IMG/VR virus record: IMGVR_UViG_3300027628_000007
Source: a virus
Lineage: Duplodnaviria > Heunggongvirae > Uroviricota > Caudoviricetes
Length of the DNA: 64,000 bases
Strand: one strand, 5' to 3'
Positions 1 to 64,000 of this stretch are shown one piece after another. The notes beneath the pieces were generated by a model. It did not search any database. It worked only from the letters and a program-made list of their open reading frames with translations, and had not been told where the DNA came from. How positions within the stretch are numbered: position 1 is the stretch's first letter; each line of letters begins with the position of its first letter. The translations under genes and the position numbers were made by a program.

Positions 1-286
1 GACACCAATCTTCAATATATCTGTCGATATTACCTAATTCAAATACCTCTTCTGAAAGGAATAAATGTGTCATACGCATACCATGTATTGGTGTTCCCAC
101 TGGCATAATCACAATTCTATCCCAATTTTCAAATGCAAACTCATGAATATTGCGTGTCTGCTTTTCATATTTCAAACTCGTTCCTTTTTCTAAGATAGTT
201 GTTTTCAATGCGTTAATCATCTTTTCTTTTGCAGTGAAGCTTGCAAGGTCATTCACAGAATATAAAACTAAAATACTTTCTCTCAT
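1..286 (-). CDS. hypothetical protein, 3-prime end truncated by window edge (ATG at 286..284, frame continues to position 1)
   Basis: Manual translation of the minus strand gives MRESILVLYSVNDLASFTAKEKMINALKTT...IVIMPVGTPIHGMRMTHLFLSEEVFELGNIDRYIEDWC with no stop before the edge. The start overlaps the stop of the upstream gene (TAATATG). Confidence 0.5.
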   Translation of the reverse strand, partial: MRESILVLYSVNDLASFTAKEKMINALKTTILEKGTSLKYEKQTRNIHEFAFENWDRIVIMPVGTPIHGMRMTHLFLSEEVFELGNIDRYIEDWC

Positions 287-287
287 A

Positions 288-581
288 TTATTTCTCCATT
301 TCTACAATCTCAATTTGAGTGTTATTGATAATCCATTCTCTAGATTCATCACTAACTGTATCATGCAGTACAGCTTTCTCAACTGTAGACCCTTTAACTT
401 CAAATGTAAAGTTCTGGTTGATACGCAAAACTGTAATCCTTTGGTCAATACCTCTCATCTTGTTATAAGGTATCTGACTGCCAACGATAATGGCAACGTT
501 ATGCTTAATAGCATAACGCACCATTTCTAAATCTCCATCGACTTTTTCCTTTTTACCAAATAGTCGTTTGAAGAAGTTCAT
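288..581 (-). CDS. hypothetical protein (97 aa)
   Basis: ORF track; compact minus-strand gene array; start overlaps the stop of the upstream gene. Confidence 0.6.
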   Translation of the reverse strand: MNFFKRLFGKKEKVDGDLEMVRYAIKHNVAIIVGSQIPYNKMRGIDQRITVLRINQNFTFEVKGSTVEKAVLHDTVSDESREWIINNTQIEIVEMEK

Positions 582-838
582 TATTCCACAACCTCAATAG
601 ATGGTACTAATAGATATTCAGTATTCTTTGTAACTAATTTAACTACATTTCTATGAATGAAAACATCCTCTATAGTGGATGTTTCGACAACCATTAGTGC
701 ATCTTCTACATTCACTAATTTTGCAGTGCTACCAATCAGCATTGATTCAATGAAATATCTACGTGCTTGTCGTCTTTCATTTCTAATCTCATTACCTAAT
801 CTATCATACATACCTTCAATACGATATACTAACTTCAT
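581..838 (-). CDS. hypothetical protein; start moved to the internal ATG (MKLVYR...) 5 nt after the ligase stop, preceded by GGAGAG
   Basis: The ORF-track start at 934 would overlap the ligase gene by 92 nt. The internal ATG at 838 has a good RBS. Confidence 0.5.
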   Translation of the reverse strand: MKLVYRIEGMYDRLGNEIRNERRQARRYFIESMLIGSTAKLVNVEDALMVVETSTIEDVFIHRNVVKLVTKNTEYLLVPSIEVVE

Positions 839-842
839 ACTA

Positions 843-2150
843 TCACTCTCCATAGTTAATGTCTTCAATGCCTTTATCATGTCGAATACCTTTGAATACA
901 GGGAAACGAAGTGACAGTTGACCAGTTTTCTCATCTGTTGATTCTTCGAAGAATTGTACTTCGATGATTTTTCCTACAATCTCATCTGGATTGTTGATGA
1001 ATTTTTGACGTTCATCAATTGTAAATCCACTACCACAACCTACTAAATTACCTTTATACTCAACATTAATACGACCTAGCAATCCTTCAAATTGACCGTC
1101 AATAGATTTCTCTACACTCATACATAGAAGGTCTGCTGTCTTAAATTTCTTGACTTTTAATAGACCGTCAGTACGTTTGTTGAGATATAAACCATCAGCA
1201 GTGTTGACCATTAATCCTTCATGACCGTTCTCTTCTACCCACTTCATGAAGTGTGCAATCATTTCTTTATTTGTTCCTTCATACAATACTGGTAGAATAT
1301 GGATATTAGCTTGACCTGCTACATGTTGTTCTAGCACGCCCAATTGATTTCTACGCTTCTCATATGTAAGTTTAGATTTTCCATCGTAAAACTCTGCTAC
1401 TGGTAACATATCAAAGATATGAAACTCTAAATCTTTCTTTTCACCATCTTTACGCACAACCTTTTGTGTAGCTCTGAATAGCTTATCAGATGGTAAGTTC
1501 TCTGTATTGATAAGTAAAAGCTCTCCATCATATACATATCCTTCTGGTAGATTCATAAACTGTGCTTCTAAATCAACCATGTCAAAGATTGGTTGCCCTT
1601 GACGTGTGAAGAATTTAATTGTATTGCCTTCACGAATCGCAACACATCGGTTTCCATCCAGTTTAAGAGTGATAAAGAATTTACCTGTTACTTTCGCTTC
1701 TTTCTTAGCAAATGATTCTGCTAACATTACAGCGAATGCAGGAATCGTACCTTTGCCGTAAATCTTATTTACAGTCTTTTCAGAGATTCCAAGTTTTAAA
1801 TCCTTTGTTACAAACTTCTTGATAAACTCTGCAATATGTTCTTCATGCTTATTAGCAAACTCTTGAATCATATGTATAGTAAAATCACGACCACTATTGT
1901 TTTCTTCTACATATGTAAGTAAGTGGTTAAAGTCTTGGATTGGTTGATAGTTCGCATCGCCTTTCAACACAATTTCTTTACTCATCTTCTTAGTTGAGAT
2001 ACCTGTTGTGATGAATGAATTAAGAAGGAAGTTTAGGGCTTTGAGAATATCCTCATCACCCTTATGTCGTTTTAAGATAGCTTCCTTACCTGTCTTTGCA
2101 GACGTTTCTTGTAGCTGTGAAAATACACCATAGATTTTATTGATATCCAA
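843..2150 (-). CDS. ATP-dependent DNA ligase (T4 gp30-like)
   Basis: Motif I KLDGNR (adenylation lysine), motif V EGLMVN...LLKVKK. The N-terminus INKIYGVFSQL...KEAILKRH resembles the T4 ligase N-terminus. Apparent TTG start. Confidence 0.85.
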   Translation of the reverse strand: MDINKIYGVFSQLQETSAKTGKEAILKRHKGDEDILKALNFLLNSFITTGISTKKMSKEIVLKGDANYQPIQDFNHLLTYVEENNSGRDFTIHMIQEFANKHEEHIAEFIKKFVTKDLKLGISEKTVNKIYGKGTIPAFAVMLAESFAKKEAKVTGKFFITLKLDGNRCVAIREGNTIKFFTRQGQPIFDMVDLEAQFMNLPEGYVYDGELLLINTENLPSDKLFRATQKVVRKDGEKKDLEFHIFDMLPVAEFYDGKSKLTYEKRRNQLGVLEQHVAGQANIHILPVLYEGTNKEMIAHFMKWVEENGHEGLMVNTADGLYLNKRTDGLLKVKKFKTADLLCMSVEKSIDGQFEGLLGRINVEYKGNLVGCGSGFTIDERQKFINNPDEIVGKIIEVQFFEESTDEKTGQLSLRFPVFKGIRHDKGIEDINYGE

Positions 2151-2168
2151 AATTCAATTACCCCTTTA

Positions 2169-2774
2169 TTATTTATTTCGTTTTGTTGTGATTAGTTCAT
2201 CCACTAATCCATAGTTGAATGCATCTGTTCCAGAGAAGTACCAATCAGAATGATATTTGTTTTTCTCATCCATGATATGTTTTGGAAGATTGGACACAGA
2301 TAGCAAGTACCCATCATATGTATCTTGAAGATTTTGAATCTCAACTAAATCATCTTTTAATTGAGTTAGTTTTCCATGAAGACCTGTTGCAACCTCATGG
2401 TACATGAATCGTGCCATTGGGTGAGCAAAGCGTTTGTGACCTGCTGAAAAGATTACTAATCCTGCACTCATTGCTTTGCTGTAGCAGTATGTGTAAACTG
2501 GTGTTTCAGATGAGTCAATCACTGCTGTTAATCCAAATCCGTCATATGCACTTCCACCATATGAGCTAACAGTTAAATGGATTGGCTCACGCACATAGCT
2601 AGGGTCTTCTTTCTGTTTCTTATCATCGTGGCGATTAACTGCTAGAATACCAGTGACGATATCTTTAACAGAGGATTCAGTAACATTTTCATTCAAGATG
2701 AAATCACGTTTAATCGTAGATGTTGATGCCTTTGTCTCTTGGTTTTTAGTCTCGTTATTTGTATTGTTTGTCAT
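2169..2774 (-). CDS. ClpP-family (S14) serine peptidase homolog
   Basis: GxAxSAG-type nucleophile context (KAMSAGLVIFSAG) and an MYHEV segment corresponding to the ClpP MIHQP histidine region. Confidence 0.65.
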   Translation of the reverse strand: MTNNTNNETKNQETKASTSTIKRDFILNENVTESSVKDIVTGILAVNRHDDKKQKEDPSYVREPIHLTVSSYGGSAYDGFGLTAVIDSSETPVYTYCYSKAMSAGLVIFSAGHKRFAHPMARFMYHEVATGLHGKLTQLKDDLVEIQNLQDTYDGYLLSVSNLPKHIMDEKNKYHSDWYFSGTDAFNYGLVDELITTKRNK

Positions 2775-2810
2775 ATTACATTCCCCTTTATCATATAGTT
2801 TAGTATGGTA

Positions 2811-3104
2811 TTAGTTTTGATGTTCTCTGAATGGTTCTGGTTTTACAGTGGCTCTATCAATATTGCTTGACCTAAGGATTAACTCTTCACCAGTTGGAGA
2901 TTCAGTACCAAACCATTCACGCTGTTCAAGCAGGGTGATAATTCTATCAGATGCTTCATCTGCATTCTCCCAATTAACTGCAAGACCCTCTACATAACTA
3001 CCGTCTTTCATTGCAAAGATAACTATGTAGTCAAAGGTCGGCTTAACCTCTTCAATTTTCTCTTCTTCCTTTTTACCAAACCACTTTTTAAATGTTTCAA
3101 TCAT
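2811..3104 (-). CDS. hypothetical protein (97 aa)
   Basis: ORF track; RBS present. Confidence 0.6.
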   Translation of the reverse strand: MIETFKKWFGKKEEEKIEEVKPTFDYIVIFAMKDGSYVEGLAVNWENADEASDRIITLLEQREWFGTESPTGEELILRSSNIDRATVKPEPFREHQN

Positions 3105-3116
3105 TCCAATTCCTCC

Positions 3117-4115
3117 TTAGTGTGCTAGAGTATCTGCTTCACGCAGTAACTCTAGTTTGTCAAACATATCTTTTCCTACTTGTTTCATAAGCTTGTCACG
3201 ATTAGCTCTTTCATCAAGTAAGTACATATGAAACTGAATCAGAGTTGTTGCTTGATGTATAAATGCGGTATTAAATCCTAGTCGTTTAAGGACATGCACT
3301 GCTAGTTGAGCAGAGACATGTTCATGACCAATGAAGTTTGCATATCTAGATGGCTCACCTTTACGATTCTTAAAGTTCTTACAGAAATGCTTACCTGTAT
3401 CATGGAGCATCGCAACCCACAACATAAGCTCTTTATCTTGACCATGATAGTTATTGAATACATAGTCGTAAACGTGATATGTATGACGGCTTACAGAGAA
3501 TGCGTGATACTTTGAATCTTGTGCCATATCTAAGATGTATATGAATATTTCTGGAATAACTCTTGCAAGTTCCTCCATGATTCTGTATCCCATGTTATTT
3601 AACATGACTTGCTTAGTTATGTATTCTCTTTGAGCTTCTGGGAAGTTCTTATCTACAAAGCTGTAATCAAACTCAATCTCATCCCAACCTTCACTAAAGA
3701 TAGGTACTTGAAGATTTTTGTACATCTTTTTAATCACATCATATGGTACAGTTCTTTCTCTCACATGATTGAATGTTACTGCTGTTTTGAATGGAGTTGT
3801 CATGTAAACAACTTTCTTATGTACGCCTTTAGGTAATTGTTGCAGTAATCCTTTTCGCTTCTTACGACTGATATTAGTAGCATCATAGATTACGCTTTGC
3901 CCATCTTTCAACGCTTTCTTTGTACGTTTCGCCATTTCTTGGAAAATCATTGCAGGGTCGGCTTGGTCATTAACATCTCCATGAATCTCTTGTCGAAGAT
4001 TGTCAGATGATAACCAAAGTGCATCATCCCCATTTTCATTTGCATATGTGGACTTCCCAGATGCAGGAAGACCCACTAGCATTGTAAATGTTGGTTTAAA
4101 GATTTCGATTTCCAT
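3117..4115 (-). CDS. bifunctional polynucleotide 5-prime kinase (P-loop) / HD-domain phosphoesterase (RNA/DNA end-healing enzyme)
   Basis: N-terminal Walker A GLPASGKST followed by an SSD catalytic Asp context, as in T4 Pnk-type kinases. C-terminal HD signature (H...HDTGKH...GHEH...D). Confidence 0.7.
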   Translation of the reverse strand: MEIEIFKPTFTMLVGLPASGKSTYANENGDDALWLSSDNLRQEIHGDVNDQADPAMIFQEMAKRTKKALKDGQSVIYDATNISRKKRKGLLQQLPKGVHKKVVYMTTPFKTAVTFNHVRERTVPYDVIKKMYKNLQVPIFSEGWDEIEFDYSFVDKNFPEAQREYITKQVMLNNMGYRIMEELARVIPEIFIYILDMAQDSKYHAFSVSRHTYHVYDYVFNNYHGQDKELMLWVAMLHDTGKHFCKNFKNRKGEPSRYANFIGHEHVSAQLAVHVLKRLGFNTAFIHQATTLIQFHMYLLDERANRDKLMKQVGKDMFDKLELLREADTLAH

Positions 4116-4171
4116 TTAATCACTCCTATGTATGTATTATATCATTATTTTTTGTTTTTGTGCAAGCATTT

Positions 4172-5449
4172 TTATTCTGTTGCTGATTCTTCTTCTTCAA
4201 TGTCAAGGACATCATCTGCTTTAATGATACCTTCTAAGACTTTGAAGTTAAATGACTTCTGTTTGAATGCAGAGAATTTCTCTCTGTTCTCAATACGTAC
4301 AATTACACCTTCACGTAAATGTGTTTTACCGATTGGGTCTGCACCATCTACATGAGCGTTTACACGTTTCATCAAGTCATCAGCAGTTGTAAACTTAAAT
4401 GAATCTAACTCTGGGCAAATCTTAACTCCCATTTGTTCACAACGAAGTTTAACTAAGTGCCAAGGGTACTCAACAACCTGTCCATCTTCGTTCGTCATTG
4501 TCATGCGGTATACATAAATATCGCTTTGACCTACTCCACAACCGTATGTAAATCGTGTCTTATCGCCATATGTCTTGATAAACTCTTTATCTTTCGTTTT
4601 CTTATTATCGCATTCTGGCATAATAAGTGTATCTTGGTTTACATATCCTACAACTTCATAGAATACTTCTTCACCTTTATGTAATTTACCGTCAAAGAAA
4701 TCATGCCATTGCTTTCTAAACTCGTTGCTACCGTAGTAACCGCCACCAAATTGCGTAGTGTTTAAAGTCACACGTCTAGTACCTGTTACATAATCCCAAA
4801 CTTTTGTTGGCTTAGTCTTGATGCCAATCTTATTTAAGAATTTAGCAAACTTTGATTTATGCTCTTTGACTGTGTGAGCAGTACGTTGAGATGTTCCATG
4901 AAGTTTTAAAGAGATTACACAGTCATCGCCTTCTTTGAAGCTACGAGTATTGTAAGCTAGTTGAGCTGTATCAATATGCTGTTCAAAGAATGGGTAATTA
5001 ACCACATCTTCTTTCTTTTGCTTCTCTTTGTTCTTGCCTTGTGGCATATCTTTTCGTGGTTTAGACTTTGGTACATACTTCTCACAGATTACCACACCTT
5101 TTAAGATATCAATTGTGTCACCCTCTTTAAGAGTATCAATTTTGACAAACTTTGCAAGAGATGTGATTGGCATGAATAAACCATCTGATTTCTCTCCACG
5201 TAAACGGATTGTAGTTACATGACGCTTTTCGTCATCTAAGTAACCGCCTTGTGTACGAAGTAATTTGTTTTCTTCCGCATATTCTAGACCTAATTTACCG
5301 TCTGTAGGGAAGTAAACACCTAAGTCTCCTTCTTTTACATCTAAGCTAACAATTACATCGTTACCGAATAGTTCTGCAACTTGTAATCTATCTGCATTAG
5401 AATGCTTTCGTAGTTTTTTAACAGTTGTAATATAAGCTTGGTAAGCCAT
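4172..5449 (-). CDS. RNA ligase, Rnl2-like nucleotidyltransferase domain with N-terminal OB-like domain
   Basis: Motif I KLHG (the KxHG form is typical of Rnl2/RNA-editing ligases), motif III FYEVVG, motif IV EGVIVR, motif V KQKSFNFK. The window already has a separate DNA ligase. Adjacent to the Pnk-HD gene. Confidence 0.7.
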   Translation of the reverse strand: MAYQAYITTVKKLRKHSNADRLQVAELFGNDVIVSLDVKEGDLGVYFPTDGKLGLEYAEENKLLRTQGGYLDDEKRHVTTIRLRGEKSDGLFMPITSLAKFVKIDTLKEGDTIDILKGVVICEKYVPKSKPRKDMPQGKNKEKQKKEDVVNYPFFEQHIDTAQLAYNTRSFKEGDDCVISLKLHGTSQRTAHTVKEHKSKFAKFLNKIGIKTKPTKVWDYVTGTRRVTLNTTQFGGGYYGSNEFRKQWHDFFDGKLHKGEEVFYEVVGYVNQDTLIMPECDNKKTKDKEFIKTYGDKTRFTYGCGVGQSDIYVYRMTMTNEDGQVVEYPWHLVKLRCEQMGVKICPELDSFKFTTADDLMKRVNAHVDGADPIGKTHLREGVIVRIENREKFSAFKQKSFNFKVLEGIIKADDVLDIEEEESATE

Positions 5450-5502
5450 TTAACAACACTCCTTAATGTTTTTTTATTTGTTTGTTTCAACCTTATGAAT
5501 TT

Positions 5503-5531
5503 ATTATATCATTATCTTTTGCTCTTGTCTA
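5503..5531 (-). promoter_or_regulatory. sigmaA-type promoter, family copy (TAGACA-17-TGaTATAAT), upstream of RNA ligase gene
   Basis: Plus-strand text attata-tcattatcttttgctcttg-tctaca; minus strand reads -35/-10 with conserved spacer. Confidence 0.6.
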
Positions 5532-5750
5532 CAAAAAAAGAAAAGTTTTTTATTTTTCTTTTTTATTTTCTCTATCTTACGAAAATTAACCAACATAGAC
5601 CGATGGAAAATAGAGCTATTAGTGCACCGTATCCTAAGAAACATATTATAAAAAACATTACTTTAAGATACTCTTGCCACAACTCACGCATGACAATCAC
5701 CTCCCATATTTTTCTTTATTGTAGCAAAAATTGGATTAGAAGTCAATACT

Positions 5751-6620
5751 CTAATCCAATAATTTTGATAAATCTACGACACCATATCCTAAGTTATAGC
5801 TGTGGTCATGATTACCCATATTCATAATTTTCTCTTTTACTTGTGCAGGTGTTAACTCAATACCTTGATTACGGTTGTGAGAAATAAGCAATGCGATTGC
5901 TCCTGCTACTAATGGTGAAGCCATAGATGTTCCAGACATCCTAGCATACTTGCCATCTTTAAATGTGCTTAATACATCAATTGCAGGTGCAGAGATATCT
6001 ACTTGTGGTGCTCTATTAGAGAATGGACAATGATTTAAATCTTTGTCAACTCCACCTACTGCAAATACTTCATCCATAAATGCAGGATAATCCACTTCTG
6101 GCAATCCCATATTTCCTACTGCACATACAATCTTAATTCCTTGTGCATGAGCTTCTTCTAATCGTTCTTGAAGTCGTACTGGAAGACCTCCACGAACGCC
6201 TAGACTCATACATAATACATCTACTTTGAAGTTGATAGCTAATGTAATTCCATCCATAACACTCGCCATACTGCCTTCGCCTTTTTCGTCTAATACTTTT
6301 GCAATATATAAATCAACATTAGGTGCAACGCCTGTCTTCGCACCTGCAATTAATCCTGCAACATGAGTTCCATGACCATACTCATCTGTGATATCATTTG
6401 TTTTTTCAAACATATTTATACCGTACTTGACTTTTCCTTTTAGGTCTGGATGGTTCTCATCCATTCCAGTATCAATCACCATAACTTTAACGCCTTCGCC
6501 TTTTGTTTTCTTCCAAGCTTCTTTGACGTTAATAGCTTTTAAACTCCAATCAAGCCCTTTGGGTAATTTATCCAATACTTCAATATTCTTAGTTTCATTT
6601 TGTGTCATCATATGTTGCAC
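5751..6620 (-). CDS. subtilisin-like serine protease (peptidase S8)
   Basis: Catalytic triad contexts VIDTGMD (Asp), HGTHVAG (His), GTSMASP (Ser). Confidence 0.9.
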   Translation of the reverse strand: MQHMMTQNETKNIEVLDKLPKGLDWSLKAINVKEAWKKTKGEGVKVMVIDTGMDENHPDLKGKVKYGINMFEKTNDITDEYGHGTHVAGLIAGAKTGVAPNVDLYIAKVLDEKGEGSMASVMDGITLAINFKVDVLCMSLGVRGGLPVRLQERLEEAHAQGIKIVCAVGNMGLPEVDYPAFMDEVFAVGGVDKDLNHCPFSNRAPQVDISAPAIDVLSTFKDGKYARMSGTSMASPLVAGAIALLISHNRNQGIELTPAQVKEKIMNMGNHDHSYNLGYGVVDLSKLLD

Positions 6621-6624
6621 ACTC

Positions 6625-6900
6625 CTATTTGCTTTCTTTGATTGTTACAGTTCCTTCCATAACTCCATATGTACTATCTTCTTTAAACTTATAAGTCTCT
6701 GCTTTATCTTGTTCTGTCATTGGACGTGTAAGATACCAAAGAGCAGATTCTTTCCATGTGATATTAACTAGCTTTTCACCTTTAGGGAGATTGACTGTGT
6801 AACTTCCACCAAAACTCTTCGCTCCTATTTGACATCCAGAAAGACCTACTAAACCTGCAATTGCTGTTAATCCGATTAAAAACTTTTTCATCATAATCAC
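6625..6900 (-). CDS. lipoprotein (signal peptide with lipobox LSGC)
   Basis: MIMMKKFLIGLTAIAGLVGLSGC: hydrophobic h-region followed by Cys. Confidence 0.7.
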   Translation of the reverse strand: MIMMKKFLIGLTAIAGLVGLSGCQIGAKSFGGSYTVNLPKGEKLVNITWKESALWYLTRPMTEQDKAETYKFKEDSTYGVMEGTVTIKESK

Positions 6901-7523
6901 TCCTTATCAGTATCTAGCGGTGCTAGTAATTTAAATTCACTCTTTAAACTATTGTAAATTGGTTGGAAGAATTTCTTAATTGTATCCCAATCCTTCATAG
7001 CCATAACACTTCCTAAGAAACGGTTTGCACATTCGTAATCTACGATTCTACCATGCTTTGCAATTTGAATCCCAAACATCAAGATTCTGATTGAATGAAA
7101 CATGCTCTTTTTGCCGATATAATCTTCACCAATCGCTAATTTCTTTTTACATTTAACAAAACTGTTAGAAGAAATCCCAGAGATATTTCTACGTAATGCT
7201 TCTAGATTTGGTTCAAAATGCTCACGATATTTACTATCTTCTTTTTGGAAGATACATTCTAGGTAGCTAATATGTTGCTCTTTAATCTTCTTAATAAACA
7301 GTGCTTCGCTTACTACGTGAATAGAGACATCATCACGCTCAAACGTATAATCAAGTTCTAGGTCATGACTGTCTGCAACAGCCATGAAATCATAATCTGA
7401 ATCCGCATTGTCAGTTCCGTAGACCCTAGAGCCATACGGATAGATTGCCAATAGTTTTTCATTAATGTTTCTTTTTGTTTCCCACATGTTATCACTCCTA
7501 TAGTTGACCCATTGCGTAGTCAT
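6897..7523 (-). CDS. minimal nucleotidyltransferase (Pol-beta superfamily, MNT-like)
   Basis: hGS...G...SDYDF motif (IYPYGSRVYGTDNADSDYDFMAV). Confidence 0.65.
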   Translation of the reverse strand: MTTQWVNYRSDNMWETKRNINEKLLAIYPYGSRVYGTDNADSDYDFMAVADSHDLELDYTFERDDVSIHVVSEALFIKKIKEQHISYLECIFQKEDSKYREHFEPNLEALRRNISGISSNSFVKCKKKLAIGEDYIGKKSMFHSIRILMFGIQIAKHGRIVDYECANRFLGSVMAMKDWDTIKKFFQPIYNSLKSEFKLLAPLDTDKE

Positions 7524-8217
7524 AATGTTCTTTTAATTTAATGAAGTCTTTCTCATTTCCTCCCATATCTGGGTGATGCTTTTTAGCTAATTTTCTGTAA
7601 GCTTTTTTGACATCATCTTTCGTTGCCCCTCTAGACAATCCTAAGAATTTCAATGCAGAATCAAGTCGAGATGTGTAAGATTGCTGTTGAGTTTGACTGT
7701 TGAATCCACGACTATATTGTTGCTTTTGTCGTCCAAAGAAGTCTCTATAAATTCTTTCCCATTCTTCATTCGTTCTTCTATCCTGTTCCTCATACATCTT
7801 TCTTCTTCTCTCTTCCTGTCGTCTTCTTTCTTCTGCTTTCATTCTTTCCCATTCTCTTTGTATTCTCTCACGCTCTGCACGCTGTTTTCTCATGTATTCC
7901 TCATGCTCACGCTGTTTAGCTTCACGTTCTGCCTGCCTACGCTTTTCTTCCTGTTCCCATTGTATCTCTCGACCCTCTCTGCCTACGTTATGTATAATTG
8001 TTAGGTTGCCTAGAATAATAGGTATCCAGATAAACATAGAAAGCGTAAAGATAGCGGATGATACAAAGAATATAGAGAAGATATGTAAGATAAAGAATAT
8101 CATAGGTGTAAACGTTGCAATGAAACTCTCATTAGCATCCATTGCAATATCGTATTTCTTAGCACTTCCATTATACAGATGGTAATAAAACCTAAACATC
8201 GAAAAATATTTCTTCAT
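7498..8217 (-). CDS. membrane protein with Arg/Glu-rich linker and C-terminal J domain (DnaJ-like, HPD motif)
   Basis: C-terminus KKAYRKLAKKHHPDMGGNEKDFIKLKEHYDYA; two TM helices near the N-terminus. The track start at 8247 is TTG; the ATG at 8217 with AAAGGAGTG is preferred. Confidence 0.75.
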   Translation of the reverse strand: MKKYFSMFRFYYHLYNGSAKKYDIAMDANESFIATFTPMIFFILHIFSIFFVSSAIFTLSMFIWIPIILGNLTIIHNVGREGREIQWEQEEKRRQAEREAKQREHEEYMRKQRAERERIQREWERMKAEERRRQEERRRKMYEEQDRRTNEEWERIYRDFFGRQKQQYSRGFNSQTQQQSYTSRLDSALKFLGLSRGATKDDVKKAYRKLAKKHHPDMGGNEKDFIKLKEHYDYAMGQL

Positions 8218-8246
8218 GTTATTCACTCCTTTATGTTTGTAAACCA

Positions 8247-8275
8247 ATTATATCATTATCATTTATGTTTGTCCA
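8247..8275 (-). promoter_or_regulatory. sigmaA-type promoter (TGGACA-17-TATAAT), upstream of J-domain gene
   Basis: Conserved spacer ...AAATGATAATGA TATAAT. Confidence 0.6.
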
Positions 8276-8287
8276 TATCATTTCTCC

Positions 8288-8437
8288 TTATTTATTAAAT
8301 TTTTTCAAAGCCCTAAACTTATTCCATTTACTTTTTACAGTCAATGATATAACAGGGATTGCATAATATAAAGACAAGAATCCCCAAGGGTCGGCAAACA
8401 ATATTGTTAAAAACAAACCCACTATTAACCAAGTCAT
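8288..8437 (-). CDS. small membrane peptide (about 49 aa), not in ORF track
   Basis: Strong RBS AAGGAGGAAcgtaaATG; single TM (MTWLIVGLFLTILFADPWGF...). Coordinates approximate. Confidence 0.4.
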   Translation of the reverse strand: MTWLIVGLFLTILFADPWGFLSLYYAIPVISLTVKSKWNKFRALKKFNK

Positions 8438-8575
8438 TTACGTTCCTCCTTTATAATTGGGTGACCTAACAGCGTACTACACTTACAATTGTTCGTGCTT
8501 GGGTTTTACCATATGTATGATGCAGGGTTTCTGGTTTGCCACCTAGCCTACTCCAAACCCTTTTTCGGCAGGATA

Positions 8576-8827
8576 TTATTGCTCTGTTGTTGGTGGTTTT
8601 GGTATTAATGCATCAATTCGTGCGATGACTTCTTGCCACTCTCTGATATCTCCAAATGCAACTTCCATTTCCCATTCTAGACGATTGATTTCTTTTTGTT
8701 TTTCTGCAATCTCATTTTGATAATGAGTTACAAGTTCTTCGTTATCTTTCATTTTCATTACTGCATAATCACGAAGACCTCCATCAATTTCTTCTTTTAA
8801 CTTCTCATCTGTCCAATCTTTAAACAT
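8576..8827 (-). CDS. hypothetical protein (coiled-coil)
   Basis: ORF track. Confidence 0.6.
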   Translation of the reverse strand: MFKDWTDEKLKEEIDGGLRDYAVMKMKDNEELVTHYQNEIAEKQKEINRLEWEMEVAFGDIREWQEVIARIDALIPKPPTTEQ

Positions 8828-8839
8828 ATTAACACTCCT

Positions 8840-9193
8840 TTAATATTCTACGACTCTTAGACTTAATCCTTCTTTTTTAGCTAAATCTATCATGTGTTTA
8901 GTTCCTTTACTTTTACCATCCCAAAACGCCACACATGCATCAGCATATTTTGCCATGTCCCAATTGCGTATGAAGCCTGCTTGCTTACCAAGACCATCCC
9001 AATCTGGAATGAATCTTTTAATCTTGCAACCATGTTCTCTTGCAAATCTTTCTCCCAGAGAATCAGCACCTCTAGCTCCACCAGAGACAATTTCAACTTC
9101 TGTCAAATCATATTTAGATAAAAGGTGGAGCAGTTTGAATTTCAATAATCTATAGCTGTCAAAGTCTCTGCTCCCTGCAATAATTAATCTCAA
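8840..9193 (-). CDS. SLOG/DprA-like Rossmann-fold protein (DUF2493-like)
   Basis: N-terminal IIAGSRDF...VSGGARGAD pattern typical of Smf/DprA-LOG superfamily phage proteins. Confidence 0.5.
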   Translation of the reverse strand: MRLIIAGSRDFDSYRLLKFKLLHLLSKYDLTEVEIVSGGARGADSLGERFAREHGCKIKRFIPDWDGLGKQAGFIRNWDMAKYADACVAFWDGKSKGTKHMIDLAKKEGLSLRVVEY

Positions 9194-9609
9194 TCAATCA
9201 CCTCAACATCATAAACCTTTAAGTTCTCGAATAACACATCTTTGTCGGCAGACTTAAATTTGATTGTTGCAGTTTCATATTGTTTTAATTTTGCAACTTC
9301 TTGTTGTATATTCCAAAGGTAATGAGCATCGTATTTATCTTCATCTAAAAATTCATAGATGTGATAGAATAATTTCTCTCCATCATCGCCTTGTGGTACA
9401 TGAGACTCTAAGTATTTATCTGAAACGTAATCGACTTCAATAGTTGCCATTGTTTCAGAGTGCTTGCCATCAAGCTCATATATGTATGTAGTAAAATCAA
9501 AACCATCTTTAATTTCTTCCCAAACATCTACAGGTAAAAACACCTCTTCATAATATGTAGCTTCACTGTAATATGCTTCAACATCAATTGATAATTGTAC
9601 GTAACTCAT
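9190..9609 (-). CDS. hypothetical protein
   Basis: ORF track; overlapping start/stop with neighbours. Confidence 0.6.
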   Translation of the reverse strand: MSYVQLSIDVEAYYSEATYYEEVFLPVDVWEEIKDGFDFTTYIYELDGKHSETMATIEVDYVSDKYLESHVPQGDDGEKLFYHIYEFLDEDKYDAHYLWNIQQEVAKLKQYETATIKFKSADKDVLFENLKVYDVEVID

Positions 9610-9818
9610 TTTATCTTCTCCTTTTCATCATCTATCCATTTAACATCTTCCCAAAACAACTTATAACCGCTTGATGTATAAGCTTGGTATGCAACTTGAC
9701 GAATCTTTACAGTCTCTAGCCATCGCCATTCGTGATTTAATTTTTTAGGAAACCATAGAAATTCAGTTGCAATTCTAGTATCGCCAACATGTTTAGGCGT
9801 ACTTGATATCCATCTCAT
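9606..9818 (-). CDS. hypothetical protein
   Basis: ORF track. Confidence 0.55.
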   Translation of the reverse strand: MRWISSTPKHVGDTRIATEFLWFPKKLNHEWRWLETVKIRQVAYQAYTSSGYKLFWEDVKWIDDEKEKIK

Positions 9819-9869
9819 GTTCTCACTCCTTCATAAAACGACACTTTTATCTAGTTTAAAACACTATAT

Positions 9870-10367
9870 CTAGTTGCCGTCACGATACCATCTTACCTTA
9901 TTTAGTAGGTCAACTGTTAATTCCGTTTCATTCGTAAGATATGTTCTCTCACCATCAAGCACATAGAAGATTTTCTCTCTCTTGAAACGAAACGCCTTAA
10001 TTGCATCATCGAATTTCATTGGATGAATATTTTTAAAGAAGTTGTCCAATCTTTCTTGATATGTATCAGATGCAGAGAAGAAGTCTGCAAGAATCTCTCT
10101 TGACTTTCTATAAGGAGTCTCCCAATCATCACTCTCATGGTCTTCATACACAACTGAATATTCTTCATCTCCTAAAACAAAGCTTGTGCTAGGGATACTA
10201 TCATTCTCATACGCTCTGAATTGCTCTGCTGTGATATATCCTTTTCCTAAAGCCCAAAACATGAAATTATACTCATTGATGTAAGAGCTAAAGTAATCTA
10301 CAAAATCCTCTCCTGCTTCTTGTTCCCATTCAATAATCGCTTCGCAAATCTCTTCTTTTGTACGCAT
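9870..10367 (-). CDS. hypothetical protein
   Basis: ORF track. Confidence 0.6.
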   Translation of the reverse strand: MRTKEEICEAIIEWEQEAGEDFVDYFSSYINEYNFMFWALGKGYITAEQFRAYENDSIPSTSFVLGDEEYSVVYEDHESDDWETPYRKSREILADFFSASDTYQERLDNFFKNIHPMKFDDAIKAFRFKREKIFYVLDGERTYLTNETELTVDLLNKVRWYRDGN

Positions 10368-10368
10368 A

Positions 10369-10722
10369 TTATTCTTCCTCCATCATTTCGTAAGCATCTC
10401 CATAACCTTCCCAATTATCTACACCACAAGCTTCTAAGCAGTTTAAAAACTCTTCACGCTCTTCTAGATAATCAAGACGTTCCTGTGTGATTTTGACAAA
10501 CTTCTCTTCTTCTTTATCCGCTTCAAACATCACAGACCATACATCCTCATCGAAGCTAAGTATTGGGACAAGATGAGTTGCTCCATCTACATTCCATCGC
10601 AAAGCACCAGTATCATCAATGATTGCGTATCCAATTTCTCCATCTGGAAACTCAACTTTAAACTTAGTTCCATATCCAAATTTATCTTCTTGAATACCTT
10701 TAGCTACTTCCCAACGTTTCAT
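10369..10722 (-). CDS. hypothetical protein (acidic)
   Basis: ORF track; promoter copy immediately upstream. Confidence 0.6.
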   Translation of the reverse strand: MKRWEVAKGIQEDKFGYGTKFKVEFPDGEIGYAIIDDTGALRWNVDGATHLVPILSFDEDVWSVMFEADKEEEKFVKITQERLDYLEEREEFLNCLEACGVDNWEGYGDAYEMMEEE

Positions 10723-10742
10723 TTAATTTCCCCCTTGGTTAT

Positions 10743-10771
10743 AATATATCATTATCTTTTGTTTTTGTAAA
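10743..10771 (-). promoter_or_regulatory. sigmaA-type promoter (TTTACA-17-TATATT)
   Basis: Family spacer CAAAAGATAATGA. Confidence 0.5.
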
Positions 10772-10773
10772 CC

Positions 10774-11049
10774 CTAAATTTCTTCATAAATTGTTTCTGC
10801 AATTATTCTAGCTAGTTCTGCATGTTTCTTCTCTGGTGTGAAGCATTTTATAGCATCGAATAGCTTTCTTGGAAGTTCTAACAACCTATGCATGTTAGCA
10901 TTCTCCATTTCGTCTTCAACAATCTCCAAAATTATATCTGGGTCTGTAATATCATTAAATGGGATTGTTACAAATCCGTCAAGGTCGTCATATCTTGAAT
11001 CAGCAAAATAGTAGCCATCTTCGTATATTACTTGTACAATGTGCTCCAT
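10774..11049 (-). CDS. hypothetical protein
   Basis: ORF track. Confidence 0.6.
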   Translation of the reverse strand: MEHIVQVIYEDGYYFADSRYDDLDGFVTIPFNDITDPDIILEIVEDEMENANMHRLLELPRKLFDAIKCFTPEKKHAELARIIAETIYEEI

Positions 11050-11321
11050 TATTTAAGACCTTCCACAACATAGAAATTAGTATGCTTTGCAAAATCGTAA
11101 TCAATAAATTCATTGTATAGATAGCTAATAAAATCACCATCAACTTCATCTTTAAACTCACGAATACGTACTTCAATGTAATAATCGCTACTGTCAAACA
11201 CCATTAAAGTCAAGTTGTGTTTAACCATGTCTTCATATACTTCTTGTGCATTGAAATACTTCTCGAAATCTTGTGCAGAATAATCTCCACCAGATACATG
11301 TAATAGAATTGTTTTATTCAC
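11049..11321 (-). CDS. hypothetical protein
   Basis: ORF track. Confidence 0.6.
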   Translation of the reverse strand: MNKTILLHVSGGDYSAQDFEKYFNAQEVYEDMVKHNLTLMVFDSSDYYIEVRIREFKDEVDGDFISYLYNEFIDYDFAKHTNFYVVEGLK

Positions 11322-11688
11322 TCTTAAATTCCTCCTTGACTACTTTAAACATAATTACTTTCGACCCTTCACTTACATCACGTAAAGCATCGCTATAATC
11401 CTTTTCAGCCTTCTCTAATGTGTCATGGTAAATCTCATCTTCTGACTCATCATCGTAAACCATCCATTTACCTTCTTCTTTTTTTGGGGCTAAAGGCGGT
11501 GCTAAATTACCCCATCGCTCTTCATAAAATTTTACAAATCCTTCCATAATTTCTTTTGCCTGTGTTAAGCCTTCAAAAAACCCATCGCCTTTAGGAGTCT
11601 CAAAACCTCTATTCTTCATCTCTATCATTAAATCTATTGTCTCTAAAGACATTCCTAGTGCAAGAGCTTTGATGCTACTTTCATTCAT
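11314..11688 (-). CDS. hypothetical protein
   Basis: ORF track. Confidence 0.6.
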   Translation of the reverse strand: MNESSIKALALGMSLETIDLMIEMKNRGFETPKGDGFFEGLTQAKEIMEGFVKFYEERWGNLAPPLAPKKEEGKWMVYDDESEDEIYHDTLEKAEKDYSDALRDVSEGSKVIMFKVVKEEFKSE

Positions 11689-11690
11689 AG

Positions 11691-12251
11691 TTATTTCACC
11701 TCGTTTTGGTATAGAATCCCTGCAATAATGTTTCTTGTAAACATCTGCTTATCTCTGACATTCTTAATTACATAATCGTAGTCAACTCTGTTTTTCATTT
11801 CATCATCATATAATTCAATTCTTGCTACAGCATTCTCAATTGAGTCTCCACGAAGTAACATGTTCGCCATGCAATCTTCTTTACTCATATGTAGGAAGAT
11901 TCCTACTGCATCTGGAAACTTTTCTTTCACCTGTTTGTAGCCATCGTAATTAACAATTATGTATACGTTTTCTGCTTCACTCATACGTCTTTTAATTTCT
12001 TCTACTGAAATCCCATACAAGTGACCGTCATATTCAATGTATTCTGCAAATTCGCCACCGTCAATCCCTACTTGGAAATAATCTTTGTCAATGTAATAAT
12101 ATGTTTGACCATCAACCTCTCCATCTCTCATAGGACGTGTTGTATGAGAAACACATTCTAGTAATGCATGTTTACCAAGATAGTTTTGTACCATTTCCAT
12201 AATACTAGTTTTCCCTGTTCCGCTAGGTGCGGTAACTAAAATTAATGCCAT
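11691..12251 (-). CDS. guanylate kinase-family nucleoside monophosphate kinase
   Basis: P-loop APSGTGKTS plus the guanylate-kinase signature SHTTRPMRDGEVDGQTYYYI. Confidence 0.8.
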   Translation of the reverse strand: MALILVTAPSGTGKTSIMEMVQNYLGKHALLECVSHTTRPMRDGEVDGQTYYYIDKDYFQVGIDGGEFAEYIEYDGHLYGISVEEIKRRMSEAENVYIIVNYDGYKQVKEKFPDAVGIFLHMSKEDCMANMLLRGDSIENAVARIELYDDEMKNRVDYDYVIKNVRDKQMFTRNIIAGILYQNEVK

Positions 12252-12430
12252 TAGATTCTACCTCCAATTAAAATATATGAATCTGCTAAAGCCCAAGATA
12301 AGAAGTAAATAATAAGTATCGACCATAATGTTGTAATCCATCTGCCTTTGTCTTTGTCGATATATAGCATGTAAGATGCTAGTGCACAAAATATAACTTC
12401 TAGAATTATTTTTGTAATCATATCAATCAT
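12251..12430 (-). CDS. small membrane protein (about 59 aa), not in ORF track, translationally coupled to neighbours
   Basis: Manual translation MIDMITKIILEVIFCALASYMLYIDKDKGRWITTLWSILIIYFLSWALADSYILIGGRI; its stop overlaps the gmk-like start (TAATG). Confidence 0.4.
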   Translation of the reverse strand: MIDMITKIILEVIFCALASYMLYIDKDKGRWITTLWSILIIYFLSWALADSYILIGGRI

Positions 12431-12689
12431 CCTTTTTACGTTGTAGTTTGCTTAGTAGTGGTTCAAGTAATATTGCCCACGTCTGTGTTCCAATGTCTAG
12501 CAACCAGTAGACCTTCCCAGAAAACTTAGCGTTCCAGAATGGCATCATTATGGTCTCTATTTTCATCCTTTCGTCATCTGTTATCTCTTTACGTAAATCT
12601 GATTCAAACATTTGGGAAACCATGAATCCTGTGAGCAGGAATATCATAAACGTCCATGATAAGAATCCCATAATATACATGTATGCCAT
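12423..12689 (-). CDS. membrane protein; start moved to the ATG at 12689 (AGGAGGTGAcagaATG)
   Basis: The track start at 12788 overlaps the upstream gene by 88 nt. The internal start has a perfect RBS directly after the upstream stop. Confidence 0.5.
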   Translation of the reverse strand: MAYMYIMGFLSWTFMIFLLTGFMVSQMFESDLRKEITDDERMKIETIMMPFWNAKFSGKVYWLLDIGTQTWAILLEPLLSKLQRKKDD

Positions 12690-12700
12690 TCTGTCACCTC

Positions 12701-12949
12701 CTAGTGATGATGATGGTCGATTCCCAATGCCCAACCAGTTAGGATTGAGAAGATACCAAAGATAAAGTTTTCTACTACAGGAGTCCAAGCACGAATATCG
12801 TAGGCACTGATATCAATCAATCCCCATGCTCCAATTCCTGCAACAATCAAGTGAATGACTCCTTCTAAAGTGTTTAACCATGATAAGCTCTTCATTATGT
12901 ATTTCCCTGTCTTAGTTTCAAGGAAAAAGTGTTTTAAATATTTTTTCAT
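12701..12949 (-). CDS. membrane protein ending in a natural His4 tail (..GIDHHHH)
   Basis: Two to three TM helices; C-terminal HHHH. Confidence 0.6.
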   Translation of the reverse strand: MKKYLKHFFLETKTGKYIMKSLSWLNTLEGVIHLIVAGIGAWGLIDISAYDIRAWTPVVENFIFGIFSILTGWALGIDHHHH

Positions 12950-12966
12950 TTTATCACCTCATGTTT

Positions 12967-12995
12967 ATTATACGATTATCTTTTGCTATTGTCAA
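12967..12995 (-). promoter_or_regulatory. sigmaA-type promoter, perfect TTGACA-17-TATAAT
   Basis: attata cgattatcttttgctat tgtcaa on plus strand. Confidence 0.7.
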
Positions 12996-13485
12996 TAACA
13001 TTTCCCTCAAATTTATACCATTTAAATAAATATTGTCTAAGAGTATAACAACGCTTATAACCCCATGTCTTAAACGGCTTACTAACTCTTGTCTCTTTGA
13101 TTTCTTGTAGCTTACTAGGTTTGAGCACTGTAAACTCTGGACTATCAGTTAGCCATCCATTAACCCATAATACACAAGCATCTTGTGCAAGATAGCTTAG
13201 TAACTGGTCTTTCTTAAATCTAAACTCATAGTCCATGCTGTTGTTATATTTGACTTCTATTGGCTTGCCATTGATTTTGAAATCAGCATTTGTATTAGCA
13301 CTATCAACGACTGCACCACTATTATCTGTACCATTATCCTCGATAACAACTTCCAAACCATGTTTGATGCGTAGATGTTCTGCATACGCATCAATTATGA
13401 TTCTCTCAATCTTATGTGATTCCTTTATATCTTTGGCAAACTCATCATCATTTCGCCAATCCTTCCGATAATCATTATGTAGCAT
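12976..13485 (-). CDS. hypothetical protein, possible PD-(D/E)xK-like fold
   Basis: IEDNG...D...EVK arrangement; weak. Confidence 0.5.
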   Translation of the reverse strand: MLHNDYRKDWRNDDEFAKDIKESHKIERIIIDAYAEHLRIKHGLEVVIEDNGTDNSGAVVDSANTNADFKINGKPIEVKYNNSMDYEFRFKKDQLLSYLAQDACVLWVNGWLTDSPEFTVLKPSKLQEIKETRVSKPFKTWGYKRCYTLRQYLFKWYKFEGNVIDNSKR

Positions 13486-13495
13486 TTAAAACACC

Positions 13496-13828
13496 TCAAC
13501 GATTACGTTTACGAGATTTCTTTGCTTGTTTACGCTTTGACTTGTCTTTTGCTTTCTGTTTGTTATTCTTGAATTTAGGGACTCCATAACCACTATTCAT
13601 CATCTTGCTCACAGCTTGAAGATGCTTCATAACTTCCTCTTCCGTCATTCCTTCTTCTTGTGCAACTTCTTTAACAATGTCTTGCAAATTCTTTTGTTTA
13701 ATCTCTTTTTCTTCACCACTTTCCATTATCGTTTCAATATCTTGATGACATCCTTCTTTATACTGTGCTGTTCTACCTAAACCTGCAACTGCATCTGCAA
13801 CTAATTTATCTAAGTTTTGCTTTTCCAT
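13496..13828 (-). CDS. small protein with polybasic C-terminal tail (paralog of next gene)
   Basis: C-terminus KFKNNKQKAKDKSKRKQAKKSRKRNR. Confidence 0.6.
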   Translation of the reverse strand: MEKQNLDKLVADAVAGLGRTAQYKEGCHQDIETIMESGEEKEIKQKNLQDIVKEVAQEEGMTEEEVMKHLQAVSKMMNSGYGVPKFKNNKQKAKDKSKRKQAKKSRKRNR

Positions 13829-13839
13829 AATAACACTCC

Positions 13840-14055
13840 TTAACGATTTTTTCTTTGAGATTTTTTAATCATCTTGCGTTTAGCTTTATCATTTGATTTT
13901 TGCTTATTGGTCTTAGGTGTTTCGAAAGACATATTTTTAAGCATATCAACATATGACATAAGCCCTCTCAACGCATTGTTATCCTTTGCATGTTTTACAA
14001 TCATCTTAGGCGACTCTTCTTTTATTCCTGCTCCCCAGATTCTCATAGATAACAC
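13840..14055 (-). CDS. small protein with polybasic C-terminal tail (paralog of previous gene)
   Basis: C-terminus KTNKQKSNDKAKRKMIKKSQRKNR; same architecture as 13496..13828. Confidence 0.55.
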   Translation of the reverse strand: MLSMRIWGAGIKEESPKMIVKHAKDNNALRGLMSYVDMLKNMSFETPKTNKQKSNDKAKRKMIKKSQRKNR

Positions 14056-14079
14056 TCCTTTATGTTTTACTATACTACG

Positions 14080-14108
14080 ATTCTATCATTATCTTTTACG
14101 CTTGTCAA
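14080..14108 (-). promoter_or_regulatory. sigmaA-type promoter (TTGACA-17-TAGAAT)
   Basis: Family spacer. Confidence 0.55.
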
Positions 14109-14148
14109 TGGGCAAAAAAGAAAGAAGAGAAAAAATTCTCTTCTTAAA

Positions 14149-14964
14149 TTATTTACCGCTTTGACCTAGTTTAGTAGTTCCACGCTCTGATTCAATTTTT
14201 TGTAAATCGTTAAATGAAATTTCTTTAACGATTGGTTCAACTACTAGGTCGATAGTTCCTTGTGCAACTGCTTTTGAGTATGGGTAAAGAATTACATTCT
14301 CTTGATACTCAATCTTATCTACTTCACTAGTGATTAATACGTCTTTATGTAAAGGGGTAAGAGCTAGGAAAATCTCATCACGATATCCAGAGTCAATTAC
14401 ACCTGCTAAGACTGATACAGATGGTTTTGCTGTTGACCCACGCTCATGCTTAGTGTTTAAGTAATGAGTTGTAGGTAATGCAGATGCTACACCTGTAGGT
14501 ACTAAAGTTGTTTTAAATGCAGGTAAGTAGATTTCAAATACATCTTCTCCATCAACTTCTCTAGGCTCTACGCAAGCGTAGAAGTCCCAACCTGCATCTT
14601 CTTTACGCTTAGAAGGGATAATTCCTTCTGGACGTACTTTTGCAAAGAATACTTCTGGATGCATAATAGTATTATACAGCTCTTGTACTTTACGATGTAA
14701 CTCTGCTACATCCATAACTTCTAAACTACCAGATACTAACTTGCCTTTCTTAGCTTTCTCTGGATGTTCTTTGAAGAATTTATCCTTTGCTTTGTACTTC
14801 AACTTGTCAATATCCCACATTTTGACAGTCAACTCTTTATCTTCTACTTTCACTACTGCTTCTAATTTTGCCTTGTCAATAGACAGGATTTTGCCTTCTT
14901 TCTTCTCTGCAATAACCCATACTACTTCATCAACTTTGTAAAAACGCTTTGCTTTCTTTTCCAT
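14149..14964 (-). CDS. dut: dUTP pyrophosphatase (dUTPase) with about 95-aa N-terminal extension
   Basis: dUTPase motifs DAGWDFYA, TGVASALP region, GVIDSGYRDEIF. Confidence 0.8.
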   Translation of the reverse strand: MEKKAKRFYKVDEVVWVIAEKKEGKILSIDKAKLEAVVKVEDKELTVKMWDIDKLKYKAKDKFFKEHPEKAKKGKLVSGSLEVMDVAELHRKVQELYNTIMHPEVFFAKVRPEGIIPSKRKEDAGWDFYACVEPREVDGEDVFEIYLPAFKTTLVPTGVASALPTTHYLNTKHERGSTAKPSVSVLAGVIDSGYRDEIFLALTPLHKDVLITSEVDKIEYQENVILYPYSKAVAQGTIDLVVEPIVKEISFNDLQKIESERGTTKLGQSGK

Positions 14965-15001
14965 GTTTATAACCCCTTTGGTTTATGTATTTTGTAATAT
15001 T

Positions 15002-15030
15002 ATTATACTATTATTTTTTGTTTCTGTCAA
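15002..15030 (-). promoter_or_regulatory. sigmaA-type promoter, perfect TTGACA-17-TATAAT, upstream of dUTPase
   Basis: attata ctattattttttgtttc tgtcaa. Confidence 0.7.
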
Positions 15031-15039
15031 ACGTATGTA

Positions 15040-15351
15040 TTACGAAATCTTGCCTGCTTGTTCAAGGATTTCTTTCAGCTTAGACATGCCAACACCACTA
15101 TAAACTGTGATTGTCATTTCGTCAATTTCTTCTTTCGTCATTTTCTTTAAATCCTCTGCATCAACATCTTCACTTAATAGTAAGAATGTTGGAGCACTCA
15201 TAATGCCTAGCTTCTGGGCAATTTGAGGATTCATATTCATATTGATTTTTTCATCCTTTTCAAGCACAACACCGAATGCATTCTTCAATGTTTCATCTGC
15301 CATCTTACAAGGTGTACAGTTAGATTTTTCTAATTTAAATAATTTTGCCAT
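15040..15351 (-). CDS. thioredoxin/NrdH-like redoxin (CxxC)
   Basis: N-terminal SNCTPCK motif, about 100 aa, immediately downstream of nrdIEF. Confidence 0.7.
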   Translation of the reverse strand: MAKLFKLEKSNCTPCKMADETLKNAFGVVLEKDEKINMNMNPQIAQKLGIMSAPTFLLLSEDVDAEDLKKMTKEEIDEMTITVYSGVGMSKLKEILEQAGKIS

Positions 15352-15399
15352 ATAGTATCTCTCCTAATTTTTATTAGGCAGGAATTACCCTGCCTAATT

Positions 15400-15428
15400 A
15401 TTATATCATTATAGTTTGCTTTTGTCAA
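15400..15428 (-). promoter_or_regulatory. sigmaA-type promoter, perfect TTGACA-17-TATAAT, upstream of thioredoxin gene; 10-bp-stem hairpin (15373..15398) directly downstream
   Basis: attata tcattatagtttgcttt tgtcaa. Confidence 0.7.
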
Positions 15429-15431
15429 ACA

Positions 15432-16496
15432 TTAATTTAATCTGTCGAAAATAAAATCATCATCAGTAATTGGTTTGACATTTACAGTCTTAATGTAACC
15501 ATTTCCCTTTGTAGAGAAGAAATCGTGTGTCTTAGTAGACGTGTTAAGACCGTTTAAAACGATAGGATTAATACGTTTCTCTGGGAATGTATTCTCTAAT
15601 CCTAAGTTCTGTAAAGCTTTGTTTGCATTGTAGTACAAGAAGTCTTTTACTTCATGGTCAAGGTTAATGTCTGCATATACATCTTCTGTATATTTAAACT
15701 CATTACCCATTAACAGATACATCAAGTTGTAAACTTCATTTCTAGCCTTTTCTTTTTCTTCTTCTGTGAATCGCTCAAAGATTTCTTGTGCTAGTTTTCC
15801 AACATAGACACCATGAATGCTCTCATCACGCAAGATAAGATTGATAATCTCACCAGATGCAACCATACGACCTTTACCGTCTTGTGCACCACCACCACCT
15901 GCTAGATACAGTGGGAAGAAGAAACCAGAATAGAATAAGAATGATTCAAGGAATACAGATGCAACCATTGCCATATACAGACTGTAATCATCTGTAATGT
16001 TATCGTAATAGCTTGTGATGATATTGGCTTTGAATTGCAAGTATGGATTCTCTTGCACCCACTCAAACACTTCATCAATCTCTAAACCATTTAACAGAGT
16101 TGTGAAGATTGTAGAATAAGATTTTGCATGAATCTCTTCCATAGTACCCATGAATGAAAGTACCGCTTTACGCTGATTACCTTTGATAAATTCAGCGATA
16201 CGTGGCATACCGATATTACCTTGCTTAGTATCTAATAGAGTCAGACCGCCAAGCACTTTACGATATACTTCTTTCCATTCTGGTGAAAGAGACTTCCACA
16301 CTTTTGCATCCTTTGTAGGTGTAAATTCTGTATCAATCCAAAACTGACTAATGTTTTGTTCCCAGAATTTCTGTGTGAAATCATCTTCTTCTTCATTCCA
16401 GTTCACCGCATCGTGCAAGACTTTTCTCGCACCATGCAGTTTTTCAATTTCTTTTATAAGTTTCTCGTTGCTATATTTCAATGTGTTAAAATCCAT
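15432..16496 (-). CDS. nrdF: ribonucleotide reductase class Ib beta subunit
   Basis: R2 ferritin-like iron ligand pattern, tyrosyl radical region IHAKSYSTIF; follows nrdE. Confidence 0.9.
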   Translation of the reverse strand: MDFNTLKYSNEKLIKEIEKLHGARKVLHDAVNWNEEEDDFTQKFWEQNISQFWIDTEFTPTKDAKVWKSLSPEWKEVYRKVLGGLTLLDTKQGNIGMPRIAEFIKGNQRKAVLSFMGTMEEIHAKSYSTIFTTLLNGLEIDEVFEWVQENPYLQFKANIITSYYDNITDDYSLYMAMVASVFLESFLFYSGFFFPLYLAGGGGAQDGKGRMVASGEIINLILRDESIHGVYVGKLAQEIFERFTEEEKEKARNEVYNLMYLLMGNEFKYTEDVYADINLDHEVKDFLYYNANKALQNLGLENTFPEKRINPIVLNGLNTSTKTHDFFSTKGNGYIKTVNVKPITDDDFIFDRLN

Positions 16497-16511
16497 TATA
16501 TCATATCCTCC

Positions 16512-18599
16512 TTAAATTGTACAGCTAATGCAGTCATCAGCGTTCAAGTTTCTAGTTCTTGTATAGTACAGGCTCTTTAAACCTTTCTTGTGAGCGTAGA
16601 TATACAATCTAGCTAACTCATTTGTTGCAATGTCGCTGTTAACGAATAGCGTACAACTAATGCCTTGGTCGATATGACGTTGCCATGTAGCAATTACATC
16701 AACCATATCATACATATCCATATCGTAAGCTGTAGTGTAGTACCAGAATGTATCACGATTCAGATAAGGCATTGGATAGTGCGTAGTAGAATCTCCATAT
16801 ACACGTGTTTCTACATGCTCTGTGATTGGCATTAATCCACTTGTAGATGAATGTACATAACTGATATTTCCTGTAGGAGCAATCGCATTCAGATACGCAT
16901 GGTATAATCCGTACTCTTGGATATCTTCGATTAATTGTTTCCAATCTTCGATAGAAGGAATCTCAATTCCTCTTAATACCTCTTTAACCTTTTCTGTCAC
17001 AGGCTCATGGCTATTGTGGATGTATTGCTCTAATCCTTTACCTTTTGCATATGTACTCTTATCAAAGTGTTTAAATGTCGTCTTACGTTCTTTAGCAATC
17101 TGCATAGAGCGTTCTAAAGAATAGAATCGAATTAACGCACCTAAAACATTTGATAAGTCTATGGACTCTTCACTGCCATAAACTATTTCATTCTTAGCAA
17201 ATAATCCATGTAGGTTCATTGCTCCTAGACCAATAGAATGCATGTCATCGTTTGCTTTCTTAACCGATGGCACTTCATCAATTGATGTATCATCTGCAAC
17301 TGCTGTTAAAGCATCAATCGCTAGATGGATAGCTTCTTTAGCCATTCCGTTCTCAACTAGTTTCACAAGATTCAATGACCCTAGATTACAAGAGATATCA
17401 TATCCAAATGTGTCTTCACCTTGATATCCTTGGATGTCAGAAGGCGTTTGAGCTTGGAAGATTTCTGTACAAAGATTTGACATCTTGATACTAGATAAAT
17501 CTCCTAAGTGATGTAAGCGGTTTGCATTATCACGATACATGAAGTATGGGTAACCAGATGCCAATTGAGTTTTAGCAATTGTAGTTAGCATATCACGTGC
17601 ATCTAGCTTACGCTTTTTAACATCTCTATCATTTACTAGCTTATCGTACCACTCATTCATGTCTAATTCATCTAAATGCACTCCATATTTTTTGAATACT
17701 GAATATGGTTTAAAGACGAAGAATGGCTCATTTTTCTCTGCCAATTCGAAGAATTTGTCTGGGGCAATTACACCGATAGACAACGTTTTTAAACGCTTCT
17801 TCTCATCAACGTTGATTTGTTTTGTATCTAAGAAGTCTTCGATATCGTCATGGAAGATGTTTAAATACGCAACACCACTACCATTACGCTGTCCTAATTG
17901 GTTGAAGTGAGAGAAAGTATCTTCTAATAGTTTCGCAACACCAACAACACCAGAGGAAGCATTTTCCACACCTTTAATTGCTTCGCCACTTGCACGTAGT
18001 TTAGATAGGTTAAGACCAACTCCACCACCAAATCGTGATAGCTGTGCAGATGATTGTACAATGTACATGATACCTTCTGTAGTATCTGGGCAATCTAGTA
18101 AGAAACATGAAACCATTCGTCCACTACGTTTACGTCCTGCATTTAGGAAAGTAGGTGTAGCAGGTTGATAGTTTTGATTGATTAAGTTTCTTACATGTGC
18201 TTTCGCTTTTTCATAATCGCCTTGTGCAAGATATAGAGCATTAACTGCTACTCGGTCTTCGTATCGCTCTAAATACTTCTTACCATCATTTGTCTTTAAC
18301 GCATAGTTATTGTAAAACTTGAATGCAGACATAAACGATGGGAATCTAAATTTCTTGCCATAGGCTATGTTAAATACTGTCTTCACTTGCTGATATGTAT
18401 ATTGATTGATAACTTTCTCATCGTAATATTCGTTCTCAATCAAGTAGTCTAGCTTCTCACGTAGATTGTGGAAGAAGACTGTTTCTTCGTTTACGTGACT
18501 AATAAAGTAATCACGCACCGCTTCTTTATCTTTTTCAATTTGATAGAATCCGTCTACCAGATTCTTTACCTCATTATTTAGCTCAATGTACTTCGCCAA
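16512..18599 (-). CDS. nrdE: ribonucleotide reductase class Ib alpha subunit
   Basis: 695 aa; catalytic NLCTEI region; C-terminal Cys pair ...DDCISCTI; nrdI-nrdE-nrdF order. Confidence 0.9.
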   Translation of the reverse strand: MAKYIELNNEVKNLVDGFYQIEKDKEAVRDYFISHVNEETVFFHNLREKLDYLIENEYYDEKVINQYTYQQVKTVFNIAYGKKFRFPSFMSAFKFYNNYALKTNDGKKYLERYEDRVAVNALYLAQGDYEKAKAHVRNLINQNYQPATPTFLNAGRKRSGRMVSCFLLDCPDTTEGIMYIVQSSAQLSRFGGGVGLNLSKLRASGEAIKGVENASSGVVGVAKLLEDTFSHFNQLGQRNGSGVAYLNIFHDDIEDFLDTKQINVDEKKRLKTLSIGVIAPDKFFELAEKNEPFFVFKPYSVFKKYGVHLDELDMNEWYDKLVNDRDVKKRKLDARDMLTTIAKTQLASGYPYFMYRDNANRLHHLGDLSSIKMSNLCTEIFQAQTPSDIQGYQGEDTFGYDISCNLGSLNLVKLVENGMAKEAIHLAIDALTAVADDTSIDEVPSVKKANDDMHSIGLGAMNLHGLFAKNEIVYGSEESIDLSNVLGALIRFYSLERSMQIAKERKTTFKHFDKSTYAKGKGLEQYIHNSHEPVTEKVKEVLRGIEIPSIEDWKQLIEDIQEYGLYHAYLNAIAPTGNISYVHSSTSGLMPITEHVETRVYGDSTTHYPMPYLNRDTFWYYTTAYDMDMYDMVDVIATWQRHIDQGISCTLFVNSDIATNELARLYIYAHKKGLKSLYYTRTRNLNADDCISCTI

Positions 18600-18616
18600 A
18601 AAAAATCACCTTACCC

Positions 18617-18862
18617 TTAATTTAATGTATCTTCTTGCTGTACAATCCAGTCACCTTCGGCAACGTTTCGTAAAACTGCTTCCTCTAAGTAATATGTGAA
18701 AGTTTCATCAACATCTATGCCGAAATCCTCTTCACTATTCCACTTCTCATCCCACTCAACCTTGTACATCCCATCTTCAACTTTCGTTGCAGTGAAAATC
18801 ACCTTATCGTCATTATCAAAACAATAGTTTCTTGGGTGTAACTTAAATTCAAATTTTTCCAT
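18617..18862 (-). CDS. hypothetical protein between nrdI and nrdE
   Basis: ORF track. Confidence 0.6.
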   Translation of the reverse strand: MEKFEFKLHPRNYCFDNDDKVIFTATKVEDGMYKVEWDEKWNSEEDFGIDVDETFTYYLEEAVLRNVAEGDWIVQQEDTLN

Positions 18863-19320
18863 TATCCTTCAATCTCCTTCACTCGTTTAATAAATTCTTC
18901 AACATCACTCTTAGTACCATCATTCTCAAATTTGAGTAAAAGAGGTACGTTAAACTGTTTAGAAATCTTAACTCCTGCTTCTGCAAACATTGGTATCCAG
19001 TTGCGATTACCGCTAGATGCGACAGCTTTCATATTGAGGAAGTTACCTCTTCTAAGGAATTTAGCTGTAGAGTCTGGGATATTACCCATGCCTGTTGTAT
19101 ATGTAACAAGTACAAAAGGCTCTTTTACTATTAATCCTTCTTCGATTTTGACAGCTTCTAAACCCACTTTATTGATGAATCTCTCAACGTTGCCTGTGAA
19201 GCTGTCATAGACTAGAATCATTGAATCACCCCTTTCAAGAATTAATTCGAGAGACACAACATCTTGTATCTCTCGGAATGACATACTACTAATTATATCA
19301 TTATAATTAGCTCTTGTCAA
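18862..19320 (-). CDS. nrdI: NrdI flavodoxin-like protein
   Basis: N-terminal MILVYDSFTGNVERF matches the NrdI FMN-binding signature (Y.S.TGNT.RF); located upstream of nrdE. Confidence 0.8.
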   Translation of the reverse strand: MTRANYNDIISSMSFREIQDVVSLELILERGDSMILVYDSFTGNVERFINKVGLEAVKIEEGLIVKEPFVLVTYTTGMGNIPDSTAKFLRRGNFLNMKAVASSGNRNWIPMFAEAGVKISKQFNVPLLLKFENDGTKSDVEEFIKRVKEIEG

Positions 19321-19759
19321 GTAACGTGCTATGTTTCATTTTAGTTTCAAGGAGGTCTGCTACTGCATCAAGCTCTTTATCAATTAGTTCAGAGATTGCA
19401 TTAAACAGCTCTTCACCAGTCATCTTTTCGAATCGTGGCACTCGCTTGCAGAATCCCTTCCAATCGTTGCCGTTCACTGGTACTACAACATGTTCGAAAA
19501 ACATCTCCTTTGGTCGTAACCAGTAATTACCTTCAATATCTTTGTAGAAGCAAAGGATGCCTTCATATTTCCCATCATCGAATGCATAATGAGAGCCACC
19601 AGTTGCCTTATCATGGACTAATAGGACAGTTATCATTTCTTCTGTTTCGGTATGTTTTGCGACTTCAAATACTTCAACTTTGACATTTTTATCTGGTGTG
19701 AATTTGGTTGCATACCCGACCATAAGGTATAGACCACCTTTATAATGTCTGTAAATCAT
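19307..19759 (-). CDS. DUF1653-like protein
   Basis: N-terminal YRHYKGGLY motif. Confidence 0.55.
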   Translation of the reverse strand: MIYRHYKGGLYLMVGYATKFTPDKNVKVEVFEVAKHTETEEMITVLLVHDKATGGSHYAFDDGKYEGILCFYKDIEGNYWLRPKEMFFEHVVVPVNGNDWKGFCKRVPRFEKMTGEELFNAISELIDKELDAVADLLETKMKHSTLLDKS

Positions 19760-19782
19760 CTTTACCCCTCCTAATTTAGTAA

Positions 19783-19814
19783 TATACAGGGACTATCAAG
19801 CGACAATCCCTGTA
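19783..19814 (-). other. stem-loop (9-bp stem ATACAGGGA/TCCCTGTAT, 14-nt loop) without U tract, between HNH and DUF1653 genes
   Basis: Read from sequence. Confidence 0.35.
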
Positions 19815-19830
19815 TAAAAGCTGTCTTTTA

Positions 19831-20322
19831 TTAATCGAATGACCAGTCATATCCTTTACATTGCCAACCATTCTTGCAAGCTCTTGATATGGTAGAGAAG
19901 TGTACACCGATTTCTCTTGATGCATGAGCGATACTTTCATATTCTCTCACTAATTTACCATCCTTCATTTGCTTTACAGTTTTCTTTTGAGCATCATGAT
20001 TTCCTACGCCCCAAGACTTACTTGCATTGTTTTCATTTGCCATCCATTGCAGATTGTCTGCATGATTATTTCTAGGGTCATTATCCTTATGGTCAACTGT
20101 ATCATGGTTATTAGGATTATCTAAGAATGCTAGTGCAACTACTTGATGCACCGAAACATTCTTCCTTGTACCATTGTGATATAGTGTTACAACTTGGTAG
20201 CCCTTTTTACCTCTGTCACAAGACTTCAAAGCCTTGCCTTCTTTATTTAGGATATTCCCATCATATGTGACACTATATGATGGGAATCCTAGAAAGTCTA
20301 AGCTCTTACTTCTTGTCTGCAT
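19831..20322 (-). CDS. HNH homing endonuclease with C-terminal HTH
   Basis: VDHKDNDPRNNHADNLQW (HNH); C-terminal IENR/HTH-like ...IAHASREIGVHFSTISRACKNG. Confidence 0.85.
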   Translation of the reverse strand: MQTRSKSLDFLGFPSYSVTYDGNILNKEGKALKSCDRGKKGYQVVTLYHNGTRKNVSVHQVVALAFLDNPNNHDTVDHKDNDPRNNHADNLQWMANENNASKSWGVGNHDAQKKTVKQMKDGKLVREYESIAHASREIGVHFSTISRACKNGWQCKGYDWSFD

Positions 20323-21136
20323 CTACAATCGCCTGTCCTGTTTGTACAGTAACCCAACCATGTTGTAAGCGTGCTTCCGCTTCGATTTTTTGGATTAACT
20401 GTGGTGTAATTGATTCTTGAATCTTTTTGTTCGCATCTGCTTCGGCTTGTGCATCAATCATTTTCTTCTGTGCATTACCTTGTGCTTCAATTTTTTGTTT
20501 TTCAGCAGTGATTTCAGCTTTTTGTTTCTCAACTTCTAAAGCTTTAACCTCTTGCTGTTTGTTTACTACTTGTTGGATAGCTTCTTTAGTCTGTGCATCG
20601 TATTCTGGTGTTCCTAATACTACAGATGTAACAGTGAATCCTTTCTTACCAACTTTCTTAGTGAAGGCTTCCATAATCTTAGTTTGAATCTCTGCACGAT
20701 TAGAGTTAAGTTCTAAGATTGTGTATTTAGATGCCACTTCCGATGCTACACCCACCATACTGTTACGTAAGTACCCTTTCTCTAAAGCTTCTGGTTTCTG
20801 TCCACGCCACTCACGATAAATGTCATCAACCTTCTGTGGGTCGTTGTGGTAGTCAAACACGATTGGAATTGTGATAGTCTTCGTATCTGCTGTTGGTAAT
20901 GATAGATTGTATTTTACTGTCTCTACTGAAATTGGGTACTCTGTAATCTTTGCAAATGGCGATACGAAGTTTAATCCTTCTGTTAATACTTCACTTTGTA
21001 CTCCACCTTGCGTGCGGTCAAATACTACCCCTGCATGTCCTTGACTTACAACCTCTGTAAAGTTTAACCATGCTGTCAATCCAACTACTCCAACTACTCC
21101 TGCAATAATTCCTCTTTTAGCTACTCGATTCAACAT
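20306..21136 (-). CDS. SPFH/band-7 (stomatin/prohibitin-like) membrane protein
   Basis: N-terminal TM helix, SPFH core (HAGVVFDRTQGGV...), C-terminal Ala/Glu/Lys-rich coiled coil. Confidence 0.75.
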   Translation of the reverse strand: MLNRVAKRGIIAGVVGVVGLTAWLNFTEVVSQGHAGVVFDRTQGGVQSEVLTEGLNFVSPFAKITEYPISVETVKYNLSLPTADTKTITIPIVFDYHNDPQKVDDIYREWRGQKPEALEKGYLRNSMVGVASEVASKYTILELNSNRAEIQTKIMEAFTKKVGKKGFTVTSVVLGTPEYDAQTKEAIQQVVNKQQEVKALEVEKQKAEITAEKQKIEAQGNAQKKMIDAQAEADANKKIQESITPQLIQKIEAEARLQHGWVTVQTGQAIVDADKK

Positions 21137-21314
21137 AATATCATTCTCCCTTTTTTATAATTTTTTGTTTTTTATGTAAGAGTGTCATAGACACGTGTTA
21201 CCTATTTCTTGATAAACTTACCAGAAACCCACCAACCAACTGCTGAAAGTAATATTAACATTGTAACGTAGTACATTTGAGAATCACATCCTTTAAGTTT
21301 CTCTCTCTCAACCT

Positions 21315-21343
21315 TATGCACTTATTATATCATTATTTTTTGT
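21315..21343 (-). promoter_or_regulatory. sigmaA-type promoter (TAGACA-17-TATAAT)
   Basis: attata tcattattttttgtgct tgtcta. Confidence 0.6.
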
Positions 21344-21371
21344 GCTTGTCTACATCTTTTTTAAATCTTTT

Positions 21372-23513
21372 TTAAAAATCTCCTGCTCTTAGATATTTTC
21401 CGACACCTGCACTTGCTGTGCGGTAATAATCGACAACATCTAAATGCTCTTCCTTGACATCAAGATACTTATGTACAAAGCTGTCATTCTTAGATTTCAT
21501 AGCCTGTATACCAATTGTTGTTTTACTTGTCTTAGAGTTAATCATAGACGTATTGAAAACAAGAATCTTGTCGATACTAGACCACGCTACTAAATCAATA
21601 TCTTCATGGATATGATTGAAGTATAGAGCCTTCTTATTTGCATAGGCATTCTTTATCATTTTACGATTCGTTTTGGTTTCGTAGGCAGATAATTCAATCT
21701 TCGCTACCTTACCATCTTTAAATCCAATCAATAGATTGCCTGTGTAATCATTTGTTACTGTTGCAAATAATACTTGCTCATTCTCTAATCCTAATAAGGA
21801 TGGCAGATACTCACCTAGTACAGATGGCTTATGGTCTTTGATATCATAAGTCTTATATTTGTAGCAGTTGTGCTTATCAGTGAATACTAGAATGTCTGAA
21901 TTATTAGTAGTTTCAATCTCACTGATAATTTCATCGCCTTCCTTAATACTAATATTATAGTTTCCACGAAGAGATGTCAATGGTATTTTCTTTAAATATC
22001 CATCTTTTGTGATAAAAACTTTTACATTGTAATCATCAATAGTAACAGCTTCTTTCTCTGCTTTCGCAACTGCTGTTGCTTCAATGATTCCAGACTTACG
22101 CTCTTTACCATGATTCTTTTTAACCTCTTCCAATTGACTTACAATCAATTCTGCAAGGCGTTTACGATTAGTAATTAAATCTTGAAGGTCGGCTATCTCT
22201 TCTTCAAGGACTTCAATTTCGCTTGTACGTTCGAGTAAATATTCTTCATTTAAATTCTGTAATTTATATTCTCCAACGTACTCTGCTTGCTTCTCATCAA
22301 TGTCAAAGCCTTCCATAAGATTTCCTACAACATCTTTCTTTTTCTTTGTTCCACGAATGATTCTAATAGCTTTATCAATGTCTAGCAACACTTGTCTTAA
22401 AGCGAGTAATAGATGTCTCTTATCAGTCTTTTTACCAATATCAAACATCATTCCACGTTTAATAGATTCCGCTCTGAATTTCAACCATTCATGCACAATA
22501 CCTTTAATCCCTAGCACTCTAGGTCTTCCATCAATAACAACGTTGAAGTTACAAGCATATGTAGATTGTAAAGGAGTCATACGGAAAAGTTTCTCAACTA
22601 ACGCTTCTTTATCCGTATTCTTCTTCACTGAAACTCTAATGCCTTTAGATTTGATACCATAAATATCATTCACATCAACGATATCTTTAATTTTTCCTTC
22701 TTTTACTAGCTCTGCAATCTTATCAATGATTACCTCAAATGTTGATGTATAAGGCAACTCTTCGAATACAATTGCATCTTTCTCAAACTTATACGTAGCA
22801 CGAATCGTAAACGTTCCTCTACCAGTGTCAAAGATTTTCTCAAATGTGTTCTTATCATAGATTATATTTCCACCTGTTGGAAAATCTGGGGCTTTAATAT
22901 AATCAGATACATTTGCAGTCTTTGGACTTCTGATATAAGCCATCGTATAATCTAGCACCTCATTCAGATTGAATGGAGCAATGCTACTTGCCATACCAAC
23001 TGCTGTACCGCTTTGAGGATTCACAAGAATCATAGGAATTGTTACAGGTAATAACTTCGGCTCTTTCAGAGTCCCATCATAGTTATCTACCATGTCAACT
23101 ACATCCTTATTGATATCTCTGAATAACTCTTTCGCAAAAGCTTCTAGCTTTACTTCTGTGTAACGTGCAGAAGCGTATTGCATGTTCTTAGAATACTGCT
23201 TACCAAAGTTCCCTTTGGAATCAATGAATGGATGTAAGAGTGCATCTGCATCTCTTGCCATACGTACTAGAGTTTCATAGATTGCACCATCACCATGAGG
23301 ATGTAGGAACATTGTCTGCCCTACAATCCCTTGTGACTTCTTACGTCCACTCGTTATTAAACCCATCTTCATCATTGTGTATAGAATACGTCTTTGAGAA
23401 GGCTTAAACCCATCAATCTCTGGCAAAGCCCTTTCTTGAATAACATATGCTGTATATGGCATATAGTTACATCTTAACGCTTCTATAATACTTTGTTCAA
23501 TTACTGTTACCAT
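21372..23513 (-). CDS. type IIA topoisomerase subunit A (GyrA/ParC-like)
   Basis: N-terminal YAMSVI-like region, active-site tyrosine motif ASARYTEVKL (compare GyrA AAMRYTE). Confidence 0.9.
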   Translation of the reverse strand: MVTVIEQSIIEALRCNYMPYTAYVIQERALPEIDGFKPSQRRILYTMMKMGLITSGRKKSQGIVGQTMFLHPHGDGAIYETLVRMARDADALLHPFIDSKGNFGKQYSKNMQYASARYTEVKLEAFAKELFRDINKDVVDMVDNYDGTLKEPKLLPVTIPMILVNPQSGTAVGMASSIAPFNLNEVLDYTMAYIRSPKTANVSDYIKAPDFPTGGNIIYDKNTFEKIFDTGRGTFTIRATYKFEKDAIVFEELPYTSTFEVIIDKIAELVKEGKIKDIVDVNDIYGIKSKGIRVSVKKNTDKEALVEKLFRMTPLQSTYACNFNVVIDGRPRVLGIKGIVHEWLKFRAESIKRGMMFDIGKKTDKRHLLLALRQVLLDIDKAIRIIRGTKKKKDVVGNLMEGFDIDEKQAEYVGEYKLQNLNEEYLLERTSEIEVLEEEIADLQDLITNRKRLAELIVSQLEEVKKNHGKERKSGIIEATAVAKAEKEAVTIDDYNVKVFITKDGYLKKIPLTSLRGNYNISIKEGDEIISEIETTNNSDILVFTDKHNCYKYKTYDIKDHKPSVLGEYLPSLLGLENEQVLFATVTNDYTGNLLIGFKDGKVAKIELSAYETKTNRKMIKNAYANKKALYFNHIHEDIDLVAWSSIDKILVFNTSMINSKTSKTTIGIQAMKSKNDSFVHKYLDVKEEHLDVVDYYRTASAGVGKYLRAGDF

Positions 23514-23537
23514 TGTACCAATCCTTTCTATGTTTAC

Positions 23538-23567
23538 ATTATATCATTATCTTTAGCGTTTAGTCAA
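23538..23567 (-). promoter_or_regulatory. sigmaA-type promoter (TTGACT-18-TATAAT) upstream of topo II A subunit gene
   Basis: Family spacer ...AAAGATAATGA. Confidence 0.5.
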
Positions 23568-25524
23568 GCACATTTTCAATATATTTATGTAAATTATTTT
23601 CGATGTACTCTTTACGACCTTCTAAATTATCGCCCAAGAATAATTCAAATGTCTTCATAGTCTCTTCAAAATTATCTGGTTTGATTTGAATAAGCCTACG
23701 TGTCTCTGGATTCATCGTAGTATCCCACATCATTTCAGCCGTATTCTCACCAAGACCTTTTGAGCGTTGGATTGTATAGCTTCCACTCATTTTAGAAACA
23801 ATCTCATCCTTCTCTGCATCACTGTATGCGAATACGGATACATCATTCTGTGTAATCTCATATAATGGAGATTCAGCAATATGTATAATCCCTTCTTCAA
23901 TAAGTGTAGGCATCAAACGATAAATCATTGTAAGAATAAGCGTTCTAATATGGAAGCCATCAACGTCTGCATCTGTTGCAATGATTACTTTTGACCAACG
24001 TAAGTTTTCAAGGTCAAACGTATTTAAATCTTTTGCGTGCTTAGACTTGACTTCTACACCGCATCCAAGAATCTTAATTAAATCCACGATAATATCATTC
24101 TTGAAAATCTTATCATAGTCTGCTTTAAGACAGTTAAGAATCTTACCACGCAATGCATAAATAGCTTGAAATAATGGGTCACGACCCTGCTGTGTTGACC
24201 CTAAGGCAGATTTACCTTCCACGATGTAAAACTCTGTGATAGCCTTATCTTTAGACGTACAGTTAACGAATCCATCTACACGTGCAGTTAAGTTATTAAC
24301 TGTACCAGACAGCTTCTTCTTGAAGTCTAAACGTGTCTTCTCTGCTTTCTCACGACTACGCTTATTAACAAGTACCTGTGTAAAGATAAGTTTTGCTTCA
24401 TTTGGATTCTCAACAAAGTAGACTTCTAATTGCTCACGCAACCATTTTGTCACTTCTTGTTTCATAAAGTCAGAGCCAATCTTTTTCTTCGTTTGGTCTG
24501 TGAATAATGAAATCGTTGAGTACGTACTTGTTACAACGATTAAACTATCAGCAATATCATCAAATGATATTTTCTTTTCGCTCTTATTATACAAGTTCTG
24601 GTCTTTCAAGAATTTGTCAATTACATATGTAAATGAGTTCTTAATGAAATCCTCTGGTGTACCGCCATTCTCCAACCATGAAGCATTGTGATAGTAGCGA
24701 TTGAATGATGTCTCACGATTGAAACTAAAATAGATATCAGCTTTAATCTTGTAGTCTTTATCAGCTTCATTATCTCGACCTTTCTGCTCTGTAGACAGAT
24801 ATTTCACCTCTGTTAACATATGCTCTTCGTTCGATAATGATTTGATATAATCTACTACACCATTCTCATAGTAAAATTCTTTTGTCTCTCCTGTGTTTTC
24901 ATTGATGAAAGTAAATTTCATTCCACCATTTACAATGGCTTGGTCTTCAAGTGCAGTGATGATAAATTCATCATCAATCTCACCTTTACCACGAAAACAT
25001 TCAGCAGATGGTCGCCAAGTAATAGATGTACCAATAGGTTCATCTGGATTGGAAACTATTGATAGACCAGTTGGCGATTCAATCCCTTTATCATATTCTA
25101 CAGTGTATATCTTATTTTTAGAATATGATGCAACCCACATAAAATCAGATGTGTAGTTCGTACCAGTTGCACCAACACCGTTAGTACCTAATGAATATTC
25201 GTAGTTACCACCATCGTCATCATTATTGTTGTACTTACCACCTGCCCACAATTCGTCAAAGACTTTCTTGTAAGCATATTCACCCTTTTCATTCTTATCC
25301 ATTGGCACGCCACGCCCAAAGTCTCGTACAGTAACGGATTTATCAATGTTCTTTTTTACAATGATTTCGTCACCGAATCCTGCACGCCCTTCGTCAATTG
25401 AGTTCCCTAGAATCTCTAGGAAGGTGTGATTGTGGCTTTCTAAACCGATTGAAGCAGGTTTAGCTCTCACACCTCCTAGAATCCCTAAAGATTCAATGGC
25501 ATTCTCGTTGTATTGTTTTGTCAT
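23560..25524 (-). CDS. type IIA topoisomerase subunit B (GyrB/ParE-like ATPase + Toprim)
   Basis: GHKL ATPase N-terminus (LEILGNSIDE), Toprim YIVEGKSALGS, ALRGKILN motif. Confidence 0.9.
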   Translation of the reverse strand: MTKQYNENAIESLGILGGVRAKPASIGLESHNHTFLEILGNSIDEGRAGFGDEIIVKKNIDKSVTVRDFGRGVPMDKNEKGEYAYKKVFDELWAGGKYNNNDDDGGNYEYSLGTNGVGATGTNYTSDFMWVASYSKNKIYTVEYDKGIESPTGLSIVSNPDEPIGTSITWRPSAECFRGKGEIDDEFIITALEDQAIVNGGMKFTFINENTGETKEFYYENGVVDYIKSLSNEEHMLTEVKYLSTEQKGRDNEADKDYKIKADIYFSFNRETSFNRYYHNASWLENGGTPEDFIKNSFTYVIDKFLKDQNLYNKSEKKISFDDIADSLIVVTSTYSTISLFTDQTKKKIGSDFMKQEVTKWLREQLEVYFVENPNEAKLIFTQVLVNKRSREKAEKTRLDFKKKLSGTVNNLTARVDGFVNCTSKDKAITEFYIVEGKSALGSTQQGRDPLFQAIYALRGKILNCLKADYDKIFKNDIIVDLIKILGCGVEVKSKHAKDLNTFDLENLRWSKVIIATDADVDGFHIRTLILTMIYRLMPTLIEEGIIHIAESPLYEITQNDVSVFAYSDAEKDEIVSKMSGSYTIQRSKGLGENTAEMMWDTTMNPETRRLIQIKPDNFEETMKTFELFLGDNLEGRKEYIENNLHKYIENVLD

Positions 25525-25553
25525 GTAACCATCCTTCCAAACTTGATGTACCT

Positions 25554-25582
25554 AGTATATCATTATAATTTGCTTCTGTCAA
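25554..25582 (-). promoter_or_regulatory. sigmaA-type promoter (TTGACA-17-TATACT) upstream of topo II B subunit gene
   Basis: agtata tcattataatttgcttc tgtcaa. Confidence 0.6.
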
Positions 25583-25583
25583 C

Positions 25584-26354
25584 CTATGCTACTAATTTAT
25601 TTTTAACTAATTGCATGATTAGGTTGTCGATATGTAATTTAAGCTCTTCATTTGGTTTCTGTGAGCGGTACTTATCTTTCAGATGTACGAATTGTGCATC
25701 GTGGATATGATTAACTAGACGTTCAAAGCTTTCTTGATTCCAGAAACCATATTTGATTTCATGCATAAAGAATACTTCTTCGCCTTCATATCGCAATGCT
25801 TTCTCTGGATTCTTAAATCCTAATGCTTCATACTTGATTGCAAAGTCTAACAAGCGATAAGCGTGCTGTGCTTGCTTTGTATCGAATCCAAATAGGTCTA
25901 CTAATACTTGTGTACCTTCTGTACCTTTAGGCAACAGCTTCATCTTTTGTTTAAATGTACCGCCAAGAGCATCAAATAGCTTTGGAAGGTTCATGTTAAA
26001 GATGTCATAACGTAAATCATAAAGCTCTTTTAATTCCTTGCTATCTTCAAGATACAGCTCTTTAGAGATTAAAGGCTCTAAGTAATTCAAGTTAGCCTTC
26101 CAGAACAAGTCTGGGAGCTTACGGATGTCGTGCACATCATAATCTGCATCTGCACCGATGATGCTTTCTGCAAACATCTTCTGCTTGTACAGCTCTTCAA
26201 ATGTAGGAGTTACAAATGCTTTGTAATCCTTGTCAGATGCAAGGATAATCTTGCCACTGATTTTCTTTTCACCTGTTGCTAGATTGTAATTGTTTGACCC
26301 TACTAATGCTTGTACTAATACTTCTCTTCCTAAGATTGTTTTCATGTTTTTCAT
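25584..26354 (-). CDS. hypothetical protein (256 aa)
   Basis: ORF track; own promoter copy upstream. Confidence 0.6.
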   Translation of the reverse strand: MKNMKTILGREVLVQALVGSNNYNLATGEKKISGKIILASDKDYKAFVTPTFEELYKQKMFAESIIGADADYDVHDIRKLPDLFWKANLNYLEPLISKELYLEDSKELKELYDLRYDIFNMNLPKLFDALGGTFKQKMKLLPKGTEGTQVLVDLFGFDTKQAQHAYRLLDFAIKYEALGFKNPEKALRYEGEEVFFMHEIKYGFWNQESFERLVNHIHDAQFVHLKDKYRSQKPNEELKLHIDNLIMQLVKNKLVA

Positions 26355-26374
26355 CCTTTCGTTATTACTCTCTG

Positions 26375-26403
26375 ATTATATCATTATCATTATCTATTGT
26401 CAA
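26375..26403 (-). promoter_or_regulatory. sigmaA-type promoter, perfect TTGACA-17-TATAAT
   Basis: attata tcattatcattatctat tgtcaa; immediately downstream of terminator 26413..26447. Confidence 0.7.
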
Positions 26404-26412
26404 CAGCCTGTT

Positions 26413-26447
26413 TCAAAAAAGTTAAGGAATGAATTAAATCATTCCTT
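26413..26447 (-). terminator. Rho-independent terminator (9-bp stem AAGGAATGA/TCATTCCTT, 6-nt loop, T6 tract on minus strand); bidirectional in form
   Basis: Read directly from sequence; stop codon of the upstream gene lies in the stem. Confidence 0.7.
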
Positions 26448-26921
26448 TTTAAATTCAATAACATAGCTATACACATTATCATCACCCACAAATGGAACGC
26501 CTGCGTAGACACCTATATCTGTAATCTTGTCAGATTTAAATGTTCCTTCTATATATGTGGAGAAATAAATTGGATTAATTCTTACTATTACAGGATTACC
26601 AAAACGTGCTTGTGCCTGTAAACATTCTTCAATAAGTTTATTCTCATTTTTTGCAAATCCAAATGCGAATCGTTCATGTATCTTATTAGTTCCAAGACCC
26701 GCATCCGCAACTCTTTCTCTTATTATTTCTGTCTTCTCAACTACTGCCTGCATCACATATAAATTATTTGTTTCAAAAGATGCAAGATTTACAAATTCTT
26801 TCGCAAGTTCTTGCAATTTCACTTCTTCTAATCTATTTTCTTCTATCGTAGCTTTCGTTAAATCATTGCGATATTGCTCTACTAAGTAATTAATTGATTC
26901 TAATTGGTCTTTTCTAATCAT
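26439..26921 (-). CDS. hypothetical protein
   Basis: ORF track; followed by intrinsic terminator. Confidence 0.6.
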   Translation of the reverse strand: MIRKDQLESINYLVEQYRNDLTKATIEENRLEEVKLQELAKEFVNLASFETNNLYVMQAVVEKTEIIRERVADAGLGTNKIHERFAFGFAKNENKLIEECLQAQARFGNPVIVRINPIYFSTYIEGTFKSDKITDIGVYAGVPFVGDDNVYSYVIEFKKE

Positions 26922-26923
26922 AA

Positions 26924-27421
26924 TTACACCTCATACTTTCTTAATAGTTTTACAATTTTGTCAAGATGTGCTTTCTTATGTACACTGTCTGCTTTCCATG
27001 CCATACCAGACTCCATAATCCAGTTTGCATCAATAGGATGCCAACGTACCCATTTGCTAAATGTTACATATGTATTTTCAGAATCCAAACCTGTGTGCTC
27101 TGCTAGTTTCATAATCTGTTCATCTGTCACAGACTCATGAAACATTACGCTGAATGATTCACCATCTTTATGACCGTAACAGCAGAATTTTGTTTTCAAT
27201 CCAATTTCGAAATTGATTACGTCTAGCATCTCAATCATTTCTGGGTCAATCTCATCATATGGAATACCATGAGCGTTGAAGCGATGACGTAACGCTTTCT
27301 CAATCGTACTCTCTTTCATATCGTGGAAGCAACCATGACAAAGATTAGCCTTATGTGCATTACTTCCTTTTGTTACCTTTTCATAAGTTTGACAATTACC
27401 GCAACCGATTTCTACTTTCAT
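26924..27421 (-). CDS. hypothetical zinc-finger protein (CGNC...CHGC)
   Basis: Two CxxC pairs near the N-terminus. Confidence 0.55.
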   Translation of the reverse strand: MKVEIGCGNCQTYEKVTKGSNAHKANLCHGCFHDMKESTIEKALRHRFNAHGIPYDEIDPEMIEMLDVINFEIGLKTKFCCYGHKDGESFSVMFHESVTDEQIMKLAEHTGLDSENTYVTFSKWVRWHPIDANWIMESGMAWKADSVHKKAHLDKIVKLLRKYEV

Positions 27422-28026
27422 TATGCTGTTTCCTCCTGTTTACGTAGTTCATCTCGTACTTCCATTAACACTTGACCTAATAGGTTCATGCCTTTCCACT
27501 TCTTAGGGTCTTCTACGTCTGGATGGTCTTTATGCATACCGATTCCCCAGATTCTATCAGAAGGGCTTGCTTCCACAAGCATCTTATTACCTGTTGCAAG
27601 AATACATTTTTTCAAGAATGGTACAGAGAATTTATCCATTAACACTTCTTTGTAGATTCTCTTACGATTCTTCTGCCAAACATCTTCCTTGAATGGAATG
27701 TCATTGCTACGACCTAATAGCTTACAGTAACTTGGTGTATCGGCTTCTAAAATATCTTTTGCAACGTCTGTCGCACCAAATAACATAGCTTTACGATACA
27801 TTACCGCCTGCTCTGACCATAAGAATCGTATGCCTTGATGCCTGAATGGTGAGAAGTTAAAGTTTGAGTACACGCTGTCACCCATCCAGAAGAAGATAAA
27901 CTTATCAGTTTCTCTTGCATTCTGTCCAAGACCTCTTTTAACTCTACCGATTTTCGCATCAGTTTCACGCTTTTGCTTCAAGAATCGTTCTTGGTCTGCT
28001 TTTGTTAATTTAGGTTTCTCTCTCAT
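27421..28026 (-). CDS. NADAR (YbiA/DUF1768) domain protein - ADP-ribose processing N-glycosidase
   Basis: Collinear match to E. coli YbiA: FFW..G..SNF...PF......F...E...M.KA.LF......IL....P...K.LGR.......W......EV...KF.....LL.TG...LVE.SP.D..WG.G. Confidence 0.8.
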   Translation of the reverse strand: MREKPKLTKADQERFLKQKRETDAKIGRVKRGLGQNARETDKFIFFWMGDSVYSNFNFSPFRHQGIRFLWSEQAVMYRKAMLFGATDVAKDILEADTPSYCKLLGRSNDIPFKEDVWQKNRKRIYKEVLMDKFSVPFLKKCILATGNKMLVEASPSDRIWGIGMHKDHPDVEDPKKWKGMNLLGQVLMEVRDELRKQEETA

Positions 28027-28027
28027 G

Positions 28028-28495
28028 TTAACCTCCTAGTAATGATAATAGTCTAGTAATGTCTTTTGGTTGATGCCCATCATATTCTGGTGCAAATTCT
28101 AATTCTTTCACTTTAAATAAATCATAATCTTCTTCTCTGTAATGATATGAATACTGACCTTCTGGTGTATCGACTCCAACAATAAATGACCCATCAAACA
28201 TTGTGCCATCTGAATGTTGCCAAGACTTCCATGCTTTGTCTTTGTATGTATGACAGATTACTAAGAATAACATCATGCGATGATAATACAGTTCATCAAA
28301 AGTGTGATAGCCATCGCTAAACTCTCCAACTCTCATAACTAAATCAGCAGGAATATGATTATGTGTTCCGTCTAAAGTAACGGTTGAAACATCTTTTCTA
28401 GACCCAAAATTTTCAACATCTGTCTTAGTTATCTTATATATTGTTGGTAAATCTGATTTGAAAATAACCTTGTTGCCTGCTTTAAATTTACTCAT
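28028..28495 (-). CDS. hypothetical protein
   Basis: ORF track. Confidence 0.6.
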   Translation of the reverse strand: MSKFKAGNKVIFKSDLPTIYKITKTDVENFGSRKDVSTVTLDGTHNHIPADLVMRVGEFSDGYHTFDELYYHRMMLFLVICHTYKDKAWKSWQHSDGTMFDGSFIVGVDTPEGQYSYHYREEDYDLFKVKELEFAPEYDGHQPKDITRLLSLLGG

Positions 28496-29102
28496 CGTCT
28501 TCCTCCACTTCGAATCCGTCTACTTTAAACTCAACCATAACCATTTCATGGCACTCTACTTTATCTTCTGTCATCTCTGGAAACTCGCCTTCAACTAGAC
28601 TAATAATCTCTTGGAAGCAACCTCTTGTATCGTCTACAACCTCGTGAGCTTCAACTGTTACATAGATAACCCAATCCTCATCGCAATACCCAACGCTAGG
28701 CGTATAATCAAGGTCTTGGCTATCTAGAAACTCTTCTACTCTATCTGCTAATGCATCAAATTCTTCTAATTTATTTTTAACTGTTTCGTCAAAGATTTCA
28801 ACATCAAACACTTTACCATTTTCATCTATGTACTCAATTGTTAATTCTGTTAATGTGTGACAATTCCCATCCCAACCATTGTAAGGGATATCTAAGTCCA
28901 TAGGATTAGGATAGTTTTCTAATTCATGACTACCACCATAGTTCACTTGAAGATTTACTAATTCTCGAATACGTTCTTCAAATTCAAACTTACCAAAACG
29001 CATTGTGCTATACATGTAGTCTGCATCATTTGAATCTGCCTTAATTCTTACAATAAATGTATCTCTCATGTTTGAAACCTTTTCTGATAGTGTGTATCCC
29101 AT
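28488..29102 (-). CDS. hypothetical acidic protein
   Basis: ORF track. Confidence 0.6.
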   Translation of the reverse strand: MGYTLSEKVSNMRDTFIVRIKADSNDADYMYSTMRFGKFEFEERIRELVNLQVNYGGSHELENYPNPMDLDIPYNGWDGNCHTLTELTIEYIDENGKVFDVEIFDETVKNKLEEFDALADRVEEFLDSQDLDYTPSVGYCDEDWVIYVTVEAHEVVDDTRGCFQEIISLVEGEFPEMTEDKVECHEMVMVEFKVDGFEVEEDDE

Positions 29103-29150
29103 TAAAAATCTCTCCCTTTTTGTTAGTTTTTGTTTGATAAAAACATCATT

Positions 29151-29330
29151 TTATTCAACAAATTCTGCATGTAATCCATCTGAATTTAAGAAGTCACACA
29201 AGATTTCGAAATCATCACTTGAAACTACCATATCCCATGCAAGCCCCTCATAACCATAATCATCCTGCAACACTCGTACAGCATCATCAAATCTAGTAAA
29301 TTCATACTCTCCAAAGTTTACTACTAACAT
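29151..29330 (-). CDS. small hypothetical protein (59 aa, just below ORF-track threshold)
   Basis: RBS AAAGGAGTGtagaaagATG; translation MLVVNFGEYEFTRFDDAVRVLQDDYGYEGLAWDMVVSSDDFEILCDFLNSDGLHAEFVE. Confidence 0.45.
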   Translation of the reverse strand: MLVVNFGEYEFTRFDDAVRVLQDDYGYEGLAWDMVVSSDDFEILCDFLNSDGLHAEFVE

Positions 29331-29334
29331 CTTT

Positions 29335-29706
29335 CTACACTCCTTTATATGTATCTAAGATATCTTGAATGTTATGTAAGACACACTCAACATCTGTGAT
29401 AGAGCCATAGATTGAGCCACCGCTTGATGTAACATCAAACTTGAAATCTTTCACATCAGTGATAGGTACAACTGGCGTTGTATTTAAGATTAGTGTACCC
29501 TTTTTAAGCACTTCACCATCTCTACCTGTGTAATCTTCTTTCAGCTCTCTCAAACCAGTGCAACCTCTGACAATCTTTGTTTTCGAGTTAGGAATAGTGT
29601 AGTAGAATCCACCAGTACGCTTGTACTTATATACGTTGACAAGCACCCCTTCCTTTACTCTCCAAACATCTGCAATTGCATGTGATTTAATTTTTTCCAT
29701 CTGCAA
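29335..29706 (-). CDS. hypothetical protein
   Basis: ORF track. Confidence 0.6.
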   Translation of the reverse strand: MQMEKIKSHAIADVWRVKEGVLVNVYKYKRTGGFYYTIPNSKTKIVRGCTGLRELKEDYTGRDGEVLKKGTLILNTTPVVPITDVKDFKFDVTSSGGSIYGSITDVECVLHNIQDILDTYKGV

Positions 29707-29923
29707 ATCTCCATTCGTTAGATTTTAGATTTTCTGTTCGGATAAACATTGGCGTACCGTTGTTCATAAACTCAATAATCATCAGTTTACCTTTTAGATA
29801 ATCTGGGCATTCACCAATGAATGTTGACTCTGCACTTACAACTTCATATTGACCACCGTAAGCGAATGAATCACCTGTATACTCAATGAAATCTCCTTCT
29901 TGCACTTTTGAGAAATCAATCAT
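29687..29923 (-). CDS. hypothetical protein
   Basis: ORF track; perfect promoter upstream. Confidence 0.6.
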   Translation of the reverse strand: MIDFSKVQEGDFIEYTGDSFAYGGQYEVVSAESTFIGECPDYLKGKLMIIEFMNNGTPMFIRTENLKSNEWRFADGKN

Positions 29924-29943
29924 ATTATTTCCTCCACATTCAT

Positions 29944-29972
29944 ATTATATAATTATCATTTGTTTTTGTCAA
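29944..29972 (-). promoter_or_regulatory. sigmaA-type promoter, perfect TTGACA-17-TATAAT
   Basis: attata taattatcatttgtttt tgtcaa. Confidence 0.7.
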
Positions 29973-30146
29973 CACCTTATTCACTAAATTCTTTCACGAA
30001 TGCATCGAAAAACTCTTTGCTAACTTCCTGCTTACTTGTGCTACCCCAATCATCTAATGCTAAATAATACTTACCATCACTTTCATATACGTGCACAGTT
30101 CCATAATAATTGCTTACAGTTGTATATACTTCCATCATATCACTCC

Positions 30147-30494
30147 TTAGTCTATTTCTACGAAACTTACTGACTCTGAATAATAACCGTTAGAAGAGCC
30201 ATACCATCTGATTGTTACATACCCACGCACTGTTGCAAGTTTATAGAAAGTCCATGTGCCACTCTCATATGCATCTGGGTCATCCTCTGAAACCTCTTCT
30301 GCCATTGTTACAGGGTTTCCAATTAAATCATCTAAGTCACCAATGATATCTTCTATGTATACACTTTCACAACAATCTTGCCAATGATACATTCTATATC
30401 TACAATCATCAGATGTGTGGAAGATTAATTCGTCACCCAGATTATCAATCTTAGTAATCGTTTTACCTATTAACATTTCAAATTCAGTATACAT
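30147..30494 (-). CDS. hypothetical protein
   Basis: ORF track. Confidence 0.6.
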   Translation of the reverse strand: MYTEFEMLIGKTITKIDNLGDELIFHTSDDCRYRMYHWQDCCESVYIEDIIGDLDDLIGNPVTMAEEVSEDDPDAYESGTWTFYKLATVRGYVTIRWYGSSNGYYSESVSFVEID

Positions 30495-30515
30495 ATAATT
30501 CCTCCTAGTTTTAGA

Positions 30516-30719
30516 TTAGCCTGCACAGAAGCTATCGTGAATAATTCCTTCTTTATCTTGTTTAACCTCTTCAACCGTTACACGTTCTTCCGAAAAGTAG
30601 GATTGAAATTTAATAGCATGTTCCAATGCGTTCTCTTTATTTTTAGCTAAAACCACTACTGAATCATACTCATCCCAATCAACATCTTGACCATCTCTTC
30701 TAACTAAATATATATTCAT
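30516..30719 (-). CDS. hypothetical protein
   Basis: ORF track. Confidence 0.55.
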   Translation of the reverse strand: MNIYLVRRDGQDVDWDEYDSVVVLAKNKENALEHAIKFQSYFSEERVTVEEVKQDKEGIIHDSFCAG

Positions 30720-30723
30720 ACTA

Positions 30724-31029
30724 TCATCCTCTCTTTTTTGTTCCGTCTAAGTAATGCACAATCCAATTTGTTTCTTCTTCAATTGGGCTACCATATAATT
30801 CTGGGCGGTCTGTTGCTTCATCTTCGTCCCAATGGTCGCTCCATCTATCACCGCAACAATCACAATCAAATCCTTTTTCACAACCGTCAAAGTAGATTCC
30901 AATATTTTGTGCAGTGAAATTTGCTTCTGCGAAGCTTTCCGCTTCAATAACTACAACCACATCAACATTATCATCTTGGTCAAAGAATCCACCAGAGTTA
31001 TTTTGTCTGTAAGTGTAAAATTTTGCCAT
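30724..31029 (-). CDS. hypothetical Cys-rich protein (CDCCGDRW)
   Basis: ORF track. Confidence 0.55.
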   Translation of the reverse strand: MAKFYTYRQNNSGGFFDQDDNVDVVVVIEAESFAEANFTAQNIGIYFDGCEKGFDCDCCGDRWSDHWDEDEATDRPELYGSPIEEETNWIVHYLDGTKKRG

Positions 31030-31056
31030 ACTATCATCTCCTTATAAAATTATCCT

Positions 31057-31212
31057 TTTATTCATTGTGCTTCTCCCATAGTTCCCATAAGCAACGTGCA
31101 TGACAAGCATATAAATCAAAATGTTTAAGTTTAACATATGTTTTTTTATTACAGATACTACATTTATGCTTTTCTTTTAATTCAACTAACTCTACAAACT
31201 TAGTAAAATCCA
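31057..31212 (-). CDS. small zinc-ribbon protein (about 51 aa), not in ORF track
   Basis: RBS GAGGTGtgggATG; CSIC...CHARC. Coordinates approximate. Confidence 0.45.
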
Positions 31213-31231
31213 TCCCACACCTCATAAAAGT

Positions 31232-31396
31232 ATCATTTTAATAAAAGTCTCTCCAACTCATACCAAATGTTGTATGCCCACAACTTACACCGCAAAATCC
31301 ATATCGCATAGCATATCTATCTCTTGCATCCATTTGTTTACCACAGCCTGTACAAACTTCGTACACCTTAGTAAATCTCCAACGTTGTTTCTTCAA
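31232..31396 (-). CDS. small zinc-ribbon protein (about 54 aa, TTG start), not in ORF track
   Basis: RBS AGAGGTGGtataTTG; CTGC...CGVSC. Coordinates approximate. Confidence 0.4.
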
Positions 31397-31406
31397 TATA
31401 CCACCT

Positions 31407-31790
31407 CTAGATTATTATATTTAAAGACTTCAATACATCTATCTCTGAATCTGTTACACCTTCTTTGACTAACGACCATCCAACATGTGTTACACCATAA
31501 TAAGCATCGTCAACATCAGCATCTTCATCATTCACTTCTCCACACAATCTAATCATCTTATCCTTGAATGTTTCTGTTCCTACAACATTGTAATCACTGT
31601 CATAAACATCATATTCATATTCTTCTCTGTCTGCCCATGAGTTATAAAGTGTTCCACCTTGTGGGAGTATTGGCTCTGATTTAATCCACTCATAAACGCC
31701 CTCATCATCATTAGCTACTATGTATCCAAAAATACCATCTTCACTGCCCCTTTGAGCATAGTGAGTAAAATCAACGCTATATAAATTCAT
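31407..31790 (-). CDS. hypothetical acidic protein
   Basis: ORF track. Confidence 0.6.
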   Translation of the reverse strand: MNLYSVDFTHYAQRGSEDGIFGYIVANDDEGVYEWIKSEPILPQGGTLYNSWADREEYEYDVYDSDYNVVGTETFKDKMIRLCGEVNDEDADVDDAYYGVTHVGWSLVKEGVTDSEIDVLKSLNIII

Positions 31791-31801
31791 CTAATCAGCT
31801 C

Positions 31802-31984
31802 CTACTCTTCGTCTTCGTCATCCCAATTAAACTCTGTTTCCTCATTAGAAACTTCTACTAAGCTCCATTGCATTACGCCTTCAACATTGAATAATTCGTG
31901 GTCAATTTGTGCAACCATATTCTTTCCATGTTGTAGCTCATTCTCATCAAATATTACCCAACCCTTTAATTCTACTTTTCTCAT
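31802..31984 (-). CDS. hypothetical protein
   Basis: ORF track. Confidence 0.55.
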   Translation of the reverse strand: MRKVELKGWVIFDENELQHGKNMVAQIDHELFNVEGVMQWSLVEVSNEETEFNWDDEDEE

Positions 31985-31994
31985 TTTATCTCTC

Positions 31995-32204
31995 CTATTC
32001 TTCTATTAACTTAAATTCAAATGATTCTAAATACTGCTTTACTCTATGACCTCTGACTTCACCGATGAAAACATAATCGTAATACCCTTCTTCTTCGTCA
32101 ATGATTCCATCTTCTACAAATTCAATCTCTGCACCAGTTTTAAAATAATTATCGTCAGATTCAAGTGCTATTGCTTTTGCTCCAATTTTAATATCCAGTT
32201 TCAT
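31995..32204 (-). CDS. hypothetical protein
   Basis: ORF track. Confidence 0.55.
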   Translation of the reverse strand: MKLDIKIGAKAIALESDDNYFKTGAEIEFVEDGIIDEEEGYYDYVFIGEVRGHRVKQYLESFEFKLIEE

Positions 32205-32784
32205 ATGTATCTTCCTCCTTTGGAAATTTAATATTTCTTAACGTATGTGGTATAACCAACTTCTTACCAATCTGTTCAAGTCTTATGTAGCCCTTCCTAG
32301 CAAGCGACTCTAGCATTCTCATTACTGTATCTCTATTCTTTATCTTGATACCATCTGCTAGAGCATCAATGTCAGTAGTAGTTTTCCAATAACCAACATC
32401 TGAATGCATTACTATGAAAGCGTATAGCTTGTATTCCTTCTTAGTCATTGTATCATTATCTTTTACTTTTGTCCACAACTCTTCTAAAATAAAATTGAAA
32501 TTATCACTTCTTTTTTCCATCACGTTATACCTCGGACTATATTTATTTATGAGATAGAGTTCATAGACTTTCATTTCGCTCTCACTTTGCAACTCCATGT
32601 ATTCTACGACTGCACACTCATCATAGCACTCTCTAGGAAGGTGACCTTCCTTAGAGAAGTGCTCTTGCTCTAGTCTTCGTTTCAGATTGTTAGTTCTGCC
32701 TATGTATATAATATCATTATGTTTATCTAGAAATCTGTAGACATAGAAACTATTCTTCGTCAATCTCTTCCAACAACTTCTCAA
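32188..32784 (-). CDS. GIY-YIG homing endonuclease-like protein with C-terminal winged-helix
   Basis: FYVYRFLDKHNDIIYIGRTNNLKRRLEQH (GIY...YIG...R...E/QH) and YELYLINKYSPRYN. Start approximate. Confidence 0.8.
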   Translation of the reverse strand: MRSCWKRLTKNSFYVYRFLDKHNDIIYIGRTNNLKRRLEQEHFSKEGHLPRECYDECAVVEYMELQSESEMKVYELYLINKYSPRYNVMEKRSDNFNFILEELWTKVKDNDTMTKKEYKLYAFIVMHSDVGYWKTTTDIDALADGIKIKNRDTVMRMLESLARKGYIRLEQIGKKLVIPHTLRNIKFPKEEDTYETGY

Positions 32785-33121
32785 TAGCTTTTGGGTCTAA
32801 CTTTAACAGATACATAACTTCTGCCAAAGAATACCAATCTTTATCTAGTGTTAAATTATCAAATGTCACCTCTTTAAATGTGTCCCATAAAATCTCTGTA
32901 TCACAAACATTATCAGAAGTATGACTCTTATATTCATAAGAATATCTCTTACCTTTGTATGCAAACGTTACTTCATGATAGTTATACCATCCACTATTGT
33001 AGCTGATACTATCATCATAATCCGTTACGCCTTCGTAATCCTCAATCTCCCACATATTAATTTCGCCATATTCCTCAAACTCATCTGCAAAAACCTCAAC
33101 TATTAAATCATCTCCACGCAT
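32750..33121 (-). CDS. hypothetical acidic protein
   Basis: ORF track. Confidence 0.6.
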   Translation of the reverse strand: MRGDDLIVEVFADEFEEYGEINMWEIEDYEGVTDYDDSISYNSGWYNYHEVTFAYKGKRYSYEYKSHTSDNVCDTEILWDTFKEVTFDNLTLDKDWYSLAEVMYLLKLDPKAIEKLLEEIDEE

Positions 33122-33123
33122 AT

Positions 33124-33426
33124 CTACTCCTCCTTGTATGGTGCTCCACCGATTTTATGCTCACTAATCTCAAACTGCTTAAACCACTCTACAGCATGAT
33201 ATTGAAAAGCAAGACTATGCTCAAATCTGTCATTAACAGTGAATGATGTCCACTTGACTTCCATTCTATCAATCTTATCAAAATCAGAATATCTCATCTT
33301 GACTTCACTTGGGTGCAACCATGCACTATTCTTAATCTTCCAATTGTAAATTTTCCCATCTAACAACAGCACACTGGCGAATACTTTGTGTGGATACTCA
33401 TTAAAGTTACTCCAAGTTTCCTCCAT
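33124..33426 (-). CDS. hypothetical protein
   Basis: ORF track. Confidence 0.6.
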   Translation of the reverse strand: MEETWSNFNEYPHKVFASVLLLDGKIYNWKIKNSAWLHPSEVKMRYSDFDKIDRMEVKWTSFTVNDRFEHSLAFQYHAVEWFKQFEISEHKIGGAPYKEE

Positions 33427-33433
33427 GCTACCC

Positions 33434-33790
33434 CTACTTTCTGTTTGATGTTAATGTAACGCTAACAACGTCTTTACCATCTGTCACAACGTCAAATCTT
33501 AAATCCTTTTCTTTGTTTACCATTCTAGCAGTGTTTAGGATTCTTTCTACATCTTCATACAAAGCAGTAGATACTCTAAATTTTGTAGCACTGCCCTCTT
33601 TCTCAAAATAGATTACATATGAAGAATACCGACCTGCATTTTCAGAATCAAGTTTGGATACTCTTGCATCTGTAATTGTTACATTTTCATTGATGTTTTT
33701 ATATTCACTCTCAACTCCACAACCTGCCAATATGTTTATTGTTAAAACAGTAGACATAGTTAGTAAAAAGAATTTCTTCATCCAATTCAT
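33434..33790 (-). CDS. lipoprotein (lipobox LAGC), paralog A
   Basis: Signal peptide + LAGC; C-terminus ...VVTDGKDVVSVTLTSNRK. Confidence 0.7.
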   Translation of the reverse strand: MNWMKKFFLLTMSTVLTINILAGCGVESEYKNINENVTITDARVSKLDSENAGRYSSYVIYFEKEGSATKFRVSTALYEDVERILNTARMVNKEKDLRFDVVTDGKDVVSVTLTSNRK

Positions 33791-33798
33791 TTACCTAC

Positions 33799-34149
33799 CT
33801 ACTTTCTATTAGATGATAATGTTACGTTGTAAATCCTATTTCCATCAGTGACAATATCGAAATATGCTTCTTCTGGTTTATTGATGAATTTTGCAGTCTT
33901 TAATACATTCTGAATATCTATGTATATCTCTTTTTTAACATATGATTCAAACAATGTATCACTACCTTCTTTCTTAAACCAGACTTGATACCATAGGTAC
34001 TTACTACCACCGCTATCTGTCTTTACCACCTGTACGTCTGTGATAATATATGTTTTATTAATATCGAAATGTGGAGGTTTATTAACCTCACATCCTGCCA
34101 ACAAAGATGTTGCTACTAAGAGGATAATGGCAATTAGTGTTTTATTCAT
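33799..34149 (-). CDS. lipoprotein (lipobox LAGC), paralog B
   Basis: Signal peptide + LAGC; C-terminus ...IVTDGNRIYNVTLSSNRK, clearly homologous to 33434..33790. Confidence 0.7.
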   Translation of the reverse strand: MNKTLIAIILLVATSLLAGCEVNKPPHFDINKTYIITDVQVVKTDSGGSKYLWYQVWFKKEGSDTLFESYVKKEIYIDIQNVLKTAKFINKPEEAYFDIVTDGNRIYNVTLSSNRK

Positions 34150-34167
34150 TTCCTCTCACCTCATGTT

Positions 34168-34398
34168 TTACTTCTTACTACACTCCCTGTTTTCAGTTTC
34201 ATAGATGAAAGGCACATCTCCTGCCATCATTACTTGTTGCGTATACTTACCTGTGCCCTCCATCTTACCACCGTTATCTTCACACATCTTCTCTTCTGTC
34301 CAAGCACCGATGACTGCAATTCCAAGAAGAAGGATAAGACTCAAACCAATAGCCATCATCCACTTATCTTCGAAAAACAAATCCATCAAATCTTTCAC
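34168..34398 (-). CDS. small membrane protein
   Basis: One TM helix (AIGLSLILLLGIAVIGAW). Confidence 0.55.
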   Translation of the reverse strand: MKDLMDLFFEDKWMMAIGLSLILLLGIAVIGAWTEEKMCEDNGGKMEGTGKYTQQVMMAGDVPFIYETENRECSKK

Positions 34399-34409
34399 GT
34401 TATCACTCC

Positions 34410-34868
34410 TTAGAGTTTGTATAATGTTACTTCATAACCGTCAAAAGCTTTGTCTATTAACTTATAAACCTCTGTCCAATCCGCTCCACCTCTATCACTA
34501 CCAATTAGGTATGGAAGTGCAACAGATAAGGCATATGATTCTGCAAAATCTCTTAAATCCTTCATAGCTTTATAGAGAGCCATTGTCTTTGTGTATTGAT
34601 TCCCATCTCCACCATATGTAAGCTGACCAAAAAGATTTGCAACCACCTTGCCATCCATCAGTACAAGATGACATTTCCCTAACAATTCTGTCCTAGAGTT
34701 CTCTTTCACAAAGTTTGTCACATATTCAACATAAGTTGTATAGGCTTCTGGGAAGGATTGGCGTATGCATTTCGCAACGCCACTTCCCATAACACCCATC
34801 GCATTCACTTGATGACCAATGACATCCTCACTGGCTTCCATTAAATCTCCATTAACAATCTTAATCAC
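34410..34868 (-). CDS. macrodomain protein, DarG/TARG1-like (ADP-ribosyl hydrolase)
   Basis: N-terminal IVNGDLMEASEDVIGHQVNAMGVMGSGVAKCIRQSFP follows the GD...aH.vN..G..G.GvA pattern of DarG/TARG1-type macrodomains. Confidence 0.7.
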   Translation of the reverse strand: MIKIVNGDLMEASEDVIGHQVNAMGVMGSGVAKCIRQSFPEAYTTYVEYVTNFVKENSRTELLGKCHLVLMDGKVVANLFGQLTYGGDGNQYTKTMALYKAMKDLRDFAESYALSVALPYLIGSDRGGADWTEVYKLIDKAFDGYEVTLYKL

Positions 34869-34887
34869 TTAATCATCTCCTTGAATA

Positions 34888-34916
34888 CAATATACCATTA
34901 TTTTTTGCTTTCGTCA
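34888..34916 (-). promoter_or_regulatory. sigmaA-type promoter (TTGACG-17-TATATT) upstream of macrodomain gene
   Basis: Family spacer. Confidence 0.5.
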
Positions 34917-35095
34917 ACAACTTCTGCATATTCTTCTGCAATTTTTATCAAAATTTCTTCTGCTTCGTTTCTAGTAATTAAACCGTCTATGTAATCTGAA
35001 AACACACCTTTTATCTTGCGTGACAAAATAACCTTTTTCATTCTAGCAGGCGATATTTCATTCATGATGTCATCAATTCTTCCCATATAAATCAC
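34898..35095 (-). CDS. hypothetical protein
   Basis: ORF track. Confidence 0.55.
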   Translation of the reverse strand: MIYMGRIDDIMNEISPARMKKVILSRKIKGVFSDYIDGLITRNEAEEILIKIAEEYAEVVDESKK

Positions 35096-35105
35096 TCCTA
35101 AGAGT

Positions 35106-35582
35106 TTATTGTTCGCCTAATACACTTTGGTCAATGATTTTGACAAGATATTTATCTACAGATTCTTGACCGCCCATATGATGTTCATTATCTACATCAC
35201 TATAGAATGTAAAATCCCAATCCTCATTCAATCTGTAAACCTTTCCTTTCTTAAACGCAACACTATCATCGTGTCGCATACGCATAGTCTTCTTGCACAT
35301 GTAATGCTCACCTGCAAGCAATGATATACTCTCACCTCTCAACATACGCAATACATGTTTATCTTTTACTTTAACCATAATTTTCTTCTTAAACTCTTTT
35401 GATAGATTGTGTTTCTTACCTCTATCATCTATAAACTGCAACACCATTCCTCCATCACGTTCAAACTTCTGGACAAGTTTATAGAATAATCCTTGTGTGA
35501 ATGCAACCTCTTTATTGTCTGCATCTCGCATACGAAAAGTCTCTTTACAAAGATAATAAACTGCTTTTTCCATAATTATCAT
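35106..35582 (-). CDS. hypothetical protein with internal tandem duplication
   Basis: Repeat 1 YYLCKETFRMRDADNKEVAFTQGLFYKL; repeat 2 HYMCKKTMRMRHDDSVAFKKGKVYRL. Confidence 0.6.
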   Translation of the reverse strand: MIIMEKAVYYLCKETFRMRDADNKEVAFTQGLFYKLVQKFERDGGMVLQFIDDRGKKHNLSKEFKKKIMVKVKDKHVLRMLRGESISLLAGEHYMCKKTMRMRHDDSVAFKKGKVYRLNEDWDFTFYSDVDNEHHMGGQESVDKYLVKIIDQSVLGEQ

Positions 35583-35617
35583 TCTCCTTTATAAAATCCC
35601 GATTTTATTAAGATATA

Positions 35618-35902
35618 CTAGATATCGAAAACCTTGTCTGTAGAGCTTTCTTTTTGCTTTGGCACTAATTTGAAATCATACTCATTCTTACTATAGTGAG
35701 TCCAATTAAGTCTATTAAACGACTTTACTAAACCTACAAGCGATGAATACGTGCCTGTTGCACGCACAGAGCCATCACTGATTTTTTTAGTTGTATATTT
35801 ACCCTCAAAGCACGCAATAAGAAAAGCAACACCGTTAATAACTACAACATCACCACATTCAATATCAAAAGCATTATCTTCAACTTCGAAAATTACGTTC
35901 AT
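35618..35902 (-). CDS. hypothetical protein
   Basis: ORF track. Confidence 0.6.
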   Translation of the reverse strand: MNVIFEVEDNAFDIECGDVVVINGVAFLIACFEGKYTTKKISDGSVRATGTYSSLVGLVKSFNRLNWTHYSKNEYDFKLVPKQKESSTDKVFDI

Positions 35903-36111
35903 TTAACATCATCCTTTTCTTTCTCTTTTTTCTCTCTTCTACGATTCTTCCAACCTTCAAACTTATGGAAGCTCTTAGGATGGATTGTCTCCCAGAATAA
36001 CCCAACTAATCCAAGGGCTACTCGTAATAATGCTAGAATAATAATAACTGCAATCATCCATCCTACTAGTTTTGCAAGCATCCACAATGTTGTTAAGACT
36101 GCTGTTGTCAT
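35899..36111 (-). CDS. small membrane protein with basic C-terminus
   Basis: TM helices then KNRRREKKEKEKDDVK. Confidence 0.55.
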   Translation of the reverse strand: MTTAVLTTLWMLAKLVGWMIAVIIILALLRVALGLVGLFWETIHPKSFHKFEGWKNRRREKKEKEKDDVK

Positions 36112-36872
36112 TTAAGTGTTCCTCCTTTTGTGATTATCTTAATGTTTTCCATCACTTCTTCCATATCAATTTGATAATCAAACATACCAATTACTTCTTG
36201 GGCTGTTCGAATACCATGTAAGTATTCCTTAATCTCTGCAATCTGTCTCTTATGCTCTGCAACAAATTCATGATGCTGTTTAATCTTAATCAAGTGTGGC
36301 ATAATAGTTGTCTTGGCAGAATGAAAGAATCGTGCATGTTCTGGATATCTTTTACGACATGCTTTGAAGAATGGCAGGAAGAATTTCTCTGTTTCCAATG
36401 CCTGTCTCAATTCTTTCTCTGGCGTTGCATCTTTTAATGTGCCAAAATTATTCTTTCTATCTACTGTTTTAATTTTAGCCATTCGGACATTTTGCAGTAT
36501 GATGTCTAAGTACGCCTGCATATTCTCTTCTTTCTTGTAGTCGATGTTTGGCAACTTTGTTACTCCCATTACTGTATCAGCAACCTCTTGACCAAACAGA
36601 CTTTTAACAGCTTCATAGTTGATGTCTGGGACATCTTCGATTGCATCATGCAGTATACATGCGGTCAAAGTTACTTCATCGGTTTCACCATGATTAATTA
36701 AATCCTGTGTTGCATCTACCAAGTGATAGTAATAGTGACGACCATCATGTCGTTTATATCCGTTATCAGCGTTCATAACTGATATCATCCAATTAAGAGC
36801 TTTTAACGCTTCTTTACAACCCATCTCTGCTAAATCCATTTGCAACTGTACTACACGACTTTCTTTCGCCAT
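36108..36872 (-). CDS. RelA/SpoT-family HD hydrolase (small alarmone hydrolase, Mesh1-like)
   Basis: HD-domain motifs RHDGRHYYYHL..., ILHDAIEDV, and FGQEVADTVMGVTKL, as in the SpoT (p)ppGpp hydrolase domain. No synthetase domain. Confidence 0.8.
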   Translation of the reverse strand: MAKESRVVQLQMDLAEMGCKEALKALNWMISVMNADNGYKRHDGRHYYYHLVDATQDLINHGETDEVTLTACILHDAIEDVPDINYEAVKSLFGQEVADTVMGVTKLPNIDYKKEENMQAYLDIILQNVRMAKIKTVDRKNNFGTLKDATPEKELRQALETEKFFLPFFKACRKRYPEHARFFHSAKTTIMPHLIKIKQHHEFVAEHKRQIAEIKEYLHGIRTAQEVIGMFDYQIDMEEVMENIKIITKGGTLK

Positions 36873-36873
36873 C

Positions 36874-37260
36874 CTATCGCTCTCCTACAATCTTAATCTT
36901 ATAGCCTAATTCTTTTTCGATTTCTTGCACCGTCATCTCTTTTAATACTAAGTCTCGGATTATAAGATGGTCTTTATGATATGTAAGAATCTCTTGTGTA
37001 AGCATAGTGTATGGTAACACCTTTCTTATTCCTACTTCTCTAGGGTCTTTTCCGTAAATACCACATATGCCATATCCTAGCTTACTATTCTTATAAGCTG
37101 TAACTACCCCAATGTTGCCATTTCCAAGTGTAGAAAATTCTGGATTAAATAAAACGATATCTCCAACATGATAATCACCATTCGCATTAAACGCAAACTC
37201 TCCAATTACACCTGCACTCTCAAATACCGATTTATTATAAATCTCTTTAACTTCTGTCAT
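36874..37260 (-). CDS. hypothetical protein
   Basis: ORF track. Confidence 0.6.
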   Translation of the reverse strand: MTEVKEIYNKSVFESAGVIGEFAFNANGDYHVGDIVLFNPEFSTLGNGNIGVVTAYKNSKLGYGICGIYGKDPREVGIRKVLPYTMLTQEILTYHKDHLIIRDLVLKEMTVQEIEKELGYKIKIVGER

Positions 37261-37292
37261 TTTATTTCCTCCTTGTTATTTGGTATATACAT

Positions 37293-37321
37293 AATATATC
37301 ATTATCTTTATCGCCTGTCAA
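37293..37321 (-). promoter_or_regulatory. sigmaA-type promoter (TTGACA-17-TATATT); -35 embedded in CTGTCAACAG
   Basis: aatata tcattatctttatcgcc tgtcaa; follows terminator 37327..37370. Confidence 0.6.
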
Positions 37322-37326
37322 CAGCT

Positions 37327-37370
37327 TTCGATAAAAAATTAAGACAGGCAAAACTTTTTACCTGTCTTAA
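37327..37370 (-). terminator. Rho-independent terminator (10-bp perfect stem TTAAGACAGG/CCTGTCTTAA, 12-nt loop, T6 tract)
   Basis: Downstream of the DHH gene; followed by a promoter. Confidence 0.7.
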
Positions 37371-37381
37371 TTTGTCAACTA

Positions 37382-39064
37382 CTATGACTTCATATAATCC
37401 TCAATCATCACCTGCGGAGTGCAGATTTTCTGCTTTAATCCAAAGTTATAAAACTCATTCATAGACAACACGCCTACTACGTCAATCGTGTCAAAATGCC
37501 CTAATTCAGATGCATAATGCTCATCGACACGAAACTTGATTAACTCCATTTCGTCATAGGTTTTGATTTTAACTGTTTCCATTGTTTTACCAATACATTG
37601 TGGCTCTTCCACTGTAACGCCTGTTACTTTTACAATAATCTTATAGAATCCATTACCAGTTAATAGATTGAATCGTTCAATTGGTTTGATATAATCCCCA
37701 ATTTCATCAACAGGGATTTCTAAATCATAGATTACTGTTTGACCTTTTTCGTCAAGTTCTGGCAGGCATCTTTCAATGTATGTATTTAGATTGTCTAGAT
37801 ACTCTTCATTGATTATAAATCCTCCTGCACCTTCATGACCAAGTGCTTCAATTTCGCCATCGAAATCTTGCAGGAATGATTTGAATTTAAGACCGTTGTA
37901 GCTACGGAAGCTACCGCTTGCCACACCTTTATGTAGACGACCAACAAGTACAGGACGTTTAAATTTCTCTGATAACTGTTGGGCTATGATACCGTTGAAG
38001 CCTTTAGATGATTTGTCATCTAAGACAACTAAAACTTTTTGGTCTAAATTCACTCGTTTTGAATAAGCTTCTACTAATCCCTTTTGAATTTCTTTACGCT
38101 TATCATTAAGCTTGCTCATTTGAAGTCGTAGCTTCTTACACACTGTATCATCATCAGATAATAATATGTCTATAGCAAGCTTAATGTTGTTCATTCTCGC
38201 TGTACCATTTAGGATTGGTGCAATAGTGAATCCAATAGAGTTACAGTCAAGCTTGAATAAATCAGCCTTGCCACCCTTTAAGATACGTACTAGACCAGTA
38301 TTTTTCATATTTCGTAGACCATGCATAATTAGATATCTATTTTCTAAAACATCTACACGCATGATATCCGCATACATTCCTACAGCTACTAAATCAATGT
38401 AATCAAATGGGTCTACCTGTCCTAATGTATCTTCCATTACTTGCATCACTTTAAATACTACGCCTGCACCACTTAAAAACTTATTTGGATATAGGCAACC
38501 TTCTTGTTGAGGGTTGACCATAAGTACGTATGGGTTTTCTCTTTCGATGCCATGATGGTCTAAAATGATAATCTCTTTACCTAACTCTTCTGAAATGTAT
38601 CGACATGCATCTGTATCGTTAGAAGATGAGTCAATAAGGATTAAAAGGTCACAAGCTTTAATCTTTTCAAGATTGTCTTTATTTCTCTCTAAACGTGTTT
38701 CCTCATCTACGCCTTCAACCTTAATCATTTCAGCGATACCATGACCGTCATTACGCTCACCATAGATGAAGTCTACTTTATCAGTATAATTTTTAAGATA
38801 TCGAATCTTAGTGGAAGTTGCAGTCAAACCATCTGCATCTGGGTCATATGATACAAGGATATTTTCACCAGAAGCAATTGCACGAATGATTCTATTACTA
38901 GCATCTTCAATATTTTTCATAAGATATGGGTCATGCAGTTCATCAGCAGTAGGACTTAAAAAACTGTCAACGTCTTTAATTCCTCTGATTTTTGCAATCA
39001 TATCAATGATGTCATCAGTCTTTCTTGGTGCTACCTTCGGCTTTCGTTGAATCCATTTCTTCAT
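37382..39064 (-). CDS. DHH-DHHA1 phosphoesterase (RecJ-like exonuclease / nanoRNase family)
   Basis: Motif I YDPDADGLTA, motif III ILDHHGIE, DHHA1 GHEGAGGF. Confidence 0.75.
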   Translation of the reverse strand: MKKWIQRKPKVAPRKTDDIIDMIAKIRGIKDVDSFLSPTADELHDPYLMKNIEDASNRIIRAIASGENILVSYDPDADGLTATSTKIRYLKNYTDKVDFIYGERNDGHGIAEMIKVEGVDEETRLERNKDNLEKIKACDLLILIDSSSNDTDACRYISEELGKEIIILDHHGIERENPYVLMVNPQQEGCLYPNKFLSGAGVVFKVMQVMEDTLGQVDPFDYIDLVAVGMYADIMRVDVLENRYLIMHGLRNMKNTGLVRILKGGKADLFKLDCNSIGFTIAPILNGTARMNNIKLAIDILLSDDDTVCKKLRLQMSKLNDKRKEIQKGLVEAYSKRVNLDQKVLVVLDDKSSKGFNGIIAQQLSEKFKRPVLVGRLHKGVASGSFRSYNGLKFKSFLQDFDGEIEALGHEGAGGFIINEEYLDNLNTYIERCLPELDEKGQTVIYDLEIPVDEIGDYIKPIERFNLLTGNGFYKIIVKVTGVTVEEPQCIGKTMETVKIKTYDEMELIKFRVDEHYASELGHFDTIDVVGVLSMNEFYNFGLKQKICTPQVMIEDYMKS

Positions 39065-39416
39065 TAATTACTTTCTCCCCTTCATCTTCCAGATGCTTTG
39101 ATTCCTCTGCGATTTGAAGGTTGATTGCTCCCATTTCTTCGTATCCGTCTGCAATCTGCTTTAACTTCACAACCTCACGAAATGCATCTAAATAATTCAA
39201 TTTTGCTTGCTGTACTGTCAAGATGTCTAAATCCTCTGGACTCCACATCTTATTAACGAATGCTGTTACTTCATCCATTTCTGGCTCTGAAATACCTACG
39301 CTGTCTAAAACGAATGCCAACTCTGGAATCTTTCCGTTGATTCCAAGAATCATCATAGATGAAACCATTGTGTAAACGTTGTCTAATAATTTTTTATTGA
39401 ATGTACCTTTTTCCAT
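39015..39416 (-). CDS. hypothetical protein
   Basis: ORF track. Confidence 0.6.
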   Translation of the reverse strand: MEKGTFNKKLLDNVYTMVSSMMILGINGKIPELAFVLDSVGISEPEMDEVTAFVNKMWSPEDLDILTVQQAKLNYLDAFREVVKLKQIADGYEEMGAINLQIAEESKHLEDEGEKVINEEMDSTKAEGSTKKD

Positions 39417-39451
39417 GTTTATATTCCCCTTTTATATAATTATTTTTATGT

Positions 39452-39482
39452 TGATAAGAAAAGGCTAAGAAACTCTTAGCCT
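39452..39482 (-). terminator. probable intrinsic terminator (9-bp stem AGGCTAAGA/TCTTAGCCT, 3-nt loop, U-rich TTTCTTAT)
   Basis: Immediately after the stop of 39484..39726. Confidence 0.5.
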
Positions 39483-39483
39483 A

Positions 39484-39726
39484 CTATTTTTTGAATCCAC
39501 CGAAATGTTTAACTTTACCGCCAAGCTCTTTAGCTTTTACAGTTAATTCCTTTTCAGCAAGGATGCGTGTTGTCGGATTTTCAGTAGTTACTAAAACATC
39601 CTTAGTTGTTGATTTTCCATCTTTACCCTTTACAGTTAGCTCTACTACTACGTAGAAGTCAAACTTTGTTACCGCCTTTGGTTCATGGAAACGATTGCCT
39701 TTAATGATGTTCTTGTTTTCTTTCAT
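39484..39726 (-). CDS. small Lys-rich protein (possible nucleic-acid binding)
   Basis: 80 aa, 20% Lys; flanked by terminator. Confidence 0.55.
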   Translation of the reverse strand: MKENKNIIKGNRFHEPKAVTKFDFYVVVELTVKGKDGKSTTKDVLVTTENPTTRILAEKELTVKAKELGGKVKHFGGFKK

Positions 39727-39825
39727 AATGAAATTCCTCCAATTAAATGATTATTTTTTGCTTTTGTTATAATATATAATAATTATCACAAAGAGTGATG
39801 AATTATATCGAATTTAGTCAAATGC

Positions 39826-40320
39826 CTAACTAGCCATTTGTAGTTCTTTCTTTTTCTTTTTAATGATATCATTGAATCCTTCAAGCTCTTTTAGCTCTCT
39901 GATTCTGTAAGAGCGTCTGTCTTGCATTCTATCAAACTTCTCTTTGTCTTTAATTGTAGATTCAAGGATTTCTTTGAAATCTGATTCGTACTTCTTTACT
40001 AACTCTTTAACTACTTCTCTCTCTTCAATGCGGTCTTTGATTTTGCGTCTTGCACGACCAATAATTTGTAGCATCTTTGCAAAATTATATCCTTCGGATG
40101 CGTTGAAGTTTAACAGCTCAATAATATGTAGTACATCTTGTTGCATACGCTGTGTTCTAAGTAATTCGTTATGTAATTCTTTGTCAGTTTCACTCTTTAA
40201 ATCCAACTGCATTTGTCTAAACATCTTAAATATTTGAGACATACTATCCATGTAATTTACTTCAAAAAACTTCTCGTTTACATTTACATCAATACTTACA
40301 GTCATTTCAAACCTCTCCAA
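39826..40320 (-). CDS. hypothetical coiled-coil protein
   Basis: ORF track; perfect promoter upstream. Confidence 0.6.
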   Translation of the reverse strand: MERFEMTVSIDVNVNEKFFEVNYMDSMSQIFKMFRQMQLDLKSETDKELHNELLRTQRMQQDVLHIIELLNFNASEGYNFAKMLQIIGRARRKIKDRIEEREVVKELVKKYESDFKEILESTIKDKEKFDRMQDRRSYRIRELKELEGFNDIIKKKKKELQMAS

Positions 40321-40360
40321 TCAATTTGTGTTTTTAGGTTTCTCTCAACCTTGTAATCTT

Positions 40361-40389
40361 ATTATATCATTACTTTTTGCGTTTGTCAA
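40361..40389 (-). promoter_or_regulatory. sigmaA-type promoter, perfect TTGACA-17-TATAAT
   Basis: attata tcattactttttgcgtt tgtcaa. Confidence 0.7.
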
Positions 40390-40393
40390 AGCT

Positions 40394-41497
40394 TTATACC
40401 ATGTTTTTTTCGTTTTTTTCTAACATTTTTTTCAGCTCATCTTTGGTGTATGTATAATCATTGATTAATTGAGTCCAAGTATCGAATCCTTCATCAATTG
40501 GAGAGTTTTTGTCATCTAGCAAATCGTCTTTGTCATATATTGCAGTGACCGTTCTTCCCTCAAATAACTCCATATTCTTTACTATTTCGTCAATTGGTAT
40601 ACCCTTATCATAACATAGGACAATCTCAATATCAAGCCCTAATTGTTTCACAGCTCTAACTTGTTCATCAGAAATATCAGATGCACCAATCGCTAGTGTG
40701 TTGAATAATCCATTACTAAATGCTTTCATGCAGGACTTTTCAGCTTCATATATATAAACCTTCTTATCCATTAGGATGTAAGGGTGGGCGTAATGAAAAT
40801 TAAACCACTCTAGACGATTCTGATAGCGATATAGATATAGATACTTCTTATCATCATCCTCATCTTTCATGATTCGACCTTTAACTCCTACGAGTTGACC
40901 AAATCTATTTCTCATAGGAACTGTTACACGCTTTGATTCTAAGTCAAATCCAATACCATACATAATCTGGGTGTGATACGAAATCCCTTCGTCAATCCAA
41001 GGTTTATATGGTAATGCTTTGCCATAGTAATAAAAATCATCAAGGATAGATTCATCCAGAATCGGATTAGGCTTTACCTCTTTCCTACGTCTATGACCTT
41101 TAATTAACTCCTTTAACGGTGCTAAGTAATCGGTCTTTGGAAGATATCCTTTTTTATTTTTAAGATACTCATTCCAACCCAGAGTCTCACATATGAATTG
41201 TTTTGCATTGCTCAAATCACTCTTCAACTCTTCTTCTCCACGTTTATTGTGAAGGATGTATGACACAAGATAATAGATATCTCCACTAAACTTCTTGTTT
41301 CGGATACTGGAAGACAAGGACTCTTGCAACTTCACTTGAACGCTTCGCCTATTGTTACTATAGAATCGTTCTGGAAGTTGGGCAGTGACACGTGCACCAC
41401 CCTCAATCCTTATATGTTCGCATTCCAGAGCTTCCAAGATATCACACACTTTATCCTCTTCTAAAATTCTAATTTTGATATCTTGCAATTCAGACAT
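40394..41497 (-). CDS. Toprim-domain protein, putative DNA primase
   Basis: Toprim-like YIYEAEKSCMKAF...CYDKG; immediately downstream of the DnaB-like helicase. Confidence 0.5.
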   Translation of the reverse strand: MSELQDIKIRILEEDKVCDILEALECEHIRIEGGARVTAQLPERFYSNNRRSVQVKLQESLSSSIRNKKFSGDIYYLVSYILHNKRGEEELKSDLSNAKQFICETLGWNEYLKNKKGYLPKTDYLAPLKELIKGHRRRKEVKPNPILDESILDDFYYYGKALPYKPWIDEGISYHTQIMYGIGFDLESKRVTVPMRNRFGQLVGVKGRIMKDEDDDKKYLYLYRYQNRLEWFNFHYAHPYILMDKKVYIYEAEKSCMKAFSNGLFNTLAIGASDISDEQVRAVKQLGLDIEIVLCYDKGIPIDEIVKNMELFEGRTVTAIYDKDDLLDDKNSPIDEGFDTWTQLINDYTYTKDELKKMLEKNEKNMV

Positions 41498-41507
41498 ATG
41501 TATTCAC

Positions 41508-43040
41508 CTATCTCTTCGAGTTATCATTCGCTACAAATGTCCAACCAATTTCCTTAAATGTATTACTTTGGAAATATGGTTCTATGATTAAAACTGGCAG
41601 TCCTGTATCGTTTGATTGACCGAAACGGTTTTTAGGTGTAAACAGCAAGTAATACTGTTTATCTGGGTCTAACTGAAACCAATCTTTATCATATGAGCCA
41701 TCTGGCAACTTCTTCAATCTGTAGCATTGTAATGCTTTGTTTCCACCTTTATACTCATCGCTCCAAGCTTTTCTAAACATCATAACAACAGATGCTTCGT
41801 TCTTAGATGCTTTACCTTCACCGATTGCTTCATAGTCTAAGAAACGGTTTCTTACTGCACTATCAGCTAACTGGAATGTAACCCATGTTCTAAGGTTTAA
41901 GCCACCTGCATTCTTACGAGTAAGGCGGTAGATTACCTTCATATCCTCTACGAATGTCTGCCAACGTTGTTCGAATTTAGATTCATCAGATACCTTATGT
42001 GTATCAATCACTAAGTTTATGTATCCACGATTTGCCCAGAAACGTACAATCTTTTCAAGGTCTTTGATTACATATTTTTCCATAAAGATGACTTTGATTA
42101 ATCCGTCATTCTCATCCATAAGCTCATTCATACGTTTCATAGCTTTACGGATTTTCTCTTTATCCTCTTCACGAAGTTTACCATTGACCATTCGTTTACG
42201 GTCAAGGTGTTCATTGTACTCATGCCATAAAAGTGTTAAGATGATTTTTTGTCGGAATGTCTGTGCATCTTCCTCATTCAGCACTACGATTGCTTTCTCT
42301 TTATTCTCAATACAGCTCATAACAATCTTCTCTGCTGTGATAGATGACTTACCAGTACCACCAAAACCACCAAACATATTTACGTGACCACGTGCCACAC
42401 CTTGCGTAATGCTATTAAGAAGCTTACTCTTATAGAATGGTAGCATCTCTGCTGACTCTTCTTCTAGCTTTCTGATAAACTCTTCTGGGTCTATGTATAA
42501 GTTCTCGGCTTCATATCGGTTAACGTTATTAAGACGGATTACATTCATCTTGTCATCCCAATACGCTCCAAGCTGTTCACTTGTCATTTTCTCAAAATCA
42601 TATTTACCCTTCTTGATTAAAACTTTGTTACCAAAGAGTAAATATAACTGTCTAATGACATAGTTTTTCTTGACAGTCTCATAGTAGTATTCAACGTTGT
42701 CTGGGTTGTCTTTTACGATATCTACCGCATCCTCAATCGTATCCATTCCACCAAACTCATCAAACTCATCTATCAAGTTGTATTCTTTTATTTTTGTAGC
42801 AACTGTGATTCTATCGAATGTTCGAATAGATTCTTTATACATCTTTCGACCTAATTCAAAATAGAATCCCCATACGCTATGTACAAACTCATCTTGTGAA
42901 ACTGTATCACTATATTCTGCGAAGTTATTAAATGGGTCTGCCCATAGAAGCCCAACAAAGTAGGCTTCATTAATTTGAGCGTTCTTATTAATCTTCTTCA
43001 TTTCTTGCATAACCAATTCTTTAGTATTATCTTGTGCCAT
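41508..43040 (-). CDS. DnaB-family replicative DNA helicase
   Basis: Walker A GGFGGTGKSS; RecA-like core with DnaB-type N-terminal domain; 510 aa. Confidence 0.85.
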   Translation of the reverse strand: MAQDNTKELVMQEMKKINKNAQINEAYFVGLLWADPFNNFAEYSDTVSQDEFVHSVWGFYFELGRKMYKESIRTFDRITVATKIKEYNLIDEFDEFGGMDTIEDAVDIVKDNPDNVEYYYETVKKNYVIRQLYLLFGNKVLIKKGKYDFEKMTSEQLGAYWDDKMNVIRLNNVNRYEAENLYIDPEEFIRKLEEESAEMLPFYKSKLLNSITQGVARGHVNMFGGFGGTGKSSITAEKIVMSCIENKEKAIVVLNEEDAQTFRQKIILTLLWHEYNEHLDRKRMVNGKLREEDKEKIRKAMKRMNELMDENDGLIKVIFMEKYVIKDLEKIVRFWANRGYINLVIDTHKVSDESKFEQRWQTFVEDMKVIYRLTRKNAGGLNLRTWVTFQLADSAVRNRFLDYEAIGEGKASKNEASVVMMFRKAWSDEYKGGNKALQCYRLKKLPDGSYDKDWFQLDPDKQYYLLFTPKNRFGQSNDTGLPVLIIEPYFQSNTFKEIGWTFVANDNSKR

Positions 43041-43055
43041 TCACATCAACCTTTC

Positions 43056-43673
43056 TTAATCGTCTAGGAAGTCCGTAATATCTGCTTTTGACTTAGAAGG
43101 CTTTTTATAATTCGTATCTTCGAATATTTGCTCTTCTACTTCAACTCTCTTCAAGTGTTGTGCCATTTTTCTTTCCTCTGCTTCACGTGTTCTAGCACGC
43201 TGTTCAACTACATAGATTTTGTCAATGATAATCGTCATTGCATATCTAAACGCTGACATAAACCCATTAAACGGTTTAACACTGTTCCAATACTCAATTG
43301 TTTCGCTACAGTAATCAAATGTCTCTGCAATCAATAAGTAATCGTATCCCTCTTTATATCGTTTAGAGAGGTTCTTTTGATTGCCGTACACTGGCTCACC
43401 ATTACGAAGTTTTTGTAGCATCGGAAATGCTTGTTTCGAAACTTCCTTGACACCATAAATCTCTTTAATCTTTTCCGTAAGTACATCTAGCTTTTCAGCT
43501 TCGATTCTTTTAAACTCTTTTTCTTTCAAATGTTCCACAAAGCATTCTTTGTGATAGAATTTTTTAACTGGCTTCTTTTCTCCTACCAGTTCAAATTCCA
43601 TATCCTCCATCAAAGTATCATCTAGTTTACATCGTTGGCACTTTCGTGTTTTTTTACCTGCCATATGTATCAC
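43056..43673 (-). CDS. hypothetical protein
   Basis: ORF track. Confidence 0.6.
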   Translation of the reverse strand: MIHMAGKKTRKCQRCKLDDTLMEDMEFELVGEKKPVKKFYHKECFVEHLKEKEFKRIEAEKLDVLTEKIKEIYGVKEVSKQAFPMLQKLRNGEPVYGNQKNLSKRYKEGYDYLLIAETFDYCSETIEYWNSVKPFNGFMSAFRYAMTIIIDKIYVVEQRARTREAEERKMAQHLKRVEVEEQIFEDTNYKKPSKSKADITDFLDD

Positions 43674-43688
43674 CCTCCTACGAAAAAC

Positions 43689-43717
43689 ATTATATCATTA
43701 TTATTGATGCCTGTCAA
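43689..43717 (-). promoter_or_regulatory. sigmaA-type promoter, perfect TTGACA-17-TATAAT
   Basis: attata tcattattattgatgcc tgtcaa. Confidence 0.7.
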
Positions 43718-43744
43718 ATAAAAATTATAGAATTAAAGACCACT

Positions 43745-44335
43745 CTATTGAGCAGTCTTTATAATGTTCATTACTTCTTCTTCTACATCGTCTGCTCTGC
43801 GACCTGTAGTATCAATTCTATAGATATTGATATTTTTATTGTCGGAAGCATATTTGTAGTAGAATGAATCCATAACCTTTCTGTATTCTTCTTGTTGTTT
43901 CAGAGACTCTTCTACGCTTTCTTTGACACTTGCGAATGGTACTTTGTCTCTTTGCAGACGTGATTCCAAGTCTGATTCATCCACAGTCAAGTGAACGATA
44001 TCAACCTGTACTCCCATATCTGCTAAGTCAAATAACTTTTCACATAACACATCGTAGCTTCCTGTGAAGTTATACTCTTTATACAGCTTAGAATAGACCT
44101 TTTCTGAAAAGAAAAATCTATCAAATACGTATGTAGAATCGTGCTTTAACAATCTAAAGAATGCACTAATCCATGCAGTATAATAATCTTCAACTTTCGA
44201 CAATCCTTCTTGACCGTCTTTATGGAATCCAGTAAAGTTAATCAACGTTGTCTCTGGAAGCTTTTGTCTTAATTCTCTAGCCAACGTTGACTTCCCTGTA
44301 CCACGTGTGCCTTCTAAAATAATAATTCTTGGCAT
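43745..44335 (-). CDS. P-loop nucleotide (dNMP/thymidylate-like) kinase
   Basis: Walker A ILEGTRGTGKSTLAREL; about 196 aa. Confidence 0.65.
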   Translation of the reverse strand: MPRIIILEGTRGTGKSTLARELRQKLPETTLINFTGFHKDGQEGLSKVEDYYTAWISAFFRLLKHDSTYVFDRFFFSEKVYSKLYKEYNFTGSYDVLCEKLFDLADMGVQVDIVHLTVDESDLESRLQRDKVPFASVKESVEESLKQQEEYRKVMDSFYYKYASDNKNINIYRIDTTGRRADDVEEEVMNIIKTAQ

Positions 44336-44346
44336 AAAATCTCTCC

Positions 44347-45108
44347 CTAGTTAACTATAGTTACGCTAACATTTCTTCTGCCCCAATTGTTTGTTTGAGT
44401 GCTGTCACCCATTAGAATGTCAATTCTATTACCTTGGATTGCACTACCAGTATCTAAAGCAATGTAAGTCCCTAGACCTTCAATCTCTACGATACTATTT
44501 AAAGGAATCACGCTAGGGTCTGTTGCGATAATCCCCATGCCGTTATAAGTGATGCTATTAGAAATATCTAAACCTGTTCTTGTAACGACTTTTCCACCAT
44601 ATGTACCATTCTCACTTGGATGGTTTGTATATGCAGTAGCTTCAACTGTGATAGTTCTGCCACTAGATTTCTTTTCTTCTTTTGCTACAGCAGGTGCTTG
44701 TTGCACTTCTTGCTTCTCAACTTTTGCTTCCTTTTTCACATCACTTCCTTTCTTTTGTTTTTTAAAACTTAATTCTTTTTCCAATTCTTGGATTTTTTGC
44801 TGATAGCCTTCAACAGTTGAATGTTGTTCCTCTATCTTCTTGGACTGTTCATTGATAGTGTTCTCCTGTTCGGATTTTACTTTCTCTGATTCTTGAAATT
44901 TCTTATCTAACTCATCCAATTGAGCTTGGATATTCTTAATACGGTTGTCCTTATCAGCATTGTTATCATTCAATTTTTTGATAGTCTTATTGCTATCACT
45001 GATTTCCGCATTCTTTCTGTCAATTGTGCTGTAAGAATAAGCACCTACGCCTATTGTCAGCATTAAATTGACTGTCATCACTCCACCTATAATATAATTT
45101 TTATTCAT
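44347..45108 (-). CDS. 3D-domain protein (MltA/Rpf-like cell-wall binding) with N-terminal TM and coiled coil
   Basis: C-terminal 3D domain: ATAYT...GIIATDPSVIPLNSIVEIEGLGTYIALDTGSAIQGNRIDI. Confidence 0.8.
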   Translation of the reverse strand: MNKNYIIGGVMTVNLMLTIGVGAYSYSTIDRKNAEISDSNKTIKKLNDNNADKDNRIKNIQAQLDELDKKFQESEKVKSEQENTINEQSKKIEEQHSTVEGYQQKIQELEKELSFKKQKKGSDVKKEAKVEKQEVQQAPAVAKEEKKSSGRTITVEATAYTNHPSENGTYGGKVVTRTGLDISNSITYNGMGIIATDPSVIPLNSIVEIEGLGTYIALDTGSAIQGNRIDILMGDSTQTNNWGRRNVSVTIVN

Positions 45109-45139
45109 ATTTCCTCCTAGTTTAGCCTTATTACGAGAT

Positions 45140-45167
45140 TTGGTAGGTTAAACTCTTAACCTACCAA
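45140..45167 (-). other. very stable hairpin (12-bp stem TTGGTAGGTTAA/TTAACCTACCAA, 4-nt loop) without U tract, between RecA-like and 3D-domain genes
   Basis: Read from sequence. Confidence 0.4.
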
Positions 45168-45180
45168 ACTCCTTTATGTA

Positions 45181-46278
45181 TTAAGCTAGAGATTTAACAA
45201 ACTCTAATGCTTTTTGTAAAGCATCTAAGTCGTTTGATTTGCGGTAATCCGCTTGACCTAAAACCTCTTTAAATTCAGTTGCACATTCACGCTTAGTTGC
45301 TACTTCCATTCCTGCTACAAGTGAAGCGATTTCTGCTTTAACAGAGTCAACAGTTACTTCGACTTCTTCTGCATGTTGTACTTCTGGGTCTTTTTCAACC
45401 ACTTCTTGTACTGGCTCTTCTTTTGCAACCTCTTTCGCAACTTCTTTGACCTTTTCGACTTTAGAGATAGAAGAGCCTTCCACAGCCTTCTTAAATTCTG
45501 CTAAAAATTCTTTTGGGTCATTGCTGATTTCAGCAGGGAAGTTACGGAAACGAGTACCACATAAGATATTACCATCACTACGGAATCGTAACACACGTGT
45601 TGTTTCTGGCTTACCATCTTTTCCTTCTTTAACCATGATGTCACCGTACATAATCATATCAGCTTCACGCTCAATGATATCCGATGTTTTACCTAAAACG
45701 TTTAATCCAGTGTAGTCATACTCGTAACCATCACGATTTTTGATTTTCTTAGTTTTAGAGTGACCGATTACTAATACACCGAATCCTGCTTTTTTCAGAC
45801 GGTCAATTTGTTGGTAGATGTGCTCTGCAACCAACGTATAACCTTTACCCCAAGGGATGTCTGAAATGTCTGTGTAACGTTTCTGTGGTTGGTCATCACG
45901 ATTTGCTTTTCGGATTGCATACGCTACAGCGTAACGCTCTAATGCAGTGATTGTATCAATGATAATGAATCGGAATGGAATTTCGTCTTTATTATCAATT
46001 AACTCATCTACTACTTCGATGAATCCTTTTTGTTCGCCATCTTCTTCTTCTGCGAAGTCAAAACCTGTTACTGGAATAGCGAATACGCCATCCATAGTTT
46101 TATAACCAATCTCTGTCGCTAATAGCAATGCTTTATCCATATCACCGTTGTAGTGCTCACGTACAGTGTCTACAGACCAAGTTGTTTTACCGAATTTACT
46201 TGGTGCTAACATTGCCATAAAGTACCCTTCAAGAGATGCTACAGGTTTATTTGCTTTTAAAGTTTTTAAGAATGACAT
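45181..46278 (-). CDS. RecA-like recombination ATPase (AAA_24/Sak4-like core)
   Basis: Walker A PSKFGKTT, Walker B FIIIDTITAL. Confidence 0.65.
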   Translation of the reverse strand: MSFLKTLKANKPVASLEGYFMAMLAPSKFGKTTWSVDTVREHYNGDMDKALLLATEIGYKTMDGVFAIPVTGFDFAEEEDGEQKGFIEVVDELIDNKDEIPFRFIIIDTITALERYAVAYAIRKANRDDQPQKRYTDISDIPWGKGYTLVAEHIYQQIDRLKKAGFGVLVIGHSKTKKIKNRDGYEYDYTGLNVLGKTSDIIEREADMIMYGDIMVKEGKDGKPETTRVLRFRSDGNILCGTRFRNFPAEISNDPKEFLAEFKKAVEGSSISKVEKVKEVAKEVAKEEPVQEVVEKDPEVQHAEEVEVTVDSVKAEIASLVAGMEVATKRECATEFKEVLGQADYRKSNDLDALQKALEFVKSLA

Positions 46279-46386
46279 TAATATTTTCCCCTTTTCTCAC
46301 ACATAAATGTGAGTAAGGGGGCGTTCTTACTATTTTAGTATTTTTTCGCCCCTACGTTCTCATGTTGTAAGGTTTGACATGATACT

Positions 46387-46415
46387 ATTATATCATTATC
46401 TTTGATGTTTATCAA
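46387..46415 (-). promoter_or_regulatory. sigmaA-type promoter (TTGATA-17-TATAAT) upstream of RecA-like gene
   Basis: Family spacer. Confidence 0.55.
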
Positions 46416-46429
46416 GTTGCTAGTTTATA

Positions 46430-47578
46430 TTAGAATGGTAAATCGTCATCTTCGATGTCGTCTAAGTTTACTTCATCGTCACCTGCGAATGGGTTGTTTT
46501 CTTTCTTCGCTTTGCCACCTAATTCAGAAAGCTCATCATCTTTCTTCTTAGTTAATAGCTCACTTGCTTTTTTAGCTTCTTCGAAATCTTCTTCTGTGTA
46601 GACTTTCTTATCCCAAGCATCTACACCTTCGATTTGCATTGCACTAATGTATGTACGAGAAACGAATGCTTGTGCGTGTTTAGGCTTAGATTTACCGCCT
46701 AAAAGATTTAGCATATCTACTTCTTCGCCCTCATCTTCTTCTCCTGCAACCTCTTCAACAATAACACGATTCAATGCGTTACCACGTACAGTTAAAAGGT
46801 CACCGAATTTGATTTTCTTAGCGAATGCATCAGCTAATTTTTTCATGCCTGCATCTACATTGCCTTCTTCGTCTTTAAATACAATTTCCATCTGTGTATC
46901 ATGGAATGACTTATTGTAGTTAATGTGACGTGCTGTAACGAATGCTTTACCTTCTTTAGCTTCAACCATTGCATCAACATATACCATTTCTTGCTCAAAG
47001 TATGTAACTTCTTCAAATTTTTCATCTTCGAAATCAATGTCTTTTAAGCGGAAAACTTTCTTAATAGTATAAGTCTTTTTCTCTTTTGTCTTACCTTCTC
47101 GGTCTTCGTAATGACCGTAGCGGATTTCTCCTTCGACAACTACGCTGTCGCCATTATCAAGCTTCTCAAAGATTTCTTTTGAAGCTACGAAACTTGGTAA
47201 ACCTTTGCTTACTAATTTTCCATCTTCACCATAATTTAAGCCAATTCTTGTTTGTAATACTGCATAACCTTGCTCACGAAGTTCTTCTTGCTCATCTTCC
47301 CATTGAGCGAATGGAATACGGTCACCTTTGTAACCCTTGTCCTTTTTCTTCTTGTCGCTATTCCACATGAAAACTTCTTCTGGTTCGAAGTCAAACATTT
47401 CAACATTCATTGTATTTGTTTCAGATGTTTTTACACCGAATCGTAATGCACGATAAGTTTGCCCAATCATTTTACCTTTTGTCGCCTTATCTTCTTTGAA
47501 AGCGTGCTCTTTGTCGATTCCTGTCACCTTTCCAATAAATTTGAAGCTGTTTTTCGTTTGTTTTAACTCGTTTGTCAT
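46430..47578 (-). CDS. ssb: single-stranded DNA-binding protein with acidic C-terminal tail
   Basis: C-terminus ...DDEVNLDDIEDDDLPF (compare bacterial SSB DDDIPF). Confidence 0.6.
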   Translation of the reverse strand: MTNELKQTKNSFKFIGKVTGIDKEHAFKEDKATKGKMIGQTYRALRFGVKTSETNTMNVEMFDFEPEEVFMWNSDKKKKDKGYKGDRIPFAQWEDEQEELREQGYAVLQTRIGLNYGEDGKLVSKGLPSFVASKEIFEKLDNGDSVVVEGEIRYGHYEDREGKTKEKKTYTIKKVFRLKDIDFEDEKFEEVTYFEQEMVYVDAMVEAKEGKAFVTARHINYNKSFHDTQMEIVFKDEEGNVDAGMKKLADAFAKKIKFGDLLTVRGNALNRVIVEEVAGEEDEGEEVDMLNLLGGKSKPKHAQAFVSRTYISAMQIEGVDAWDKKVYTEEDFEEAKKASELLTKKKDDELSELGGKAKKENNPFAGDDEVNLDDIEDDDLPF

Positions 47579-47665
47579 AAACTTATTTCCCCCAATTATG
47601 TAATTATTTTTTGCTTTTATGGTGAAGGAAAAGAATTTTTAACTCTTTCCCCATCAACAATACTT

Positions 47666-47694
47666 ATTATATCATTAACTTTATCGTTTGTCAA
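47666..47694 (-). promoter_or_regulatory. sigmaA-type promoter, perfect TTGACA-17-TATAAT, upstream of ssb
   Basis: attata tcattaactttatcgtt tgtcaa. Confidence 0.7.
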
Positions 47695-47698
47695 CTAA

Positions 47699-48076
47699 CT
47701 ATAGTACATAACTTAAAATATTTTTATTTGGATTCATTTTAAATTGACTATAGATGCTTTCTAATGTGGTTTTACCGCTTGACAACGATTCATAAATGAA
47801 TGCTACATCCTCTCCATCAAAAAACTGTAAGAATGTTTCTTGAAATGCAGTCTTTATCCCCTTAGTTGAGCACATACTAACAAACATTTCAAGGGTTATG
47901 TTGGATGATTCCAATTTGCTTTCTCTGTAATCCAGAATATCATCCGCTACGCAAGTATTTCTACCGTAATTCGTTATGTAAAACGAATGGCAGTCGCCAA
48001 TCGTTCGAAACAAAATTGTTGACTCTTGCGGTAAATCAAGTGACTTTATAAATCCTTCGACTGAATTAGCCACCAT
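47699..48076 (-). CDS. hypothetical protein
   Basis: ORF track; RBS GGGAGAG. Confidence 0.6.
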   Translation of the reverse strand: MVANSVEGFIKSLDLPQESTILFRTIGDCHSFYITNYGRNTCVADDILDYRESKLESSNITLEMFVSMCSTKGIKTAFQETFLQFFDGEDVAFIYESLSSGKTTLESIYSQFKMNPNKNILSYVL

Positions 48077-48142
48077 GCATCCACTCTCCCTTATTTTGTT
48101 ATCAAGTGTCGTTTGCTTTCCGCTCCCTTACCTTGTAACGTT

Positions 48143-48171
48143 ATTGTAACATGTAATCGCTTTGCATACAA
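48143..48171 (-). promoter_or_regulatory. sigmaA-type promoter of a different kind (TTGTAT-17-TACAAT), not a family member
   Basis: Lies in the GC-richer intergenic region containing TTGTAAC direct repeats. Confidence 0.4.
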
Positions 48172-48195
48172 GCCTTTTCGCATCACCTCCTTCAA

Positions 48196-48465
48196 TTATT
48201 TTTTAACATCTACAATTTCGAATATATCAGTATAGTTGATATTTAATACATCTGCAATTGCATGTGCATACAATAATTTCCAACTTGACTTATTCGACAT
48301 CAAGCTCATAAATCCTTTATATTGCAGGTCTAATCCAAACTTGGTGGAAACCTTGTTATGAAGCTCAATATACTCCATTTTTTGGCTCTCTAAAATCTTA
48401 TGCAACTTCTCTCTATTCAACTTAATATCCTTTTGATGTTCTACCACTCTTGACATTTTCCTCAT
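48196..48465 (-). CDS. putative HTH (XRE-like) DNA-binding protein
   Basis: Weak HTH pattern in ...YKGFMSLMSNKSSWKLLYAHAIADVLNIN. Confidence 0.4.
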   Translation of the reverse strand: MRKMSRVVEHQKDIKLNREKLHKILESQKMEYIELHNKVSTKFGLDLQYKGFMSLMSNKSSWKLLYAHAIADVLNINYTDIFEIVDVKK

Positions 48466-48471
48466 CCTCTC

Positions 48472-49467
48472 TTATTGCGGATATGTTTGTCGAATGTGCT
48501 GTAAATCAAGGAATCCTTTCAGATTGTGATAAGACTTCATATTGTATCGGTCTGCTACAATCTTGATGTCGTCTAAAGACAACTCGTTATTACCTTTGAT
48601 AAGCTCATTCGCAAAGTACATCATACCGCTTCTTTGTACGTATTTAGCTGTAAGCTTATCGAATCCTAAAGCTTCTGCCATATTTTTCATTCTTCTATAT
48701 ACTACGAATTTATCTACTGGTGCATTTAGGCTTTTCTCAATTTTAGTTAAAGAAGCTCTGATTACATAATCATTATTAGCAAGGTCAGTATATTTTCTGA
48801 TTCTGTCCTGTGCAACCATTTCACCATTCTTCTTCATATAAGTTTTTTGAGCAATTGCCCCTTGGATTAATTCTAAAGTTCTGTCGTCAACATCTAAAAA
48901 TCTTTCTGTAAATTTAACTGGAAAACCATTGTCATCTTCTTTTAAAGTATTTACAAGGTGCAGGCGTTTATTTTCAAAATCAACATCTTCTATTTTTAAG
49001 TTGCGGATTTCACTCATTTGTTTACCGCCTACTCCTACAAATGAAAGTCGTAAGATTACTGAATCTTGATAGTTTGCACATCTGTCTTCATATCTTCTAA
49101 GACCTTTTTCAGTAGTATAAACTTCTTCATTTGTCAAATACTTTTCAAAGTCAGTAGGTTTAAGTACAGCTAACACATTCTCTTTAATGTGCCCATGCTT
49201 TACACACCAGTTCAAGTAACTTGAAATGATACGTGCGTAAGTTTCAATGGTATTTCTATTATTGGATTTGAAGTCATACATAACAGTTTCCAATTGACTA
49301 AAAGTAAACAACCTAACATCTTTTTCCAAAGCTTCCTCATGTTTAGCAGTGTATTTAAAGATGCGTTCGTAGCTGAAAACAGTACCTTCATTAATTTCAC
49401 TTAGAAATTGTTCCTTCAATCCATCTTTATCAAATATAGAATTATCATTTGTGTTTGTCATAGTCAT
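48472..49467 (-). CDS. tyrosine-recombinase (integrase)-fold-like protein, divergent
   Basis: SAM-like N-terminal domain; RLSFVGVGGKQMSEIRNLKIEDVDF resembles the integrase Arg-I box; C-terminal KYVQRSG...KSYHN could be the Arg-II/Tyr region. The track start at 49521 is probably too long; the ATG at about 49467 has AGGAGTGG. Confidence 0.4.
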   Translation of the reverse strand: MTMTNTNDNSIFDKDGLKEQFLSEINEGTVFSYERIFKYTAKHEEALEKDVRLFTFSQLETVMYDFKSNNRNTIETYARIISSYLNWCVKHGHIKENVLAVLKPTDFEKYLTNEEVYTTEKGLRRYEDRCANYQDSVILRLSFVGVGGKQMSEIRNLKIEDVDFENKRLHLVNTLKEDDNGFPVKFTERFLDVDDRTLELIQGAIAQKTYMKKNGEMVAQDRIRKYTDLANNDYVIRASLTKIEKSLNAPVDKFVVYRRMKNMAEALGFDKLTAKYVQRSGMMYFANELIKGNNELSLDDIKIVADRYNMKSYHNLKGFLDLQHIRQTYPQ

Positions 49468-49726
49468 CACCAAAACCACTCCTTGTTTTATAAGTCTTAT
49501 TATAGTTATACCCACTCGCAAGGGTTTTTATGCATATAATCATTCGATTAAATTCTAGCAGTTTTGTCGAATCGTGTCAAATGACGTAAAATTGTCTCAA
49601 TTGAGACACTTTTGAGTGGGGTTAAGACTCCATAAAACATGACTTTTATCAAGATTTTCATCTGTCAAAAAGCACCTCTATTGACAGGCTTTTAGAACAT
49701 GACCTCATATGGGCTTTCTGTAGCAA

Positions 49727-49755
49727 ATTATATCATTAATTTTGTTGCTTGTCAA
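49727..49755 (-). promoter_or_regulatory. sigmaA-type promoter, perfect TTGACA-17-TATAAT, followed by a 200-nt leader rich in inverted repeats
   Basis: attata tcattaattttgttgct tgtcaa. Confidence 0.65.
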
Positions 49756-50304
49756 TTATTTTGATACAGGAACGCTCATAAGCTCATCTGTAGACTTGGT
49801 AATATATTCTGTACTTTTACCAATCAAATCCAATCCTTCTTGCATCTTATCCGCATTCACTTCATTAACCGCTTCCATTATCTTTACTCGGCTCTGCATA
49901 AAGTAATCGTATCCTTGTAACAATGTGTTGTGAGTATTTTTGTATTGCTCTGGCACATCACGATATCCTTTTATAGCATCGTAATCTGCTTGGATTTTGT
50001 CATACTCTCTTGTTACGTCCGATTTCCAATCTGCATTCATTAGAAGTTGCGGATGCATAGATGCTTTCTGGAACAGTGCACCAATTTCTTTAGATGCTTT
50101 CCCAGAGTTAGTCGTTGAATTTGAAACAGCAGTAAGATAATTTACTGTTCTTTGCTTTTCTACTGCTTGTGTGTCTACTTGTTCTACTTTAGGTTCAGTC
50201 TTCGGCTTCTCTACTGGCTCTGCCTTTTGAGAGCATCCAACTATACCTCCTGCCAATAGTATTGCTAGTGCGGTCTTGCTGATTTTTGATAACATTTTAG
50301 ACAT
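49756..50304 (-). CDS. lipoprotein (signal peptide + GCSQ)
   Basis: MSKMLSKISKTALAILLAGGIVGCSQ. Confidence 0.65.
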   Translation of the reverse strand: MSKMLSKISKTALAILLAGGIVGCSQKAEPVEKPKTEPKVEQVDTQAVEKQRTVNYLTAVSNSTTNSGKASKEIGALFQKASMHPQLLMNADWKSDVTREYDKIQADYDAIKGYRDVPEQYKNTHNTLLQGYDYFMQSRVKIMEAVNEVNADKMQEGLDLIGKSTEYITKSTDELMSVPVSK

Positions 50305-50389
50305 CTCCTTTATATTTGATAGTACAATATATGCGAAATACTAAAATAAATGACTATCTTTCACACATATTGTACAAGAACATCACTCC

Positions 50390-50905
50390 TTATACATAAT
50401 TTTTATAATATTTGGGCACTATATTTCTCTTAGCATAATCTATAGCATTCTTTACATCTGCCCCTGCTTTCTCTAATGCTAACAGGGTATCAATTAGCTT
50501 GTTGTCTGGGACTATCCAACATTGAGTCTCTTTATCATACTTTCTAATTGGTTGTTTCTTTAATACCTGTATGTACTTATCGTTATAACGAAAACTAATT
50601 AACGTACCAGATTCTAGCTTTGCTATACTTATACCATTACTACGATTATGTATACTTGCTATCTTTGATAGCTGTCTTGCAGTTTCTTCCATTTTCTCTT
50701 TCTCTATTTTTAATTGCGTTTTAGAATACTTGACTAGTCTCTTTGCAAGGTCTGCAAGTTGAGAATCGCTTAAACCATTATAATATGTCCTACAAGCACC
50801 GAAATCAGCTTTGTTGTAGCCGATTCCGTCTTGTTGAACTGGTCTTCCACGACCAAGCAAAAACTCGTTAAACGTCAACAGCTCTTCTTTAGTAAACGTA
50901 TCCAT
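50390..50905 (-). CDS. hypothetical protein
   Basis: ORF track. Confidence 0.6.
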   Translation of the reverse strand: MDTFTKEELLTFNEFLLGRGRPVQQDGIGYNKADFGACRTYYNGLSDSQLADLAKRLVKYSKTQLKIEKEKMEETARQLSKIASIHNRSNGISIAKLESGTLISFRYNDKYIQVLKKQPIRKYDKETQCWIVPDNKLIDTLLALEKAGADVKNAIDYAKRNIVPKYYKNYV

Positions 50906-50908
50906 ATG

Positions 50909-51349
50909 TCACACTCCTAATACTTTCATGTTCTTGTCGTACAATCTCCAATCTAAAGTCTTGTGTCGGTCATTTACGTGGTTCATCCATACGGATATAA
51001 CGGTATTGTTTGTTAAACTGAAAACCGCATGTAAGTTGAATCTACGGTTAACAATTGCTTTTGAACGTAATACTACACGCTCTTCATATTTCCGATGTCT
51101 TTTGTTGTAGACTATGCGGTATTCTATGATGGAGGAATTACTAATTGTAGAGATGATGTCGTGGCGTGTCGCTTCAATACCCTTCTCTTCCAATCTATCC
51201 AGTGCGTGGTCGATTATCTCCCATTCCCATTCCTGTACGGCTGATAAACGTTTCCATAATCCTAGTTCCTCAAACCTTTCTAATTGCGTTCCATGCTTAC
51301 GTTTGTCGCAATATTTTTTTAAATCCCTAACCAGTATTTTTGCCATCAC
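50909..51349 (-). CDS. hypothetical protein
   Basis: ORF track; perfect promoter upstream. Confidence 0.6.
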   Translation of the reverse strand: MMAKILVRDLKKYCDKRKHGTQLERFEELGLWKRLSAVQEWEWEIIDHALDRLEEKGIEATRHDIISTISNSSIIEYRIVYNKRHRKYEERVVLRSKAIVNRRFNLHAVFSLTNNTVISVWMNHVNDRHKTLDWRLYDKNMKVLGV

Positions 51350-51378
51350 TCACTCCCCATTTCGTATTTATATGTATC

Positions 51379-51407
51379 ATTATATGATTAACTTTAGCTT
51401 TTGTCAA
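51379..51407 (-). promoter_or_regulatory. sigmaA-type promoter, perfect TTGACA-17-TATAAT
   Basis: attata tgattaactttagcttt tgtcaa. Confidence 0.7.
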
Positions 51408-51424
51408 CGGAAATCGCAAATATT

Positions 51425-51757
51425 CTAAACAATATTCGCAATTTCCTCTGTAAAGTCTATGTTCTTTACAATCTTATGCACCGCTTTCCAAAAGTCAATC
51501 CCAAGCTCTTTAGCCATCTTCTCGGCTTTCACTGTATGCTCACGATTCAACTTGCAAGATGATACATTGTATTGCACCTTTTGCTCATACAAGATTACAA
51601 TTACTCCTTTGTATTCAATCTGGTAAGAGAAAGGTTCGTTCCCATCTCCCCATTCGCCATTAGTTACAACAGCTTGAACGATTGGCTTTGACATACCACG
51701 TTTAGCCATCCGTTTCAATTGGTGCTTTGTGAAAAACAACGGCTTATTCTTTTTCAT
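51425..51757 (-). CDS. DUF4258-like small protein (putative toxin-fold)
   Basis: N-terminal FFTKHQLKRMAKRGMS pattern resembles the DUF4258 FTKHA.ERM..RGIS motif. Confidence 0.4.
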   Translation of the reverse strand: MKKNKPLFFTKHQLKRMAKRGMSKPIVQAVVTNGEWGDGNEPFSYQIEYKGVIVILYEQKVQYNVSSCKLNREHTVKAEKMAKELGIDFWKAVHKIVKNIDFTEEIANIV

Positions 51758-51804
51758 GTCATCCCTCCTTATTTTATTCTATGCAATTTATGTATCGCCT
51801 AACA

Positions 51805-52146
51805 CTATTTACGACAGATATGCTCACTACCATTTATACTATCGTTATACTTCATACGTGGTGTGATTGCAACGCCACCATCTTCTCTTTTTGTTTCTAC
51901 AACAAGATATTCACAAGTACCATATGGTGTTTTATCTTTATAGACCGATATGTCTGCACTAGGCGTATCATTATATGCTTCAACCTTCATATCGTTAATG
52001 GTTCTAAACAATGTAGGCGTTGCCATTAGCAATCCAATATCTGCAATCAATAGTCCTCCAAGTATAGCAATCATTTTCAACGTCTTTTTCTTACTCTTTA
52101 CTGGTTTCATTTTCTTTCTTGGATACATGCATGACATGTTAATCAC
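51805..52146 (-). CDS. membrane protein
   Basis: N-terminal TM (IAILGGLLIADIGLLMA). Confidence 0.55.
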   Translation of the reverse strand: MINMSCMYPRKKMKPVKSKKKTLKMIAILGGLLIADIGLLMATPTLFRTINDMKVEAYNDTPSADISVYKDKTPYGTCEYLVVETKREDGGVAITPRMKYNDSINGSEHICRK

Positions 52147-52167
52147 TCCTTTTATGTTTGTAATAAC

Positions 52168-52196
52168 AATATATCATTACTTTTGTCGCTTGTCAA
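52168..52196 (-). promoter_or_regulatory. sigmaA-type promoter (TTGACA-17-TATATT); -35 within CTTGTCAACAG
   Basis: Family spacer. Confidence 0.6.
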
Positions 52197-52413
52197 CAGA
52201 CTTTAAATATTCTTCCCCAAAAACTTCTTTGAACATTCCAAATTTAAGATGCAAGTATGCAACAATTACTGCAAGTGGAATTGGAGAGATTAACATATAC
52301 CAAGATAAGACAAATGCATCAGTTTTAACAGTTAGATGCAGGATAAGCACAGCTAAGTAAAGCAACTCCATATACCAATACGCTTCCGCTACAACTTTTA
52401 AGTAGTTTTTCAT
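52177..52413 (-). CDS. small membrane protein
   Basis: Two TM helices. Confidence 0.55.
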   Translation of the reverse strand: MKNYLKVVAEAYWYMELLYLAVLILHLTVKTDAFVLSWYMLISPIPLAVIVAYLHLKFGMFKEVFGEEYLKSVDKRQK

Positions 52414-52658
52414 TTTCCCATCTCCTTCATATATTTAGTTAGTAGTTCATTGACACCCATAAACACAGGTGCAAGAATGAGGTCTTCTCGGTCTTCTTGC
52501 ACCATATGTTTAATGATTACCATCTTGCCTACTAACTCTTCTAGATTCATCTTCTTAGGGATGCCAAGACCTACAAGACGTTTTTCTCCTTTGTGTTCTA
52601 TAATGATTGCTCTATCACTATAGCCAACTACCTTTTTGGGAATTGTTCGTGTTAACAT
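52410..52658 (-). CDS. hypothetical protein
   Basis: ORF track. Confidence 0.55.
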   Translation of the reverse strand: MLTRTIPKKVVGYSDRAIIIEHKGEKRLVGLGIPKKMNLEELVGKMVIIKHMVQEDREDLILAPVFMGVNELLTKYMKEMGK

Positions 52659-52669
52659 GTTTAGCCCTC

Positions 52670-53050
52670 CTATTTTACATCTGGATATTTTTTCTGTAAC
52701 TTTTTAAGCAGGCGTATTTCATCCTCTTGTTCTAGCTGTGCGTAATAAGCCTTGTCTTCCAACTCTTTTTGTGCTTTAAGCTCTTCTTTAATTCGGATTT
52801 CCTCTTTCAGTTCATCCATAAACGTATCATCATATAAGTATTCAATTGGAAAATTCATCTGTTCTGGCTCATCCCAACATTCAACTGTCACAATAACATC
52901 TTTCTTTGTTATTTCGTATATGCCTTCAAACCAATTCCCTCTCCATCTTCCTGCTTTTAGCAAAGTTTCGACAACGTGTTCCACTCTATCATAAAGCTTC
53001 TCATATGTACCTGCATATAACTGCACCACTTCTTTATCTAATTTCTCCAT
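52670..53050 (-). CDS. hypothetical protein
   Basis: ORF track. Confidence 0.6.
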   Translation of the reverse strand: MEKLDKEVVQLYAGTYEKLYDRVEHVVETLLKAGRWRGNWFEGIYEITKKDVIVTVECWDEPEQMNFPIEYLYDDTFMDELKEEIRIKEELKAQKELEDKAYYAQLEQEDEIRLLKKLQKKYPDVK

Positions 53051-53063
53051 AATATCTCTCCTT

Positions 53064-53288
53064 TTAGTCTCTATAGACTTTAATATCGTAAAAGAATGTC
53101 AATTGGTCAAGACCGTTTTTACACAACCATTTCGCATACTTCCTTGCTTTGAATCCCATTAATTGTAATATGAAACATGGGAAGGAAACGATGTTTGAGT
53201 AGATGATAATTATGATAAAAAATATCGCTTCCCACCATCTAGGTTTCCATCCAAACATAATATCATCTCCAATCCTCAACATATACAT
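53064..53288 (-). CDS. small membrane protein
   Basis: ORF track; hydrophobic. Confidence 0.5.
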   Translation of the reverse strand: MYMLRIGDDIMFGWKPRWWEAIFFIIIIIYSNIVSFPCFILQLMGFKARKYAKWLCKNGLDQLTFFYDIKVYRD

Positions 53289-53451
53289 CTTTGTGAGTGA
53301 CTGTTACATCGTATTTCTCTTCAATTGCCTTCTTAATCATCTTTTCAGATTCATTAAGTGGCATTGCACAATCACCAATGTCTTCCGCATCAATATTTAC
53401 TGCAAATCTAATTTCTACCGTTCCAACTACTCTCATACTATCAACCTCCAA
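53263..53451 (-). CDS. hypothetical protein
   Basis: ORF track. Confidence 0.5.
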   Translation of the reverse strand: MEVDSMRVVGTVEIRFAVNIDAEDIGDCAMPLNESEKMIKKAIEEKYDVTVTHKDVYVEDWR

Positions 53452-53809
53452 ATAGTTTTTTAAAGAATCCTTTACTTCGCTCTGCCTTTAATTCTTCAAG
53501 CTTCTTATATGCTTCATACTCTTTCATATTACCATCTGTTTTCGATAAGACTTTTGAAGTGTAGCACTTATACGAATCGTCCATAATGTCATATTCAATC
53601 CTGCTGATATAAACACTCTCACCATTGATAGCAACCGATGTGCCTGCTTGAAATTCTACATGCACATTATCTTTTCTGAAAAACTCTGTATATGTAACGT
53701 TTCCGATGTAATCACCTATGGTATTTACATCAACTCCATACCAATCACAGTAGTATGATTTTGGCTCATAGTTTATTGTTTCATTCCTGCCGTAAAATAC
53801 GTATCTCAT
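53441..53809 (-). CDS. hypothetical protein
   Basis: ORF track. Confidence 0.6.
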   Translation of the reverse strand: MRYVFYGRNETINYEPKSYYCDWYGVDVNTIGDYIGNVTYTEFFRKDNVHVEFQAGTSVAINGESVYISRIEYDIMDDSYKCYTSKVLSKTDGNMKEYEAYKKLEELKAERSKGFFKKLFGG

Positions 53810-53813
53810 ACTA

Positions 53814-54080
53814 TCACTCCTTCAATGAAATTGTTGCCGTACCATAATACATGCAACCAGAAACATCATACTTGTCAGTTGTAAGCCAATAATCTACTTG
53901 CCATCCATTTGTTTCCGCTTCCGACCAATCAAACCCTTCAATTATTATATCTAAGATACTAGGATATACACCAGTTAGGTTTACTGCCTTAACGCCATTT
54001 GAAAGTTTATTTAGTTCTGCTCTTACATATGCTTTAATTTGTTCTTCCATCATTACCAACTCCCATCGTATTTTTGCCAT
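53814..54080 (-). CDS. hypothetical protein
   Basis: ORF track. Confidence 0.6.
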   Translation of the reverse strand: MAKIRWELVMMEEQIKAYVRAELNKLSNGVKAVNLTGVYPSILDIIIEGFDWSEAETNGWQVDYWLTTDKYDVSGCMYYGTATISLKE

Positions 54081-54433
54081 CTAATAACGGTGTATTTTTC
54101 CTCAACCTTTTTATCGCTTGAAACGTTATACCACCATTTACCATCTTCATAGAATCCAACATGCTTGCCACCACCAGAAGTAGTTATCCAAACCTTTCTA
54201 TTATTGTTTGGAAGTTTCTTAACTTTTAAATACTTTTCAACAAGCGATAAATACTCCTGCTTTGCTTCATCTGATACAAATAACCAATCCCCTTTTAACC
54301 TTCTTTTATATCCACTTTTTCTTGATTCATCTTTATACCTCTTTTTTTCTCTCTCAAACTCGCTAAAGAGAATTGGAAATTCATCTTTGTATTTATGTAT
54401 CGCTCTAATAATCTGCATTGTTGCACGAATCAT
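54053..54433 (-). CDS. hypothetical protein
   Basis: ORF track. Confidence 0.6.
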   Translation of the reverse strand: MIRATMQIIRAIHKYKDEFPILFSEFEREKKRYKDESRKSGYKRRLKGDWLFVSDEAKQEYLSLVEKYLKVKKLPNNNRKVWITTSGGGKHVGFYEDGKWWYNVSSDKKVEEKYTVIRWQKYDGSW

Positions 54434-54459
54434 ATCATCACCTCCATAAAAGGGAAATT

Positions 54460-54693
54460 TTATTTAGTTACTTTCTTTGCTTTACCATTTTCAATTAGTT
54501 CTTTCAACTTTGTTAACCCTATATATTGAAATCCGCTTTTTGGTGAAACACAAGTAATTATATCCGTAATATCATTAACTCTATATATAGTGTAGATGTT
54601 TTCATTTAATTCAAACTTCATACCTATTGGAAAATCTGGGTGTTTATCATTACTATAGCTTTCACCTGTCTCTTGATAACTCATGCACAACAC
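54460..54693 (-). CDS. hypothetical protein
   Basis: ORF track. Confidence 0.55.
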   Translation of the reverse strand: MLCMSYQETGESYSNDKHPDFPIGMKFELNENIYTIYRVNDITDIITCVSPKSGFQYIGLTKLKELIENGKAKKVTK

Positions 54694-54870
54694 TCCTTCA
54701 TAAAAGTAAGATTTGATTAAATCTCTTCCACATGCTTACATTCTGGATTGCAACATTTTATTTCAGTTTTAATTACATAGCTAATGTTGTAAGATATTAT
54801 TTTCACATCATTACCATTACATTTCTTACATGTGACAATGAAGTCATTTGGTTTCATATCGTCACTCCTT

Positions 54871-55206
54871 TTATATTAACGGCTCTGTCTTTAATACTTT
54901 TGAATCTGATATATATTCATTGTTGCAGAAAGGACAGCTCTCTGGCATATCATCTAAATCAGTATAGAAAACCTTATTGCAGTCATCATCGTCACAATGC
55001 CATTGATTGATTAAATGCTCTACCTCTTTCTTAACTGGTCTTAATTGCGATTCTCCAACAAATACGAAGTCCGAAAATCCTTCGATATCAACTGCATATT
55101 TCAAGCTTGGCTCACGAAAATCATTGATGTTATAAATTACACCTTCTGCAACTTTTTTACCTTTACTATTTAAAACCTCAACTTTATCTCTCACTTTGAA
55201 TCCCAT
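54871..55206 (-). CDS. hypothetical protein with C-terminal CxxC (zinc ribbon)
   Basis: ...CDDDDCNKV...CPFCNNEY. Confidence 0.55.
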   Translation of the reverse strand: MGFKVRDKVEVLNSKGKKVAEGVIYNINDFREPSLKYAVDIEGFSDFVFVGESQLRPVKKEVEHLINQWHCDDDDCNKVFYTDLDDMPESCPFCNNEYISDSKVLKTEPLI

Positions 55207-55207
55207 C

Positions 55208-55633
55208 TTAATTCTCCCCTTCGTTTACAAATTTTACAATCGTTCTACCTTCGTGACCATGAATATGCTGTACTGCATTGATATTAGGATAGATATTATG
55301 AGATGTCACATATGATTCAGACCACTCATGAATACATTTTCCACTTGGCATAATGACTCCCTGTGCTACGATTCCAGTACCGCTAACACCACTAAAGTCT
55401 TCATTGCGTTGCAGATAGTATTCTCGTAATCTCTCTTTGCATTTAGGCTTTAATGGAATTAATTTAGTATCCTTACTTTCGTTGCAGACAAATTCTTTTA
55501 CCTGTTCGATGTTATCATAGAATGATAGTGTTTTGATTGCACTAGACCACTCTAACAGCGTTACATTTGATTTAAGTGTGATACCTCTTGCTAGAACCTT
55601 ATCGTGTTTGTCAATGATTTTAAATTGCTCCAT
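55208..55633 (-). CDS. hypothetical protein
   Basis: ORF track. Confidence 0.6.
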   Translation of the reverse strand: MEQFKIIDKHDKVLARGITLKSNVTLLEWSSAIKTLSFYDNIEQVKEFVCNESKDTKLIPLKPKCKERLREYYLQRNEDFSGVSGTGIVAQGVIMPSGKCIHEWSESYVTSHNIYPNINAVQHIHGHEGRTIVKFVNEGEN

Positions 55634-55803
55634 GTTTATCGCTCCTTTTTGTATTCAGCTTTTGAAACTGCATATTGCACTGAATTGTATTGAGTGTAAA
55701 TAACTACCTCTTTACTCACCATATTTGGATAATGATTTTCTACATACTCATGTAATGCTTTGAAAATATCTTTTTCTGTTAATTTGATTTCAACTTGTGC
55801 CAT

Positions 55804-56253
55804 TTATTTCATCCCCTTTAAAATTGTCTTTGTTTCCATAAGTTCAAAGTATTCGTTCACTGTCAATATATCTCTCAAATCCTCATCGCTTACATTTTCA
55901 TTAATTACAACGCCAACATATCCTACTCCACTTACACTTGACCGTTCTTTTTCAAATTGTCCACTTGTAAAGTGCTCTAGTTCTTTACCATAACCACGTA
56001 CTATGTATCTCTCTTCGTCCTCCCAATCATCACCTCTAACATCTACGTATATAATATGTACTGGCAGTTTGAGCTTATATCTTAGGCAACACATTTCATC
56101 TGGCATTGCGTGGTCGCTCTGACCTTCGTGATACTCTTGATAATGTGGCGACCAATGATATTCATGACCATTTTCACATTTTCTATCTCCACGAAGACAC
56201 TTACAAGTCTGTACGATTCTACCTCCACAAACGATACAACTCATTACATCCAC
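55804..56253 (-). CDS. hypothetical Cys/His-rich protein
   Basis: CIVCGG...CKC...CENGHEYH. Confidence 0.55.
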   Translation of the reverse strand: MDVMSCIVCGGRIVQTCKCLRGDRKCENGHEYHWSPHYQEYHEGQSDHAMPDEMCCLRYKLKLPVHIIYVDVRGDDWEDEERYIVRGYGKELEHFTSGQFEKERSSVSGVGYVGVVINENVSDEDLRDILTVNEYFELMETKTILKGMK

Positions 56254-56279
56254 TCCTTAAATGATTATTATTTGCTTTT

Positions 56280-56308
56280 ATTATAATCTGCTGTCAAAGG
56301 ATTGTCAA
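56280..56308 (-). promoter_or_regulatory. sigmaA-type promoter TTGACA-17-TATAAT with second TGTCAA and ATCTGCTGTCAAAGGAT element in spacer
   Basis: attata atctgctgtcaaaggat tgtcaa. Confidence 0.55.
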
Positions 56309-56363
56309 GTAAATTTAGGAGGGATTTTTCAATCCCTCTATATATTAACCATCCCTTGGCTAT

Positions 56364-56392
56364 AATATACCATTATCTTTTCTCTATGTCAA
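56364..56392 (-). promoter_or_regulatory. sigmaA-type promoter (TTGACA-17-TATATT) at end of nadR
   Basis: Family spacer. Confidence 0.55.
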
Positions 56393-57412
56393 CAAGTTAT
56401 CGACATAATTTATTGCTTTTGTAATTCTTTCGTTGTAATTGCCTTTAATCGTTATGTATTGGACACCCATGTATCTTAACATATACTTTAAATCATCATT
56501 GTTCTGCTCACGCACATGTTGCTCACCGAATGTCCTAGTGCCATCGTCAACCCATTTTACATCTGGCTCTAGGAAAATCCATAGGTCATACTTTTGATTG
56601 TTTGCAATACGTGTTAGAAGTGCATCTCGCTCATTTAAATATGCTTTTAAATAGTATTGCGTAACAATCGCTTCTGTGTCAACAAAGAGCACTTTGTTAG
56701 CATTCTTTAAAGCATTAAATTCATCTACCTTATGTTGGTATGCAATGAGCTGATAATCTTCTGCCATTGTAATGTCTTTACATCCACCTAATTCCTCATA
56801 GAATGTGCGACCATATTCTTCTACGTAATTAGTATTATACAATGTTGCTAGATTTTTGACAAGTGTTGATTTGCCACAAGATTCTGTTCCTACAATAACT
56901 ACTTTTTTAACATAATATCGTCTTACTACTTCTGGTAGAAGCTCCCAATTTTTATAGACACCTTCTGTACGAAGCTTTGTAGCGGATATTGTATACTTTT
57001 CACGATTCGCATCGACTACGACATGTTCTGCATCTGGGTATAACACATTGAAAAACTCTGTGTAAGCATGTTCGGAAGAGAATACGTGAGTGATAGGTTC
57101 ACCCACAGCTTTCTTAATCCCTTCCGCACCTTGCTTCCAACTCTCAATCTTGCCTGTATTCTCTTCGTATACAGCGTGTACATGTACATGGGGCATATCC
57201 TTTGTAATTTCCGTCCACCATCTTACACGTTGTTTATGGTCAACATGTGGAAGGAAACTATCTTTACTAAGCACGTTCTTCTCATAATTCTCATCATATG
57301 AAACTATTACATGTAGCTCATCAACCATTGTTGATGCCATTGTCATTGCAAACACATGACCCATATGTATTGGATAAAACTTTCCACCTAAAAATCCTAC
57401 TGTTTTTGACAT
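56384..57412 (-). CDS. nadR: NadR-like bifunctional NMN adenylyltransferase / ribosylnicotinamide kinase
   Basis: N-terminal GGKFYPIHMGHV (HxGH nucleotidyltransferase, near-identical to the NadR NMNAT motif GKFYPLHTGH); C-terminal Walker A GTESCGKSTL (RNK domain). Confidence 0.85.
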   Translation of the reverse strand: MSKTVGFLGGKFYPIHMGHVFAMTMASTMVDELHVIVSYDENYEKNVLSKDSFLPHVDHKQRVRWWTEITKDMPHVHVHAVYEENTGKIESWKQGAEGIKKAVGEPITHVFSSEHAYTEFFNVLYPDAEHVVVDANREKYTISATKLRTEGVYKNWELLPEVVRRYYVKKVVIVGTESCGKSTLVKNLATLYNTNYVEEYGRTFYEELGGCKDITMAEDYQLIAYQHKVDEFNALKNANKVLFVDTEAIVTQYYLKAYLNERDALLTRIANNQKYDLWIFLEPDVKWVDDGTRTFGEQHVREQNNDDLKYMLRYMGVQYITIKGNYNERITKAINYVDNLLT

Positions 57413-57912
57413 TTCTCTTCCCTCTTTCTTTTATCTTCATGCATTTTTCTAGTATTATCTGCTAAAGTTAACCATTGACAATTGCTAGGCTCATAATCTC
57501 CATCTGCATCAATTCTGTCAATAGACAATCCTTCCTCATATCCATTTTCTATAGCCCATTTGTAAAATGGTTCAAATTTCTGCCATTCATCGCAAACCTT
57601 AATTCCCCTGCCACCATATCGTTCATATCCTGTTATGGTAGGAGTGCTACATCGACCTTTCATTGTAGCCCATAGCTTATAGATTTTAGTCCCATCCATA
57701 CCATGTTTCTTATTTTGTTTACCTATCTTGCTTAGATTTTCTTTTCTTAGGCAACCGCAAGATTGTTGTTTCCCTGTCCTTACATTTCTATATGCAACAT
57801 CCTTTTCGTTACCGCAATCGCACTTGACTCGTACATATCGTTCTTTCTTTCTAACATCTAAAATCTCTATGACAGTTAATCTATTGAATCTGTCACCAAT
57901 TTTTGCTCCCAA
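57397..57912 (-). CDS. homing-endonuclease-like (HNH/AP2-associated) phage protein
   Basis: N-terminal GDRFNRLTVIE...CDCGN...SCGC and C-terminal GLSIDRIDADGDYEPSNCQWLT motifs common in phage HNH/AP2-type HEG proteins. Confidence 0.45.
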   Translation of the reverse strand: MGAKIGDRFNRLTVIEILDVRKKERYVRVKCDCGNEKDVAYRNVRTGKQQSCGCLRKENLSKIGKQNKKHGMDGTKIYKLWATMKGRCSTPTITGYERYGGRGIKVCDEWQKFEPFYKWAIENGYEEGLSIDRIDADGDYEPSNCQWLTLADNTRKMHEDKRKREEKCQKQ

Positions 57913-58653
57913 TTACGCCACCTCATTTTGTTCTTTCGCATTTTTCGACCATTTGATGTAACCATAGATACTGTTGCATAAGTACGCACACCACATAACT
58001 AATACTGTAACATTTCCTCCATCATGCATGAAAGCGTTAAACCATAGAATGATAGTTAAAGTGTTTACTGCAATCCATAACAACCATTGTTCTGCATATC
58101 GTTTAAGCATTAAAAGTTGAGCTGTAATTGATAATGTTACTGCGAATCCATCAATACCTGCTTGCTTACTGCCAATCATATGTAAGAATACACCGTACAA
58201 GATTCCAACCGTTAAAACTGTTAATGCTACGTATAACCAACCTTTTTTTGTTAACTTCTTAGCTTTTACTACTGTATCATTTTCTGTTACTGACTTATTC
58301 TTGCTCCAAACATAGAATCCAATAAATTGCATTGGGAAGTATAAGAAAGCATTTAGCATAAACTCACCATATAGCTGTGCACTGTAAGCTATGTAAGCGT
58401 ATAACGCTGTGTTGATTGCCCCAAAGAAGTAGTTTCCTATTTTTCCTTTGGCTACGAGAACTACGCACAACATACCAGTTAGAGAAGATGCTAGTCCGAT
58501 TAATGTATCATCGAATGCAAAGTACATATAGATAATAAGTGCTGTGAATGATGTTAACCATGTTAATTCGAATGCTGACCAACCTTTTAATAGTGTTTTC
58601 ATAATAATTTCCACCTTTACGTTATTTTTTAAAAAACATGAATATAATTTCAA
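57913..58653 (-). CDS. pnuC: PnuC nicotinamide riboside transporter
   Basis: About 245 aa with 7-8 TM helices and Trp-rich motifs (YFPMQFIGFYVWSKN) typical of PnuC; same operon as nadR. Confidence 0.75.
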   Translation of the reverse strand: MKLYSCFLKNNVKVEIIMKTLLKGWSAFELTWLTSFTALIIYMYFAFDDTLIGLASSLTGMLCVVLVAKGKIGNYFFGAINTALYAYIAYSAQLYGEFMLNAFLYFPMQFIGFYVWSKNKSVTENDTVVKAKKLTKKGWLYVALTVLTVGILYGVFLHMIGSKQAGIDGFAVTLSITAQLLMLKRYAEQWLLWIAVNTLTIILWFNAFMHDGGNVTVLVMWCAYLCNSIYGYIKWSKNAKEQNEVA

Positions 58654-58857
58654 GCATTATACAGAAGATGTCGGCAATTCCTGCAAATATTTCTCCCCAA
58701 CCAGAGGAATCTTTCTTCTTCTTAGTAATCGTAATCACCCTTTCGAAGCTTCTCTTTCACTTTCTTGCGGTCATTCTTCTTCTTTTTCTTTTCATCTGCC
58801 ACAGTTGGTGGTGGCATGACCCCTCTTGATTGAGTCATGACACCAATTGTTTTCTTC

Positions 58858-59106
58858 TTATTTCGCTTCTTTTTCTTTGCCATTGATAGATTCAACTGCC
58901 TTTCTAATTTTCTCTTTACGGAATTTCAACTGCTCTGCAACGAATTGCTCAAATGTGTAAGGCACTGCATCTACTCTCTCTGAAAAGTCAACATGGTTTT
59001 TATACTGTATTGCAAAGTGTTCAACCAATTCGTTTGTAACTACCTCTTTAATGTGCTCACCATTTGCTAATTTGATTTCCATTGTAGTTTTTCCCATTTG
59101 TACCAA
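58858..59106 (-). CDS. hypothetical protein
   Basis: ORF track; perfect promoter upstream. Confidence 0.6.
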   Translation of the reverse strand: MVQMGKTTMEIKLANGEHIKEVVTNELVEHFAIQYKNHVDFSERVDAVPYTFEQFVAEQLKFRKEKIRKAVESINGKEKEAK

Positions 59107-59118
59107 CCTCCGATTTTT

Positions 59119-59147
59119 ATTATATGGTTATCTTTTGTTTTTGTCAA
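59119..59147 (-). promoter_or_regulatory. sigmaA-type promoter, perfect TTGACA-17-TATAAT
   Basis: attata tggttatcttttgtttt tgtcaa. Confidence 0.7.
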
Positions 59148-59157
59148 TATCTTTTTT

Positions 59158-59268
59158 AGCAGGTAGCTTATGTCGATTAATACAATATATATTATATCTT
59201 CTTGTATATCTTTATGTTGTATATATCTTTATATATATTGTTAATTAGTCGATTTAGACTACCTGCTA
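59158..59268. repeat. 11-bp perfect inverted repeat (TTAGCAGGTAG ... CTACCTGCTAA) flanking an AT-rich tract with tandem TGTATAT(A)TCTTTAT units
   Basis: Read from sequence; non-coding. Confidence 0.5.
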
Positions 59269-59274
59269 AATTTA

Positions 59275-59451
59275 CTATTCGTGAATCTCTTCGAAATCTG
59301 TACCGCCACAATCTGGACACTTCTCAATTTTTGCTCTCTGCATGTGGTCACAGTAGTAACCGCAATCCGTACAAGCATGGATTTCAATTGGATTTAATAA
59401 GCTCCCATTTTCGTTTACATCATTTTCATTTGCAAATTCATAGTTTTTCAT
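59275..59451 (-). CDS. small zinc-ribbon protein (58 aa), not in ORF track
   Basis: RBS AAGGGAGAttataacATG; CTDCG...CPDCGG. Confidence 0.45.
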   Translation of the reverse strand: MKNYEFANENDVNENGSLLNPIEIHACTDCGYYCDHMQRAKIEKCPDCGGTDFEEIHE

Positions 59452-59492
59452 GTTATAATCTCCCTTTGTGTTTGTTTTTTGTTTACAAGCTT

Positions 59493-59521
59493 ATTGTAGC
59501 ATGCTACTATTCTGCTGTCAA
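59493..59521 (-). promoter_or_regulatory. palindromic-class promoter: TTGACA(-35 inside ATCTGTTGACAGCAGAAT)-17-TACAAT
   Basis: attgta gcatgctactattctgc tgtcaa; drives small Zn-ribbon gene. Confidence 0.55.
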
Positions 59522-59538
59522 CAGATTATTTATTATTT

Positions 59539-59970
59539 TTATGCTACCATTTTTAATGTGATGATTTCATTATTATACTCATCTTCGCTGTGAATAATAT
59601 CAAAGTCTACTAAATACCGTTTATAGTCAACATATTCATCTGGTATCATAATATTTGTATCATTAACCAAATGACGATACCAAATCCAATCTAATAGCTT
59701 ATTCTGCTCATGAAACTCCTTTCTCGGCTCTGAAATAATTAGAAGACCATCCTGCTTCAATAGACGTTTGAACTCGTTGAATAGTGTAGGCAGGTCTTGT
59801 TCTGGTATGTGATGAATAACGTTGCGACAATGAATCGCTTCGAATGAATGGTCTTTAGCTCCTAAGACCTTGTAGTCCTTTATGTAGTAGTCATAGTTAG
59901 GCGTACCGACAAAATCACTTGTTAAAAATCCTTGTTTTGGCTGTCTTCCAGAGCCGTAATCTAACTTCAT
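59539..59970 (-). CDS. class I SAM-dependent methyltransferase (small)
   Basis: LDYGSGRQ (motif I-like), ...FNEFKRLLKQDGLLIISEP (post-I/II). Confidence 0.55.
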   Translation of the reverse strand: MKLDYGSGRQPKQGFLTSDFVGTPNYDYYIKDYKVLGAKDHSFEAIHCRNVIHHIPEQDLPTLFNEFKRLLKQDGLLIISEPRKEFHEQNKLLDWIWYRHLVNDTNIMIPDEYVDYKRYLVDFDIIHSEDEYNNEIITLKMVA

Positions 59971-59985
59971 TTCAATCTCTCTCCT

Positions 59986-60249
59986 TTAATTCATTTTATA
60001 AGCCTTGCAAACCCAAGGGTAATCTTCATCGCCTTCTTCATCTGAAAAGAAAAGCTCTAACTCTACTATAAATCCATTTTCCATAGTTACAGTTGCTTCA
60101 TAGTAGTTTTGTAGCCAATCACAATCACCTTCATTAACATTTTCTATGCCACCCCATTCACTAGGCAAAGTGTCAAATGAATGCTCAATCGCACCTTCAT
60201 ACATTAAGTGGTTGCCAAAAGTATTCTCATGTACTAGTTCTCTAGCCAT
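59986..60249 (-). CDS. hypothetical protein
   Basis: ORF track. Confidence 0.6.
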   Translation of the reverse strand: MARELVHENTFGNHLMYEGAIEHSFDTLPSEWGGIENVNEGDCDWLQNYYEATVTMENGFIVELELFFSDEEGDEDYPWVCKAYKMN

Positions 60250-60505
60250 TCAAATCATTCCTTCCTCTTGTTACTAATCTTGCACTAGTATCCATATTCC
60301 TTAAATACTCTTTAGCCTTCTCAAATTGCCCATCAGACATCATCAGAGCCTTTCGGCAATCTAATCTACTAAATTCACCATTCAACTCTTCATAAAGTCG
60401 TTGAGCACTTCTCTTTTGGAATTTGCAAGCATAACACAATCCGTCATTCAGCGTGTGTATGATGTAATTCATCGGTGTTTCACAAAACTTACAATTTTCG
60501 CTCAT
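60242..60505 (-). CDS. hypothetical Cys-containing protein
   Basis: ORF track; CKFCE...CYAC. Confidence 0.6.
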   Translation of the reverse strand: MSENCKFCETPMNYIIHTLNDGLCYACKFQKRSAQRLYEELNGEFSRLDCRKALMMSDGQFEKAKEYLRNMDTSARLVTRGRNDLNG

Positions 60506-60527
60506 GTCATCACCTCCTTATGTACTC

Positions 60528-60556
60528 ATATTACCATCATTAAAATCTGCTGTCAA
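60528..60556 (-). promoter_or_regulatory. palindromic-class promoter: -35 inside AATCTGTTGACAGCAGATT, 17 bp, TAATAT
   Basis: atatta ccatcattaaaatctgc tgtcaa cagattt. Confidence 0.55.
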
Positions 60557-60809
60557 CAGATTTATATTTAAATTTTGGTTCTTCTGCAAAATCTCTTAAT
60601 TCTGAATCATAATTAATTACATATGTAAGGGCATCAATCTGTATGCTTAGTGCATTAATCATGCTCATTAAACGAGAATACTCCCTTTTATCTGGGTCTG
60701 ACATTTCAGACCATTTTGAAATAGGATATTTGAATTTATTCGACTCTAAATTGTTTAATTTACTTCTCAATTCTTCACGTTTCTTTAGTATTACATCTAA
60801 TGTTTTCAT
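60540..60809 (-). CDS. hypothetical protein
   Basis: ORF track. Confidence 0.6.
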   Translation of the reverse strand: MKTLDVILKKREELRSKLNNLESNKFKYPISKWSEMSDPDKREYSRLMSMINALSIQIDALTYVINYDSELRDFAEEPKFKYKSVDSRF

Positions 60810-60810
60810 A

Positions 60811-61005
60811 TTACAACCCCTCTTTACCTTTCTTGTACACGTCTAGCTTCTTCACGACCTGCTCACCATGCGTGCCTGTTTGAATTACAGATACAGACAA
60901 CCCAACTGGATAACCTTTCTGTCTAAGAAACTCAAAGATTTCATTTGCTAGTTCTGGATTATGACAATATACAATATCTTCCATATTCGAGAATGGCACT
61001 GCCAT
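60811..61005 (-). CDS. hypothetical protein
   Basis: ORF track. Confidence 0.55.
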   Translation of the reverse strand: MAVPFSNMEDIVYCHNPELANEIFEFLRQKGYPVGLSVSVIQTGTHGEQVVKKLDVYKKGKEGL

Positions 61006-61019
61006 ATGTATTCCTCCCT

Positions 61020-61316
61020 TTATACACCGTATTTTACTGTACTACGTAGTTCCTCTAACGCTTCTTGATTAACCTCTTCACAGTCTTCCAAGTCTCTTAA
61101 TGCTTCCTTTGGAGAATACCCTAATGCAAGACCTTCTTGAAAGGCATCTATAGTCTCTCTATAGGTCATCTTACCCCTTACATCAATAGTATTACTTTTA
61201 CAGCAAACACTACAGCTTTCATGCCAAGTATAATATCTTTTACCGCAATTCTTACATTCCATTTTTCTTCTGAACACTCTCTTTAAAAATTCCAACATAG
61301 CAACCACTCCCACCAT
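61020..61316 (-). CDS. hypothetical zinc-finger protein (CKNCG...CSVCC)
   Basis: ORF track. Confidence 0.6.
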   Translation of the reverse strand: MVGVVAMLEFLKRVFRRKMECKNCGKRYYTWHESCSVCCKSNTIDVRGKMTYRETIDAFQEGLALGYSPKEALRDLEDCEEVNQEALEELRSTVKYGV

Positions 61317-61681
61317 CTTTTTTTCTTCTCTTCTTCTGGCTCAATAATTGGCTCAAATGCATATTTTATATCTGTTCCAAAGTAACATGGCACTATCGCA
61401 ACCACTTTAACCAATCTCCATTTCCAATCCCAACCTAAAGCAATAGTGTCTCCAACTTGTGGATAATCATTAAATTGAGGATACGAGAAGAAAACTGTAT
61501 TCTCGTTGCGGTCAACCCATCCATCGTCTGGATGCGAAGCTTTTACGCCTTGTGAGCGTAAATCTGCTATCCATTGTCTTTTATTTTGCTCCATTTCATC
61601 ACCAATTTTATTCCAATGATGAATCCATTCTGCGTTATTACTTTCGCAATAACCGTCTTTGCTCTTATAATCATACGCCAT
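61283..61681 (-). CDS. hypothetical protein
   Basis: ORF track; conserved leader GGGGTGATAGTATG. Confidence 0.6.
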   Translation of the reverse strand: MAYDYKSKDGYCESNNAEWIHHWNKIGDEMEQNKRQWIADLRSQGVKASHPDDGWVDRNENTVFFSYPQFNDYPQVGDTIALGWDWKWRLVKVVAIVPCYFGTDIKYAFEPIIEPEEEKKKRWWEWLLCWNF

Positions 61682-61708
61682 ACTATCACCCCTTATAAAA
61701 TTGAGTTT

Positions 61709-61858
61709 TTATCTATTGACTTTATGATAATCTTCTGCTATTTCATACAGCTTAATCATATCACCAACTGTACTTGCAGTCCTGTCATACCATACAACTT
61801 CATTATACTTATTACACCAATCTGCATCGCACATCATACCAATTTTAGTTTCGTACAT
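61709..61858 (-). CDS. small hypothetical protein (about 49 aa), not in ORF track
   Basis: RBS GAGAGAGGttctATG. Coordinates approximate. Confidence 0.35.
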   Translation of the reverse strand: MYETKIGMMCDADWCNKYNEVVWYDRTASTVGDMIKLYEIAEDYHKVNR

Positions 61859-62042
61859 AGAAACCTCTCTCATGCTATCACCCTTTCATAAAAGTAAACT
61901 TTTATCTTGTAATTTTATCTCCAATTAAACTAATTGTATATAAAATTACTAAAACACCAACTAGAATATATATTGGTAAATCATGCTCTAAATACTTAAA
62001 ATAATCCACTATTTAATCACCTCATAAAAGTAAAATTTTATC

Positions 62043-62216
62043 CTACTCTACAAATTCCCTTTTATTTATGCTTAAAATTACGCTATCATCTGTATCTGCA
62101 CCAATTTCTATTTCATGGTCTTCTGTCAATATAGTTACGCCATATGGCTGAATATCAACACTCTCAATCTTTTCTCTGTTAAGGATATTTTTTAGCTCTT
62201 TCTCTTCATAATTCAT
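62043..62216 (-). CDS. small hypothetical protein (57 aa), not in ORF track
   Basis: Leader GAAAGGGTGATAGTATG shared with neighbouring genes. Confidence 0.4.
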   Translation of the reverse strand: MNYEEKELKNILNREKIESVDIQPYGVTILTEDHEIEIGADTDDSVILSINKREFVE

Positions 62217-62228
62217 ACTATCACCCTT

Positions 62229-62426
62229 TCATCTCTTCTTTAATCCGTCTGGCTTGAATTTCAATTTCTCATCATCATTCAAATAATGCTTAAATCCTCC
62301 CTTGTAATAAAGGCAAATGTTGCCTGCCTTTGTTACACTATAAGCAACAGGAATTAACCTTTCTTTCTGCATATGATATTCCTCACCCTGTAATCTCTTC
62401 ATATTATCATTTCCTAATCCATCCAA
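62229..62426 (-). CDS. hypothetical protein
   Basis: ORF track. Confidence 0.55.
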   Translation of the reverse strand: MDGLGNDNMKRLQGEEYHMQKERLIPVAYSVTKAGNICLYYKGGFKHYLNDDEKLKFKPDGLKKR

Positions 62427-62647
62427 TGTATCACTGCAAACTTTCCATTATGCTTTGTAGTAGGATTATACAATTCTTCCTGTACCTTTTCATAATTGTT
62501 GAAGTTATCCGTTTCATCAATGACTACATCTATACCTCCCCATTCTTTCTTTACCTGCTCAATATTATTATCTGTAATGGTTTCTATGTAGTATCTCATA
62601 TGGTTGTTTGTAAACAGTATAACCACCTTTTTATCCATACCTCTCAT
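62414..62647 (-). CDS. hypothetical protein
   Basis: ORF track. Confidence 0.55.
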   Translation of the reverse strand: MRGMDKKVVILFTNNHMRYYIETITDNNIEQVKKEWGGIDVVIDETDNFNNYEKVQEELYNPTTKHNGKFAVIHWMD

Positions 62648-62814
62648 ACTATCTCCCCCTTGCGTACCATTCTCTAAATGGATTTTGACTTAAAACTACT
62701 AACCCACCATCTTTAAATCTAACAATCAATTCGCCTGCATGACTTATTTTAACCTCCTTTACTTCTCTATTCTCCATTAACTCTTTAATTCCCTCTATTT
62801 TAGACTTATCCATA

Positions 62815-63246
62815 TCAACCCTCCTTAATCTCTCTTAAATCCTCTTCTAGCGTTTCTACAGCGTATTCAAGTCTATCATTATGTACTTTATGTAAGGCAT
62901 CGTCAACATAGCCTTCAAATCGTTCATAAGCATTGATAATTCTTTTAAATTTATTTGCATTAGTTTCTGTAAATTTAGCCATTGCCAACAATCCTCTTCG
63001 ACTAAATGTTTCAGCACTGAATAGCACGCACTTTCCTAATATTCCTTTGATATCTTCGCTTGTATAGAAGTGGTGGTAAGACTTGTTAAATTCGTAAAGC
63101 TCATGCGGTTGAGGATGAATTTCTGGTCGATTCTTTAATACTACCATTTCCCCATTAACCATAACAGCTCCAAAGCTTACAACATCTATCAACATTTTAT
63201 TTGGTAAAGACCATCTAAGTTCTTGTACTAACTCTTCTCTATTCAT
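62815..63246 (-). CDS. hypothetical protein
   Basis: ORF track. Confidence 0.6.
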   Translation of the reverse strand: MNREELVQELRWSLPNKMLIDVVSFGAVMVNGEMVVLKNRPEIHPQPHELYEFNKSYHHFYTSEDIKGILGKCVLFSAETFSRRGLLAMAKFTETNANKFKRIINAYERFEGYVDDALHKVHNDRLEYAVETLEEDLREIKEG

Positions 63247-63476
63247 TTTAACCCCTCCACTAATCCTTTTATTTTTAAGATTTGCTCCTTTGTGTAACCC
63301 CTTGAATCCCTTAGGTTTAATGAGCCACCCATACTTTTGTAAACAGGAAGCCCAACCTTCTTTAGCTTATTGTATACTTCTTCGCTCAATCCATATGTGT
63401 CAGAGATTCTATACTTTCCGCTCATCGCCTTATAAACTACGAGTTTCATATTAACTCCCCCTTTAAAGCATACCAT
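63243..63476 (-). CDS. hypothetical protein
   Basis: ORF track. Confidence 0.55.
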   Translation of the reverse strand: MVCFKGGVNMKLVVYKAMSGKYRISDTYGLSEEVYNKLKKVGLPVYKSMGGSLNLRDSRGYTKEQILKIKGLVEGLK

Positions 63477-63624
63477 ATTTTACAAGATTTTGCCCCTTCA
63501 TCATAGCAATTCTTGCAGTTTTGTAGAATACTTCCAATTCATTTTCTGTAAGCTTGCGACCTAGTTCTGCTTCTACTTTTTCAAGTGTCTTATTCTTTAT
63601 TGTAGTGTATTCGTAGATATCCAT
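63463..63624 (-). CDS. small hypothetical protein (53 aa), not in ORF track
   Basis: RBS AAGGAGttgagcgaATG. Confidence 0.4.
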   Translation of the reverse strand: MDIYEYTTIKNKTLEKVEAELGRKLTENELEVFYKTARIAMMKGQNLVKYGML

Positions 63625-63670
63625 TCGCTCAACTCCTTGTTAAAATTAAGATTTTATTAACTATAATCCT

Positions 63671-63699
63671 ATTATAAACCCTTAATTATCTGCTGTCAA
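63671..63699 (-). promoter_or_regulatory. palindromic-class promoter: -35 inside ATCTGTTGACAGCAGAT, 17 bp, TATAAT
   Basis: attata aacccttaattatctgc tgtcaa cagatttt. Confidence 0.6.
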
Positions 63700-63705
63700 C
63701 AGATT

Positions 63706-63870
63706 TTATACTATTTTTACATGCCATTTACTTACTTCCCAAACTTCGTAATCATCATCTCTTACGTATAAAATTTGACCTCCTACTAAAATATCAACAA
63801 CCAAACCTTCTTTACGCCCCTCATCCGTAGGGAACTCAACTCTTGTTTCAAATACTTCAAACTCCATATC
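63706..63870 (-). CDS. small hypothetical protein; start moved to the ATG with perfect RBS (AGGAGGAAtagatATG)
   Basis: The track start at 63918 lacks an RBS; the internal M (MEFEVFETRV...) has AGGAGG. Confidence 0.5.
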   Translation of the reverse strand, partial: DMEFEVFETRVEFPTDEGRKEGLVVDILVGGQILYVRDDDYEVWEVSKWHVKIV

Positions 63871-63878
63871 TATTCCTC

Positions 63879-64000
63879 CTATAAGCTCATTTGGTCTACA
63901 TGACCGCATTGTGTGCATTTAATACTGATTTCGTCTGGATGTGTCTGCTTGGCTTCAAAATAACCCATATGATGGCGATTAATAGTGTCTGCAAACAACA
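63879..64000 (-). CDS. hypothetical zinc-ribbon protein, 5-prime end truncated by window edge
   Basis: Open frame from the edge to the TAG at 63879: ...EISIKCTQCGHVDQMSL. Confidence 0.4.
   Translation of the reverse strand, partial: LFADTINRHHMGYFEAKQTHPDEISIKCTQCGHVDQMSL

Follow-up and report, generated by a model that had tools for sequence, protein, structure and literature searches.

The window, a 64,000-nt stretch of viral DNA (IMGVR_UViG_3300027628_000007), is a close relative of Bacillus phage Kirov (~88% identity), a temperate-type "Tyrovirus" siphovirus of ~165 kb. The main promoter class of the window, called class-1 (n = 25), carries a conserved block, AAAGATAATGA, in the spacer. 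At the high-coordinate end, small genes are preceded by promoters in which the −35 hexamer is embedded in a dyad. The features are collected in Table 1.

Table 1. Dyad copies, associated promoter elements and two encoded proteins in the window
Feature	Position	Strand	Details
Dyad copy D, AATCTGTTGACAGCAGATA	63687..63705	-	core 63689-63703; −35 TTGACA 63694-63699
−10 of promoter D, TATAAT	63671..63676	-	17 bp after −35; 12/12 match
Dyad copy C, AATCTGTTGACAGCAGATT	60544..60562	-	best palindrome, 8/9 pairs; core 60546-60560; −35 60551-60556
−10 of promoter C, TAATAT	60528..60533	-	preceded by TGg; first gene 60242-60505
Dyad copy B, AATCTGTTGACAGCAGAAT	59509..59527	-	core 59511-59525; −35 59516-59521
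−10 of promoter B, TACAAT	59493..59498	-	preceded by TGc; first gene 59275-59451
Dyad copy A, AATCCTTTGACAGCAGATT	56285..56303	-	left arm degenerate; not used as −35; inside spacer of promoter A
Promoter A	56280..56308	-	TTGACA 56303-56308, 17 bp with copy A, TATAAT 56280-56285; 12/12 match
MrpR/YopR-family protein	48472..49461	-	Pfam MrpR_N_CB and MrpR_C_cat; PDB 8a0a
89-aa protein, predicted XRE/Cro-type helix-turn-helix fold	48196..48465	-	candidate binder only; just downstream of MrpR homologue
Hybrid site, partial dyad GCTGTTGACAATAGA	26393..26407	-	on class-1 promoter with conserved spacer block

The dyad AATCTGTTGACAGCAGATT could be identified in four copies in the window, on the minus strand, which is the sense of the genes, compared to 0.02 expected by chance. 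The search was performed with the 19-mer AATCTGCTGTCAACAGATT and up to 3 mismatches, and the expectation was taken from 100 shuffles (largest count 1). It resulted in 5 matches at 4 sites, with copies A, B, C and D differing from the 19-mer at 2, 1, 0 and 1 positions, respectively. Read on the minus strand, the sites follow (A/T)ATCTGTTGACAGCAGA(T/A)(T/A). This confirmed the palindrome around TTGACA described at four high-coordinate sites in the initial annotation, in which the coordinates were 1-4 nt off. In the 15-bp core, TCTG-TTGACAG-CAGA, 6 of the 7 pairs are complementary, and in copy C the dyad reaches 19 bp, but T5:G11 breaks the symmetry and the palindrome is imperfect. The two-fold symmetry places the half-site centres ~10 bp apart. 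Weaker versions are indeed present at 26397, 37315 and 52190, but these are members of class-1 promoters and share only the CTG upstream of the hexamer. With 1 mismatch, CTGTCAACAG gave 9 matches compared to 3.5 expected, a mild enrichment. The promoter at 26403 is called a hybrid because a partial right arm, ATAGA, is present on a class-1 promoter; the Kirov orthologue of this site, at 106126, reads TCTGTTGACAATAGA.

In promoters B, C and D, an exact TTGACA is followed by a spacer of exactly 17 bp and by the −10 hexamers listed in Table 1, with ribosome-binding sites and start codons 25-50 nt downstream. Based on hexamers, spacing and a downstream gene on the same strand, they are predicted sigma-A-type promoters. 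Promoter D serves an operon of small genes, the first ORF of which is located at 63463-63624. The gene behind promoter B showed weak zinc-ribbon matches. For copy A, no usable −10 follows its own TTGACA; promoter A, which contains it in the spacer, is located upstream of gene 55804-56244. The spacer-embedded arrangement is also present in Kirov and three IMG/VR relatives, being kept in five genomes; in PBC2 and Thrax1 the site orthologous to copy A is an ordinary dyad-class promoter.

The genomes of Kirov, PBC2 and Thrax1 each contain 11-17 copies of the 15-bp core. Every copy is at a promoter, and nearly all of them belong to the small-gene region that lies upstream of the high-coordinate end of the window. 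With up to 2 mismatches, 48 copies were identified in the window and these three phages together. A −10 hexamer follows 16-18 bp downstream in 46 of them, the remaining two are the orthologous spacer-embedded copy, and none of the 48 lies away from a promoter. Kirov has 17 copies, 16 of which are located within 136.8-162.1 kb (14 clean copies at 139.5-162.1 kb, a hybrid at 149.9 kb and, in a spacer, a copy at 136.8 kb). These 16 copies occupy both divergent arms of the small-gene region and follow the orientation of the genes throughout. The remaining copy, at 106.1 kb, is a hybrid located on a class-1 promoter. The spacer block that characterises the 25 class-1 promoters of the window is missing from the dyad promoters, which thus form a distinct subclass, as had been proposed. 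Likewise, this subclass fronts the small-gene cluster: it is confined to positions at or beyond the window's high-coordinate end, where the clean Kirov copies are also found. The proposed immediate-early or shut-off timing of these promoters might be read from such a position, but class-1 promoters match the sigma-A consensus as well as the dyad promoters do and are interspersed in the same region in the Tsamsa group, e.g., before the Ocr-like gene of Izhevsk.

Comparison of orthologous promoters showed no change at positions −4 to +10 around TTGACA, whereas the adjoining spacer and the −10 hexamer change. The core of copy D is unchanged in the Kirov and Thrax1 orthologues, and those of copies B and C are unchanged in Kirov, PBC2 and Thrax1; for copy B, spacer and −10 differ. 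Arms that drift while the hexamers are kept had been named beforehand as evidence against an operator. Within the subfamily, however, the arms are conserved like the −35 hexamer and more than the −10, so that the operator proposal withstood this check. The core that is invariant in orthologues and the one copy kept in a spacer indicate, at the sequence level, that the arms are under selection apart from the promoter hexamers.

The dyad was observed about the same centre in four lineages with different inner arm bases. The arms are TCTG/CAGA in the Kirov group, TC(G/T)C/(G/A)AGA in the Tsamsa group (six phages; e.g., TCGC..AGAGA), T(C/A)CG/CG(G/T)A in FADO (e.g., TCCG..CGGA), with up to a perfect 19-bp palindrome, AATCCGTTGACAACGGATT, and TCTG/wAGA in BcoS-136 (TCTG..AwAGA). 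Of the 5 free pairs, dyad promoters have an average of 3.2-3.7 complementary, compared to 1.7 in the class-1 controls of the two large groups; the class-1 controls of FADO and BcoS-136, small samples of 2 and 4 promoters, also reach 3.0 of 5. At pair 4:12 the Kirov group and FADO have G:C, the Tsamsa group has C:G and BcoS-136 is never complementary, while pair 3:13 is T:A in Kirov, C:G in FADO and G:A in Tsamsa. In the Kirov group, position 11 is G instead of the symmetric A. The commonest form in the Tsamsa group, TCGC..AAAGA, has 3 of 5 free pairs, and in FADO the half-site variants mix without complementarity (TCCG with CGTA, TACG with CGGA). When right arms were permuted among promoters the pairing was not lowered, and no compensatory changes between the arms could be found within any lineage. 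The free combination of half-sites and the permutation result are expected for protein half-sites and not for a stem. Since the lineages are related, the outer TC..GA that they have in common could be inherited rather than selected.

On balance, the dyad is probably a promoter-embedded operator for a phage-encoded dimeric repressor, centred at ~−32. The sequence comparison demonstrates the motif, its place in promoters, its confinement in the genome, its conservation and its lineage-specific symmetry, and from these we infer the binding of a protein to the dyad, repression on binding and the timing of this repression. The operator would be a dyad of 15-19 bp with the consensus AATC-NN-TTG-A-CAR-NN-GATT, the centre of which is the fourth base of the −35 hexamer. 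A phage-encoded dimer would bind its two half-sites of 7-9 bp, TCTG(T/C)TG in the window phage, and the bound dimer would keep sigma region 4 off the −35 box. All small-gene operons, 3-4 in the window and ~16 per genome, would be silenced together, which could take place while the phage is a prophage or once the first phase of infection is over. The initial annotation had considered a dyad overlapping the −35 to be the operator of either a repressor or a class-II activator. Symmetry and centre fit the geometry of a repressor, but not that of a class-II activator: the dyad is centred at ~−32 instead of −41.5, and the −35, usually poor at activator sites of this class, is already a perfect TTGACA. 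Indeed, as the promoters match the consensus of the host RNA polymerase, no activator is needed.

Because the variable half-site bases differ between lineages, each lineage may have its own repressor-operator specificity, in which the two variable bases per half-site would define immunity groups. Kirov-type and Tsamsa-type phages have B. cereus/anthracis as common hosts, and their different arms in the same hosts argue against a host factor and for a phage-borne specificity. Tsamsa is classed as temperate (PMC4113786) and a plasmid-prophage module is found in the phage group (PMC10454425; PMC9703825). Silencing of multiple operators is therefore expected in this temperate group, also because the window encodes an MrpR-family repressor.

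That the dyad never occurs away from a promoter is equally well explained if the arms are an extended recognition element, read by RNA polymerase (alpha C-terminal domain and sigma region 4) or by a polymerase-riding phage protein, which would give these promoters a distinct strength or timing, as in sigma appropriation. All copies belong to promoters with a well-spaced −10, and the A-rich AAT at −42 to −40 is at the place of a proximal UP-element subsite. At some promoters the right arm is kept better than the left, e.g., Kirov 158312 (GATG..GCAGA), 162089 (TCGT..GCAGA) and 16369 (right half only), and a separate binder was not found by Pfam among 30 proteins. However, we regard this explanation as unlikely. 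With hexamers and spacing that are already consensus a helper is superfluous, a sigma-70-type holoenzyme does not normally recognise the sequence of bases −29 to −25, and the spacer-embedded copy is unable to serve as −35. Furthermore, the host polymerase cannot account for arm differences between phages of the same host, and one-sided polymerase contacts give no obvious reason for symmetry with different bases in four lineages. It is highly unlikely that the dyad has no separate function and reflects a single promoter cassette, spread across the rapidly changing small-gene region by duplication or recombination and homogenised per lineage, similar to what has been proposed for promoter/stem-loop cassettes of T4-type phages. 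The copies are concentrated where gene turnover is high, their flanks are A/T-rich and alike, and the lineage-specific forms resemble concerted evolution. On the other hand, the paralogous homology ends abruptly at the 15-19 bp core, with unrelated adjoining spacers, and a tract of 15 bp is too short for efficient homologous gene conversion. Orthologous cores are invariant while the −10 drifts, and neutral spread does not predict symmetry in each of three different arm sets.

The least probable explanation is that the palindrome acts as a nucleic-acid structure, either an RNA hairpin in transcripts that read through from the upstream gene, where it could act in processing, 3' stabilisation or weak termination, or a promoter-modulating DNA cruciform. 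Long site-specific extensions with arms of 11-17 bp were observed at PBC2 L068:24259, Kirov 149551 (= PBC2 29119 = Thrax1 32642), PBC2 27323 and Kirov 152658, and the two of these that were folded, PBC2 L068:24259 and Kirov 149551, gave −17.4 and −15.6 kcal/mol (z ~−5.5 to −5.9), while class-1 promoters (n = 124) never extend beyond 4 pairs. The dyad copies are located directly after the stop codon of the preceding gene. However, only a minority of the copies have extended arms, and none of those in the Tsamsa group does; such arms may have arisen secondarily, by template-switch 'correction' of a quasi-palindrome that was already present. Folding of the window copies is weak (−4.9 to −6.7 kcal/mol, z −0.35 to −1.66), the spacer copy forms no fold, the stems are not followed by a U-tract, and in FADO pair 2:14 is non-complementary in the commonest arm combinations. 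The weak folding and the lack of compensatory changes within lineages favour protein half-sites over a hairpin. An intrinsic terminator or structured RNA was not supported, given the z values (at best −1.66), a terminator scan that was negative at the dyad sites and the same lack of covariation.

A small helix-turn-helix or otherwise dimeric DNA-binding protein had been suggested as the partner of the dyad, but no convincing candidate emerged. The Pfam scan of 30 proteins, comprising the first genes behind window promoters, proteins of the early region that different lineages have in common, annotated HTH proteins and the Kirov plus-strand arm, gave nothing significant. In the window one small protein with a predicted HTH fold was identified, the 89-aa protein of Table 1. 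Small dimeric repressors of the XRE/Cro type (CylR2, 434 Cro, TP901-1 CI) bind inverted repeats of 14-22 bp whose half-site centres, like those of the dyad, are separated by about one helical turn. The 89-aa protein has such a predicted fold, although the match is weak (best E 7.5e-3, TM 0.58, pLDDT 73.8). Lineages with different arms have the same putative recognition helix in this protein, which counts against it as the binder.

The MrpR homologue matched Pfam MrpR_N_CB (8.7e-22, 78 bits, cut-off 27), MrpR_C_cat (5.9e-12, 46 bits, cut-off 27) and the MrpR structure 8a0a (2.5e-19). MrpR (YopR) is the recombinase-fold master repressor of SPbeta and is reported to elute as a monomer; its 15-bp site SPBRE at ~10 SPbeta promoters was predicted in silico, and binding of MrpR was shown 24 years later (PMC10516654), a precedent from a large Bacillus siphovirus for the operator reading of the dyad. 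SPBRE as derived here from SPBc2, (T)AGACA-aatac-AAAAAATATGTA-TATAAT, is asymmetric and A-rich and lies in the spacer, adjoining the −10. The window phage and SPbeta are both large temperate Bacillus siphoviruses with an element of ~15 bp at ~10-16 sigma-A promoters of early/regulatory operons, and the window encodes an MrpR-family protein. In contrast to SPBRE, the dyad is symmetric and −35-centred, and its sequence is unrelated. The class-1 spacer block has a position like that of SPBRE and matches part of its sequence (8/12). As a counterpart of SPBRE the dyad was rejected on sequence and position, and the class-1 spacer block fits better. By analogy, the MrpR homologue of the window more likely binds this spacer block than the dyad.

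More speculatively, Tyrovirus-type giant Bacillus siphoviruses could possess a two-key promoter code on identical sigma-A hexamers, although this is less likely than not. An MrpR-like recombinase-fold repressor would then read the spacer block and a separate dimer the −35 dyad, with the two elements abutting without overlap and combinable on one promoter. If this holds, switching of the inner half-site bases per lineage would create heteroimmune groups among phages with common hosts.

Regulation of many scattered promoters by one regulator through a repeated site is found for the P1 C1 operators, the phiC31 conserved inverted repeats and the RK2 KorA/KorB operators, and the inverted repeats of phiC31 and the Kor system are similar in size to the dyad. 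None of these sites is known to be centred, as a rule, exactly within a consensus −35 hexamer, as is the case for the dyad, which is unrelated to them in sequence, host and protein. In mycobacteriophage L5, the repressor gp71 has many copies of one short site per genome ('stoperators'), with a primary operator that overlaps the −35 box (TTGACA) of the early promoter. The dyad likewise occurs in many copies per genome and overlaps a TTGACA −35. The L5 sites, however, are asymmetric 13-mers, located mostly inside transcription units and orientation-dependent in their action. Stoperator-type sites were rejected here, since the dyad is symmetric and all 48 copies are located at promoters.

The inverted repeat that encloses the -35 hexamer TTGACA was found as a 19-mer at four sites of the window when up to 3 mismatches were allowed, whereas 0.02 sites were expected. 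The description of the palindrome in the initial annotation was accurate, with coordinates that were 1-4 nt off. Read in the sense of the genes, the four copies match AATCTGTTGACAGCAGATT exactly or nearly so. What is conserved is a 15-mer, TCTGTTGACAGCAGA, with complementarity at six of the seven pairs about the central A; in the best copy of the window the palindrome reaches 19 bp. Three copies are part of complete sigma-A-type promoters with an exact TTGACA, a 17-bp spacer and TACAAT, TAATAT or TATAAT as -10 hexamer, and in each case a small ORF begins downstream, preceded by a Shine-Dalgarno sequence. For three of the dyad promoters the first gene codes for a very small cysteine-pair protein, and one of these proteins gave weak zinc-ribbon matches.

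Coordinates of the dyad copies and of other features in the window and in related phages
Feature	Position	Strand	Remarks
Dyad copy A	56285-56303	-	degenerate left arm TCCT, no usable -10
Promoter A	TTGACA 56303-56308, TATAAT 56280-56285	-	perfect promoter, spacer filled by dyad copy A
Dyad copy B	59509-59527	-	complete promoter
Dyad copy C	60544-60562	-	complete promoter
Dyad copy D	63687-63705	-	complete promoter
Class-1 promoters, examples	12995, 15030, 19320, 40389, 47694, 59147	-	conserved spacer
First genes of dyad promoters	59275-59451	-	cysteine-pair protein, weak zinc-ribbon matches
	60242-60505	-	cysteine-pair protein, MSENCKFCE...
	55804-56244	-	cysteine-pair protein, MSCIVCGG...
Hairpin AGGGATT-gaaa-AATCCCT	56320-56337	-	directly 3' of NadR-like gene, 5' of promoter A
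89-aa protein gene	48196-48465		predicted XRE/Cro-type fold
MrpR homologue gene	48472-49461	-	next to 89-aa gene
Promoter of MrpR-homologue operon	49552-49580	-	TTCGACA in spacer at 49565-49571
Extended palindromes	L068:24240-24282 (PBC2)		arms 11-17 bp
	L002:5531-5573 (Kirov 149551)		arms 11-17 bp
	L068:27323 (PBC2)		arms 11-17 bp
	Kirov 152658		arms 11-17 bp
Kirov 16.4-kb site	L003:16364-16419		right-half-only copy at 16369
Kirov gene-free stretch, 156.9-158.3 kb	L002:12860-14300		between divergent small-gene arms
Ocr-like gene, Tsamsa	L193:3892		class-1-type promoter upstream
Ocr-like gene, Izhevsk	L194:5230		class-1-type promoter upstream

In a neutral listing of TTGACA-N16-18-TATAAT sites in the window, the dominant class (class 1) consists of 25 minus-strand promoters between 5531 and 59147, which have the common spacer TTGACA-nnnnC-AAAAGATAATGA-TATAAT including a TGn extended -10. 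This block is common to the Kirov group (Kirov, PBC2, Thrax1) and the Tsamsa group, and Bacillus subtilis phage FADO has the variant AATGATAyAAATAATGA. The palindrome promoters do not carry it, in agreement with the proposal that they are a distinct subclass. The weaker versions of the palindrome that had been noted at 26397, 37315 and 52190 turned out to be class-1 promoters that merely have CTG before the hexamer; the promoter at 26403 is a hybrid, class-1 with ATAGA downstream of the hexamer. Since the dyad spans ~-39 to -25 and the class-1 block ~-25 to -13, the two elements abut, and both are present in the Kirov hybrids at 106126 and 149947.

The window has a G+C content of ~35%, a strong negative GC skew and genes that lie nearly all on the minus strand. 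Megablast of 56000-64000 identified Bacillus phage Kirov as best relative (88% identity, 58% covered), followed by PBC2, Thrax1 and Thrax3 (~84-85% identity). These are B. cereus-group siphoviruses of 160-170 kb in the subfamily Andregratiavirinae, called "Tyroviruses" in PMC9703825. Window positions 56245-63881 correspond to Kirov 136788-144986 and therefore the window stops ~20 kb before the right end of the phage. No plasmid-prophage relatives were returned from PLSDB when 24 kb of the window was searched by megablast.

In the whole Kirov genome, 17 copies of the 15-mer were found (≤2 mismatches), 14 of which are clean promoters at 139.5-162.1 kb on both arms of a divergent small-gene region, always in the orientation of the gene; the other three are the two hybrids and a spacer copy at 136845. 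The equivalent regions contain 11 copies in PBC2 and 16 in Thrax1. A scan of IMG/VR gave 62 matches, but several copies were present on only three contigs, which are uncultured close relatives with the same sets of sites. In 46 of the 48 copies from the window, Kirov, PBC2 and Thrax1 a -10 hexamer follows at 16-18 bp, indicating that the dyad motif is always part of a promoter. When orthologous promoters of these four were compared, positions -4 to +10 relative to TTGACA were invariant, whereas the next 7-12 spacer bases largely differed and the -10 hexamer varied (TACAAT, TAAGAT, TATACT). This is the opposite of arms being lost while the hexamers are kept, the outcome that the initial annotation had named as evidence against its proposal. 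The site 3' of the NadR gene is occupied in PBC2 and Thrax1 by an ordinary dyad-class promoter (TCTC-TTGACA-GCAGA, 12 bp, TAAACT); in the window and Kirov, and likewise in the three IMG/VR contigs, it is remodelled with the motif within the spacer. The hairpin between the NadR-like gene and promoter A, which is kept in Kirov, PBC2 and Thrax1, probably terminates the NadR/PnuC operon.

Copies of the form TCTG..CAGA were absent from the genomes of six Joanripponvirinae, the Tsamsa group (Tsamsa, Izhevsk, Nate, Sophrita, pW2 and C30-3). In the homologous region of small genes, their promoters instead follow the pattern aaT(T/C)(G/T)C-TTGACA-A(G/A)AGAa, of which TCTCTTGACAAGAGA is a perfect palindrome. 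FADO has AAT(C/A)CG-TTGACA-ACG(G/T)ATT, with AATCCGTTGACAACGGATT as a perfect 19-bp palindrome, and B. cohnii phage vB_BcoS-136 has aATCTG-TTGACA-A(a/t)AGAT. The half-sites are thus TCTGyTG in the Kirov group, TCkCTTG in the Tsamsa group, TmCGTTG in FADO and, on the left, TCTGTTG in BcoS-136, where the right half is degenerate; what is lineage-specific is positions 3-4, with the outer TC/GA and the built-in TTG/CAA unchanged throughout. When non-class-1 promoters were picked on their hexamers alone and the five free pairs scored, 3.2-3.7 of 5 pairs were complementary in every lineage, compared with 1.7 in class-1 controls from the two large groups. The symmetry is imperfect: position 11 is G instead of A in Kirov, pairs 3:13 and 4:12 are G:A and C:A at many sites of the Tsamsa group, and pair 4:12 is never complementary in BcoS-136.

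Such a repeat could act as a hairpin or terminator in the RNA. A few copies of the Kirov group have long site-specific palindrome extensions with perfect arms, and two of these, L068:24240-24282 of PBC2 and Kirov 149551, folded at -17.4 and -15.6 kcal/mol (z ~-5.5 to -5.9). The copies in the window, however, folded weakly (-4.9 to -6.7 kcal/mol, z -0.35 to -1.66), their stems are not followed by a U-tract and no terminator was called there by the scan. Within one lineage permuted right arms paired equally well, so that no site-by-site compensation was found, and the FADO half-site variants TCCG and TACG occur in mostly non-complementary combinations. The hairpin or terminator reading was rejected as improbable, and these sequence features favour two protein half-sites. 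Long extensions were absent from class-1 and Tsamsa-group promoters; they are possibly secondary, formed by template-switch perfection of a quasi-palindrome, and the operator model leaves them unexplained.

B. cereus and B. anthracis served as isolation hosts for Kirov-type and Tsamsa-type phages alike, yet the arms of the two differ. The specificity therefore cannot come from a host protein or from the host polymerase by itself. In 185,579 reference genomes the 15-mer gave, among the matches listed, only single chance matches in unrelated taxa and none in Bacillus, which says little about a host factor. Resemblances to the sites of LexA/DinR, CcpA, CodY, Spo0A, CtsR and TnrA and to an IHF-like site (WATCAANNNNTTR, opposite strand) were dropped, as these were absent or failed in the Tsamsa-group form. 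If the -10 is placed at -12 to -7, the 17-bp spacer puts the centre of the dyad at ~-32, and a protein bound there would compete with sigma region 4. The class-II activator site that had been suggested as an alternative to a repressor does not fit this geometry, because its centre is expected at -41.5 next to a weak -35, which is not weak here. The best-supported reading is that the dyad is an operator, a prediction from sequence that we regard as somewhat better than even.

The small HTH or dimeric binder that had been suggested was searched for with Pfam in 30 proteins (first genes of window promoters, early-region proteins kept across lineages, annotated HTH proteins and the Kirov plus-strand arm), which gave sub-threshold matches only. 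Kirov_243 had a weak RHH/ParD match (E 0.0045) and was rejected because it is acidic and not lineage-specific. The 89-aa protein is predicted to have an XRE/Cro-type fold (pLDDT 73.8) with fold matches to VanUg, TP901-1 CI, CylR2 and 434 Cro (E 7.5e-3 or weaker), and its size would suit such a dyad. It is only a weak candidate, since the putative recognition helix, YKGFMSLxSN, stays the same in lineages that have different arms.

The adjacent gene belongs to the MrpR/YopR family (MrpR_N_CB 8.7e-22, MrpR_C_cat 5.9e-12, PDB 8a0a 2.5e-19), with both Pfam domains exceeding their cut-offs. Its homologues are annotated as Xer-type tyrosine recombinase or integrase in Kirov, Thrax, PBC2 and Tsamsa (PMC9703825), and it is one of the three recombinases behind the name "Tyroviruses". 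Judged from its domains, it is instead a homologue of the master repressor. Homologues are present in all these phages and more distant ones in Geobacillus E3, Clostridium c-st and SPbeta-like phages. In SPbeta, the master repressor MrpR binds the 15-bp SPBRE at ~10 promoters (PMC10516654). When derived here from seven of the MrpR-bound promoters of SPBc2, the SPBRE is an asymmetric spacer block, (T)AGACA-aatac-AAAAAATATGTA-TATAAT, which is similar to the class-1 block in position and partly in sequence (8/12), but matches the dyad in neither. A 15-bp dyad would also be small for two monomers of a recombinase fold. The MrpR homologue was therefore judged an unlikely binder of the dyad; by analogy class 1 is its more likely target, and a second protein would be required for the dyad. 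The promoter of its own operon belongs to neither class. The TTCGACA in its spacer, the reverse complement of the Spo0A-box-like TGTCGAA, is kept in Kirov, Tsamsa, Izhevsk, Nate, Sophrita, pW2 and C30-3 while the spacer otherwise differs, and may link repressor expression to sporulation signalling.

Repressor sites over the -35 and repeated operator families are classical in temperate phages and plasmids, as in L5, P1, phiC31 and RK2. From its sequence, the dyad would belong to this kind of repeated operators, the SPBRE/MrpR system among them. In the literature searched, no relevant paper contains the motif strings and the Kirov and Tyrovirus genome papers have no promoter or repressor analysis; the dyad sequence, the fact that its centre falls exactly within a consensus -35, the lineage-specific switching of arms and the coexistence with an SPBRE-like class are undescribed there.

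The dyad promoters had also been proposed to mark a temporally distinct set of genes. They precede operons of tiny orphan genes that adjoin the genome end. In relatives a Ser/Thr kinase, MazG and an Ocr-like anti-restriction protein are encoded there, a composition that suggests functions in the early phase or in host takeover. Class-1 promoters, however, are just as close to the consensus and are interspersed in the small-gene region of the Tsamsa group, so that a temporal distinction is not established. The Ocr-like gene, expected to be among the earliest expressed, has in Tsamsa and Izhevsk a class-1-type and no dyad promoter upstream, and the two classes are thus not simply "early" and "later". 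It is safer to call them "separately regulated".

A regulon of ~16 operons of unknown small genes, probably related to host takeover or defence, would follow if the dyad is an operator, and a 19-bp bait would give direct access to the regulator. Taken with the MrpR homologue and the SPBRE-like class, the dyad indicates a full lysogeny-type silencing apparatus in these phages, some of which are being put forward for food biocontrol or for work on anthrax. From the lineage-specific arms one can predict which phages should be mutually immune, a prediction that is easily tested and of use for cocktail design.

Two further sites were observed in Kirov. The half copy at 16.4 kb (TTGACAGCAGAT, 18-bp spacer, TATAAT) lies upstream of a plasmid-type replication initiator gene, back to back with the class-1 promoter of the HTH regulator gene Kirov_24, within a ParM/ParG/relaxase/Xer module. 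The 1.4-kb gene-free stretch contains many AAGTAAGTAA-type repeats ~54-56 bp apart, CACGCACGCA repeats and a duplicated 62-bp unit, and may be an origin or a partition/packaging-type site.

What the first reader, a model, noticed from the sequence alone, without database searches (positions are those of the whole stretch)
56384..58653. NadR + PnuC NAD+ salvage operon split by a homing-endonuclease-like gene
Gene 56384..57412 carries a NadR-type NMNAT motif (GGKFYPIHMGHV) followed by a ribosylnicotinamide-kinase P-loop. Gene 57913..58653 is a PnuC-type nicotinamide riboside transporter. Together they convert imported nicotinamide riboside to NMN and then to NAD+. Several bacterial immune systems (Thoeris, DSR, SIR2/SEFIR-type, some CBASS/Avs effectors) kill by depleting NAD+. 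Known phage counter-measures rebuild NAD+ through other routes (ADPR-PP or Nampt/Nmnat). A NadR/PnuC route would be a distinct NAD+ reconstitution strategy. The HEG-like ORF (57397..57912) inserted exactly between the two genes, overlapping nadR's 3-prime end, suggests the module is a target of selfish-element invasion.
Basis: partly seen in the sequence, partly recalled or inferred. Interest (0 to 1): 0.7.

Follow-up and report, generated by a model that had tools for sequence, protein, structure and literature searches.

The report
Phage NAD+ salvage operon, endonuclease insert
A large Bacillus cereus-group phage carries a two-gene module that imports nicotinamide riboside and turns it into NAD+, a phage counter-defence published in 2026 as NARP3, here interrupted by a mobile nuclease-like gene, so this is a new member of a known system rather than a new strategy.

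Summary
On the minus strand the genes run pnuC (57913..58602), a 171-aa HEG-like ORF (57397..57912), then nadR (56384..57412).

NadR lacks the HTH domain and has intact NMNAT and kinase motifs. Its best solved relative is Bas30_86, the NARP3 enzyme (38% identity, E=5e-65). PnuC is 45% identical to the crystallised NR transporter 4QTN.

The proposed "distinct NAD+ reconstitution route" was predicted in 2024 and demonstrated in 2026 as NARP3 in E. coli phages. All 15 related Bacillus phages in the database encode adjacent homologues of both genes, annotated in most records.

The insertion is exact: 500 nt between a TAA and an ATG that overlap (TAATG) in Kirov and Thrax1. Diverged homologues occupy the same junction in Izhevsk (already annotated as a homing endonuclease) and Thrax2. 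pW2 holds a decayed remnant.

The inserted gene has no Pfam model. Its family has an invariant Arg where HNH enzymes have the catalytic His, and its closest nuclease fold match is PacI, a His-less enzyme that uses Tyr.

The same genome also encodes NARP1 just outside the window.

Verdict: correct interpretation, ordinary novelty; a Gram-positive NARP3-type member with reversed gene order.

The parts
57913..58602 (-). pnuC: nicotinamide riboside transporter, 229 aa. The mechanical ORF extends to a TTG at 58653, but that is not the real start.
   Evidence: PF04973 E=2.8e-46; TIGR01528 169.8 bits against a cut-off of 42.45; phrog_1880 E=3e-74. 4QTN E=8.3e-57 at 45% identity. Q92 and N180 match Bas30_87 Q94 and N180. 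The ATG and Shine-Dalgarno are conserved in 8 genomes.
58611..58618 (-). Shine-Dalgarno AAAGGTGG for pnuC
   Evidence: The AAAGG core is conserved across relatives.
57397..57912 (-). Inserted free-standing HEG-like gene, 171 aa. It starts at a TTG directly after the pnuC stop, and its stop codon lies 16 nt inside nadR.
   Evidence: phrog_374 E=1.7e-58, with no Pfam or NCBIfam hit. Absent at this site in Kirov and Thrax1. Homologues occupy the same junction in Izhevsk (61% identity) and Thrax2 (42%).
57739..57891 (-). HEG-like N-terminal module: a small beta-barrel plus a CxC...CGC zinc ribbon (aa 8-58), probably for DNA binding
57403..57528 (-). HEG-like C-terminal beta-beta-alpha element (aa 129-170) with the D132-R133...Y140...N144...N153 motif
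57918..57924 (-). Shine-Dalgarno GAGGTGG inside the pnuC 3' end. It serves nadR in HEG-less Kirov and Thrax1, and sits in front of the HEG TTG here.
57415..57425 (-). Replacement Shine-Dalgarno-like AGAGGGAAGAG for nadR, supplied by the 3' end of the HEG-like gene
56384..57412 (-). nadR: HTH-less bifunctional NMN adenylyltransferase / ribosylnicotinamide kinase, 342 aa
   Evidence: NF005988 241.6 bits (cut-off 201), model positions 63-406 of 411; phrog_3462 E=3.6e-120. PDB hits: 9X6F (Bas30_86) E=5e-65, E. coli NadR 8X7F 1.2e-52, H. influenzae 1LW7 1e-48.
56918..57406 (-). NMNAT domain of NadR (about aa 3-165), with HxGH H16-H19 and ISATKLR 142-148
   Evidence: The equivalents of Bas30_86 K10, F11, S37, E80, F110 and S112 are conserved.
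56426..56905 (-). Ribosylnicotinamide kinase (P-loop) domain of NadR (aa 170-329), with Walker A GTESCGKS
   Evidence: AAA_28 E=1.2e-37. E231 and D276 match Bas30_86 E230 and D275, both of which are required for function.
56318..56339 (-). GC-rich hairpin AGAGGGATT-GAAA-AATCCCTCC 45 nt after the nadR stop. It is a likely operon end, but weak as an intrinsic terminator because there is no long T-run.
   Evidence: RNAfold. Not picked up by the terminator scan.
56280..56308 (-). Perfect sigma-A type promoter (TTGACA-17-TATAAT) that starts the next transcription unit. It marks the downstream boundary of the module.

Best explanation
The locus is a NARP3-type NAD+ reconstitution module of a large Bacillus cereus-group siphophage related to Kirov.

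Proposed mechanism: PnuC takes up nicotinamide riboside. The kinase domain of the HTH-less NadR phosphorylates it to NMN, and the NMNAT domain adenylates NMN to NAD+. This replenishes NAD+ in infected cells, most plausibly to outrun NAD+-depleting defences.

The ancestral arrangement had pnuC and nadR translationally coupled through an overlapping TAATG. A free-standing mobile gene of a very large HNH-derived family has since been inserted precisely between them. The insert took over the old nadR ribosome-binding site and supplies a new one from its own 3' end, so the operon should still work.

The inserted protein has a zinc-ribbon/barrel DNA-binding module and a beta-beta-alpha nuclease-like module. 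In that module Arg replaces the canonical His. An invariant loop Tyr may do the chemistry, as in PacI.

Shown: the sequence homology, the intact motifs, the exact insertion boundaries, and the presence/absence/decay pattern across relatives.

Inferred: the enzyme and transport activities, the counter-defence role in Bacillus, and the nuclease activity and homing of the insert.
For: NadR:
- The best solved relative is Bas30_86 (9X6F/9X6H), full length, 38% identity, E=5e-65.
- All three residues validated by single mutants (F110, E230, D275) are conserved, and 10 of 16 named residues are identical.
- HxGH, ISxTxxR and Walker A are intact.
- The HTH domain is absent, as in Bas30_86.

PnuC:
- It passes the TIGR01528 equivalog model fourfold above its cut-off.
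- It is 45% identical to 4QTN, and Q92 and N180 are conserved.

Precedent and conservation:
- NARP3 restores NAD+ and rescues phage from Sir2-HerA.
- The module is conserved in 15 Bacillus phages.

Insertion:
- TAATG in Kirov and Thrax1 versus a 500-nt insert here.
- Homologues at the same junction in Izhevsk and Thrax2, and a decayed remnant in pW2.
- The family occurs in 989 phage records, often in several copies per record.

Nuclease-like domain:
- I-HmuI profile hit at E=0.0012.
- PacI uses Tyr in place of His, and Y140 is invariant in this family.

Context:
- The same genome carries NARP1 (Namat E=3e-205 to 9W5W), an Acb5-like gene, NADAR and macro genes.
Against: - No experiment exists for this phage or for any Gram-positive NARP3-type module. 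Even the published NARP3 was not tested in its native phage.
- TIGR01526 scores 236.7, below its 341.15 cut-off.
- 4 of 16 named Bas30_86 residues differ: P84G, G89S, D115A and V139Y.
- PnuC has Gly where Bas30_87 has N45.
- Gene order is reversed relative to T5-like NARP3.
- NARP3 needs external nicotinamide riboside, and its availability in soil or in the host environment is unknown.
- The HEG-like protein has no Pfam HNH hit even at E<=5.
- There is no paralogue of the insert in the window.
- The window copy lacks the first N-terminal module present in Izhevsk and Thrax2, so it could be partly degenerate.
- No convincing co-conversion tract was found.
Confidence: 0.75

Rival explanations
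1. The module is a general auxiliary metabolic module. It raises NAD+ supply for phage replication and host metabolism during infection of a 169-kb genome, independent of any immune NAD+ depletion, as was proposed for KVP40 and for the 'Tyroviruses'.
For: The Thrax and Izhevsk papers interpret these genes as nucleotide or NAD metabolism genes that reduce dependence on the host. The phage encodes many nucleotide-metabolism enzymes. No defence phenotype has been tested.
Against: The phage's DNA ligase is ATP-dependent, so there is no obvious large NAD+ sink. The homologous module acts as a counter-defence. The genome also carries NARP1, an Acb5-like gene, NADAR and macro genes, which looks like an anti-defence repertoire. 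The two roles are not mutually exclusive.
Confidence: 0.2
2. The inserted ORF is not a nuclease or a homing element. It is a catalytically dead, HNH-derived DNA-binding protein, either a regulator or another kind of moron, that happens to vary between genomes.
For: The canonical general-base His is replaced by Arg in 257 of 258 domains. There is no Pfam HNH hit. His-Me finger groups that lack His can be inactive DNA binders, such as Smad MH1. Strong conservation indicates selection for some function.
Against: The metal-ligand equivalents D132 and N153 are retained, along with an invariant loop Tyr as in active PacI. The site shows a presence/absence/decay pattern and three different sub-positions. 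The family is dispersed and multi-copy across about 989 phage records. All of this is typical of mobile endonuclease genes.
Confidence: 0.2
3. NadR works mainly through its NMNAT domain, together with the phage's NAMPT-like enzyme, in a NARP2-like nicotinamide-to-NMN-to-NAD+ route. PnuC and the kinase domain would be accessory.
For: Iyer et al. 2022 note that NadR can co-occur with NadV-like enzymes in phage genomes. The source genome encodes a 578-aa NAMPT_N/NAPRTase protein.
Against: That protein is a very close relative of SPbetaL1 Namat (E=3e-205) and sits near a PRPS-like gene, which is the NARP1 signature. Namat prefers ADPR-PP over PRPP. The kinase domain's Walker A, E231 and D276 are intact, and pnuC is tightly linked to nadR in all 15 relatives.
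Confidence: 0.08

Closest known systems
NARP3 (Bas30_86 NadR-like enzyme + Bas30_87 PnuC-like transporter; Yan et al., Sci Adv 2026, PMC13464706)
   Same: A two-gene phage cassette of a PnuC-family NR transporter and an HTH-less NMNAT-RNK NadR. Bas30_86 is the window NadR's best solved relative (E=5e-65). The key catalytic residues are conserved, and the predicted chemistry is the same: NR to NMN to NAD+.
   Different: - The host is Gram-positive (B. cereus group), whereas NARP3 was described for Enterobacteriaceae phages.
- Gene order is pnuC then nadR, not nadR then pnuC.
- Identity to the T5-like phage proteins is only 38% for NadR (Bas30_86) and 36% for PnuC (measured against Bas27_0093, the Bas30_87 homologue of phage TrudiGerster). 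PnuC is closer to bacterial 4QTN at 45%.
- A mobile gene is inserted between the two genes.
- It coexists with NARP1 in the same genome.
- It is untested.
Bacterial NR salvage by PnuC and NadR (H. influenzae 1LW7, E. coli 8X7F, N. mucosa PnuC 4QTN)
   Same: The same protein families, motifs and two-step chemistry.
   Different: There is no HTH regulatory domain. The genes are adjacent and phage-encoded, whereas in E. coli they sit at separate loci. A scan of 185,579 species genomes found no close bacterial relative. L. lactis NadR is much more distant (90 bits).
Bacillus phage Izhevsk ORF59-ORF62 (PnuC, mini-ORF, 'putative HNH homing endonuclease', NadR; Skorynina et al. 2020, PMC7685451)
   Same: The same clade and the same operon, with a homologous HEG-like gene (61% identity) directly upstream of nadR. 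That paper already inferred its homing endonucleases, as a class, from absence at the same positions in Tsamsa and pW2.
   Different: The window copy is shorter (171 versus 231 aa, lacking the first zinc-ribbon module). There is no miniprotein gene at the window's junction. It is only 61% identical, so it is a diverged allele or a separate acquisition.
[quoted passage not shown]
   Same: A beta-beta-alpha element whose Asp and Asn align with the D74 and N96 of I-HmuI, plus zinc-binding cysteines. There is no His general base, but there is a loop Tyr as in PacI. The gene sits between genes, with presence/absence polymorphism as for the T4 seg and mob genes.
NARP1 (Adps + Namat) and NARP2 (Nampt + Nmnat), Osterman et al. 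2024
   Same: The same goal of rebuilding NAD+ during infection. NARP1 is encoded in the same phage genome, about 2-6 kb beyond the window start.
   Different: The substrate differs: external NR rather than ADPR plus nicotinamide or PRPP. The enzymes are unrelated, and a transporter is needed.

Membership tests
NARP3 (phage PnuC + NadR NAD+ reconstitution pathway) | PnuC-family nicotinamide riboside transporter | tested here: met
   TIGR01528 169.8 bits against a cut-off of 42.45; PF04973 E=2.8e-46; 4QTN E=8.3e-57
NARP3 (phage PnuC + NadR NAD+ reconstitution pathway) | HTH-less NadR-type enzyme with both NMNAT and RNK domains | tested here: met
   NF005988 241.6 bits over model positions 63-406 of 411; full-length alignment to Bas30_86 (9X6F) at E=5e-65
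NARP3 (phage PnuC + NadR NAD+ reconstitution pathway) | Catalytic and substrate residues shown by mutagenesis to be required in Bas30_86 | tested here: met
   The equivalents of F110, E230 and D275 are conserved (F111, E231, D276). 10 of 16 named residues are identical and 2 are conservative; P84G, G89S, D115A and V139Y differ.
NARP3 (phage PnuC + NadR NAD+ reconstitution pathway) | NR-binding residues of the transporter (Bas30_87 N45, Q94, N180) | tested here: inconclusive
   Q92 and N180 are conserved. The N45 position is Gly43, the same as in the bona fide N. mucosa PnuC.
NARP3 (phage PnuC + NadR NAD+ reconstitution pathway) | The two genes are adjacent and co-oriented in a phage genome | tested here: met
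   Same strand, but the order is reversed relative to Bas27/Bas30 and the genes are separated by a 500-nt insert. They are directly coupled (TAATG) in Kirov and Thrax1.
NARP3 (phage PnuC + NadR NAD+ reconstitution pathway) | Restores NAD+ and rescues phage from NAD+-depleting defence in an NR-dependent way | not testable with these tools
   Needs infection assays and NAD+ measurements.
NadR, NMN adenylyltransferase equivalog domain (TIGR01526) | Score at or above the curated cut-off | tested here: not met
   236.7 bits against a cut-off of 341.15. The broader NadR equivalog NF005988 is passed.
HNH (His-Me finger) homing endonuclease | Recognisable HNH domain by a curated model | tested here: not met
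   No Pfam or NCBIfam hit, even at E<=5. Only the PHROG label supports it.
HNH (His-Me finger) homing endonuclease | General-base His at the end of beta-strand 1 | tested here: not met
   Arg133 aligns with I-HmuI His75. Arg is invariant in 61 sequences and present in 257 of 258 domains from diverse representatives.
HNH (His-Me finger) homing endonuclease | Metal-ligand Asp and Asn, and the structural Asn | tested here: met
   D132, N144 and N153 align with I-HmuI D74, N87 and N96. The N96 position is Gln or Asn in 262 of 270 domains.
HNH (His-Me finger) homing endonuclease | Beta-beta-alpha-metal fold | tested here: inconclusive
HNH (His-Me finger) homing endonuclease | Presence/absence polymorphism at the same site among close relatives | tested here: met
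   Empty in Kirov and Thrax1; occupied in the window, Izhevsk and Thrax2; decayed remnant in pW2.
HNH (His-Me finger) homing endonuclease | Cleaves or nicks the insert-less allele and is copied into it | not testable with these tools
   Needs biochemistry and phage crosses.
PacI-like His-less beta-beta-alpha-Me nucleases (group 20 of Jablonska et al. 2017) | His absent; a Tyr in the omega-loop acts in catalysis; zinc-stabilised fold | tested here: inconclusive

The most novel reading that the evidence does not exclude
Large Bacillus cereus-group phages may stack two independent NAD+ rebuilding routes, alongside an Acb5-like cGAMP nuclease, NADAR and macro proteins. NARP1 recycles the defence products, and a NARP3-type module draws on external nicotinamide riboside. 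The NR route would act as a bypass when defences destroy or modify the products NARP1 needs.

Separately, the pnuC-nadR junction may be a recurrent homing site for a huge, uncharacterised family with no Pfam model (about 196,000 clusters at 50% identity). In this family Arg replaces the His-Me finger's catalytic His. That implies either PacI-like Tyr-based chemistry or a mobility mechanism that does not depend on the protein's own nuclease activity.
Probability: 0.3. Interest if true: 0.5.

Novelty: new member of a known kind. Interest (0 to 1): 0.3.

Why it matters
NARP3 has so far been demonstrated only by heterologous expression in Gram-negative hosts, and not in its native phage. This locus and its 15 relatives would extend NARP3 to Gram-positive hosts, in the genus (Bacillus) from which, to my recollection, Thoeris and DSR-type NAD+-depleting defences were first described; that point was not checked here. 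That would give a natural system for asking three questions:
- Does NR-dependent NAD+ rebuilding matter in real infections?
- Why do some phages carry both NARP1 and NARP3?
- How is operon function preserved when a mobile gene lands between translationally coupled genes?

The inserted gene also flags a very large nuclease-like family whose routine "HNH endonuclease" annotation is not backed by the canonical catalytic residue.

Tried and rejected
- **Riboswitch or other known RNA.** An Rfam scan of the whole window at gathering thresholds found nothing, so there is no NAD+-II (pnuC-motif) riboswitch or other known RNA upstream of pnuC.
- **Paralogues of the insert.** tblastn against the window found none.
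- **Bacterial relatives of NadR.** The genome-contig scan found no close bacterial relative.
- **Co-conversion or immunity tract.** The first 36 nt of nadR are 72% identical to Kirov against an 87% gene mean, but other stretches fall to 67%, so this is not an outlier.
- **Promoter upstream of pnuC.** The extended -10 TGTATAAT at 58656..58663 is not conserved, and in Kirov it lies within a likely mini-ORF. I rejected it as an established promoter. The promoter scan as a whole was no better than shuffled sequence (16 sites against 15.7 expected).
- **NAD+ needed for an NAD-dependent DNA ligase.** Rejected, because the phage ligase is ATP-dependent.
- **Acb5 in the local Pfam copy.** The scan did not reproduce the precomputed Acb5 hit.
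- **Literature search on motif strings (IDRID and similar).** It returned only noise.
- **PacI structure paper.** It is not held in the library.
Full report
**What is there.**
All genes in this part of the window lie on the minus strand. The transcription order is pnuC, then a 171-aa ORF, then nadR.

NadR (56384..57412, 342 aa):
- Pfam AAA_28 (E=1.2e-37) and CTP_transf_like (E=4e-7).
- The NCBIfam NadR equivalog NF005988 at 241.6 bits, above its 201-bit cut-off. The match covers model positions 63-406 of 411, so the N-terminal HTH domain is missing.
- PHROG 3462 at E=3.6e-120.
- It falls below the cut-off of the narrower model TIGR01526 (236.7 against 341.15).
- The HxGH motif (H16-H19), ISATKLR, Walker A GTESCGKS and VLFVDT are all intact.

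PnuC:
- It passes TIGR01528 at 169.8 bits against a cut-off of 42.45.
- Its real start is ATG 58602, not the TTG at 58653. The ATG and its AAAGGTGG ribosome-binding site are conserved in eight genomes, and independent gene calls give 229 aa.

**Which genome.**
The closest deposited genome is Bacillus phage Kirov, at 89.5% nucleotide identity over this locus. Thrax1 and PBC2 follow. Contigs with the identical locus, 169,228 and 169,314 bp long, occur in ENA metagenome assemblies. The window therefore comes from a large B. cereus-group siphophage of the 'Tyrovirus' group (Andregratiavirinae and Joanripponvirinae) that is not itself in the phage collection.

**Function of the two flanking genes.**
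NadR:
- Its best match among solved structures is 9X6F/9X6H (E=5e-65, full length, 38% identity). It ranks ahead of E. coli NadR (1.2e-52), H. influenzae NadR (1e-48) and L. lactis NadR (1e-24).
- 9X6F and 9X6H are Bas30_86, the enzyme of the NARP3 pathway.
- Yan et al. named 16 Bas30_86 residues. Ten are identical here and two are conservative.
- The three that were validated as single mutants (F110, E230, D275) are all conserved, as F111, E231 and D276.

PnuC:
- It is 45% identical to the crystallised N. mucosa NR transporter 4QTN, and 36% identical to the T5-like phage transporter.
- It keeps two of the three NR-binding residues of Bas30_87 (Q92, N180). At the third it has Gly, exactly as 4QTN does.

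The predicted chemistry is therefore well supported by homology: NR import, then NR to NMN, then NMN to NAD+. Nothing has been tested in this phage.

**This is already known.**
- Iyer et al. 2022 described NadR as a phage NAD+ synthesis enzyme.
- Osterman et al. 2024 explicitly proposed that the phage NadR-PnuC operon is a further NAD+ reconstitution pathway.
- Yan et al. (Science Advances, August 2026) named it NARP3. They showed NR transport, both enzyme steps, crystal structures, and NR-dependent restoration of NAD+ and phage growth against Sir2-HerA.
- NadR homologues occur in 409 phage records, 24 of them Bacillus phage records representing 15 phages.
- The Izhevsk and Thrax papers already list the PnuC and NadR genes of this clade.

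Three things differ here:
- The host is Gram-positive, whereas NARP3 was described as an Enterobacteriaceae-phage system.
- Gene order is pnuC then nadR, the reverse of the T5-like phages.
- The transporter is closer to bacterial PnuC than to the T5-like one. This hints that the module was assembled independently, though I did not test that with a phylogeny.

**The insertion.**
In Kirov and Thrax1 the pnuC stop and the nadR start overlap as TAATG. In the window, exactly 500 nt sit between that TAA and that ATG.

The old nadR ribosome-binding site (GAGGTGG, inside the pnuC 3' end) now precedes the insert's TTG start. The insert's own 3' end provides a new site (AGAGGGAAGAG) for nadR, and its stop codon lies 16 nt inside nadR.

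I surveyed the junction in 16 genomes:
- It is empty in two.
- It holds only one or two single-pass membrane miniprotein genes, of three types, in ten.
- In pW2 it holds a miniprotein gene plus a 219-nt stretch that matches the N-terminus of the Izhevsk protein (34% identity, E=3e-7), where the longest ORF is only 31 aa, so it is evidently broken. This looks like a decayed copy.
- It holds a homologue of the inserted gene in three: the window (alone), Izhevsk (after a miniprotein, 61% identity) and Thrax2 (before two miniproteins, 42% identity).

Empty, occupied and decaying states at one site fit the life cycle of a homing element. The Izhevsk authors assigned their nine putative homing endonucleases on the same logic (absence at the same positions in Tsamsa and pW2), and the GenBank record gives that label to the copy at this junction. 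I found no clear co-conversion tract.

**What the inserted protein is.**
Its 'HNH endonuclease' label rests on PHROGs alone. Pfam and NCBIfam give nothing, even at lenient thresholds.

The family is very large. There are at least 7,954 hits in one database, 196,051 representatives of 50%-identity clusters at E<=1e-3, and hits in 989 phage records, often several per genome.

A confident model (pLDDT 93.6) shows three parts: a small N-terminal barrel with a CxC...CGC zinc ribbon, a helical middle, and a C-terminal beta-beta-alpha element.

A profile of the family hits the true HNH homing endonuclease I-HmuI at a borderline E=0.0012. The alignment runs exactly over the HNH motif:
- D132 aligns with D74.
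- N144 aligns with N87.
- N153 aligns with N96.
- Arg133 aligns with His75, the His of I-HmuI's DH pair. By my recollection of the I-HmuI literature (not checked here), His75 is the catalytic general base and D74 and N96 bind the metal.

Arg at that position is invariant in my 61-sequence alignment. It is present in 257 of 258 domains from diverse representatives, and His never occurs there.

PacI is the known case of a His-Me finger enzyme without the His. A Tyr in the loop between the strands takes its place, and Asp and Asn bind the metal. This family has an invariant Tyr140 in that same loop.

My reading is that this is an HNH-derived, PacI-like nuclease module. I could not superpose the residues, the scores are low, and no member has been assayed as far as I could find. 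A catalytically dead DNA-binding protein remains a live alternative. The window's copy also lacks the first zinc-ribbon module present in the Izhevsk and Thrax2 copies.

**Context.**
- The phage's DNA ligase is ATP-dependent. This removes one obvious non-immune reason to need extra NAD+.
- About 2-6 kb beyond the window's start, the same genome encodes a PRPS-like protein and a 578-aa protein that matches SPbetaL1 Namat (9W5W/9W5X) at E=3e-205. That is a NARP1 pair.
- Inside the window there are a NADAR protein, a macro-domain protein and an HD-type SpoT-like protein.
- The 141-aa gene two positions downstream of nadR has a precomputed Pfam hit to Acb5, a cGAMP-cleaving anti-CBASS enzyme family. 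My local Pfam copy did not reproduce this hit.

This repertoire favours a counter-defence role over plain metabolic support. The two roles are not exclusive.

**Expression signals.**
- No Rfam family, including the NAD+ riboswitches, matches anywhere in the window.
- A hairpin follows nadR (56318..56339), and a perfect sigma-A promoter for the next unit lies at 56280..56308.
- The promoter that drives pnuC is not established. The nearest perfect consensus promoter upstream is at 59119..59147, and an extended -10 just upstream of pnuC is not conserved.

**Verdict.**
I rate this a new member of a known kind, of modest interest. The points worth carrying forward are:
- the Gram-positive setting with reversed gene order;
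- co-occurrence of NARP1 and a NARP3-type module in one genome;
- the recurrent use of this junction by a very large family whose 'HNH' annotation lacks the canonical catalytic His.

Noticed in passing
window 55208..55633 (-): The 141-aa gene two positions downstream of nadR has a precomputed Pfam hit to PF26761 Acb5, the anti-CBASS 5 family that cleaves 3'3'-cGAMP (family described in bioRxiv 10.1101/2025.07.12.664507). The local Pfam copy gave no hit.
   Followed up: partly
L019 3909..4805 and 5432..7168 (source contig, about 2-6 kb beyond window position 1): The same phage genome encodes a PRPS-like 298-aa protein and a 578-aa NAMPT_N/NAPRTase protein. The second matches SPbetaL1 Namat (9W5W/9W5X) at E=3e-205, so this is a NARP1 pair alongside the NARP3-type module. 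The Namat homologue is about 80 aa longer than the crystallised protein and aligns in two stretches.
   Followed up: partly
window 27424..28029, 34413..34868, 36111..36872 (all -): A NADAR-domain protein (135 bits), a macro-domain protein (22.1 bits, just at the cut-off) and an HD_4 SpoT-like protein. These are further ADP-ribose or nucleotide-signal related genes in the same genome arm.
   Followed up: partly
window 32209..32760 (-): A GIY-YIG endonuclease gene (E=5.7e-14), a second candidate free-standing homing endonuclease. It is also present in Kirov at 89% identity.
   Followed up: no
L003 (PBC2), L008-L017, L004, L005: the pnuC-nadR junction: Most relatives carry one or two genes for 35-45-aa single-pass membrane miniproteins between pnuC and nadR. 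There are three sequence types, for example METLKILGISVLGGIIGFVFGFIFTTGLITILDKIFG. The 36-aa one in PBC2 is unannotated and has TAATG overlaps at both ends. The window and Kirov have none. Their function is unknown; they might be accessory to the transporter.
   Followed up: partly
L015 (pW2), about 2136..2357: A decayed remnant of the HEG-like gene directly after pnuC. It matches Izhevsk protein residues 1-75 at 34% identity (E=3e-7); the longest ORF there is only 31 aa, so it appears to be interrupted. It is not annotated.
   Followed up: yes
window 58622..58729 (-): The stretch just upstream of pnuC corresponds to an unannotated 35-aa hydrophobic mini-ORF in Kirov (MSKKKKESSGFGEIFAGIADILCMILELVFMFFKK). 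In the window its ATG is ATT, so it may not be expressed. Thrax1 and PBC2 have a different small hydrophobic ORF there.
   Followed up: no
family of window 57397..57912 (alignment A1; proteins P0001-P0268): The family has about 196,000 clusters at 50% identity and no Pfam model. Members carry up to 11 repeats of the N-terminal zinc-ribbon module. The conserved motif is D-R...Y...N...Q/N rather than H-N-H.
   Followed up: partly
L004 (Izhevsk), L005 (Thrax2), L017 (C30-3): the nadR 5' end: These three NadR proteins read GGKFAIPHMGH or GGKFAGVVHMGH in place of the usual GGKFYPxHxGH. Two of the three carry the HEG-like insert. This could be a target-site variant or ordinary divergence.
   Followed up: no
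window 59119..59147 and 56280..56308 (-): Two perfect 12-of-12 sigma-A type promoters (TTGACA-17-TATAAT) bracket the region. Overall, though, the promoter scan found no more sites than in shuffled sequence.
   Followed up: no
L014 (Sophrita) 538..1266: Another member of the same HEG-like family (annotated HNH endonuclease gp66) sits three genes upstream of pnuC rather than between pnuC and nadR.
   Followed up: no
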